Notes: a model not told the origin generated them from the letters alone. A stretch of 55,159 nucleotides of DNA from Macrostomum lignano (GCA_002269645.1 NIVC01003255.1:1-55159); one strand, 5' to 3'. Counted from the stretch's first letter, positions 1 through 55,159 are shown. Program-made: numbers and translations.

Positions 1-3000
1 AAGTTGAAAGAATGCATCTGTCCATTAAACTATCGTGACTTTCAAATGCAGCACATGGGCCATCTGATGCAGAGAAATGTTCGATTCGATCCCGATCCCA
101 GGGTGAAGGGATTCATTCCCGACACCTGGCAAAGAGAACTGCTAGACGTGGTTGACAGGCGCGAGTCGGCCGTTATTGTTGCTCCAACATCGTCCGGTAA
201 AACGTTCTGCTCTTACTACTGCATGAAAAAGGTTCTGGAGATGAGCGACGAGGCTGTCGCTGTTTATGTAGCGCCAACCAAAGCTTTAGTGAATCAGGTT
301 CAGGCTTCCATTAGTGCCAAGTTTTCTAAGCCAAATCTGACTCCCGGCATGGAGCTATGCGGAGTATTTACTCGAGACTATAATCACAAAGCAACTAGCT
401 GTCAGATTTTGGTGACAGTGCCGCAGTGCCTTGAACTGCTACTGCTGAGTCCCAGGCGTCAAGGCTGGGCTAGCCGCATTCGCTATGTGATCTTCGACGA
501 AGTTCACTGCATCGGCACCGGGATTGGGGGTATTGTCTGGGAATACTTGCTCTGCCTAATCCGGTGTCCGTTTCTTGCCCTATCGGCGACTATCTCTAAC
601 AAAGACTATTTTCACGACTGGCTGCAGACCATAAAGCAGTTTGTTCAGGTTCAAGACTCGACTCTTCTGAAGCAATCGCAGCCGATGCAGCCTAAGCATA
701 AGAAACAGCAGCGACAGAAAGGTGTCGCTCTTGTTGCTGTAGAAGGTTACAAAGTGAATCTGGTGACCTACTCTGAGCGCTATTCAGACATTCGCACTTC
801 TGTTTATCTTATCTGCCAAGAGTGGCTGTGTAGCTGAAGTTAATCCGTGCGCTTTTCTGAGCGACAAACTATTGCGAATTAACGGATTTCCTCGGAATTT
901 GAAGCTGTCACCGAAGGAATCTACGGAGGTGTGGTCAGCCGCTTTGAAATGCTTCGCCGACGATCCAGCTGCTGTTAAAGCTCTTCAGAAATTTAAACCG
1001 GAATCGTTTTTTGGCAACAAGCCTATTACTAGGTAATAATTCATGAGCAAGAACGTTTTTGCCTTGAGTCTACCACCCAGTAGGACAACTAAGTGGGGCG
1101 TATAGTGGGCGGTGTGCGCCTTCGCGACCGCCTGTGAGGGCCTATTAGACTATGTCGGACTTAACACAAACATATCAAAAGCAGACTTTTGTATTACTGG
1201 AGTATAAGACAATGTTTAAGTGCTTCTGATAATTCAATGACCTTATGTCGTACTTGTAAGAATTCGCCATTTCTACTCCATTTAATGATAAATTTAACGT
1301 TATTTTGACCTAGAATTTAGGGCGTTGTCAATTTTAAAATATTTCTCATCTGCTAAATCGCTTTGATTTTAAAACAGGACGCAATTTCGGGAATTGGAAG
1401 TCGACCTAAAAAGGACTGTCTCTGAGCTGCTTCGTCAGAGTTCGCAGGCAAAGTCTACCCAGCTACTTACTACAATTCAGCTGAATGATGACCAGCAGAA
1501 TGTAACTCAACAATTTGAGTTTCTATCCGACGTTGATATTATTAGCGCATTTCCCGATCTAATTGATCGGCTTCATTCCCAGGGTCGCTTACCAGCTTTG
1601 GTTTTTATGAACGATCGTAAAGGCATTGAAAAGCTTGCTGCGTCGCTTGTTGATCGAGCTAATGAAAGGATTAAGCAAGCTGTCGATCCGAATCTGCTAG
1701 AGCGCATGGAGAAAGCTCGCAAAGCGATGGCCATCGCCCACAAGCGCAATCGTGACAAAGATGATTCGGACGATGAAAATCCGGTCGATGCCGCCGAACG
1801 GGAATCCTACTACAGACATCGGCTAGAACTGCGCAGCAAAATTCAGGCCTGCGCCTATTTTAAACCGCAGGCCGTACAAGAATCTTTTCTTAAGGAAGTA
1901 CTGAAGCCGTTAAATGAGAATGTGACGAATATGATAGAATTTGGCGTTTGCTATCACCATGCCGGTTGTTCTGCAAAGCACCGACAAGCTGTTGAGATGC
2001 TGTTCCGCAACGGTCATTTGCAGGTTAGTTTAGGCTGTTTGCTTATTTTTTCAGCTTGATTGATCCATGGCTCTGAGTGCAAGCTAGCACTGTACATGTA
2101 TGTAAGTTTAGCTTTATAGTGTCAACATATAGAGGTAGCTTAACTAAAAAATCTAGACGTAAATCAAATCAAAAATAATTCGGGAGCCCAGAATTAGAAT
2201 AATAATTTTTGCTTCGATCTGCACATTTAGCCTTTTGATTTGATTACTCAATCGATGCGGTGTAAAAAAACTAAGCTGTTTTTACGTGGCCGTGTTGACA
2301 AAATATCATTCCACTTGAATTTTTAGTTTTAATTAGTAGACATAAAACGCATAAAAACTTACGAAGCGTTGGATCGACCAAAAAAGAAGCATGACAATCT
2401 CTGACTCTCGATCAAGTGTGCCCGGCAATGCACTCCTAACCCTCCCAGCCGCGTGTCGGCGTCAACACCCCCATTCTGTCTGCGTCAAACCCCCCTCCCA
2501 GTTGCACCGACCCCACTGTCTGTATAAGCCAACAGATTTTAGCTGGCTGCGCCCCAGTGCGCCCCCTCGCTCGCCCTGCGATTGGCTGGCGGCCCAGCCA
2601 ATCGGTTTGTGTACTCTCCCCTTCCAATCGCGACCCCGGCGGGCTTTGTAACTTTTAAGACTCGTAATTTTGGCTAGCTGGGCCTGGGGTAGCGATACGA
2701 TACCCCAGGGTAGCGATACGATACCCCAGGGTAGCGATACGATACCCCAGGGTAGCGATACGATACCCCAGGGTAGCGATACGATACCCCAGGGTAGCGA
2801 TACGATACCCCAGGGTAGCGATACGATACCCCAGGGCTTAACCAGCTAGCGTAAATATAAATGTATGCAGGAGCGGCGGTAGGGGAGGCCATCCTTTCGT
2901 GTCGATCTAGACGCAGCTACAAGCTCTATTACAACCAAAACCGAACTTACTCAGAAGCCAGTCTTTACTCAGAACTTTCGCCAGAAGTTGAGAGAAGCCA

Positions 3001-6000
3001 CCCCTACCGCCGCCATCGCTGTTGCGTGTGAAGATAAAGAGAGTGACTCGCGTGTCTTTCTCATTCGAAGGACTGGTTTGGTTTAATTTGTGCGGTAGGG
3101 ACAAGCTGATCAAGTCTCCTGGCGCGATCCCACGCTCAGAGTCCGAAGTCAGTCCGGCCAGTTGACTGACGCCATCTCTGGGCTCGTCCGTTGAGATAAC
3201 TAGAGTTGCGATCTGGCCTATATCACAACACTCGTGCCGTGCCGTGACTCTGAGCTGGCTGCAGCACCAGCTCAGAGAACTGTCCAGTGTGGTCGTTGCA
3301 TGTTTCGAGATCACCCACACGACCCAGCAATGCAGAAACTCTATAGTTTGCAATTACTGCAACCGGCCCGGTCACAAACAGGCCAGGTGTTTCAAACTGC
3401 AAAGAGACCAGCAGCAGACGGGAAACGGTCAGGTGACCTGGAGGCAGGGCCATCCAGGCACCCACCCGAATTAGCAGTAGAGGCCCAACCCAGCGCACCG
3501 AGCCAACCCGCACAAGGTACAGAACTTGTTTTGTCGATGTGATATTTGAAAGCAGAACAAGTAGTATTGCATGCTTGCTAGATTCCGGCTGAAGTATCTC
3601 CCTGCTAAGTGAAGCCGCGTGGAAGAGGAACTCGAACCGAGCCGGTTGAAGCCAAGCTACATAGGAAAGAGTATTCAAGTTGCAAATGGCGATGTCAAAG
3701 ATGTGCTGGGGGAGTGCGTTGGGGAATTTTCCATTGGCTCGCATAGATTTCGTCAACACCTTCGTCGTCGTCTCACACATACTGCACCGTTGCATCCTTA
3801 ATGCAGATTTTTTCCGATCCCAATCAGCCACGTTAGATTTTGCTAACTATCAGATCGTCACTTCGAAAGGAACTTTTTCTTTTTGTATGTCTTCTGAGTG
3901 ACCCCTTCTCTGCCGGATAGTCATTTCAAAATCGGAACCAGTTCCTGCAAATCGGTCTCAAATCATTCGAGCTAAGCTGAGTCGGAGAGGAGTGAAGGAA
4001 TTTCGGTTTTTAGGAATAGCAGAGACCCACTCCCAGACTGAAGGCCACGTGATGCTAGCTAGGTCAGTTGTGCCCTCTGCTGACGGTTCCGTCCCTCTCA
4101 AGATCACCAATGTGTCGGTAGAACCTGTAGTCCTGACAAAAGGAAAGCAGATTAGCTGGTTCTCGCCCATCCATGACAGCCAACCAAATCTTGATGAAGA
4201 ACCCAAGGCACAAGTTAAGCAGTTCTCTCTCGACAGACTGGGATCCTGTAGAGCATCTGGGCAGTTGTGACTCGCCGGACTTGTCCGAGGACCAGCAGGT
4301 GTCGTTCATAAAGTTGAACCGTCAGAACAGAGACGTCTTTGCCAAGGACTATAGCGAGCTGGGTTCAACTGACCAGGCAATGCATACCATAGACCCCGGG
4401 GACGCCAGGCCAACTAGAGAACCACCACGCCGCATCCCGCCGCACATTAGGCCAGAAATCGATGAAGAAATCGACAGGCTAATAGATTTCGGTAGGAGTG
4501 TCAATCCTCGTGGGTCAGCTCAGTCATGCCTGTACGGAAGAAGGACGGATCCATCATGCTGTGCCTGGATTATCGCCGACTAAATAAAGTAAACAGTCTT
4601 GACCCATTTCCACCGCCGCGAATGGATGAAACTTTAGAGGCGCTTGCAGGAAATGCTATTTTTTCAACTCTAGACTTGGCTTCAGGCTATCACCAGTGCC
4701 CGCTAGATCCAAAATATCAACTTGCGATTTGTGAGTTTCGGTCTAAGAAATGCCCCGGCGACTTTCGTCAAGCTGATAAACCTTGTCATGGCTGGTCTGA
4801 CATGGAGAGAGTGTCTTGAACACTTGAACAATTGTAATATTTGACAGAGGAGTAAAAATGAAGTACAAAACTGGGTACACAAGTTTGGGTGAAAGGCGTG
4901 GAACATATCAAAACAGCTGTCCTGTCCGGTTATTGAGCGAGCTAAAAAAGTTAAAGTTGACGGCTAACACCCCACATGGCAAGCTGATTGTTCAGAGTAG
5001 GTTATTAGGCCTTAATGTGCATAGCGTCTAATAAGCTAAGTTTGTTATCGTTCTTACAAAATTCTATAGTCAATCATTTCGTGTGGTTCAGTGTCACAGC
5101 AGCTCTTGCAGGTGAGCAAATGTTCATTAATGACAGAGTTTTTTAGTCAATGTTCTCTAATCCTCGTGTACATGTGTCGTTTGGTCTTTCCTATATAGGA
5201 AATGCTCTGGTCATCAGAGCAATTAAATTTGTAAACAAAACCTGCAGCGAGAGGTCGGGGCACACTGGATTTCTGATTTGATCTAAACTTAGCGATCTTT
5301 TCGGTGCGAAAGACAACAGGAATTTCAGCTTTGAGGTTTTTACGGAATAACTTTTTGATCTTTTTTAAAACTCAATAGAGCAGATCGCTGAAAGTTTCTT
5401 TACCCGATTCGGTCGGCCAATCAAAAATAATCTTGGTGTCATCTTTTATTTCGTGCAGCCAGTGATTCACTTAAGAGTCTCACCGCCCCGTGCAGGTGGT
5501 CACAGCAACCGCCACCCTGGCTCTGGGCGTTCACATGCCCTGTAAAACTGTCGTATTCGCTAGCGACGACAAGTTTTTGGATGCGCTCAACTATCACCAG
5601 ATGGCCGGTCGGTCTGGTCGACGCGGCTTCGACAACATCGGTAACATTGTGTTCTACGGCGTGCCCGCCTCCAAGATTGCTCACCTGATCCAAGCCGACC
5701 TGCCAGAACTGAAGGGCGGCTTTCCGCTTACCTGCGCTTTCGTTCTCAGACTGTTGCTTCTGACTGGGAATGCCACAGATCCCGAGGTGGCCCACAATCA
5801 AGCGGCTACGGTTTTGGAGCATCCGTTTGCTGCGCATCAGAGGCCGGATATGATGCAGCAATTACGATTATTCTTTCTGTTTAGTGCGGAGTTTCTGTAC
5901 AGGCAGGATCTTATTAATGAGTTGGGCGCTCCGCTGGTGAGTTTCATAGTGTTACTAGTGTTGTACGAATGGCCACCCAGCTTTTTTTCAAGTTGCATAC

Positions 6001-7734
6001 CGTTTTATTTGAAGTATGAATAATATATGCAATTATTGCAATTCTTAAGGTTTGTGCGCTAGAGTCACTTTAGAACCACTGAGTTCCGTCAAAAGGAATC
6101 TGCGTCAATTTGCATGTATCAATTAGAATCGCATTTAGAATTTACAGTTCTGTTTAGTCTACTTAAATAGAAAGTTAAGCGCTATCACGACTCTTGGATG
6201 ACTTTCGTAACTCAGCAGTCGCCTCTCCGTAGCATTACAGTCGTTTGAGTCTTTAAAAAATCACAAGTCGCTAGAGTCACTAAAGAGTTGTTTGCAATGA
6301 CTAGCGATTCTTGTCACGGCAACATTTTAAACGGGTATACCATTCGGCCATTCTCCAGGACCTGGCCGGCCTAGTGTGCCACATGGGCTACCTGCAGCCT
6401 GGCAACTTCGTGCTCACCTATCTGCTACGAACTCCCGCTCTGCGCCAGCTGTGCGAGCCAGCCAGCAATCAGCTGCCGCCAATTCACTACGAATTATATT
6501 GCGTCGGCTGTCAGACTGATGAACCGATAGTTGGTCAGAGATTCAAGTGCACCAAGTGCTGGTCTGACTACAGCCTGTGCGCCAGCTGCTACTCCGGCCG
6601 CCCTAACCACAACCGGGGCCGGCAGCAGCACACGGCCAACGATTTTGAGCTTCAATTGCCGCCGTTGCGAGTGCAATTCTCCGACAAAACGTTGAGAAAA
6701 TTGGTTCGAATCCTCTGCCACCTGTTCACTAAGGTGGACTTGCCCCGGTATCTGGTTAAAAGGACGGCTGATGGAACTCTGCATTATGTCCGGTAAAAAT
6801 CCTGCAGTTTTGCGCTAAAATCATAGGTTCTGATTGGCAAACCACTGACAAAAAAGTAATGATACTGTTAGGAACTTTATCTTAAACATCTATTTCACCT
6901 ACTCTCGCCCCGCGCTACGACCTCTGGCTCATTTCCATACTCAAACATTGATTTTAGGGCTTGTTCTCGAAAATTAGCCTTGGGGTTGACGAGCGATTCA
7001 CACCCATGAGGACTAGTCCCCCCAAGGCCGCTTGCCGCTGTACACCCTATGTGAGCGTGTGTGTGAGTGCGTGCCTGAGTACACTACCATCTCTACTGAT
7101 TTCTAGGCCAACCGAGAACTCCAAGGTGCTTCTGAAGCCGCTGCCAAACGATATTGAATCGGCAGTCCGTGACTACAACTCGGCCACAGCTGTGACTTAC
7201 ACCAACTACCTGCGCTGCACTGCCGATTCTGGCCTGCTGAAATTCTCTACCGCTCTGCCGTTCAGCCAATCCGCTCCCATTGTGCCTAGCAGCGATCGCC
7301 AGCTCCAAGTGTCAGCGGTGGCTCCTCTGGCTCGGCTATCCTGGGGTCCCACCACTCCTGACTCTAACGAAGCACTTCGTCGCGTGCTATTGAACAGCGG
7401 TAATAACAGCTCGGAACAGTTGCGTCGCCTGCTGCTATTGGAGATCGTCACCGATGCCAATTTGATTCCGCTGCTGCCTACGAAGCGACTGTTAAACGCT
7501 TACGCTTTGGACTTTTTCACTCACTGCAGTCGGGCTTCGATTGTTCGCGATAATGGAATTCGGGAGGGCGACTTATTCGACTTGCTCAAAGACTTCTCAC
7601 TGGCCTGCAGGGCCGTGGCGAATTTGCTGACTCAGCTGGCCGCTGATCCCGACGATCCGGTGGTCTGCGCCTTCAAACAGGTGGCATTCGAGTACAAAGC
7701 GCGCTTTCGTCGAGCCTTCCCTAACGCGCGTTGA
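1..7734 (+). CDS. DDX60: DDX60/DDX60L-like Ski2-family DEVH-box RNA helicase, 5'-partial; exons approx. <1..1032, 1378..2023, 5496..5936, 6359..6792, 7107..7734
   Basis: Motif I APTSSGKT (181-204), DEVH (496-507), SAT (583-591), motif V VVTATATLALGVHMPCK, motif VI QMAGRSGRRG; DDX60-type segments FIPDTWQRELLDVVD, NPCAFL..GFP..L.LSP.ES, LAGLVCHM, SKVLLKPLP. GT-AG sites give phase-compatible joins (TR|TQF, LQ|VVT, PL|DLA, VR|PTE). One frameshift near 805-815. Confidence 0.9.
2392..3230 (+). promoter_or_regulatory. Putative 5' LTR (CCAAT boxes, tandem array, TATA-like TATAAAT ~2856-2862)
   Basis: Non-coding GC-rich block directly upstream of a PBS-like site, ending in CA near 3227-3230; no second copy to confirm the ends. 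Confidence 0.5.
2687..2833. repeat. Perfect tandem repeat, 7 x 21 bp (GGGTAGCGATACGATACCCCA), each unit self-complementary (GGGTA..TACCC)
   Basis: Seven identical units counted directly; no spacers. Confidence 0.97.
3239..3250 (+). other. Primer-binding site complementary to the tRNA-His 3' end
   Basis: GTGCCGTGACTC matches the recalled tRNA-His PBS consensus TGGTGCCGTGACTCGG over 12 nt, just after the putative LTR end. Confidence 0.6.
6057..6337. repeat. Dispersed repeat, copy A (non-autonomous element with subterminal hairpin)
   Basis: Shares CGCCTCTCCG.AGCATTACAG.CGTTT, CGCTAGAGTCACT and CTTGTCACG..AACATTT..AACGGG blocks, in the same order, with ~47800-48110. Confidence 0.75.
6485..6646 (+). 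other. ZZ-type zinc finger domain within the DDX60-like helicase
   Basis: HYELYCVGCQTDEPIVGQRFKCTKCWSDYSLCASCY..H......H matches the ZZ pattern CxxC-(I.G.R.KC)xxC-DY.LCxxC-H; it is in frame between DDX60-like segments of the same exon. Confidence 0.85.
7051..7085. repeat. Short interspersed repeat shared with 16585-16617 (opposite strand)
   Basis: GTGAGCGTGTGTGTGAGTGCGTGCCTGAGTACA vs reverse complement GTGAGCGTGTGTATGAGTGCTTGCCTGCGTACA (3 mismatches in 33 nt). Confidence 0.6.
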
Positions 7735-7899
7735 ATATTGAGTCAGTTTGGGATGCTCACGCTAACAATAGCATACTTGATTTAGTTCAGCTTTGTCTTA
7801 GAATCTTTCCCAAGATGTGTACTTGGGATTTGCCACCAAGAGGTGTCTTAAAATCGTATCAACAGGCTTCTTGGAATCATTAATAATCCCTGTCCTTGA

Positions 7900-8340
7900 A
7901 TCTTTGTCAAGCCGTTCTCGAAATCGAGAATCAGTTTCTTAGAATTTAGCCCGTTAAAAATAAGGGTTAATCTTGAAAGTGAATAAACGAAAAGTAACTT
8001 TTGGTTCGTTAATTTACCATAGTTTAACTTTCGAAAGAGCGAGTTCACGTTGATTAACGTGAACACTTTGTACGTTAACAAACTTGCAAATTAACGTAAA
8101 TTTACCGTCCGTAAAGTAAAGTCACGTCAAGTAACGTTTATTTACCTATATTTACGTTAATCAACCTTTAGGCTATTAGTTAATTACCCCCCCCCCCGAA
8201 ATATATTAAACCCCTTTTCAATGGGAGAATCAGTTTCCCAGAATGGAGTATCAGTTACTCAGAAGCGATAATCAGTTTCTTAGAATCGTTACCAAGCCCG
8301 TTTCTTAGAATTGTTCCTCAGCCCCTGAAATCTTTTATAG
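7900..8340. repeat. Composite repeat: ACGT-rich foldback core flanked by GAGAATCAGTTTCTTAGAAT-like direct repeats (21-bp period at ~8225-8290)
   Basis: Palindrome GTTCACGTT-GATT-AACGTGAAC (8043-8064); GTTGATTAACGT (8049-8060) is inverted at ~8154-8165; repeat motif at ~7926 and three phased copies from ~8225. Confidence 0.6.
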
Positions 8341-11300
8341 GCCGTTCTTTGGGTCACCAACCAATCTATTTTTTAGAATCGTTATCAAGCCCTCTCTTAA
8401 AACGGTTTCCAAGCAACTTCTTATAAATAGGCTGTTTCTTTTTTACCCAAAAATCTCCCCATAGTCTCCCGTTGAAGTCCGTCAATGATTCTTGCTCTGC
8501 TCAATTTGGAAGTTTCAGTTTGTTTTTTTCTGATTCACGTAAGCCACGGTTTTTTTGTTAAAACCTTTGTATTTAAGAAAACTGCGAATCTACTTTTCGA
8601 ATCCAAAGTCGTGTTTTTTTATTTTTAACTGTATGAATTTTTCTTTCTGCCTTTTTAATTACAAAAAAACGAGAATCAATTTGTTTTTCTTCAAATTTTA
8701 TTTTTTCTTTTTCTTCCTCACCAATTTAATGGGTGCGTTAAAACGCTTCATTGGTTCTTTTTATAGGCAATAAAATAGATTACTTTTATTTACTATTAAA
8801 CTGCTTGCCCCTCTGTCTTTTTTTAGGTTTTTCCTAAATTAGATAGCCAAAACTACGTATTTACTTTTTTACAAAGTAGCAGGCTCCTTCTATTTGAAAA
8901 TGACACAGTCATATCTTATTGCGTGTCGTGTGTGTGCCGTATGTGCTACTTGTCACAGTGTCTTCTAGTCATTCTAGACAGATCACTGATAAAGTTTCAG
9001 CGTCTACGAGAATGTTGTTTTTGAAAATGAGCGCCGCCGTTCGCTTTGATTTGCACCTCACGGTCACGTGCGACCGGTGCTGTTGCCCGAAAAACGGAGA
9101 CTTGTTCTTATGATAGCTTTTGTTTCTTTATTTCTATGCAGTTGCAGGTCGAGCGGTAAATTGGCGGCTGGTAAATTCGAGCCTCTGGGCGAAGAATGAT
9201 CTAAATGTTATTACGTAATAATGCAGTAATGCAGTAGTATAAAATTGCATCAGAAAAGCAATTTGTTTAAAATAGTTTTGTCGAAACATACAAAACGCTT
9301 ACGTATGGGTTTTATATGTATGGCCTTAGCACTAAGATCTCACTTTGATCTGACATGTGCATGTACCTTTGGCTTGACATACCAACAACTTTCAATTGAC
9401 CTTTGGTATCTCAGCAACCCTCCGCCTTTTTCATAAGCCACAGCATTTCAGCAATCCCGTCATGAGTAATAATTGGCATATCAGAAACCCCCATAAAATA
9501 CGGGCGTACGTTAGAAAAAGTAGCTAATCGGCTTTTAACTTACGCTTTTCCTGCTTTCATTTTAAAAAAGAATTTCAAAGTAAGATGATATATTTTTAAC
9601 AGATATCATTTGTTAGATAGTTAAATAGTCAGTTATTTCATTTATTTATTTATGAGTAGTGAATATCCGGCATTGGTATGCAAGAAATCGTGTATTGGAA
9701 ATATCTTTGATCAGCTCACTAATAAAGTTACGAGAAAACGTGACATTTCGCAAAACAAACTTTTCATACTCGAGAGTTATTAAAAGTTATCAATTGATGA
9801 ATACAATAAACAGTATCAGCGATGATGCACAATTTCGCCTAAAAACAGTAAAAAAAAACTTGGACAAATTTAAACGTTTTTAGCCAAGATAGAAGAAGCC
9901 GGAGAATTTGGTTGTTTCTTGATAATTTTAAAGGCAAAAATGTAAAAACCATTAAGCAAAGGATACTTCAATATACTTTTCGACAATGTTTTAAACTAAA
10001 ATTTAGAGAAAAAGTAAATTGTCAGCTGATAAAAGTTTTGGATTATCGTATTATAGCTATGTATATTATAATATGTTAATTTAATATTAATTAAGAATGA
10101 GCTAAAGAAAAAACTAAAACTACCACAGGATAAGTCGAATTCTACAATTTTCGAAGAATAGGGCTTGTAAAATAAGTGCGATATGCACGCTTTTCATCTC
10201 ACTATATAAACATGATGTGCGCATTTGGTTAGCTTTTTATTTTCCAACTGAATTAAACTGTCCTTAAGGCACAATCAATATTCAAAAGTGACTTCAGGAA
10301 GTGAGAGAAAAAAGCCATATCTGAAGTATGCTGCAACACCTGCCACTGATAGTATAAGGTAAAAAATAAACATGACTTCGACGACTAAATCAAAAATAAT
10401 AGTCCGGGAATTACAACATCCGAAAAAATTAATAAATTGACACGTTTTTGGACACTTAGTCTAAAAACTTTATAGAAAGATGCCGACTATGAACCATTTT
10501 AGCGTAAAGAGAAGTATTTCAAAAAGTTAATTGATCTTGCTGCATTCGATAATCCTGGACGATTTTGATTCATTTAATATCCATCTGTTCAATATGTACT
10601 CGAATGTTATTTTAAATCTGTTCATCAGTAATAACTACTACTAAAATTAAATACGAGCTTTTTATCTATTCTATACTACTCGACTTCAATTCTTAAGCTA
10701 TTCGACTCAAAGCGACTTCGATATACTTGATGCAATTGTGAATCTATTTTATCTAGCTCGTCCAGTGTCTAAGTTATATTGTGCAATTGAAATCGATTCA
10801 ATAAAAACTACGTATCTAATTTATTTTAATCGACTCAATATCCCATAGATAGCAATTTTACATGTATTTCAAACAGTATAGCTAGCTACCTGCCCCTTGT
10901 ACGAGGTCTCCTCCAAAGGTAGTGTTACTTTGATTATATCTCTCGTTCTAATGATCCAAAAAACATCGTTTTGCACAAATTTAGAGCGGCATTTCTATTT
11001 TCTAGATAATAACTTGAAATCTTAAAAAAACAATGAAAACAAAAATTATGAACAAAAATGTAGCAGGAGCTACATTTATTGTACGGTGAGTCAACATTTC
11101 GAAGTAGTAGCTGACAAAAAAGGTAACTGGCTGAAGTAAATGCTATAAAATGCATGACTGCGGTAAATGACTGCACTAAACCAATGAGCCGATGAAAGTT
11201 GAGCATGAATCTCGGCTGCACTGTGCCCCATCATCCTATAGGATGTAAACCACACTCCTCAAAGCAACACTTGAATGCACATCCATGATTTTTGGCGCAA

Positions 11301-11778
11301 CAAAAGAAGGGAACAAAAAGCAGTGAAGCTGAAGCCCAATGGGAAATATTCCACTGCCTTAAACGTTGTATGTTTCTTCGAGTTTTTTCCATAGATATCT
11401 CTGTGTTACAGCAGCCTAACAAAGAAGTTTGAGTGCATTGAGTGCATTCAATCAAAAGTACTTTTGCTACGTTCCGCTAGATTGTTTACTTACTGTAAGT
11501 CTATATAGTCGGACTCTTGCTACATTTTAGTTCATAACTTTTATTTCCATTGTTTGTTTTTGAAGATGTTAAAGTTATAACCACGAAGATCGAGTTGCCG
11601 CTATAAAATTTTGCGAAATGATGTTATTTGGATCATTAGCACAAGAGTTATAATGAAAAGTAACACTACTACTTTTGGAACAGCCCTAGTAGTATCACCC
11701 ATGTCTATTCCTTTAATTTATTCCACTGGTTTCTGTATGTTTCGAACTCTTAATCTTGATCAATTAGGTGTCCTTGGC

Positions 11779-13890
11779 TTAGCCCATCGAGCAGTAGTCC
11801 TGCAGCTGCTGGAACTCCAGTCCGGTGAGGCTACGACTGCTCATACCGTAGCAGCGGATTGTGCCCTTGAAACTCCTATCATCTTCCAGGCTATAGCCTA
11901 GTCGCAGACACCCGAAGCGACTCGCAGCAGCGCTCCCAATGCTTCCATTTTGCGTTGGCTCCGCGTACGTGATGCTTCCGTTAAAATAAAATTTCACACT
12001 TTCGGCGTTGGCGGCGAACGAATAGCCAACTGAGATTAAACTGGTTGAGTCATCGTTAGTAAACAGGTTGTAAGCTGACCAACGTTGATACTGGAAATAT
12101 CCGTTCATCCAATGAAAATAGGCGTACAATGAACGGCTATATTTTGCCCAAGTACTAGCCGATTGGGTTCCGTCGCATTGTTGAATCCGGTGGTAGAAAT
12201 TGTAGCTGAAAGTTTAGTCACTCGTCAGATTTTTTCTATGAACAATTGTTACACCATAACCCCTCCTCACTCTCTGCCCTAAGTCCCCTATCTTATCCCT
12301 CCCTGCCCCAGCCCCCATGTCACTCTGCCCCAGTCCCCCAACTCACCTCTTGCCCTAGTCCCCTTCCTCCCTCCCTGCCCCAGTACCACACCCTACTTCT
12401 TGTCCTAGTCCCCAACCTCACTTCTTGCTCCAGTCCCCCTCCTCACTCCCTGCCCAGCCCCCACCTCACTCTCTACACCAGCCCCACCTCACTCCCTCCC
12501 CCAGCCCCCAACCTCACTCCCTACCACATTCCCCCTCCTCACTCCCTGTCCCAGTCCCCTACCTCCCTGCCCCAGTCCCCTACATGTACCTCCCTCCCTG
12601 CCCCAGTACCCCACTCTACTTCATGTCCTAGTCCCCCTCCTCACTCCCCTGCCCCAGTCCCCCTCCTCACTCCCCTGCCCCAGTCCCCCTCCTCACTCCC
12701 TGCCCAGCCCCCTCCTCACTCCCTGCCCCAGTCCCCCTCCTCACTCCCTGCCCAGCCCCCTCCTCACTCCCTGCCCCAGTCCCCCTCCCCACTCCCTGCC
12801 CAGCCCCCTCCTCACTCTCTGCACCAGCCCCCCACCTCACTCCCTGCCTCAGTCCTCCAGATCCTTATTCTCTTCTCCACTTATCTATACACTTTATCTG
12901 TATCCTAATTGATCTCTAGCCAATTAAAAGATTGTCAAGAAAGTGTTGAAATATTGTCTCACCCGCTCGTCATGTTATGCCTAGCTAGCATGTAGAATGA
13001 ATAATTTCTATTAAAGTCCAAATCGTGCTCAAGGCCAGGCGTCTTAGCAATCAGATAGGAATCATTGTGCCCCATCAGCTGGGCACCGTCGGTCCCAAGG
13101 TTCACGTTGCGAGCGGTGAGGCAATACTGCCTTGGATTCACCTCGTTCAGTAAGCCGCTGTGCGTGAATCGGTAAAACATTTTCATCTGCAGCTGGCTCA
13201 GTAGACCAGCGTTTTCTGAAAAATAGGCAAGGTACGTTACGACAATGACTCTATCCTTAACGTGGGAGAAGTGTAGAGTCAGAGTATCGTCTGGGTTTCT
13301 TTCGCTGACCAAGAAGCGACACTGCCCTGCCCACATCAAATCTTGTATAACTTTAGTCTTCTCCATGTTTAAATTGACACACAAACAACGGATAAACGAG
13401 TTTCTGAGCATCTTTTCACACAAGTTGGCTTGCTGAAACAACCTTGTCTTGAAGTTTTGTGTGAATCAAGAATATTGATTGGACCAAACTGCAAGAGTCA
13501 GTGTCGCTTTTTTGCAGAGAAAATAGTGTTCCTTGGCAGATTCATTCGTGCTAGCCACTTACTAGAAGCACCCGTATGCTGATAAGTGTCGCAGCTTCCA
13601 GACGTCCATTGTTCCACTGTCGAGCAGGAGTCGCCAGTGTAGCACAGCCGAGTGCCCGGATCAAAGTAAAAGGCGTCACAAAGCGGCTGCAGGCTGCAGT
13701 GCACCGAGCACTCAGCGTTGCTTCCAACGTTGGACGCCGCAATCACTGCAGCGTCGGTGGGGCAGAGCGAAGTGCGTTGGAATGTCAGACTGTCCGTTTG
13801 GAAGCCGAGAGCAGAAGACAGCCGGCACCAGCATGTCATTAGCATGGCAATCGGTAGACATAGCTTTGTAATTCGTGGGTAGCGATGCAT
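11779..13890 (-). CDS. Secreted protein with signal peptide, PAN/apple domain and LamG/ConA(pentraxin)-like domain; exons approx. 13890..13563, 13341..12963, 12136..11779
   Basis: Hydrophobic N-terminus (LCLPIAMLMTCWCRLSSALG); PAN pattern ECSVHCSLQPLCDAFYFDPGTRLC; C-terminal SFKGTIRCYGMSSRSLTGLEFQQL resembles the LamG_3 end (F.G.I......R.L...E...L); donors GTAAGT (13562) and GTGAG (12962) with phase-compatible acceptors. The exon 2 acceptor and the start codon are uncertain. Confidence 0.65.
12260..12860. repeat. C-rich degenerate minisatellite (CCCCTCCTCACTCCCTGCCCAG-like, ~23-25 bp units) in an intron
   Basis: Strongly strand-asymmetric pyrimidine repeat visible directly. Confidence 0.9.
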
Positions 13891-15116
13891 TTTCTAACAA
13901 GGGTTGAAACAGAATATTGACGCGATGGACTGAGAGTCCGCCTTAGCCCCATCATATTTTATTGGCACTGAGCTTCCCCTTACATGTGGTATGGGAGGGG
14001 GAATGTAGCGACAATTCTATTGGCTGTTCGTCATGTTGGCATGGTTACGGAATCGGCCTAACAAACTCACACTTGATTTCACTGTATTTCCCGTGTTTGC
14101 TCTCAGATAATACTACTTCTGATGACGTTGTTTTCTAACAGGAAATCGAATTTTCTCGGGAAGTATCTGCTTCTACTGACATGACAGGCTCAAATATCTA
14201 CATGTGAATTTCGCCTTTGTTGACTCTACAAAGAATTTACCGTTGGATTTCTCCTTCCAGCGTCCTCTCCGCGGCGGCCACTTCAGCGCAGAAAGTTGAT
14301 GAAAAAGTGGTCTCTTCAATAGCCATTCAGCGATGCCAATTTCATGAGTTAGGAAGACTTATCGGTAATGCAGGAACTATACCCTCCGCTTTCCCCGGGA
14401 CTTGTGAATTATTGACAGAAACAGAATCGCCGGTTTCCTCTATACAATGAATTTCTCCTTCAATTAAGTCGAGTTGGCTTCCCATAAGCTTTGTCTATTT
14501 GTCTCGGCCGCGCATTTTGAATTGCAACACTTTTCAGGCTTTAGAATGAGTCATCAATGTAAAATTTATGGGCGGCGTGCGTCCTGAAAAAACGAAGTTT
14601 CACGCAAATTCTACTTATAAATCTGTATAATAAAATAATAGATTAGTTAAGCTGCATTCAGTATGGCATAGAAAGTTTAAGCAAAGAATTCTAAGCTACA
14701 ACAGTCCAACTTGCAGCTGCAATTCTTATGCTTAAAATGTTTAGCATTACATTGCTCACTAGGAGACAGATTGAGAGAGACTGCTTAAGCGTGAATGGTG
14801 CCAAAGCTGTACCCGGCAAGCGAAAGAGTTGGGAGAGAAAAATAGTAGAAGCAAGCTAGAATAGCCCGCCTGTTGGTTGAGTCGAAGAGTGGCAGAAGAG
14901 CAGTTTGAGCAGTGAGTTTGTATGTGCTTTTCTCTTTCGCTTCTCTCTGCCCATCAATGACAGACAGAGAGCTCTCAGCGTCAATCTTCTCGTTTTCATT
15001 TTTTTCATCGCCCAGATGCTCTAATGAAGATATAAAACGAAGGAAACTCTTGGCTCAGCCGGAGCTGTGACGTATTTTTTGGTGGACACGAGCCAGTTAT
15101 AGCCACTGCACGCAGC

Positions 15117-16333
15117 ATGCAGCAGGTGCAACAGTCAGCCATGATGGTTTCTCACGTAAGTACGAGTATCGCTCTTATCTTATATTTTTACCGGTAGATT
15201 TGCTAATAAATCTATAAAAATAAATCTCATCTTATTTGGATGTCTTCGGAGCAGAATTTAATCAAACGCAATAGTAAACAAAGTTTCTGCTATATACGCT
15301 TGTACGACCTTGAAAATAACCAAACTGAACCTTTGAACGCTATGTACACAAATGAGTTCAGCGATTTGGATGGACAGATGTACTATAAATCTTTAGAATC
15401 TGTGTAAAAATATACGCTCGCAATAACTGAGAGAAGCACCATGACACACTTGAACGGACACTAAGACTCAAAAACACACTTGGAACCATGATAAAAAGCA
15501 TTAAAGACAACGGCCCTAAAGTAAGGTAATGTTTGCTTCTCTCTAACCCTGCTCAATAGAACTCGCAGCAGCAGCAGCCTCAACTGGCCCAGTGGCAGGC
15601 GGATCGAATCTGCACAGCTGCAGCTTCCGGTAGCCCCATCGCCTTGACGGCCGCCCTAACTGCCGTTGGCGTCACAGTCGACGTAGCCACTTCGGTAGAT
15701 CGGTCCGTCGACGACGCCGCTTACGCTGCAAACATCGTCAACTGTCGCGACTCAGTGCGCTGCTTGACGCCGCTTCACTGTGCGGCCACCGCAGCCGCTG
15801 CCGCCGCTGCCGGACCTGAAAGCGACCAGGTGGACGCAGGCGCGGGAGACTGCGCCGCTTCGCTCCTCGTGTTGGGCGCAAATCCCAATGCCAGAGACGG
15901 CCACGGTTGCACACCGTTGCACTACGCGGCTCGCTACGCCTCGCCAAAGGTTTGCCAATGCCTGCTGACGTGCCGGTCAACTAGGATCGATTTGCGCAAC
16001 GCATGGGGCAGGACAGCACTCATGTTCGCCGCTTGGGGCGGCGATGAGAGTGGAGCGGTTAGCGGAGCTGGTGACAGCGAGATTAAGCGGCTGGTGATTG
16101 CTCGATCTCTGCTCAGGGCCGGAGCCAACGTCGACATCCGCGACTCTCGCGGCAGAACGGCGCTGATGTGGTCGGCGTTGAACGCCAAAGTCGCTCTGCT
16201 CCGGCTGCTGCTGAACTCTGGCGCCGATTGGCGTCGGAGAAATTTTGACGGGCTGACGGCGGCTCAGCTGGCTCAGCGTGAGGGTCACGTCGAGGTGGCG
16301 CAACTTCTAGCTGCAGTTGCAGACAATGCGTAA
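15117..16333 (+). CDS. Ankyrin-repeat protein, ~271 aa; exons 15117..15155 and 15560..16333
   Basis: Ankyrin motifs TPLHCAA, GCTPLHYAA, GRTALMFAA, GRTALMWSA, GLTAAQLA; small first exon MQQVQQSAMMVSH with GTAAGT donor joins in phase 0 to an acceptor at 15559. Confidence 0.85.
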
Positions 16334-17832
16334 GTAGAAATAAAAAGTCCAGGAACACGGGCGTATGCGTTTCTCAAAAAGTAGAAGGACGCTGCACTTG
16401 CAGGTTTTAATGCTGGCCAGTTTTCGGAGCAAAAAGCGTCAGAAAGTTGGGATATGTAAGTACTAAATTTACAATGTCTCAGCTTGTGGACTTCGAATTT
16501 TAGGCAATAATATGGCAACAGGGTTGTGGGCTCATTGGTGCAACGCCTTCGACAACATCGTCCCATAACCCCGAGCTCGTACACTGTACGCAGGCAAGCA
16601 CTCATACACACGCTCACACGGTTTTTGTCTGTGGCGAAATCATGTTCAGCGCCATGCAAAAAATACAAATCAACATCGCTTGAAACATTTACTGAAGTTC
16701 AAAATGTGTATTGAAAACTGGTGCAAAAATTTGCCCATGATATACTCTCGCTATGCTCGTAGAGTCGCAGAAAAGTTTAGAATCATCGCACGTGGTCCCA
16801 TAACAGCAACTATCGAGCTGATCAATAGCATTGTACATGAGGTTAATGAATTGTACACTGAGACTTTTCTCCCTAATCTTGGACAAACACATAGGCCAAA
16901 CTTTCGTGCAAAACTCTTAGGCATTCACCGTGCAACTGTCGAATCGCAGAGGATTAGACTTTTAGCATATTGATTTTGGTTCGAAGCTGAGCTCAAATCA
17001 TCCTTAGACTAGTTACTTATCGAATTATGAATTCCAGCTTGAAATCACCATCCGGTGTTGCCAGTGCACCTGCGGAAGGCCAAGACGGTGCAGCCTCAAA
17101 GGAAGGAGCTCCAGGCACTGAAGCTGCAGGCGTGAACGCTTCCACGGGTACTTCCTGACGCATTTTCGGATTCGTCCATGAATTGAAAGATTACCAAAGT
17201 AACCAAATAACTGATGACTAACGAGTGACGACGTCTCGGCGTATATAACCAAAGCTCTTCCTCATTCAATCTGTTTTTAACTGATTGTTAAAAATTTTCG
17301 TACGAGTTACAAACAAAAAACTTTTTTGTTTAAGCATCGTGAATGTTCGTAGTTCACTGATAAGACTTAAGCTATTTTAGTGACACTGTAAATAAACAAA
17401 TATATTTTAATGATCCCGCAATTACAAAGCTAAACTTTACACCCTGAAAGTGAAGCATACGGCTCTTTCGAATTGCCTTTGTCGCTGGCGAACGAGTATT
17501 ATTACAGTACATCGATAGATAACGACGTTATACCCATTTTCCAGAGACGTCGATAGCCATCTGAATTTTAGTACTGAAAGTGTTAAACTCTTCGTTCACA
17601 GAGAGATAAAACTTGCTTTAAAGTACTATGATTTCAAAGCGTTTAAAGCATCAATGCACCTAGTGCAATAATTTCTTTTTATCGAGGAATTCAAAACTGT
17701 GACAACTAGGAGAGAGAGAGAGAGGCTATTCTCTGTGAGAAAACAAAAATTAGCAACAACAGTCGAACTTTCTTTTGGAACAAAATACCTTTAAATTCAG
17801 AAGTTTGTAGTTTGACACGCGTCAAGATTGAT

Positions 17833-18584
17833 TTATACTTTACTGTCGCTAAGTAGCTTCATTGCGTCTCGCAGAGGCGGCGGTGGCGGCGGCGGCGGCG
17901 GCGGCGGCGGTGGCCGCGGTGGCCAGATCCTGTTAGGGTTTGGTGGCACACGCTCGTACAGAGAGGATGAGGATAAAGTTGCATTTGAGGCCAGGTCGTC
18001 AAAGTCCTCAGGTGGAGAAGCGTTCTGCCAGTAGGCGGGCGGTCGCGGAAGAGACGCAGGCTCGACGCTATCTATTTCTTCGGGACGACGTCGCCGTAGG
18101 GGTGGCCGTTCTCGCAAGAAGACGCGGACGCTGATGCAGCTGCTTCCGTTGCTGCCACCTCGTCGACTGGAAAGAACGCAGAAAGCAGCGGCCAGTGCTG
18201 CAGCAATAACCACCCCAGCCACCAGCAGTGCGGGCAAAAGCCAGGGCTGCTCCTCAAGCAGCGATGTCGCAGATGAGAGAGTGATCATCTGCACCGAGGC
18301 CGGAGAGCTGGACTCGAACTCACGGCTAGCTGGATTGAGGTAAAGCAATGGACTGCTGACTCCACCGATAGTGGTGGCAGCCTCTATCTTCACCGTATAA
18401 AATTTTGGTCCTGGAGGTGTTTCTTTGAAAGCGAATTCCGTCTCAGACAGGCCTCCTATTGACCTGCCGTCCAATGTTAGCCTGTAGGACAGGAGGGGAC
18501 CGTTTAATCGAAAGCTGCCGGACCAGTCAAGGCGAACCAGAGGGCCAGAGAACTCAGCCAGTGGAGGCTGCATATAGACGGGAT
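17833..18584 (-). other. USH2A: Usherin terminal exon: last FN3, TM helix (~18175-18245), polyproline tract (~17876-17922), PDZ-binding motif DSKV (17836-17847)
   Basis: WLLPALLVAGVVIAAALAAAFCVL hydrophobic stretch; RERPPL; poly-Pro; DSKV-stop. Confidence 0.85.
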
Positions 18585-21500
18585 CTGCATGGAGGAGTAT
18601 GAAAAACGAAAAATAAAATTTCGCATGCAATAATTTCGACTTTAATAAACGAATTTGATCTTACCTGCTGGTGAGGTATGCACTCGAAGCCAGACAATTT
18701 CATCGCTGCGAAACCTGGAATTGCTGACTACGAGACGCGCTTTTAATTCTTGATAAGGGTCCAAACCGGTGACGTTCCAAGCTCCGGAAGCCTGTATTAT
18801 TGGATAGTTTCTCTTTATCGTCTCTGTTCCAAAGACCTCAACTAGAAGCTCGTACCCATCAACGGGACCGTTCGGATTTGCAGGCGGTACAGGCCTAAGA
18901 GTGATGTAGTTCGCGCTAGTGGCCTCGACAGCTGGAGGACGCAGGCCCCGAGGAACACCAAATAGCGTAGAAAACTCTACTGCAGGACCGCGACCGCAGC
19001 CCGCTGAATTGCAAGCCTCCACCCTCGTCGAGTATACCGCGTTTGGTGTCAGATTACGCAGGCTGACAACCAGCAAGTTGTTGTCAAGCTGTATTTGGTA
19101 TCCGTTAAGGATGATGCTGAGATTTTTTATGTGACCGTTTGGCTTATTTGCTACTGGCGATTGAACCTGTAAAGTCGCGGAAACGTTGGTGACTCCCTGC
19201 AATAAAAGCAAAACAAGTGACTGAGTAAAGCACAGTTATTGATAAGTTGAATGCTAATAGAATGCTGCACTGTAAATGCTGATTTTTGCAGAAAAAAACA
19301 TATGATATTAATGATACAAGACGCATTCTGAGTTAGAAACTGTTAAAAACGTTTGTTGCAAGAACTATGTATAAAACGTACCAACAGCAGAGGAGCAAAG
19401 ACCTCCGATGGTGTCATCTCAACTGTACGCACTAACGCCCAGTCACTTAAGCTGCCCTCCGGCAATGAGTTGAAGCAGCCGACTCGATAGCGGTAGAACG
19501 CGTACGGAAAGAGTTCATTTGATTCGTCAATAAACTTCCAGCTCCCATCGCTATCATAATCTGCCCCGCTGAAGATGACAACTGCGTCAGAGAAACTGCT
19601 GTCTGAATGCAGTTGCGCTTGCCTTTCCAAGCGGCAGCTTACGATACGACCATTCGGCTGGCTTGGCGACAACCAAGTGACCCGAATTCCAACCTGCGTA
19701 CCGTTTGTTGAGTTGAGTCTGACAGGCTGCAGTGATGGCGGTGGTTGACCAGTTGGTGGTGCCTCTAACGTGCGAAACGAAATGGTCTCTGTTGTCGCGC
19801 AAGCAGTGTCTGTGCAAGCTGTTAGCCGAGCTGAGTAATTCGTGAACGGATGAAGGGCCAACAAAGCGAACGAAAGATACGTTGGTGGCAAAGGAATGTT
19901 GCCAAAAGGAGTTACTGCAAGGCTATAGTTGCGTAATTCGCCATTGCTGCGCAACGGAGGCACCCAGGCTATAACTGCAGCAGTAGCGTTTAGCTCAGCA
20001 ATACGAGGCGCTTGAAGTCCTTCGGGTGAGCCAGCCTTAGTGACGGCGATGGCATCGGCGCTGCGAACACCGCCGGCGGAGTTGACTGCTACAACTGCGT
20101 AGGAATAGGCTGTGTCAGGCAACAAGCCAGCGTCAACTACCTGAAGTGTCGTTGAGGAAACCTCCGTAAACTTTTGACTGTTGCGCAACAGTCTGTATGA
20201 TGTCACAACTCCGTTTGGTCGTTTTGGTGGTTGCCATTCAATCGCTATACGACTGGAGTCAAGAGTAGTCGGAATTGGTGCTTCCAGATCGGCAGGTGCT
20301 GCTTCTGAAGTGCGCACAGTTGTGACTGGACTGTCAGTGCAGCCTGATGAAGTGCAGGCAGCCAAGCGAAATGCGTACTGCGCGAACGGCATTAAGCCGA
20401 CTACTGCTGTGGTGTTTGTGTCAGCCGGTAAGTTTGTAAAAGAGGAACTTCGTTTTGTTTTAGCATGTATCTGCAATTGAAAATAGTTAGGATGAGCAAA
20501 ATTACAGTATAAAATTTTGTACTTTCTGCAAAAACTTTATAGCTGAAACATTACCTAGTAATAACACCATTTTGAATCGCAGGCGGCAACCAGGATAAGT
20601 GCACGGCATTAGCTGTCACAGAGAAAATCTGGGCGCTTTCACTCCTATTGGTGGTGCCTCTGGAGTGCGACCGATGCCAGGCGGTGATGCAGGGCCACAA
20701 GGAGGTGCTGGGTCGGCGGCAGAGTTGCAAGCCACTACTGAGTAGGCGTACAATGTGAAAGGTCTAAGATCTGAGCCTTTATCTGTCCACGATATTGTAG
20801 AACTATTTTGGTTTATCTTTGATACTTGAGACAATTGAGCCGTTTCTCCAAATGTTGTATTTTATAATTCGACCATTAGACTGGACGGGTGGATTCCAAG
20901 AAATAACCAAATACATTGGAAGCAATGGTGCAACGCCTGGCACATCTGGAGGACCTGGGTCGTCTCTGGAGTGACCAACTCTACAAAGGCACTCCTAATG
21001 CAGGCCACAGAGTTGCAAGCCTCAATGGCATAGGAGTATTTGGTCCAAGCTTTTGCACTCGAGTCAGTTGCGGAGAAAATTGACCGGCCATTATCAGCCT
21101 TTGACAAATTTAAACTTCCGACAGTATCGAACATTTCGCTAGTTTCTGAGCGTTGGCGGCGCAGGATGCGGTAGATTAGAATTTTTCCATTTGGCTCAGC
21201 CGGTGCAGACCAATTCACGCGGACAGTAATCGAGTATCTGGTGGCCTGGTTAACATTCATTAAAGACCCATAAGTAGCTAAGGTGTGGCAGATTTGCTGT
21301 GCATTGTTGAATTTTTGGTAGCTGGATGTTCAATAGTACCACTGACGTTAGCAGGAACAATAATGGCTGCGACTTGCGGTGGCGACTGAGCCTCGGGCCG
21401 TGCCTCAGCGGTGCGGAGGCTTTCTGTGGGGCCAGTGACGCAACCAGCTTGTGTGCACGCTTCCAGAGCTACATTGTACACTGTGTACGGCTCTAATGGA

Positions 21501-24500
21501 CGCCATCGAAAACCTGTCGAACGACCAGCGTATAATAATACACTACTGTTAACAGTCAGCATATGCTTCAGCCGATACAATTTCACAAAACCATTTGGAC
21601 GACGAGGAGAAAGCCAGTTAAGTAAAAGCTCGCGACCGTCAGCATTTGGCGTTGCTGTTATTTCAGCGAGGCCAATGGGCGGCGCCTCCCAGGTCGTTGC
21701 TTCGGTCCAGGGGCCAGAACCGACCCCGCGGCTGTTAAAGGCAGCGAGACGAATATTATAGGTTGTAGCCGGCGATAAGCCACCGATAATGCAACCTCCA
21801 CGGCTACCATCTAGCTCAATATGCTTTCCTGTGCCTTCAACTGCGATTCCGCGCTGCGAATTGCCTAAAATGAGTAAAGCTGCAACATAAGTGCTTCTAA
21901 TACCAGAATATCAGAGCTTCGTAATTCCGGATACATGTAAACACTTTAATGTCTAGCCTTCCGCAAATTACCTTGTAATCCAGTCGGTACAAAAGTACCC
22001 GCCCACTCCGTTCAGCACTGTTCGTCCAAGATACATTCAGGCTAAATGGATCCAGAGCTTCTGCGATAGGCGTCGGGACGTGCTGCGGAATATCATCAGC
22101 CGTTACTACTTCTGTCCAGTTACTTGCCGTCCTGCCGTAGTTGTTAACAGCCACGAGACGGTACTCAAAAGCGGAGTTGGGAGTAAGGTCAGGACTGAAG
22201 TCGAGAAAATTTTGACGCCCGCCGTCAACTTGACCAGCGAGTTTGATGGTAGACTCGGCAGCAACTGCAGCAGGATTTCGTAGAGCTTGCGACGCTCAAT
22301 TTTAAAGGTGCGAATGTTTTGCTGGCTTCGGGTAAGCTGTGCTGTTTGCCACTGCACTTGCACTGCATAAGCATCCACTGCGAACACGAGTGGGCCTGGC
22401 ATTTGAAACGGTGCTCCATCAACGGTGCGAGTAAGTACCCAGTCGCCCGCTCGACAACTGTAGTCGCTGATATTCTGGCAGACAATCATTGCAACGCTGT
22501 ATTGACAGTTTGGCCGTAAGCCGTCGTAACTTGAGACCGTGCCAAAAGTCTCTCGAAGCAAATAGCGCTTTTGTATTAAATCGCCAAATTCACCAATCAG
22601 TGTTAAAATGTACTGATCAATGCCAAGCTCCAGTGGCAGCAAATTCCAAGAGATTTGCAGACTGCCATCGTTCAGAGGCTCACACGCCTGAATGTTGCTT
22701 GCAATAGGTGGCTGGCGAGCAGGTGTTTGAACCATGATGGACGGACCGACAAGTTTCGTTGAGTTTTTCACTCCGTGAGCAATTACTCTAAACCAGTAGC
22801 GCTTATTGATCTGCAGATCCGTAAAACTCGCGTTCCTCTGCCAAGCGGGAAGGTCACTAGCCACTAACCGGAATTGGTCGTCGCCGTCGACTTTCTGCTC
22901 AATCGAATACCGGATGGGCCGACCGCCTCTAATAGGCTCTGACCAGTAAACCAATACCGAGCTGCTCCCTGTGAGGACCACTCCCGGAGCTTTCAAACCA
23001 GCAGGTGGTGATTCGAGTGTTCTAACAGTGGCTAGCCAGCTGGTACCGTTGGTGCAGCCTTGTCTTGTGCAAGCTGAAACTAGGAATGCGTATAACGTGT
23101 CTTGCTGTAATCCGCCGTATCGATAGATGGTTTCCAGACCTGAATAGATCTGACGCTTGTTTGTGACGTCGTGTAACTGGTATTCCGTAATGCGTCCATT
23201 TGGATGCTCCGGCGGTTGCCATTGAGCCAAAAGCGCATCAACTGCTAGGGCCGTTAATCTGGGAGGCTCAATGCTTGTTGGAACCGATTCCGCAGTTGCT
23301 GCTTCAATCTAGAATATTATTTTAGATTGTTTAACTGTAGTGGCTTTTTGACATGACGTGTGAAAACCCTTGCCGGTGTAATTTATTATTTATGTAACAA
23401 TCGATTCTACACTACGATATGCAAGCAATTAGTGATATAATGTTAAATATGAGAGGTTTTCAACACAGCGCTGATAAAAGCGACAGTCGATACGCAGCCA
23501 CCGACAATGCTATTACTCTTAGATATAGCAGTTATGGTCACTGCTTTGTTCTCGCATCACCTAGGCCCACTATCTTACATGAGTGCCATGGTCTTACTTA
23601 CAATTTTGTTCATTATCAGGAAAGTACATGTATAAAACGTCGGGTTGACAGCTGGTGTTCAAAGACGCAGATAACCTGACGAACCACAAACTAATTTGTT
23701 TGCGCAGATCCAAACGTTAATTCGACTCCATTTTGCAACCATTCATAAAACCATCATTTTCTTGCGAGTAGCAATGCTTATAGACTACAAATGAATGTAC
23801 GCTTCGTTACCATTTAGTAAACTTACCCATTCAGAAGCGGTGCACCCGCCATCGGTGCATGCAATTATTCTGTACTCGTAAACTTTGAATGGCTCCAATG
23901 CAAGACTGTCAACAAACTTGAAGACGAGCCCACTGAACAAATTCAAAGAGTCGGCTGTTTTGTTCACCATTTTCTGACGCCGTTCGACTCGGTAGGACTT
24001 CACTGGACCGTTGGGTTTGCTGGGTGGACTCCAAGTCAGGCTCAATGCATCTGGCCTGATTGGTTCAGCAACTGGTGGCGTTACAAACTTTGGTGCAGCC
24101 GAAAAAGTGCTCACAATTGTCAGCGAGGATTGGTTGGTAGCACCAGCAGAGTTTACTGCTTCCACAGCATAGGCGTATCTGGTGCTGGGACTCAACTGGC
24201 TGTCTAGAATTAGTCAAATTTTTGGGAAGTATTATTGACAATCTATACATACATGTATGATTGGTAATATATAAGATCATAAAATATTTTTCAATGGTAT
24301 TTTACTTTTACTGCTTTGAAGGGATATAAAGAATCATTTTTGAACCCTTATTCAAATAAAGCTATTCATAAAAAGAATCGTTTCTAATTGAAATTCTCAC
24401 CATTGAATGATGCCTTTCGACCCTCGTACACGAGCTGGGGCTCCGATAAGCACTTGTATTTAATTGCTTCGTGAAGAGTTTCTCTAGCACTGATAGGCCC

Positions 24501-27500
24501 AGTCTCGGTCGAGTCCGACCGTACATGTACAGCATGACATGTCTCATTGCCAGACACAAAATCACAGGCATCGCAAGCCGCGGATTTGTCTGACCCAATG
24601 GGACAGGTAACACCAAAACCACACCAGTCAGATGAAGCGCAGACCTCGAGGCTTGAATTGAACTTTCGACCAGCGCAGCAGCCGTTTGAGCTTTCTGCAC
24701 CCTTGACGAGCTGCAGGCCGCAACAAGACCATGTAGACTCACCGTCAAAGTTATCTCGTGAAAGCGTATAAAGTTGAGCTTCACTACCTTCTTGACAGCA
24801 AACTGTTTCACTATCGCTTCCAGCTAGTAGAACATACTGGTCGCCGCAGCAAGACATATTCGACTGTGGCTGATAAGCGATGGAGTCGCCGCAGCACACT
24901 AGATCATTAGGGACCATTTGACCACCGCAGCATTGCTGATTTAGACTGCTGTGCAAGTGACCTGGAATAGTGTTTGAATGTTAATAGTTACTACTGGTAA
25001 AATTCCAATATGCAGCGATAGAACGACTCCAAAAGAGAAGAAAAGAGTCTCCTTACCACCGCAGCAAACTTGATCTCCATCTGTTTCATTGTAGTACGGA
25101 AGTCCTCCGCAACAGGCATTGCCCAATCCGACATTGAAGGCGTCGGGAAATTCTGCATCTCTACAGCAGACGCTTCCATTAGGCACGCTCTGGTAGCCAC
25201 CTCCGGGGCAGCACTGAAAGCCGTCAGTTATGGTGTGTAACTTTCCCTCGCAGCAGACTTGCTCCTCTGGCTTGTAGCACGCGCCGAGGTTGCAAGCTAG
25301 CCAACCAATAGGACATCTCGCGTATTGGCACGTGGCGTATGCAGAAGACCTGGTCTCATTCCTGCACGGATGCTGAACCGAACGGCGGTACAAACGGTAA
25401 ACATCGATTACCCCTCCCGTTTCTCTAGGCACAGGCCAGCTAAGTTGAAGCCAACGACTCCCAGCTGACTTAACCACCGGCGGACCTTGACCCCTGGGTG
25501 CAACCTCAGATGTAGCGACTTGCGTAGCGTTGCTAAGAACGCAATAATAACTGCAGCAGGCTTCTATTTGCACCTTGTTTGCTTGATTTGGAATCAAGGC
25601 TGTATGAGAGCCGAAAGTCCCGTACTATTTAACGGACTTGGCTCCAAATCAATCGAAAACTTTCGGTCGTTCACCAAAACTGAATATTTCCAATCGACTG
25701 TAAAGTTGTTAGTGGAGAACGAGGCGGGTGGTGTAAAGTAGATCTGCACCGCGGTCAAGTTCAGAACACTAACCCGGTAGGGCGGCTTGATTGTGTCGGA
25801 AACTAAATAAAAAGAAGAAACAAAGAAGATTTTTAACACCATATGACTGTTAAATTCGACTATTTGTGACTAAATTTAGAAGCGAATATACATAACTGTT
25901 TCAAATAACTCACCAGAGTCGAGTGTTAATACACTAGCTGAATTGCTCAGGACCCAGCCAGCCGGCACTACTGTCAGGTTGACAATCGCACTATAAACAA
26001 CGCCTGGAAACAGGTTTCGAACAAAAACCTCAGTCCACCTATTTGCCCCACAATTGGGCACTTCCAAAACACGCGTGAAAGCCGCCGGACTCGTCAATTC
26101 AACGCGACATCTGGAAGGGAAGCCTCGTAGCTGTCGCAGCGTGGGCAGCGTGAGTTCACGCGCACTGCTTGAGGTCCTGCTGGTGCAGCAAAGATGATAG
26201 GCCCGGCATCTGGAGGACCACCACTCCAAGGCAAAACAGGTCGAGACGGCTCTCCGAATCCAGTTGCGCCGGCATCATTAAGCACAGCCAGACTGTAGCT
26301 GTATACTACGAGTGGCTGAACATCATTATCTCTAAATTCGGTATTGAATCCAAAGTAGGATTCATTATTCCAGACCTCTATTGCGAGGATTTTCATAGCT
26401 CCATAAGTCGACTGGCACACTTAAGCGACGAATTCGGTATCGAAGTCGCGGACCGTTGGGCCAGTCTGGAGCTTTCCATGCGACTTCAATGGCTGCTGGA
26501 AGCACGGAGTGCGATCGCAGTAGGCGCATGTGCTGGCTCGGCGGGCGGGGCAGCAGGGCTGAAGAACATTGAAACGTCACTCTCTGCACAGCCGCCTCCA
26601 GTATTGCAAAGATTCAGGCTAGCCGTGTGGTTGACCACGGCCGCAGATCGTCAACGATGGTTACACCGCCTGAAAAAGCCTCAGCCTTGGAAGTCGTGAG
26701 CAATATTGTTCGCATAGTATCTACTCTTAGCTCCAACCGCTGAAATGGCCCGTTTAAACGAGATTTTACATCTAGTTTCCAAGCCAGCGCTGCAGTTCTA
26801 GGCGATGCAGGATTAACACTTGGCACGGGTTTCAATGGCGGTTCTGGCCTTGCCGGCAAAGTTCGTACTTCAGCCCAGCACCGAAAGAAAATCCGACAGA
26901 ATTGACCACCTGAACGCGATACCGTAAGCTGCTCCAAGGCCTGATTCCTTTGGAGTCAATCAACTCTACTATGCTGTCAGTCGCAGAGATGACACCGACC
27001 AAAACATCGGTTTTATTTTCAGTTGGGCCTGTTCCGTTATTTCTAAACAATCGATACTCGATGAGAGGACCGTTTAGTCGTTTTGGGGACGAGGCCTCAA
27101 TTTGACAGACGTCGGTGAAAGCGGGATCGCCTCTGGAGCAGGAATGTCTTCGCTTGGAGCTGCTGCAGTTCGAGCCTTCGTCACTGGAGCTGACGAATGC
27201 TGCGAGCAGCCTGCGCTGGTGCATGCCACAACTGCAAAAACATAGCGCTGCCATGGTGACAGTCCGACAGCCTGATAGCTCAGATTCATCGGTGGCAGCT
27301 GATTAAGACGGAAGTGCATTAGAATTTTTTTATTATTCATTTACAAATAAATAGAAGAGATTAAAAGTTTTCACTCACCGTTGCAATCAAAGTTTCATTC
27401 ATTAACAAACGATACGCCACAATATTTCCGTTCGGTCTGTTTGGCGGAGTCCAAGTCAACAGAACGCTGACAGAAGTAATGTCGGCAATCTGTGGAGCAC

Positions 27501-30500
27501 CCACTGGACCCGGGGTTGCTTCCGGCATTTTAACCGTCACCGGCACCGAATAGCCAGTTCCAAAGAGGCTCTGAGCAGCTGCTCGGAATCGATATTGCGT
27601 ATTTGGGAGCAGATCCGACACCAGAGCACTGGTAGTTGAAGACTCAGCCGATGGGACTGCGTCGGATGCTCTGATAGCGTTTTTATTCAAAAATATTTAT
27701 TTTGAGCAGTAATATACGCAGAATGTATCCGTTGCTTGTTTTTGAAGCTTGTATTGCTGTTTAAAAGCTTAAAACTCCTACCTGTCCCACTCTCCATCGT
27801 CCCCTTTTTGAATCTGGAGCGTCACGCTCACTCGCTGAGCCGAATTCGCCCGCCCAACTTCGCCCCAAGTGGCTTGCACTGATGTCGCGTTTATGACAAT
27901 CAGATTCGGAGGCTCGACGCCGTCTGGGCCTGAACGGGTGAAATATTGTTTTTGAGGTCTTTAGCTTGATCAAAGAATACACAAGCAAACATGCGTCGAA
28001 AAACTTACTACCAGATGGCATAGCAATTGTCACTGTGTTACTAGTTAACGATCCAACAGTATTCTCCGCTTTGACATGAAAGTAGTAGACAGACATTGGC
28101 AGCAGACCGGATATCTGCATCCACTGTCCATAGCTCTGAGTAACCGCAACCTGTCGCATCTCAAGGACAGTAGAGTAGTTAAAACCAGTGCCGCCGGTGT
28201 AGAACGAACCCAAAGCAAATACTGTGTAGTTTAACAAACCGTTGGGGCGCAATCGGATTCGTCCAGAACAGCTGGGCTGACCTGGCCTCGTTTGGCGTCA
28301 AAGCTGACAGTCGGACATCGCCAACTGGTGCAGCCTCTAGAGTTCGCACCGACACTGTCGGGCTGCCGCCACAACCTCCTAGGGTGCACTGAAACACCTG
28401 GATGGTAACAAGGCTCCATGGCAACAGGCCTGTTATAGACAGACTCCGGTCAGTTTGATTGGCCACTTCGTCGTCATTAATGAGCACTCGATGGAATAGA
28501 ATTTCGCCTGTGTTTAGTAGGAAAAGTATCGCCTTTTTTAAAAATTGGTTAGCTCGACGATATGTTTTAAACATATAAAAGCCTCACCGTTTGGTTTCTC
28601 AGCCAGATTCCAGACAACCGTAAATGATGTAGCATTGACAAAAACAACTTTAGGAGGAGGTACTTGCTCAGGTGAGCTCTCTGCAGTTTTGAAAGCGACT
28701 GGTGCACTTTCGGAGCAGCCTCCGCCAGAGCATACCTGGGTGTGACACACGGATACATCCGTAAATGCTAAAGGATCATGAACAGTATCCTATATAAGCT
28801 ATTTCATGGGTGATTCAAACGGAAAACAAGGCTTAAAATCTAATCAAAACTAAGTTTGAGTTTGTAGCTTTTATGCATGAAGAACCCCTTCATTAAAATC
28901 GTACCTTCAATGTCACGCAGTATTCGGTATCCGGCTCGAGATGATCAATTACGACACTCCTGGCCTCAGCCGAAGAGTCACTGTGCGCAAGCCAGGTAGT
29001 GGAATCGCTGCTCTGATTGCTGCAATCCGAGACGTTGGTAATCACTAACTGATAGGCCATAAGTTTCCCATTGAGTTTAGCTGGAGGAAGCCATGCAATA
29101 CGGGCCGAATCGGCGCCGAGAGGCATGATCCGCGGTGGAGCAATGCCCTCAGGAGGCAGCTGAGCCGTTTCTAGTTGTGCGACTCTGTCGCCGGAAATCG
29201 GAGAGCAGCCGAGCTGGTTGCAGACAGACAGTGCATAGGAGTACGCTGTGGCCCCTTGCAAGCCGGTGTGATTAACTGCCTCTGCTGACCGGAATATAAA
29301 AGAAGTCGATCGTCCTGTAGTGTGATATTGATTTCGCAGATGGATTGGAAAGCCATGTTTCTGTGACATTCAGCTCGTAACAAAAATATCTACGAAGGCC
29401 AATTCTTTTCACCTTATAATTCTAGCACTTGTCTGTTACAAAAGTTCCTATACTATGTGAGAAAGTTTACACTTATAACCGAATCAAAATTTGAATGTGT
29501 TTGTTCACAGTTGTGTCAACGGATAAATTCAGTGTACGAAGAGTATGATCCCAAAAACCAGTTCTTGCTTATTACTTTAAAGCACGATCGCACGAGGTTT
29601 CTCGGAAATTTCTTTTCTGTTTATTCCTATTCCCTGTAACCTGTCAAAAAAGAAAAAAATGTCTACAATGTGTGCCTGCATGAAAATTCCATGGACATTA
29701 AATTTGTCCGACTAAAAGACGCTCGTCAGTATTAGTTTGTTTTAATGCGTTTTCTTCTTGTGAAATTTTACTTTTTCTATGGCACATTTTGCCTCGACGA
29801 GGCAGCTTCATTTTCTGTGTTAAAACGCAGCTTCATAGACGTATCTTACCGGCGGAGGCAGAAGCTGGATCAGCTGATACGCAATCAACGGACCATTCAG
29901 CCCCGGAAGTGCTTCGGCAGCAGCTTCGAGATCATCGGCTGTCACTGATGGCAGATGAGTCCATGAAATCAATATCCAGGTAGGTCCAATGGAAAGCGGG
30001 GGAGAGATTGGCAGTAGAGATGCCACAGTCGGCACCGCAGGAAGAGTTGTAGCGTCGATGTAATCAGTGCCGTCTCCGCAGCCAGTTCGAGTGCAAGCTG
30101 CAACTCGAACTCGATAACGTTTGAAGGGCGCTAAGCCAGTCAGAAGTGACGTAAACTTTGTTTCAAAAATGTCCGCTGCAACAATCGAGTGCTCAGCAAG
30201 CAGGCTTCCGTTTATCGGGTGGTAGGCGCGCACTTGGTATTCAATTACTGGACCAAGCCGGCTGAAGGTGGCGGGCCAAGTCACTTGAAGAGACCGCCAA
30301 GTGCTGTCGGCAGTTTCGCTCGTTCCGTTAACTGGAGTGACGCCGCTTGGTCCAACGGTGTCATCAGGAACTGCTCGTGAGGGGGGAAGTGAAACCACTT
30401 TACAAATATTTCGTACTAGCTAAGCTAACATTATTTAGGTTATCGTTTAGTTTCTGGTTCGGGTTTTTTTATTAGGGTTAGGTTTAGTTCTAGGTTCTAG

Positions 30501-33500
30501 ATTTAGCAGTCAACCTTCTGGAAGATAAATGTCTTCAGTACTCGAATTTAAGCAGTCAACTGTATTCGCCTGCTTTGTATTCGAAGTATTCGAGAATCAA
30601 TAAGTTGTTAATCTACCGATAGGAAACAGACTAGGTGTTGCTCAGCACACAAACTAACACAGGGGTACATATATCATGACTTTCCCTTTGTCTGTTCCTG
30701 TACACACTCTGAGGGCGTTGGTTCGTACAAGCCGAAGAATACACAATGAATTTCCGCAAATATATTTATATTCCATAATAATGTTGATACAATGATCATG
30801 AATCAATCTAACATGTGACTTTTGCTTTAAAAAATCAATTTAATTGCGTTCATAGTCTCTTTACTCACCACCCTCGCCCGTGTGACCGGGAATCCAATAA
30901 CTTTCAGCTGTTCCTTTGTCATTGGCTGACACAACTCTGTACAGATAATTCGTAAAGGTGCTCAGACCAATGTCAATAGCTGAAGTTCTGTTTCCCTCAT
31001 ACACTAACTCAGCAGTACCGGCAGTCTCTTCTCCTTGTTTACTACTGCTGACTGAGGAAAGCGATGCATTTCCACGTGAGCAGGGCGTCAACTCTGCTGG
31101 CGCAGGCGAACAGTTGTCATCAAGCTTCACGTTTTGTGAATCAACGACGTCAGAGTCAAAGGAAACAGTCACGACGGGTTCCGCTAAATTTGCTCGGCAA
31201 CTGACATTGGCTAGACAACCGGAAAATGCTGAAAAAAAGTTATAAGAGCGTTACATTGCAATTGAATTGATTGGATGCGTAGATCGTGTGACAATCTCTA
31301 ACCCTTATTAGTAGTGCATTGTGCACATAAATTCATATAAGAGAAAAAAGTGCAGATATAATTTTCTTTTTAGCTTCAACAGGCACGCGCTCGGAGTGAA
31401 GTCCTAACAAAAATCGATTATTGACTTTAAGCAGACCTTTTCCAATTAGAAAGTGTTTATAAAAACATAGGGGTTTTTAAAAAGCATTCTAACTTTTCCG
31501 CGCGCTAATTTGATTTTTTACTGAGTTTGTCATTTAGGTTATTTAAATATTCCGAGTGTTCAAACGATACGTCTGCACATCATTATATTCGTTTGCATTC
31601 AGTTTGAAAGAGTAGAAAAGCAACTCACACAGCTCTGGCAGCTCTTCTAGATCAAGAATCTTCTGTAGACTACTTGCAGCCTCCGAGGCCGACAAGCTAC
31701 TTGTTGGCGAGGGCAGGCCTCCCAGAAATAGCGCTGAAGTCAGATTGCACGGCGAGGCTAGAGTCTTTGTAATGTTTATTTTGTCACTTTCAGTGAACAT
31801 AGTCAACGGTACTCCGTCTAAGCGAATCTGGAGAGTTGGTGTCGAATAATTTCCTGTCATCTCCAGCTCAATCCGATGCCAGAGCTGATCGCAGAGCAGA
31901 CTCGATGCCGACGATTTTCCGTCGGGACTCGCCACAGTTGCAGCGGTGACAGTCCTCAGGCCTGGCGCCAGAACCAGCAGACGTGGTGGAGACCCAGAGG
32001 CACTGGAGTCCAGCATCAGCAGCAGCGCCTCCGCTGGATCCGACGACCTGGCGTCACCAGTTCCGTGCGCAAACGCCAGCACAGCGACGTTGGGATTTCC
32101 CAGTGTAGCCGGCGTGGTCCGGAAGCTGAGGCCGAACCGGAAGCCGCCGTCGCTACAGGAGGCTGCGAGAGCGCCTGGTGACGTGGCGGCAAAGCCGCGA
32201 CCAAGAAATCTGGCGGTCAGTCCATTGGAGGCTTCTGAAGGACAGCCCTGCCAGTGCTGCAAAATAATATATTGCGGTATAAAATATAGTGCCCAGAGAT
32301 TTTAAACTAAAAGTCAATAGCCAACGAGGTCGTCACTTCAATCCAAGTTATGATTCTTAAGAGTTAGCTGTGGGATGGCCTACTTAAAAATGACTTCTAG
32401 CTTTGGCTTTTCGTAACTTAAAGATTACCAAAACACCAAAAATCAGTACAAGCCATGGCATCTCAGGATTTCTGAATAACTTAGCAACGGTAACAAGAAC
32501 TCAAGAAGAATATACCCATTTGTCAGATCTGCATATTTAATAGGAACAAGATTAATGTAGTAGGACTCATTTGTCATTTGTTCTGTATAAAGCTTCATTA
32601 CAACAGTTTTGCTTTTACACTACTATTAGTAATTTGAGCCTGGAGAAGCATCAGTTGGGAGGTTGCAGGTTTCTATAGAAGTAGAAAGCAATTCGCTCCT
32701 GGGAAAGCAGTCCGTGATGCGCTCGCAGTAGTAAGTCTAGGTAAGAATGGCACAAGGAGAAGTTGCGTCTCTAGAGGAAGCCTCACCTTAGCACATAGAA
32801 AATAATAAATTGACTTCAAGATTTCAGAGTTCCAGACTTCTTTTAACGTACAAATTTCCTTAAATTCGTGTCTTATAATTATTTGACCTCACGCACTGAC
32901 GCATTAGGGAATATCAGGAACCTGGTGGTAGCGAAAAGTACCAAATCTAAGTTAGAGATTTATTAAATAAATCAACTGAGACCCCAGCTGATAAAATCAG
33001 TTAAAAAGGCTCGGTTATAATGATCTCACTTGCGCCAGGTAGTTTGGCACTAAAGCGCGGCGCCAGTCCATTCGAAGCGTCACCGGTTCCGGGAGGATGT
33101 CCATCACTATGCGAACGTCGCGAAGGCAGCCAATAAGGCTTCGATGGCCCTTTTGTGATTCAATGATTTTTGCTGCGGCCCAGGCTGCTTCAGCTTCGAG
33201 GTTGTCATCGCGAATGTCTGGCAGACCACCGATGTACACGCCGGCGCTGAGGCCCATCAGAGAGCGCTGAGTGCAGCTTTCGGAAGTTCCCAGTGTTGAG
33301 GAGTTACTTTTGAAGGTTACTCCGTCGATGATCACCTGTACAGAAAGTTAAACATTTCTAGACATTCAATAAATAATTTATAGTTAATAGTAATAACGAC
33401 ATTTGATAGCTACAGGTCTAAGGATTAAGAAATATCAACAAAAACAAAAAGAAGCTCAATACAAAGACCCGTTTCACTTACTAGAGCGTTTGCAAACTGA

Positions 33501-36500
33501 CTTTCATCATCAAAATTCCCGGGACGCCGACAAGCGTTTTATTCAGTGTGTGAAGCCAGCTCGTCTGCCTTTCAGCTGCGAGCAACAGAAACAACAGAGC
33601 CAGCCAACCCGAACAAGCCACTGGGACAGGTGCCGGAATCCACACTACCACGACTGAGACCCTGATGTCGCGTGACCTTTGCAAAAAGTGAACCCTATTC
33701 TAATTTTTTATATTAGAAAATCTACGAGCGTTGACTCAGATGTTAAACTTCATCGATGTAGCCTTTTTTACAAATTCACGAGGCTTTTAATTTCGCTTAT
33801 GAGTTCTTTGCAGGTGCTTTCGTATGCTCCGAACTTGGAAGGGATGTTCTCATAGCAGCTACACAAGCTAGAATCCATAAGCCAAGTATTCGAATATTAC
33901 GAGAGGCTAATCAGTAATATTGGCAAGTTAAATACTCAAAAAGAGTTGAGAGAACCATTGAATAAATAAAATGGCAGCTCTCTCGGCCGTTCGTCAACTT
34001 CACCAGCTTTTGGTTTTACCAACTTCGCACCATTAAAATTTTGCTCTCATTTTTTTATTTTTGCGACCAGCCAATTATATTTTTCGATTGTAAAATTGCA
34101 CTGAGCCTTCTTTAATTTAAAAAAAATCGGTTACCTGAGAGTCACGCCCGAACCTTCGCACAGAAACTCGGTGCCACCGACCCTGCTGTATCGATCCTGC
34201 ATGGCTGCTTGCACCCAGACTGGCTGTCGAACAATCTCCATCGCCAGTAGAATCGTAGTCTTCCAGGCCAAATCGAAAGTGCAGTTTGCCGTCCGGTGTT
34301 ATATAGACAGCTAGATACTGACGGCCTAAAAAGAGGAATCAAAATCGTCGCCAGATTTAGTAAGCCGTACGGTAATGAAAGCCATAGGCGCCAATACAAA
34401 GCACAAAAACGTTTAGTTCAAACCATCTGGTACGGCCGACCACAGCAACAGGCCGCGAGGCGTTCCAGACGTTCGCAAGACGAAATCGAGGCCGAAGTAA
34501 TCGACATTGTAGGGCAGTAGATCGCCGGGAAATTTGTAGTAACCAGAACCGGCCAGTCGCACTCCGACAGTTGTAGGCAACTCGGCGAGACCGGCAGCTG
34601 CGGGTAGGCGCTCCAGACGGTACCGAGGCGGTGGCCCGTTGATTTTGACTGGCGGCTTCCAGCCAAGTTGAAGGGAGGCTCCGCTGCTACTGCTGTTCGC
34701 GGGAAAATTAAGCGGCACGGGTGGCCACGGCGACGGCTGGTCTTCGGGTGGAGCCGAATCGAGTCGGGTCTCAGCCATGGGGCTGTCTCTGAGATGTTGG
34801 TTTGGAGAGGTTGTGGTTGTGCTCAAGCATTTCTGAATGGCTTCTGTCCTCGATTAGGATGCACATTGATAACGCTTGATTATGCTTTAGCACAATTTCG
34901 CGATTTTAGATCTCACCTGCATGAAATATAGTTGCAAACTCTTAACCCGAACATTACATCTTGGAACGGTCGAAAGCCACTCGCAATAAAATTTGTCACA
35001 TCCGTTCGAGTGGTAACAAAAACGGCACTGACCAACGATGTTGACATCTTCGTTAAAATGCTGACATTGGCCAGCTCACCTAGCAAAATGCCTCTATCAG
35101 GAATAGTCCAGGTGATGCTAACACTAGTTGAATTAATTGGAGTCAGCTTTGGCGCTGATGGTGGCGCCGCGAGTGACGTGAAACCTGTCCTAGCAACAAA
35201 CCAATTCGTAAACGTAGTTCCAAAACTACCCACAGCAGCAAGTCGCAAAGCGTACACTGAAAATGGTCGAAGGCCGGTGATTAGCGCTGAAGCTGCTGGA
35301 CCAGAGTTGTTCACGCCCGGAAGGCTTACTGGCGTCGGAGACAGCCGCGGATCGTAGCGACCCTCCGACTGGAACACTGGGCTACCAACTGAGCTGTCAT
35401 TTAACCAGAGATGAAAGCGAAGCAGGATACCGTTCGGCTGGCTGGGAAATGGCCAAGCAACGAAAAGTGCAGTTGAGTTTACGGCGGTTGCGTTAACAGC
35501 ACTCAGACCTGCTGGAGGCAAGCCGAGGGTGGTGAATCTGACAAGGGGGCTGATGAGGCAGCCACCGGGGCCGCATGAAACAACCCTGAAGCGATAGTCG
35601 GCAAAGACGCGCAGGTCAGTAATCTTGGCGAAATCGGCTGAGCCTGGTAGGACAGCGTGAACTTTACTCTCAGCGGGTGAATAGGTGTTGGTAGACGTGA
35701 CTGTATAGTTATCTACTGGTCCGTTTGGCTCGCTGGGCCCAGACCAGGTAATGTGCGCCGTTGTTGAGCGTATGCTGGTGGCATTTACAGTCAAAGTGCC
35801 CGACGGTGCGGCTGGCAAAGTGAAAAAAATTCGCGGTCGACTGGCAACAGAACCAGCAGAGTTTTTCGACACGATTGAGTAGCTGTATGCTGTGTAGACC
35901 TGAAGACCAACGTCCGTGAAGTTTCGTGGCTCTAGAAGTTCGTGTAAGAATCGTGTAAATTTTAAAACGTTTTGGAAAGGCAAAATTAAAGACAGTAAAT
36001 TCCTGCTATCTTACCAAATGCGCCAATTACCGCACGTAGACTGTTGTTTTGCAAGACCTCAAAGCCAGTGATGTTGCCATTAGGTTGCTCTGGCGGCTCC
36101 CAGCCAATGCTGATGAAACCGGAGCCACGAGCCAGCATCATGGGTGGTCCTTGCAGAGCTGGCGCTCCACTGCAACCATCGGGATTGGCATCTTTAAGTG
36201 ACCCCGTGCCAGGCCTGCACTGGTCGCATTTGTCACCGACCACATTGGCCTTGCACTGGCAAGCACCCGTTGTCGTATTGCAGTTGCCCATCGAAACACT
36301 TCCAGCTGGATTGCAGCCGCAGCGGTTGCACGCAGGGTAGCCAAAGAAGCCGTCGGCACATGCGTCGCAGCGAAGTCCAGCGAATCCAAGACGACACAAG
36401 CATTTACCAGTTACAGAGTCGCAGCCAGCTCCAAGGCGGCCACCGGGATTGCAGCTGCAGGGAATGCAGCCGATTCCGCCGAATGGAGCAGGTCGATAAC

Positions 36501-39500
36501 CTGGCGCGCAAGCGTCGCACGATCGACCGGTGCGATTGGGCAGGCACAGACAGGCACCGGTGCTTGGATTGCACGCGGTGATATTCGAACTACTTCCTGT
36601 TTGCCTTGTGCCTAATAAAAACGAATATGAATGAGAGTTTTTTTGATTCGATGCATAAAACTACCTACGCAAAATTACTTTTGGAAATCGGCAGTAACTC
36701 TTTAATAGTATTGTGGTGTCCATGTAATTTTGTTGGCGTTGGGTGTGGTTTTTAGGGGCTGGGTGACCTTTGGCTCCGACTCGGTTCTTCCTGGTCGCTA
36801 TATGTATCTTAAGCTCGTAAAAAAGACGTGCTCTTGGCAATCAGCTCTTTAGGCATTAAGCAGCCACCCCTCCGCTAGTGTGCAGGGGTCGCAATTCATT
36901 TCTTTTTTAATTTCAGTTATGCTTTATTCATTAAAAACGGTAGGCTACTTTTATACTTCCTCTTACTGGATTAGTTATCGGATTCTGCTTCTTCTATCTT
37001 TGTTAGAAAGCGATTGTTTTTTAAATAAACAGGAGCGCTTTTTGTCAGTTTGGTGTTTTGTTCCTTGTAGGGTTGTTCCTTGTTCCTTGTAGTTGCTATG
37101 CATACGTTTGTAGCGCCCCAGTCTTCGATTTCGCTTACCTGTAAAAACGCAGCTGCACTTCAAACACCCACTCGCAGTCAGATTCCAGGCGCCATCCAGA
37201 CAGAGCTCGCATCGATCGCCGCCAACGTTTTCCCGACACAGGCAGGCTCCCGTGACAGGGTCGCATCCACGACTGCCCAACGGGTGGCAGTCTGACCGGC
37301 ACGGGACGCAGCCAGTCTCAGACAGCTTGTAAAACCCCGGGGCGCACCGGTTGCAAGCCGGTCCAGTGACCCCTGGCCAGCATTTGCAGGCCCCGGTGTT
37401 CTGGTCGCACTCATCACCGCCGGTGTTGCTGGCTCCCAAAGCGCCAATGGCAGTGCAGTTGCAGGCACGACAGGCACTGCCAACTGTTGGTTGCCAGTTA
37501 CCAAGGCGACAGGAATCGCATTTCACACCTTGATGCGTTGGCAGGCACTGACAGCTGCCATTTAGTGAGCTGCAGTCTGCAGTGCCGGCAGGATGACAGT
37601 CGCAGGCCTGGCAACCATCGGGGTTCTCAACGCTGAGATTGTAGCTACCCGGCAAGCAGGCGCTGCAGTCCCGCGAGCCGACAAGCCGCTTGCACTTGCA
37701 GGCGCCGGTGCTTGGATCGCAGGTGTCAAAGTCTTCAGTGACCGTTCCAATCTTGCTGCAGTTGCATGCTATGCAGCTGTCGTTAATGCTACTCAAAGTA
37801 GTAAAGTTTTTGTAAAACCCAACTGCGCACGTATCGCAGCGGCGTCCACCGAATCCTGGTCGGCAGGAGCACTGACCGCCGAGCATTGTGCAGTTATACC
37901 GCTCATGACTGCCGAATTCATTGCAGTCGCACGGCCAACACGGTCGACTGTCTGTTGCCAGGACCCCGTCCGGGCGGTAGTGTCCGGCCTGGCAGAGCTC
38001 GCACCTCCGTCCAGAAGTGAATGCATCGCAATTGACGCACACTCCGCCGCCTCCACGAGTCAGCTCATCGGGATAGGCATCCAGGGTTCGGTTGTAAAAG
38101 CAACTACTGGCATGGCCGCTGCAGTTGCATTGGCGACACGGCTGACCCACAGCGTAAGGCTTTTCGTTGTAAAGTGGTTGGCATTTATCACACTGAAATC
38201 GGCATTGAGCATAGGGCAGTAATTGTACTGAATCGTATCTTTCGATTGGATAGGCTCACTAAAAAAACTAAAACCAAAGACATGCATCAAGTTTTTTAAA
38301 GTATAACTTATTGATAATGAGTTTATCATTTAAAAAGTAACAACGCTAAACTTAAAAACTGGCCTTTTGCGAATATAGTTATACTACTTGTCGGCAGTAC
38401 CATAGGAAGACTTCTGCTGCAATATGGCCTTACCGCACAAGAACTTTGCAGCAAAAACTGACTTAAGTGTGGCACCCTCCTGTTTAGGTGCAGTCATGTT
38501 TTTCTTATACTATTATGTTTTTCTTGAACATTGTATTGAACTTTGTAAATAACTTCCTTAACCATGCACCATATGCACCATGCCAATTCACACCTACCTA
38601 ATTACAGTAAAAAATAACACAAAACTGCTTGAAAAGTACATAACTAGTAGCGTACCAATTTGCCTTGCGTGAAGGTGTCAGGACGACACGAGCACCTCAC
38701 GCTGCCATTGTGGGAATCTATAAGGCAGTCAGTCGCCTGGCCTCCGCAGTCGCACCTGGCGAGGACCCTGAGCTCGTAAATAACGTAATAGCCTCCAAGG
38801 GAGCCTTCGCGAGCAAAAGCTTCAATGCGAACTCGTCTGGCCAGGGCTGCTGCTCGTTGCTCCTTGGAGGCGTACGGATCCGGCGGAGAGAAGTTGGCGA
38901 GCAGCCGGCCTGGCTGAGAAGCCGAAGGCATTGATCGGCAGTCGCCGCTACCGTTGTTAACACTGCAACTGGTGACATTGCCTGTAGCATTCATGATGAA
39001 CTCAGCCCAGACGGACCATGAAGTATCGCCTTCCAAGTGTGCCGATCGCAGAAGGCGAAGCCGCTTCGGCTGCAGCTGTGCTCCTGAGTCAACCTGCAGC
39101 ATCAGCGCCACCGTGCCTACCTGGAGACTGGCTGGCAACTCTACAGTCAGGGCTACTGACGACATGCGGGCAGAGATCCACGAACTGACCGTGTCGCCGT
39201 CATTGGCGAATTCAAGCGGATGTGCGGCCGGATTCAGACGGGGGACACTCGAAGCTGGAATAAGTTGGCAGTTTTAATTATTGCCTTATTCTGTGCCGTG
39301 AATCAGCGGTGTGATTTAGACGAGTTAGCTGCTGCTGAGTATAGTTTTTTTCGGATATAGTCTTAGCAGGATGTAGCGTTAACTCACTGTCATTAGCAAA
39401 GTTAGCCAGGCAGAGAGTCTGGTTGTCCAGCGACATTCTTGGATGACTGGACGGACATCGGCATTCAGAGAGATCCTGGCCTGAGTCCAAGAACTTTCCG

Positions 39501-40826
39501 GAGAACAATTGGTTCATGTCACGGTTTGTTATGGTACGGTTGAACAACTTTAAATCTTTTAGCTTTCCATTGAAGTCTGAGTACCCTGAAAAACGATAGA
39601 GTAGATTTGTCTTTAATAAAAGATCTAAAAAGGCTACAACGACAGATACCGTGTACCGTGTCACAAATATCCTACCCTATCATAGCAGTCTACTGGAACC
39701 GCAGGTCAATTGACCAGTTTTGCACCATAGTGTGGCTGCCTTGAGACGTAACGCAGTCCTATTTAACTGCTGACTAACCACGGCTATCTTGGCTTAACTC
39801 TAGCTAAATCATTTTAACAAACTACTCGTATGGAAGATACATTGAAAAAAACAATTACCACAACAAGCGCTAGCCAGCACAATCGAACCAGTTGAAACCG
39901 GTTCCAGTGCTAAAACTGGCCAGTTATAGACAGCCAGAGGCGTCAGCTGAGGTCCCGCGCCGTCTAGAAACACCGCCCATTGATCTCTGTGTACCTGCAA
40001 GCCCAGGTGATACCACCGACCAGTTTGGTAGCTGTCGGTGTGCAGAACTTTTCGCTGAGTTGCCGACACGTCTCGATAAGTAAGATGCAGGCCGGCTGGG
40101 CTCAGCGATGCAGCAAAAGCCAGACTGTTGTTTAAATCAGTCAGGTAAAAAATCGACCTGGAAATGATTCAAATGACGCTTTTTACGAATGTACCAGACT
40201 GACTTGCAAGTAAAATATTCGAGTGAAGAATACAAAATAGAATTTCCTTTCGAAAATGAAAATTTTTTTAGCTCAATTTTGCGCATCCTATTTATCCTAG
40301 CCGACGTAGATGTAGTGCCTCAATATTTGATTAGGATTTCAAAGCAATCGTAGGAGTCGTAAGATGAAATATTTGGAGTACAGAAAAGCCAATATCGCGG
40401 CAGCTTAATTAGTACCAAAAAACCTTACCCATTGACGAAACCATCAGCCAACAGGAATCGGAGACCGAAGCTGAAGTCGCCATTCTGTTTCCAATCCTGC
40501 GCCAGTGGCAGCTTCATTTTTGCGATCGAATACTCTTGACTCGCATTTGCAGAGCCGTTAGTTACAACGGATGAGTCTAGAAGACTCAGCGCTGGTGTCG
40601 GTGCTGCGTAGCCGTGAGGACATGTTCGATTACAGTAGCAGCTGCCGCTCGAGCCATCTGGACAATCGATTAAGCGTTGAGGCGTTGGAACACCGCAAGC
40701 AGATTGAGCAGGCGAGGTGCTCAGTGGACGACGAAGCGCAGCATTGAACAGCGGCGTCTGGTAAAATGTTTCAGCAATGGGCAAACTGGCCCATAATACA
40801 GAGAGTAGTGGCACAAATCCAAGCAT
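17833..40826 (-). CDS. USH2A: Usherin (USH2A-like): signal peptide, LamG-like, laminin N-terminal, laminin-EGF array, FN3, 2 LamG, FN3 array with Cys-rich insert, TM, cytoplasmic tail; many exons; about 15 apparent single-base frameshifts
   Basis: Domain order matches usherin; signature segments CRCPSSHPR, RLNPAAHPLEFANDGD, GSGYYKFP, WQGCP...ARFLGRGF, LVYEG.....GLSTFTNYLYRVV, CCG repeats, TM followed by RERPPL, C-terminal DSKV. Signal peptide MLGFVPLLSVLWASLPIAE starts at 40826. Confidence 0.93.
24384..25330 (-). other. USH2A: Usherin cysteine-rich CC(G) repeat region
   Basis: VCCEG, QCCPG, VCCRD, ACCGG, VCCGG, QCCGG, VCCGD, SCCGD repeats between FN3 domains. Confidence 0.85.
30435..30506. 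repeat. Degenerate TTAGG(G)/TTTAG telomere-like simple repeat in an usherin intron
   Basis: TTATTTAGGTT...TTAGGGTTAGGTTTAGTTCTAGG; only short runs. Confidence 0.4.
31629..34788 (-). other. USH2A: Usherin LamG1/LamG2 exons (34788..34424, 34325..34135, 33335..33030, 32256..31629)
   Basis: GRWHRVSVRRFGRDSQ|VIIDG, VYIGGLP, SLIGCLRDV, LWHRIEL, LFLGGLP. Confidence 0.85.
36015..39585 (-). other. USH2A: Usherin laminin N-terminal and laminin-EGF exons (39585..39389, 39254..38656, 38192..37139, 36596..36015)
   Basis: Repeating C-x-C...C...G.C.C...G..C..C LE pattern; GT-AG sites with compatible phases. Confidence 0.85.
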
Positions 40827-41514
40827 TGCTTTGGGACCTGACTGAGAAGTCAGAGAGATGTGACTTGCTATACCATCAGCTACCCGTGTTTTTATGCGGT
40901 TACTGCTCATTCAGGTGTGAGCAGGCTAAGATGAGCACGCCAGAGTGCCTGGTGTCGTAAGTCTCTGACAACATTTCAGAATTTGGAAAGCTGCTGCTCT
41001 GAGGGCAGCATTTATTATTCAGGGCGTTATTCATTATGCAGTCACCAGGAGCTGTGGCGTTCAGGACTGCATGGTGTCATGGGTAAGAGTCTCTGTGTTG
41101 GGTGTGGCCCCTAGTCACCCACACAGAACTGGAAGACAATCAGCTTTATCTTTATTACTCCGTATACAGTAGGTAGTCCTGTGTGCATTAAATTTATCAA
41201 AAGATTCTGACATCAATCCATACGTTTTCAATAATGTTTCAATAAGACTTTACTCGGGAATCGTTTGTTTTATAATTAAACAAACAGACAATGAAATCAG
41301 AAATTCAGTTTATTTTAATATTTTTCAAAGAATAAACAATAAACATATAGATTCCTGCTATACTGTTTCTATACTCTTGAGATAAAAATTGTAGTCTGCT
41401 TATCAGCTTTAACAATACATTTAACCTGAAACCGAAGGGAGAACACCAAAGGACTTGTTGCTAAGAAAAGATTTAAGTTGGACATCAAGAATTTCAATTT
41501 TCCAATCCCTTCTT

Positions 41515-44500
41515 TCAAAAGTTTGGACCATCGTACTGCAAGGGAGCAAGTTCTCTAAAGGCCTGCACTTCAATCAGTGACATGTTGTCTGGGAGCTGCA
41601 GACTCGGAATTTTCAGAACGGTGCCAACTTTGCTGCAGTCAAAAATCCATTGTGTGAATTGGCCCTCCCACCACGGGTATTCAAACTCTGCGACGTATCT
41701 TGATAAATAGTCTATCGAGTCAACTCCATCGATGGCTGTGTTGCAGGAGCCATGCTGGCCTGGGCTCTGCCGACAGTCGTCGAGAAGCAGCTGTCCTGCA
41801 GCAAAGTCGCAAATGAAAAAATAAAAACAGAAATATTCAAACAGACCAAAGCATGGAGTAAAAACTGCAGTTTCCCTTTAAATTTATAGTGACTTCATTT
41901 TAGTTGAACTGATTTTTTGCAGTTAGTTTCATGTGTCAAACATGATTACATGTAGATTCTGCATAGCTAATTTAAGAATCACTAGATTTTAACAAGCAGC
42001 CTATAAGCTTGTTTTGATGCTAAACTCTGTTAATACCTTATAATTTATATATATTTAAACGACACATCCAAAAGTGATACCAAATCATTTTTTCTGATAC
42101 TCCACCGAGTTTTGCTGCTATACTACATGTGGTTTACTTTACGGCAAACAATTATCTCTATATGTTGGCTGATGCCTCCGCCATCTATTGGCGTCCTTCT
42201 TTTTTTGATTTTTTGCTTTATCGCAACCCTTCCAGTCTTTGTCTTGATGCTTCGGATATTGTATATAGCTCGTACTGTATACTTTCAGTCAGACACAATG
42301 GCAATTAGTTTTGTCCTGAACAATGTTTAGCTAAGCCGAAGTTAGAATGAATTTAGTAAAATAAGACTTAGCAACTCTCCTATCTTTATGGGCAAAATGA
42401 ACTACTGCAGTGGGCTCATATAATTTAACTATTTAATTATTTCTCTATTCGATAACTATTCGATATCTATTTATTAGTTAGCCGAAATTCTATATCCTAG
42501 ATTGCATACAACTCAACTTCCCCGAAGCACAGCAACTCATGGTCGGTTCCGTCCAGCTCAATACGGAAGGTTGTGCCCGTGCAACTGAGTTCGTTTTTCA
42601 AATAAAAAGTTTGACTTCGATTTTTCACTTCTGTAAATCTGAAACAAATTCTACCGTCGACCTTCACAAGAAAATTGGCTGAGCTCTGAGGCCCACAATT
42701 TGTTATAAGTAGTAGCTGCAGTGTACTGGATCAACCACTGAGACTGAGTCTCCCAAAATGGATGGACCCGATTGTGTGGGCTGCTTACTCTTAAGCTGTC
42801 GTAATATTTATGGCGGTCGTATTCAACAAGACCAATACAGTCGATGATTACAGATTACATTCCTCTTATCGCCGAAAAGAACTGACGGAAGAGCAACGCA
42901 CTTGGTGCTGTCTCGTTTTCAGTGGATCTCACCGTGTCGCCGAACGCTTCCACCTCAATCAGTCTCAAACGGAACCCATCTTATCAAGCTTTCAATTCGT
43001 AGAACTTTTCCCCAACCATTGCAATCAAAATCACGCAGTGAAGAAGCTTCCTCTGTATACGTTGCAGACCCTCCCGTCGAGCGTGATTCGGAAATGGTTC
43101 CAGTCTGAGTAGCGGTCCATATTATTGAATATTTTGACATGCATGAAGTGGGCAGCAACGGGGACCTCTGCCTCCCTATAGGCCCCACTAGGGAAGGCGT
43201 TCACTACGAGTAAGACTGTGACAAACGCGCCAGAACGGATAAGAGGTCTGCGCGATTACGCCATCCATTGCACAAGAGCAGGCGTGCAAACGTTGAGGAA
43301 AATGTTGTTTGAGCTCTGACGACACTTATACAGATTTAGCTGACCTAAATTATTTTGGGAAGATATAGAAATAGAATTAACGAAGTGTATTTCCGAGTAG
43401 AAAGTGTATTTTTGACGCTTCTTGTGCGGCTGCTATCGGCTGGCCTTTCTGCAACAGACTTTCCATCGATGGCTAGCATGCATGCAACCCACTGGGGCTG
43501 TTGTATGTCACACCGGGGCTGGAAAAACTCTGACGGCACTAGGTGAAGACTGGGTGAAGTGCCACAAAGTTTATTTGATAATACTTCGATAAAAGCCATT
43601 ATTACTAGGAAATAAAATAACTACCATCAATCACTTTCAAACTGAGAAAATTCACATACAGAGATGTTTCACTTGTTTCTAGTAAATTGATTACATTTAT
43701 TAAGTTTATTAAAATTAAAAATAGAAATTTTATCATTTATTAGATTAATATAAAACTTAATGTTGGAAGGCAGCTGTAAATTACCGGTTTTGCAGCGGCT
43801 TTTTAAACCATGGGATTTTCCAAAAAGATTAATTGCTCACTATTGCATATTTCGACTTTTGCTAATGTAATTTTCAGACATTTGGCCATCAAAAAAATTA
43901 ATAAATTTTTTAGCGTTACTGTAAGTGCTCTGCTAAGAGCTGGTTGCTGAAGAAACTTAGGGGCGAGAATTCGGAGACGGCAGGTGGAGTTCTTTGGTCT
44001 CATTATGAATAAGAAAGGAATCGAGCAGCTGCCAGTGACTGGGAAGATTGAAGGAAAAAAGACCGTGAAAGACAGCAAATAACCCTTTCTGAAGAATTTG
44101 TCTCAATAAATGAACACGAGCAGCCTGGAAATACTTCACGCCTCAACGGACTGTGCTTTGTGGAAGACTGTGGTCGCCAACGTCCTCCGTTCATACGGCC
44201 CTACACTGTAGAGAGAGGGAGATATTCCCCGATTGAACCTAGTAGCAAGATGCAAATAAAATGTCAATTAGCAAACCTATTCGCCTCTCCGCTCGAGTGA
44301 CCGAATGCTTGAACCTCGGATAAAAAAGTTGAGATCTGCCGTGACACTGAAATCTGAGCACACGACCAACTTTACCGCATTTAAAGAACCACTCCGAGAA
44401 CGCTCGTCCGCTAATGTATCTCACGCATGTCACGTTGTCAACTGAAATCGAAACTTTCTTACAGTGGTTCGGAGAGGTTTCAATTTTCCAATATATTTGC

Positions 44501-45400
44501 ACATGAATGAAGTTGACGCCGCCTATTGATTCCGCCTCCCACCAGGGTCCAGCTCCAGCTTAGTGCTGTCAACCCACCAGGTTTGTAGCGATGAGGCTGT
44601 CAATAGCAATCTGACAGCGGTCCTGAATGGCATCAGGCGGCATTTGTGCAGATACAGTGACCTGAAGATGTAAGATAAAAGATCTGATTTACAAGGGATA
44701 CACGCACAAGGAAGTTGTGCCTTGGGAGCTAGCTATCCTGGACAAGAAGAGCACAATTTTCGTGCACATGCCAAGAATAATGTCTCCACGCATGTAGTTT
44801 AACTCTAGGCCTCATTAAAAATATTTTTCATCTAAGAAGCTATTGTCTGGAAATCCAGCATTTACTCTGAACTTGCAACTAAGGGTAAATCATTTTGCAC
44901 TTACGAGCAGGGTTTATATTCATCTGACGAAAACTTCGAGGGGCGATTTTGACAGGACCTGCAGTGTTACGTTTTGGATTATCGATATTTGCAAAGCTAA
45001 ATTTAGGATTAGCAGTCGTATAAGTAGGTGACTTAGAATAATCGATGTCTGATACTTGATGCACCGAGGCTAAATAGACCTATATATGTAAACTTGCACT
45101 TCACTTAGACTCATGAAGCTGTAATAGGACTCCGGTCTTTCAATTTTTCAAGATGCGACTCGTGAGATTCCAATTTAGCCCCAAATTTATGTGGCTGCAC
45201 TTGGAATCGAGCCTGGGCCGTTGGCACATCAGTGCGCCGTGATGGATCTCTGGGCTGCGGCCCAGAGTCTCATCTGATAGATCATGGCCTACAATGTACT
45301 TGTCTGTCCCAGACAGTTGTCTCATAGATCATAACCTAGGTCACTCGCCAAATAGATCATGACCAACCTGTGCCAGTAAAAATTGCTTATCCCGGGTAGA
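41515..45400 (-). CDS. Gene or pseudogene with at least 4 near-complete and 2 partial tandem divergent F-type-lectin/F5-8 type C-like domains, frameshifted
   Basis: Hand translation shows a recurring unit GQLxLxxCRQ...C..AIDG...PWW/PFW...DG.xC...FxC...GxVLxI...LxEVQAF at ~44661-44299, 43344-42930, ~42890-42510, 41795-41515, plus fragments at ~45114-45088 (MSLSEVQVY) and 43599-43440 (CMLAIDG). The 5' end was not located. Confidence 0.65.
43910..44223 (+). mobile_element. 5'-truncated, degenerate RTE-clade LINE 3' end
   Basis: IRRRQVEFFGLIMNKKGIEQLPVTGKIEGK and WKTVVANVLRSYGPTL-stop followed by a GA-repeat tail match the RTE ORF C-terminal consensus (IRKRQL.FFGH.MR...E.L..TGKIEGKR); in-frame stops present. 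Confidence 0.8.
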
Positions 45401-46008
45401 CGGTAATCGCACTGACATAAATTAAAGCACCAAATCGGCTTGAATAAATTTATTAAGCTCAATGATAAAAGTTGACAATACGATTTCAAATCTGTTCACA
45501 ATCGAGATTTGCACTAGGCAAAAGTCTAATTTTATTGATATAATATACAGACTGGTAATACGCATATGCACAATACTGTATATTCCCTGCAAAGCCACGC
45601 ACAAAATGAACCAAAATTAAATTACAATCGTATCTGTAGAACTTATCGCAGTACAAAGTAAGAGTATTTTAAAACAAGCGCAACTTATCAAGTTTTAAGC
45701 ATACTATAAAGAAATACATATACGGAAATACTACAGAAATTAGTAAAATACACTGGAGCAGAGATTCACAGAATATAATGAAATACAAATACTGCGTTTC
45801 TAAACGTGCTTCGACGGTTGTCGGCTTTATTTGTATGTAAAATAATATAGACGGCCTTTTTGATTCATTGGTGGTTGCAGTTTTTAGTGGAGTAGCTCGC
45901 ATTATACGAGATAAAAATATTATACTATTTGATACCAAACAGGGCATACACGCTCGTATGTAATGCTTTACACAGAATAATGAGATTCTTTCTAAGAACT
46001 CAGTTAGT

Positions 46009-49000
46009 TCACTTCACATCTGTTCCGCTGTCAGCATCGACCACAGCAACCACCGGGACGTTACCTGCTGCCCGAACAAACGTGATCTGCGTTGGCTCTT
46101 CGTTCAGGCTGCTCTCAGCTTTGCCCGACCGAAGCTTCTGCGACTTGGCCACGGCTGCCCGCAGTTTCCAGCCGCTGATGCCGCCAAGCGATGTCGCCGA
46201 GTGCACCGTGTCGCCATTGGATCCGACCGTCAGCTGATTGTCGTCGTTAAACTTCTGACCTTTTTTCTTCCGGATGGAGCTTCTCTCCGAAGACTGCGCG
46301 GACTTTGGGACGGCTAGGGAGCCAGCGGAGTGCGTGCCGTCCCTGTGGCTGCCGTGGCTACCATGACCGCCTCCGTGCGTGCTGGCCAGCTGCTTGCCTC
46401 GATCCCGCATCCGCTTCAGCATGGCCTTGTTGAGCTGCCGTTCAGTCTGCTCAGCGCTGCCGAATTTGTCGTGCGCGTGAACTTGCGAGAAATCGAAACA
46501 GCCAAGGAAATCGGCCACCTAGGACAAGTTGCGTTGGACTTGATGAAATCTTTTAGTAGGAACTAGAAATTCTATTGAAGAGAACACGAGGCTTAAGATT
46601 GTTGGCTCAAGAAGATCGCTTAATAATGTCTATTGTGTTGACCCTTGAGCACACAAAGTCGCAGATGCTGGAGGACAGGTACGCAAAAACAAACGGCGTG
46701 CAGCAGGGTAGGCAATTTTTTTAAGTCAAGAGAACCTATCGCATGACTGCTGGCCAGAGGAGGAGAGAGAGGAGAGAGAATATAGAAGAGAGAAGAGAGA
46801 TAGGAGAAAGGAGGTGAGGGAATAAAGGAGAGGGAGGAAAGGAAAGGGAGAGAAGAGGAGAGAAGATGAGATAAGATGAGAGAGAGGAGAGAGATTAGAT
46901 CGAGAGAGGGGAGCTAAGAAGAGACTCAAACGTTGAGCGGGCCAGATTGATTCAAAGGACCCGATCGAGGGCCGGATAGAGAGGCTACACCGAACCCCTG
47001 GCGTACAGGGAAGATAAACTCCTCAATATTTGTGCACGAGTCACAAATGAAATGTGCAAGTCTGCACTGAAGGACTTTCAAGAAATTGCTCATGGCATAG
47101 ACTTGAGTAGTTTCTTCTGTCAATGAGTTATTGATTACAAAATATCGACGCACTATGTCTTTTTCAAGGGGTTTCCTACAGGCACATCTCTAGCCAGCTC
47201 TCGTGTCTGGAAATGGAGTGATTGGAGCAAACTTAAATGCAAATTTTCACCTGAGCTTCCTCCGCTTCGCCGCTGTCAGTCAGGCCTCGTGGAAAAATGC
47301 TGTCCTCAGCTCCGCCCATCTTGATGGCCCCCTTCAGATTTGAGTTGAGTATGTCGGACATGGGGATGTCGGCCTCGTCCTTGCCCATTGGGTTTAAGAG
47401 GCACATGCCGATTTTGAACCAGCCTGAAAGTATGAAAATTATTCACGTTGTTTGCGAATCAAACAACCGACATAAGCCAAGCGTGCCAAATTTACTATAC
47501 TTAACTTGCTTGTGCAAATTTCTGCCATTGTGTTACAGCTAGTCACTGTGTTTGCGTACAGTCAAACGTCAGCTCAATGATAACAGAACCTAGGCCAAGA
47601 AGCAACCCAGAGTCACTTGCGTCGCCCTAAAGTCAATTCAGAGTCGTTGCAGGCTCAGAAATATCACGGTACAAGTCACAAAAAGTCGTCAGAGTCATCT
47701 AAGAGTCAGTTGAGGCGTTTTGTTGCCTGTGCTTCTAGAATGGGTCGTAGAATCGTATCTCAGGCGTGCTATAATCGCTTTAGATTCACTGAGTTGCTTC
47801 TGCGTCACTCCATGAATTTGAATCGCATTTCGCATTTTTGCTTCCTATAACAACCATATTCAGTGTGCTTGAGTCAGTAGAAAGTTAAACGCGAACACAA
47901 CCACACTTGGACGACTTTTTCCGAGACTCTTTTGCGATTCTACAACTCACTTAATGCGCTCGTGACTCAACATTCGCCTCTCCGAAGCATTACAGCCGTT
48001 TTAGTAATTAAAAAGTCACAATAGTCGACCCAGGCTCGCTAGAGTCACTACTTAGAGCTGTTTGCAACGACTCTAGCGATCCTTGTCACGATAACATTTT
48101 CAACGGGCAGGTCAAGCAGTCATGGTAAGGTCATTCTGCTGAGCCCTGAGAACACACAAGCACACAGTTACGTACACAGGCGTCCTAAGTTTCTCATCCT
48201 TAAGCTCATGACAATGTACATGCTCTGCGCATCGCATGTTTGCCTTTTCGAGCACGACAATCTCTGGACCGGTTTTCATGCGCAAGCCCCAAATTAATGC
48301 GTCGATACATGGTTTTTTTCGTGAGACTTAAACGAGTTTTAGCTCTCATAAGGCCTCCATAATTTTTACTCACCGAGGTAGAAAATAAATTCGAGTCCTC
48401 CAAGCAGGGGAATGAAGGCAAGAACCTGCTGTCCCGTGTTACGACTGTAAGTGCCATTTACGTTGAAAGTGGCGGTGCTGCTCTGCACAATGTCGGAGTC
48501 CATCAGCTGGGTTGAGACAATGGTACACGCTAGGTAAAGGTAGACGGCAGTAACAGCCACTTGAGTGTACACTAGCGGGATGTTGAACTCTGAGTACATC
48601 CATATCTTTTGTAGATCAAACCGAAACTTCTGGACAATGTCCATCAGCCACAGGCAGTGTCTTTCGTCAGCAATGCAATCTGACGGATGAATAAATATTA
48701 AGAATGTATCTTAGGACAGAAATGCTGTTCTGCCTTGATTGGATGAGGGGTAGGGAATGGTAGGCCTCATCACAGAATTGGTGGCCGTGACAACCAAACA
48801 CACTAGTTATCGATGCGCCCCCAGCACCTAGAGCGTCAGTTTCAGAACTTAAAGTGTCAGTCCCAGAACCCAAAGTGTCAGTCCCAGAACCCAAAGTGTC
48901 AGTCCAAGCACCCTAAGTGTCAGTCCAAGCAACCAAAGTGTCAGTCCCAGAACCCAAGCATCCCAAAAAGTGCTACTACCTCCTTGAGACCCTAAAATGC

Positions 49001-50379
49001 ACTTGTACACTACTGTGACAAGAAATGTACCGTTTTTGATGCTAAAATTTGAACAATGCGAGTCCAGACCTAATTGGCTAAAAAATTAGCTGACATTAAG
49101 GTTGTCACAGAACTAAACACAAAAACTCACTCAAGTTCCTAGCCCTGCGAATAAGCCGGGTGGCCCACACCAGAGGCAGCCAGTACTCCGGGTCGTAAGA
49201 ATGCTTGCTCTCGCTTGACAATTGAGCTGATCGGCCGAATGCCAGCACCTCATTGTCCGTAACCAGCTGGCCAAAATATTTCTGCACTTTAATGTCCGAG
49301 TTGACCATTTTTAGACGCCGTTTCCACGTGTGCTTGAACTTCTTAGTTTTGCTTTTCGGTTCGAAATAACCAAATCGTTCTCTGATGTGAAGCGACACCC
49401 GAGCCATCATGAGGATCCAGGCCAGGTTCAGGTACCTCAGCACGGTGATTCGCAACTTTCTGGCCAGATCGCTCCTACTGGCTTTCGGGCTGTCCAGGAG
49501 GGCCTGACAGTAGAATGAAGGAGTCTGCACCCATGGTATGGACATGCAGACGGACCACCAGCTGTTGAAGGGTGTTCAATCAAGCGGATATTGTTATATT
49601 TTAATTATTGAGGGTATGTGAACTTACGCGCTAAGGAACCTTTCATTTTATATATACTTTATTCTACGGAGCGATCGGGATTACTCTCATAAAACCCTTT
49701 AGAGCATGCGACCTTTGTGTATTTCTTATAACTTTTTTTACCATTTCAACTGGGTCACTGGGGCATGCAGTTTGGCTAATTAAGCATTGTGAATAGCATA
49801 AATCACTTGGAATATAAAAATATGTATATTTATGCACAACTTATTCATGAAGCGGTCATGTGACCCTTCAGTGCACAAAAATGTTTTAAGTGTCAAGTAA
49901 AACAAAATATGCAGTATCTTCTTTTTTATATTGACCTTAAAAGCTGTCAAGGTTCGATCCAATATTACAGTAGGTTATGAGATCTAGAATTAACATAAAA
50001 ATAAAACAATTCAAAGCACAAAAGCTGTTTCAGATATCTCCTACATTCATCGATATTACGAGAATATTTATTTAAAAATTAAATATAAAGCAACTCACCG
50101 TTCCACAACGGACGATACAAAGAAGCCGAGCATGAACGAAAGCGGTACGGATGTGCTGACAGTTTTCAACCAGCTCACTGTGACCTCGAATGTAGCCTTC
50201 ATCTTGGCGTCATTGTACAGGATTAGCTGGTACAGCATCGCCAGTGATACGTACAAAGCGACGAACACCAGGAAGTCAACCCAAAGCAACTGCCAAACAC
50301 TGCCGGACCAGCGGAACAGCAACTTGATGAAGAATAGCCGATCTTTCGTATAGATCTTGGCTGCGTAACTCACTGCCAT
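46009..50379 (-). CDS. BEST: Bestrophin-family anion channel, ~566 aa; exons 50379..50099, 49561..49131, 48679..48374, 47423..47251, 46518..46009
   Basis: MAVSY...KLLFRWSGSVWQLLW, VPLSFMLGFFVSSVVERWW, IPLVYTQV, GWFKIG..LLNPMGKDEAD; exon lengths sum to 1701 nt with consistent phases and canonical GT-AG sites. Confidence 0.93.
46755..46925. repeat. Polypurine (GA-rich) low-complexity tract in the last bestrophin intron
   Basis: Almost exclusively G/A for ~170 nt. Confidence 0.9.
47800..48110. repeat. Dispersed repeat, copy B, in a bestrophin intron
   Basis: Homologous to 6057-6337; perfect 11-bp inverted repeat TCGCTAGAGTC / GACTCTAGCGA at 48036-48079. Confidence 0.75.
48850..48957. repeat. 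Tandem repeat, ~5 x 21 bp (AAGTGTCAGTCCCAGAACCCA)
   Basis: Directly visible with minor variants; lies in a bestrophin intron. Confidence 0.9.
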
Positions 50380-51409
50380 GGCTGGCGGGCCTCACTGAGT
50401 TCCGTAGCACCCTATAAAATAAGAATTCCAGTTTCTAGTCTGGTTATATACATATTTTAACTTGTCCCGCGTTGGCCGTCTACAGTGGAAGGTTTCCCGG
50501 AAATTTCCACTGTGCAAATGGAATGAAAGTAGAGCGGTGTATTCTATTATTCTGACTGAGCCCTGCCACACCAGAGCACCCTCCCCCCCTCAACCTGGGG
50601 GTGGGTTTGCGCTCGCGGACCAACTTTTCTTTACTTGAGCCCTTGACTATAAAGCCAATCCACATTAGCATAGGACAAATGCTTTAGAAAACGCAACTAT
50701 GAAACTCAAACGAGACCAATTTAATTTATTAGAAAGTTGATAGCCACAGTACAATGAAAGGTCAGGGGCTAAGTTCTTATTTGGCTGTCAATGTACTCAA
50801 GGGCTGTACGTGGGCTGGCAGACAGAATGAGATTGCCGCCTTCGAACTTAAGAGGGTTTACACATTACACAAAAGGAAAGCTTGTACTAGCCAGGGGGTC
50901 GCAAAGTGAGCACTGAGCACACAAAGAGGCTTGGAGAAGAAAGCAGACCGTAAATAGAATATGACGGCAGAACATGGAATATTCTTTGAATATCCATTAA
51001 CTAAGTTGCAAAAAAATTAAACTCCAGTGCATAAAAGCTTTCTTTAACCTTTTGGGGTTTAAATGCTAATAAAAGATTTTTCTAGGAGAGCATTTCACTG
51101 CTTTTTGGTAGAGCTGAATTATCTCCAGCATATCAGAAGCAAAAACAGGAATTTTTTTAAAGTTTGAAAAACTTGGATCGTTTAAAGATAACTGCAAGAA
51201 TGTATATTCTACCCTGTACGAAGATGTTTCTACATGTACATGCAGGTGGTTTCTTCCCCGGTGTTCTATAGGTGTAAGCAGGCGCGTCGCCACCGGGGGT
51301 GGGCATGTCCCTCCAGTAAAAGCTCTTGGGGGGGACATGCCAATGCTTTGTCCCCCCACCCCACTTTGTGGCTCGTTGTAGTAATCAATAATCTTTCTTC
51401 AGGGCGCCA

Positions 51410-52135
51410 ATATATAGCGCCTTCGGCGCCAAAATGAGTGCCTGCGGCGGTAAAATGAGTGTCTGCGGCGCTAAAATGAGTGCCTGCGGCGGTAAAATGA
51501 GTGCCTGTGGCGCTGAAATGAGTGCCTGTGGGGTAAAGGGAGTGCCTGCGGCGCTAAAATGAGTGCCTGCGGCGCTAAAATGAGTTGTCTGCGGCGCTAA
51601 AATGAGTGCCTGCGGCGCCAAAATGAGTGTCTGCAGCGCTAAAATGAGTTGTCTGCGGCGCTAAAATGAGTGTCTGCGGCGCTAAAATGAGTGCCTGCGG
51701 CGCCAAAATGAGTGCCTGTGGGGGTAAAATGAGTGTCTGCGGCGCTGAAATGAGTGCCTGCGGCGCCAAAATGAGTGCCTGCGGCGCTAAAATGAGTGCC
51801 TGCGGCGCTAAAATGAGTTGTCTGCGGCGCTAAAATGAGTGCCTGCGGCGCCAAAATGAGTGTCTGCGGCGCTGAAATGAGTGCCTGCGGCGCCAAAATG
51901 AGTGCCTGTGGGGGTAAAATGAGTGACTGTGGGGGTAAAATGAGTGTCTGCGGCGCTAAAATGAGTGCCTGCGGCGCCAAAATGAGTGCCTGTGGGGGTA
52001 AAATGAGTGTCTGCGGCGCTAAAATGAGTGCCTGCGGCGCCAAAATGAGTGCCTGCGGCGCCAAAATGAGTGCCTGCGGCGCTAAAATGAGTGCCTGCGG
52101 CGCTAAAATGAGTGCCTGCGGCGCTAAAATGAGCG
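51410..52135. repeat. Minisatellite, roughly 34 x 21 bp (GCCTGCGGCGCTAAAATGAGT), with occasional 23-bp variants
   Basis: Directly visible; preceded by a G/C-run-rich segment (51285-51365) resembling a non-autonomous DNA element end. Confidence 0.95.
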
Positions 52136-53980
52136 CTGACAACACGATTCTCAAAATTCTAAAAATTTAGGACTCGTATTTTTTGAGGACCTTTCAGCTT
52201 ATTATTTAAACGATGTAATTTTTAAAGGTGGAATCCTATATTTAATTGATTTCCTAATGGCATGTTGGATTTTTCAAGAGCATTGAAGTAGCACTTTCCT
52301 CGTCAAATGAACCCTCAGTTCTCTAACACCTGAGCAGCTCAAACCAGTGACTATAAATGGATTTACGACTCAAAAAGCTCTCTTCAGTCGATTTATCCTA
52401 TCAAATTAAGCCCTCAAGTACGCATAATTGTCACAGAGCTTTTCTCGCTGAAGGCAGGGATATGTAGAGCTGTAGGAAATCCTACCAAATATGAAATCAT
52501 GTCAATCTACTGTCGAAATTTTGAAAGCTTTGCCAACCATATATATTTCACAAATCCATCCCAATCGAAAACTATAGCTACTCTCGTATGCTTGCTTAGC
52601 TATTCTTCTTTACTAATCAAGCACGATTTGAGCCAGCATGCGCAAGCTAGTGCTGCCACAGTGCCTGCTTGCCTCACTGCCAGTCGGCTTGCTGTTCGTC
52701 TGCGCTACCGACATCAGCAGCAATTACAAAGCCATCGAAGCCGTCCTGTGCGTGGCTAATGAGTTTGTCGAGACGCATCCGGCAGTCCAGAGCGCCTTTT
52801 GTTTTAAGCAAAAGCACATCTTACTCGATTGACAAAAAGCAGATGGATAATTCTTGCAATAACTGGAATTAAGCTAGAAATTTCGCCTCGCCATCAATGC
52901 ATGGTAAGTTTCAAGCAGTGTGATTCTAAAAGCAGCTTATATACTCGTAGCTTTGAGGGACTGCAAGCTAAGCTGCTGTGGCTCAACAGCACCTTCAACC
53001 AAGGAGCTTAGCATAATTGGCATGCAATTATAGCTGCCCTCAAAACAGCTATTATAATTTCTTACGAAAAACACGTGAACACTTAGCTAATTCTCATGTT
53101 GATTGCTTTGCCCATCACACCGTGTCCGTGACAAAGTTGCACTTCTTGAAGCTGTCGAGAGGCCAAGCTTGCCGGCCCTAAAGAGAGGCCACACTCTTTA
53201 GAGAGGAAACTCATCAACCATACAGTATGTGTTTCTGGGTCAAAATATACAGCTAGCTACACCACTAAATTGCTTTTCTATCTTTGCGTCGCTTATCGTA
53301 AACTCACGTGTATGTTGCATTTTATTTTCGCTTGGCACTCTGCATTGCTGACCCCAAAGTCCTAGTAGAAGTTTGGCCAGAAGAAATAGCCAATTAGTGC
53401 GACTCAAGCTGAACCAGGCCATGGCTCAGGACCCCTGCCTGCGACCAACTGAGGCAAATGCATAAAAACACTCAAGTGACCATGAAGTGAGCGTGCAACT
53501 ATAATGCACTAGCTATATGTTATTGATGAAGACAATTAATGGCGTTTGCTCGTAAACAGCCTAACTATGAGTATAAGCTATTCGCGCCGTAATATGCAAT
53601 TTTACCTACTGCTCCTTTGAGCACATGCTTTTTTACTCCAGAAACGGTTTGCTGCTAATATTTTTTGTAAACTTATTTCAGGTGTCTGTTTTTCCGCTGA
53701 GTGACTCGATGCCAGTGACTTGTGGCTTTTTACAGGTTTTATGAGAGCGCTTAAACAAGAATTGTTTCGATTCGTTAAGTTGAAATTTTCTATAACATGC
53801 ATTGTGGAAATATAAAAAAATATGATAGCCATGTCAACTTTTGAGTTTCTATCGAATTTCACAGAAAGTAGACTTGTACTCGTAATATACTTGTAATATA
53901 ATATACTTGAAGTAGCAATCCAAAATCTAAAAATCTACTAAGGGGTCGAAGCTATATTGAAACATATCTTCTTCTTAAAG

Positions 53981-54342
53981 TGTCCCACACGATTGAAGCA
54001 CACGCCAAGTTTCGCTACCAGCAGCAGCAACCAAAGTTCAAGTCACGAGCTGCACGGTCTCAACTGGTTGCCCTACAGCCTGCCCAGAGACAGTCCAGTC
54101 CGCTATTTCATGTCCGGTTTCACTGGTCATGTGCCGCAGGCCCGGTTCCAGTACGGAGCGGCTACCCCATGGTGACGCACAACGCACTCGCTATCTTCGA
54201 TGCTAGGCGTCGATGGACGGCTGAGAAAAGTGTGGATGACGTGAACAACCGCGATGCTGCGACTTCATCTGCTGGCAGCTGCCAAACTATCGCGGATTCG
54301 TCCCGGTCAGTGGTTTTATATCGTGCGAGCTCTAGTAGATAG
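53981..54342 (+). CDS. Exon of a FAM166/CIMIP2-like (DUF2475) ciliary microtubule inner protein, one apparent frameshift near 54160
   Basis: Pyrimidine-rich acceptor at 53980; YFMSGFTGHVPQARFQYG then, in a shifted frame, GYPMVTHNALAIFD resembles the FAM166 repeat (I.GYTG.VP...F..G......AL..F). Confidence 0.55.
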
Positions 54343-54689
54343 TATTAAGACGAACATAGGATGCTTTCTAAGGCCAGCTTTAACAAATTCACGTGCACTA
54401 TCTTTTGGATCAATTACGAGCGTATTAAACGTTTTAATGAATCAGCTAGTATCCTAACCAAGGGCATGTGAACTCCTCGTGCTCAGGTCAGCAAGTTCGT
54501 TTCGGTGGAACATTCGGTCGCATCATTGTTGATTTTCGTGAAGATGACAAAATGTACAAGTGGCCTCACATGGTGACAATTTATAGACTGTTGTACACTT
54601 TGCCATAGGTTTGTATTTAGGAGACCTTGCTCTCTATCAATGAATAATAACTTATGCTTATCCAAGGGCGCGGGAAAACTCGAATTGGC

Positions 54690-55125
54690 GTCGGAACCCA
54701 AATTTGGCGCCAGGATCCCCAAATCAGCGCCGGAATGCTGAATGCAGCGCCAAAAGCCAAAACCAGCGCTAGAAAGCACAAATCAGCGCCGGAAATCTCA
54801 AATTGGCGCGGGAAAGCTTGAATTGGCGCCAAAAGCAAAATTAGCGCCAGGATCCCAAATCAGCGCCAAAAGGCCCAAACCAGCGCTGGAAGCTAAAATT
54901 GGCGAGGGAAAACTCAAATTGGCGCCAGAAGCCAAATCCGCGCCAGGATCCCTAAATAAGCGCCAGGATCCCAAATTTGCGCCAGGATCCCCAAATCAGC
55001 GTGAACAGCGCACAAGGGGCAGCGTATATCAGTTTGCTACTTCTTGGCGCCACTTTCAATATTCCGGTGCAATTTCAATATTCCGGCGCCAATTTCAGCT
55101 TCTCGGCGCCTATTTTAGCGCCCTG
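54690..55125. repeat. Degenerate ~18-22 bp minisatellite with GCGCC cores (AAATCAGCGCCAGGATCCC / AAATTGGCGCC)
   Basis: Directly visible; shares the GGCGC(C/T)AAAA core with the 51.4-52.1 kb array. Confidence 0.85.
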
Positions 55126-55159
55126 GCAAGGTCAATGCAATTAGCGCTCACGCGGAAAA

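Follow-up and report, generated by a model that had tools for sequence, protein, structure and literature searches.

DDX60 Helicases, ZZ Domains and the Macrostomum lignano Locus

Vertebrate DDX60 and DDX60L are interferon-induced Ski2-like DExH helicases whose cellular role is disputed, the proposals being a RIG-I co-factor, an IRES-selective translation inhibitor or a ribosome-associated factor. The sole solved structure of the family that we found is that of kDDX60 from the trypanosome 43S pre-initiation complex (PDB 7ase/7ask). Accessory modules grafted on the winged-helix/helical-bundle part are found in the helicases Mtr4 (the arch/KOW) and Ski2 (the insertion domain), where the inserted element consists of a stalk plus a beta-barrel. 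ZZ domains generally bind a partner either at its free N-terminus or through a short extended peptide, and the known ZZ readers, including p62/SQSTM1, HERC2, PRT1, KCMF1, p300 and ZZZ3, reside in ubiquitin-ligase, autophagy or chromatin proteins.

We analyzed a 55,159-nucleotide stretch of DNA from the free-living flatworm Macrostomum lignano (GCA_002269645.1, NIVC01003255.1:1-55159; hereafter the window), in which a DDX60-family gene carries a ZZ zinc finger. The M. lignano protein shares with vertebrate DDX60 and DDX60L the PIN-like DDX60 N-terminal domain, the DExH core and Helicase_C, followed by a part that aligns to the C-terminal region of the family; where this part aligns with alpaca DDX60, the identity is 37-47%. 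Flatworms are not known to have an interferon system, so the regulation of DDX60 must differ there. The trypanosome kDDX60 aligns across the insertion site but lacks the insert. The window ZZ has the same fold and zinc-ligand pattern as the ZZ readers named above, but differs from them in that V and S take the place of two of the three pocket acids, the gap between the two His is six rather than the usual three, and the host is a helicase. In concept the insertion resembles those of Mtr4 and Ski2, although the grafted module is a ZZ domain. The profile alignment to Mtr4 covers RecA2 only; the ZZ site may lie ~35 residues downstream of the arch site, which we take as a lead only.

DDX60 with an inserted ZZ belongs to a known helicase family but has a rare domain architecture that appears to be undescribed. 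With moderate confidence, we favor the reading that the ZZ domain was inserted once into a loop of a DDX60 helicase and acts there as an adaptor for a partner other than an Arg N-degron.

The Host Gene Encodes a DDX60-Family Helicase

The host is a multi-exon gene on the + strand at window positions 1-7734, with its 3' two-thirds contained and its start upstream of the window. Exon borders were derived from canonical splice sites together with tblastn of the closest database protein, the 1513-residue M. lignano protein UniRef100_A0A1I8FWF1 (P0044). The features are as follows.

1-1032, + strand: exon, DDX60-like helicase RecA1 with Walker A (APTSSGKT) and DExH motif II (FDEVH); Pfam DEAD 1.2e-22
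811-817, + strand: frame break, 7 nt against a single codon (Pro867) in the UniProt protein (+4 nt)
1378-2023, + strand: exon, linker and beginning of RecA2 (Helicase_C); 98.6% identical to P0044 residues 938-1155 by tblastn
2024-5495, + strand: intron 3, with a 21-bp tandem repeat and decayed retroelement remnants
5496-5936, + strand: exon, end of RecA2 (motif VI QMAGRSGRRG) and start of the winged-helix/C-terminal DDX60 region; splice sites, 99% identity to P0044 and alignment to DDX60-like proteins
6359-6792, + strand: ZZ exon, DDX60 N-flank helix DLAGLVCHMGYLQPGNFVLTYLLRTPALRQLC, ZZ insert and DDX60 C-flank helix TLRKLVRILCHLF
6461-6676, + strand: segment extra to other DDX60-like proteins, ~72 aa (net insertion ~65 aa)
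6485-6646, + strand: ZZ zinc-finger core, CVGC and CASC (candidate zinc site 1), CTKC with His (PNH) and His (QQH) (candidate zinc site 2)
7107-7734, + strand: last exon, DDX60-family C-terminal helical region (NAYALDFF..., LKDFSL...); splice acceptor and alignment, stop TGA at 7732-7734

The Walker A motif and FDEVH are directly readable in the translation of the first of these exons, which ends in a donor (ag/gtaata) after nt 1032, and the exon at 1378-2023 is bordered by the acceptor aaacag/G and the donor CAG/gttagt. Helicase_C, split across two exons, scores 39.6 bits in the full-length database protein, whose domains are PIN-like_DDX60, DEAD, Helicase_C and ZZ; the part of the gene encoding the PIN-like domain (PF23002, 101 bits) lies upstream of the window. 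A0A1I8FWF1 was recovered by an exhaustive HMMER search with 100% identity over the ZZ exon, and spans exactly the derived exon junctions. This entry is an unreviewed, automatic gene model, and the inclusion of the ZZ exon in the transcript rests on that model.

Among named proteins, those closest to the C-terminal 500 residues are annotated as "probable ATP-dependent RNA helicase DDX60" in alpaca and in the sea urchin Lytechinus, the closest solved relative by sequence is kDDX60 (PDB 7ase), and the top Foldseek matches of the C-terminal AlphaFold model are MTR4 and SKI2. Together with the domain content, these matches identify the M. lignano gene as a Ski2-like DExH helicase of the DDX60 family. 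The C-terminal region aligns with ~40 proteins annotated with PF26076 (WHD_DDX60), with E down to 1e-112; a local Pfam search returned no PF26076 match, even for the proteins that carry this annotation. A match to DUF7117 was weak (E=0.004, below the cut-off) and was dismissed.

The reading frame of the window copy is broken within the first exon. Residues 599-866 of the database protein align by tblastn to nt 7-810 in frame 1. Past the break at 811-817, residues 868-939 align to nt 818-1033 in frame 2, and a stop at 835-837 ends frame 1. The break may be a frameshift in a dead allele or paralogue of a duplicated genome, or an assembly indel, and the genomic copy that carries it could be a dead copy.

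A Complete ZZ Finger Lies in Frame Within One DDX60 Exon

The earlier note had placed a ZZ zinc finger at 6485-6646, in frame between DDX60-like C-terminal segments and within a single exon. Each of these points held. The translation of 6485-6646 (+ strand) reads IHYELYCVGCQTDEPIVGQRFKCTKCWSDYSLCASCYSGRPNHNRGRQQHTANDF, and Pfam ZZ (PF00569) matches the exon ORF at residues 59-99, beginning at nt 6485, with 25.9 bits (E=9e-6), the gathering cut-off being 21.4; in the M. lignano protein at full length the score is 22.6 bits, likewise above the cut-off. The exon itself, 6359-6792, is a single uninterrupted reading frame with the borders ...ctccag/GAC and CCG/gtaaaa, and conserved helices of DDX60-like proteins are matched at both of its ends, by the first 34 residues (DLAGLVCHMGYLQPGNFVLTYLLRTPALRQLCEP) and by the last ~38 (FSDKTLRKLVRILCHLF...).

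When PDB sequences were searched with phmmer, the matches were almost exclusively ZZ domains, led by HERC2 (1e-5), PRT1 (7e-5) and p62 (8e-5) and followed by MIB1 and KCMF1, with BIG also present. In an alignment with 34 ZZ relatives from the exhaustive protein search, CVGC, CTKC and CASC fall in invariant Cys columns. Two His lie at +7 and +14 past the last Cys of the window ZZ, and their conservation suggests that both belong to the second zinc site; the six-residue gap between them occurs in 3/31 relatives, the usual gap being three. AlphaFold2 assigns the ZZ a pLDDT of 86-93 within the 500-residue C-terminal region and of 83 alone, and the top 50 Foldseek matches of the isolated model in the PDB are all ZZ-domain-containing (HERC2 with TM 0.75-0.83, p62 with 0.77, and PRT1). 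The segment is thus a complete finger of the ZZ type, predicted to form a two-zinc cross-brace.

Outside the helicases, the strongest matches to the finger (P0045-P0193) are proteins with 2-8 tandem ZZ domains, including an NBR1-like protein with seven. A kinase with UBA and ZZ domains has a finger reading CAGC...GYSLC, which resembles the CVGC...DYSLC of the window.

The Insertion Is Rare and Probably Old

We surveyed the window protein and 44 DDX60-like proteins from vertebrates, echinoderms, fungi and metagenomes, 43 of which span the site, for the distance between the "HYxEPxN" and "LCHLF" helices. This distance is 41-51 residues in 40 homologues and 112-116 in three insert carriers, the window protein having 116. 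No ZZ insert occurs in alpaca DDX60, sea urchin DDX60 or the ~38 other DDX60-like proteins compared, and the expectation that vertebrate DDX60 lacks a ZZ is borne out by the alpaca protein.

The two other carriers, whose insertion site is exactly identical to that of the window protein, are a 592-aa fragment from an ENA metagenome (ERZ26222911; P0001) and a 1725-aa protein present on a scaffold from a TARA ocean metagenome as well as in a Logan assembly (ERR6349624; P0055), the latter with a PIN-like DDX60 match (PF23002) of 118 bits. In a neighbor-joining tree built only from columns outside the insert, the three carriers group together with moderate bootstrap support (141/200, 70%) and adjoin metazoan DDX60. 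Since they form a clade even with the insert excluded, a single old insertion is suggested, most likely one that took place in the ancestor of a poorly sampled animal lineage, as far as these sequences tell.

The count of three carriers is a lower bound. Among the best 150 of 381 matches to the ZZ exon in a search of 1.84 billion representatives, DDX60 flanks were present only in the M. lignano protein itself and in P0055, and P0001, which scores 79 bits against the exon, was absent from the matches listed. A word-indexed search, when queried with the alignment, gave the 43 proteins already in hand and, when queried with the ZZ exon alone, gave nothing; it missed both the M. lignano protein and P0055. 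A scan of JGI metagenomes yielded three DDX60-like loci, and the insert was absent from both loci read in translation. No publication was found that links DDX60 to a ZZ domain or to Macrostomum, and the papers and databases searched yielded no functional data on an invertebrate member of the family. In the sequences and literature searched, the combination is accordingly neither widespread nor described, with at least three carriers, although the M. lignano protein itself is already public in UniProt.

P0055 is encoded (L002 133-5310) by one unbroken ORF of 5.2 kb, on a contig that looks genomic. Its Logan counterpart, P0194 (L007 61-5316), has a different N-terminus, and this difference suggests a 5' intron. 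Outside the divergent N-terminus the two versions differ by 14 synonymous and 7 non-synonymous codons; within the ZZ there is a single difference, too few for dN/dS.

The carriers differ in how much of the finger they keep. P0055 retains all six Cys and both His, at +7 and +14 as in the window ZZ, and shares with the latter an [ND][DE]F-x-L after the second His. P0001 retains the first zinc site only (CVLC...CQEC); neither the second CxxC nor either His is left in it. The simplest reading of these sequences is that the ZZ is maintained in two carrier lineages and half-decayed in that of P0001, and because P0001 has lost these ligands the domain may be dispensable.

The loss of the second zinc site in P0001 also bears on the alternative that the finger is vestigial or purely structural, a ligand-free insert tolerated in a surface loop and slowly decaying. 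The variation of the canonical acidic pocket among the three carriers and the upstream frame break of the window copy are in line with it. The window protein and P0055, however, are only ~38% identical over the exon, and yet neither has lost any of the six Cys, either His or the Arg that corresponds to R139 of p62; the length of the segment is constant at 112-116 aa in 3/3 carriers, and the C-terminal return strand ([ND][DE]F..P.L..[FY][ST][DE]) is kept even in P0001. We regard a vestigial finger as unlikely, though it is the alternative that survives best.

The Pocket and Its Candidate Ligands

The groove of p62 that receives an N-terminal Arg is formed by D129, N132, D147 and D149, and mutation of any one of D129, D147 and D149 abolishes Nt-Arg binding (PMC6197226). 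The residues at the corresponding columns, in the order window, P0055, P0001, are as follows.

p62 D129 column: V, T, V; Asp in 27/34 ZZ relatives
p62 D147 column: D, E, Q; Asp in 27/34 ZZ relatives
p62 D149 column: S, C, D; Asp in 31/34 ZZ relatives
p62 R139 column: R, R, M; Arg in 34/34 ZZ relatives

The window ZZ thus has V, D and S in place of the acidic D129, D147 and D149 of p62. The earlier note had read the motifs CVGC and DYSLC as the loss of two acidic residues relative to p62 and had expected a different ligand. The substitutions are as it described (D129 to Val, D149 to Ser), and the two acids concerned are those that in p62 hold the alpha-amino and guanidinium groups of the N-terminal Arg. 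A ligand unlike that of p62 is a fair inference, because p62 needs each of D129, D147 and D149 for Nt-Arg binding (PMC6197226). The candidate ligands are then a hydrophobic or small N-terminus, an internal peptide, and RNA or the ribosome.

The ZZ, ~65 residues long and coded inside one exon, sits in the short loop that joins two conserved helices directly past the winged-helix region. In the explanation that we favor, the finger would fold as an independent, surface-exposed module on the C-terminal accessory region of the helicase and, by analogy with other ZZ domains, would serve as a protein-binding adaptor. Its partner is probably not an Arg N-degron, because the pocket acids are replaced (Val/Ser in the window; Thr/Cys and Val/Asp in the relatives) and the finger is neutral to basic in net charge; more likely partners would offer an N-terminus that is hydrophobic or small, or else an internal peptide. 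As a consequence, the helicase may be recruited to the partner, or the partner onto the RNA or ribosome substrate of the helicase. That the ZZ couples RNA sensing to a degradation or signaling pathway, as had also been proposed, is speculation. The ZZ might recognize a particular protein N-terminus, such as one newly exposed when a viral polyprotein is cleaved or one on a nascent or ribosome-associated chain, and direct RNA remodeling or decay; we hold this version to be doubtful, and if true it would represent a new way for a helicase to be coupled to the recognition of N-termini, in animals not known to have interferon signaling.

The charge of the finger is also relevant to a second alternative, in which its ligand is not a protein N-terminus but RNA or the ribosome, so that it extends the substrate surface of the helicase. 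The net charge is +1, +4 and +5 in the three carriers, as against a mean of -0.2 and a range of -10 to +4 in the 34 relatives, and the loop from the last Cys to the His ligands is basic in 3/3 carriers (GRPNHNRGRQQH, HGHPKNRHEK and KRNKPDRFSGIK). Moreover, the family is ribosome-associated, kDDX60 being part of the trypanosome 43S complex (PDB 7ase), and human DDX60 is reported to act on type II IRES translation (PMC9724679). Yet the solved ZZ domains recovered here are described as binders of peptides or N-termini, none as a binder of nucleic acid, and the charge of the finger falls inside the range of ordinary ZZ domains, and we consider an RNA or ribosome contact quite improbable.

Least likely of the ligand alternatives is a canonical, p62-like reader of Arg/N-degrons that would tie the helicase to autophagy or the N-degron pathway. 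The fold is that of a ZZ, p62 is among the best structural matches, and the equivalents of p62 D147 and R139 are kept in the window and in P0055, the former as E in P0055. In p62, however, a change of D129 or of D149 alone abolishes Nt-Arg binding (PMC6197226), and an acid at the D129 position is found in 0/3 insert carriers. Since Val and Ser occupy the D129 and D149 positions and no carrier has an acid at the former, N-terminal-arginine binding in the manner of p62 is unlikely on the residues present, and we give this alternative very little weight.

An apparent fusion produced by assembly or annotation can be set aside almost entirely: the assembly copy does contain at least one frame break and the UniProt model was predicted automatically, but the ZZ and both DDX60 flanks lie within one unbroken ORF of one exon, and the same architecture recurs in independent ENA, TARA and Logan assemblies.

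At present the DDX60-ZZ protein is a domain-architecture curiosity restricted to very few known sequences, and any function is putative. It nevertheless offers a clean case of domain insertion in a helicase surface loop without a new exon, and a helicase lineage that has acquired a dedicated, putatively peptide-binding module is a handle for finding the physical partner of DDX60. RNAi and transgenesis both work in M. lignano, which makes it a tractable model.

Other Features of the Window

Intron 3 holds, on the + strand and in broken frames, a gag-like CCHC knuckle at ~3244-3474 (CNYCNRPGHKQARC) and a reverse-transcriptase fragment at ~4526-4819, which matches Pfam RVT_1 at 2.7e-4, below its cut-off. 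The 21-bp tandem repeat of this intron, at ~2670-2890, reads GSDTIPQ seven times in one frame. Neither the retroelement fragments nor the repeat need affect the gene.

Elsewhere in the window, a proline-rich repetitive ORF at 12246-12908 (+ strand) and a low-complexity repeat with QALILAP-type units at 51639-52170 (both strands) are probably non-coding simple repeats. The neighbors of the helicase gene include a weak PAN-domain ORF at 13498-13890 (- strand), an ankyrin-repeat ORF at 15644-16333 (+ strand) and a bestrophin exon at 49105-49545 (- strand). A very large multi-exon gene occupies ~17800-40900 on the - strand, with laminin EGF repeats, many fibronectin type III domains and laminin G, an architecture that is usherin-like.
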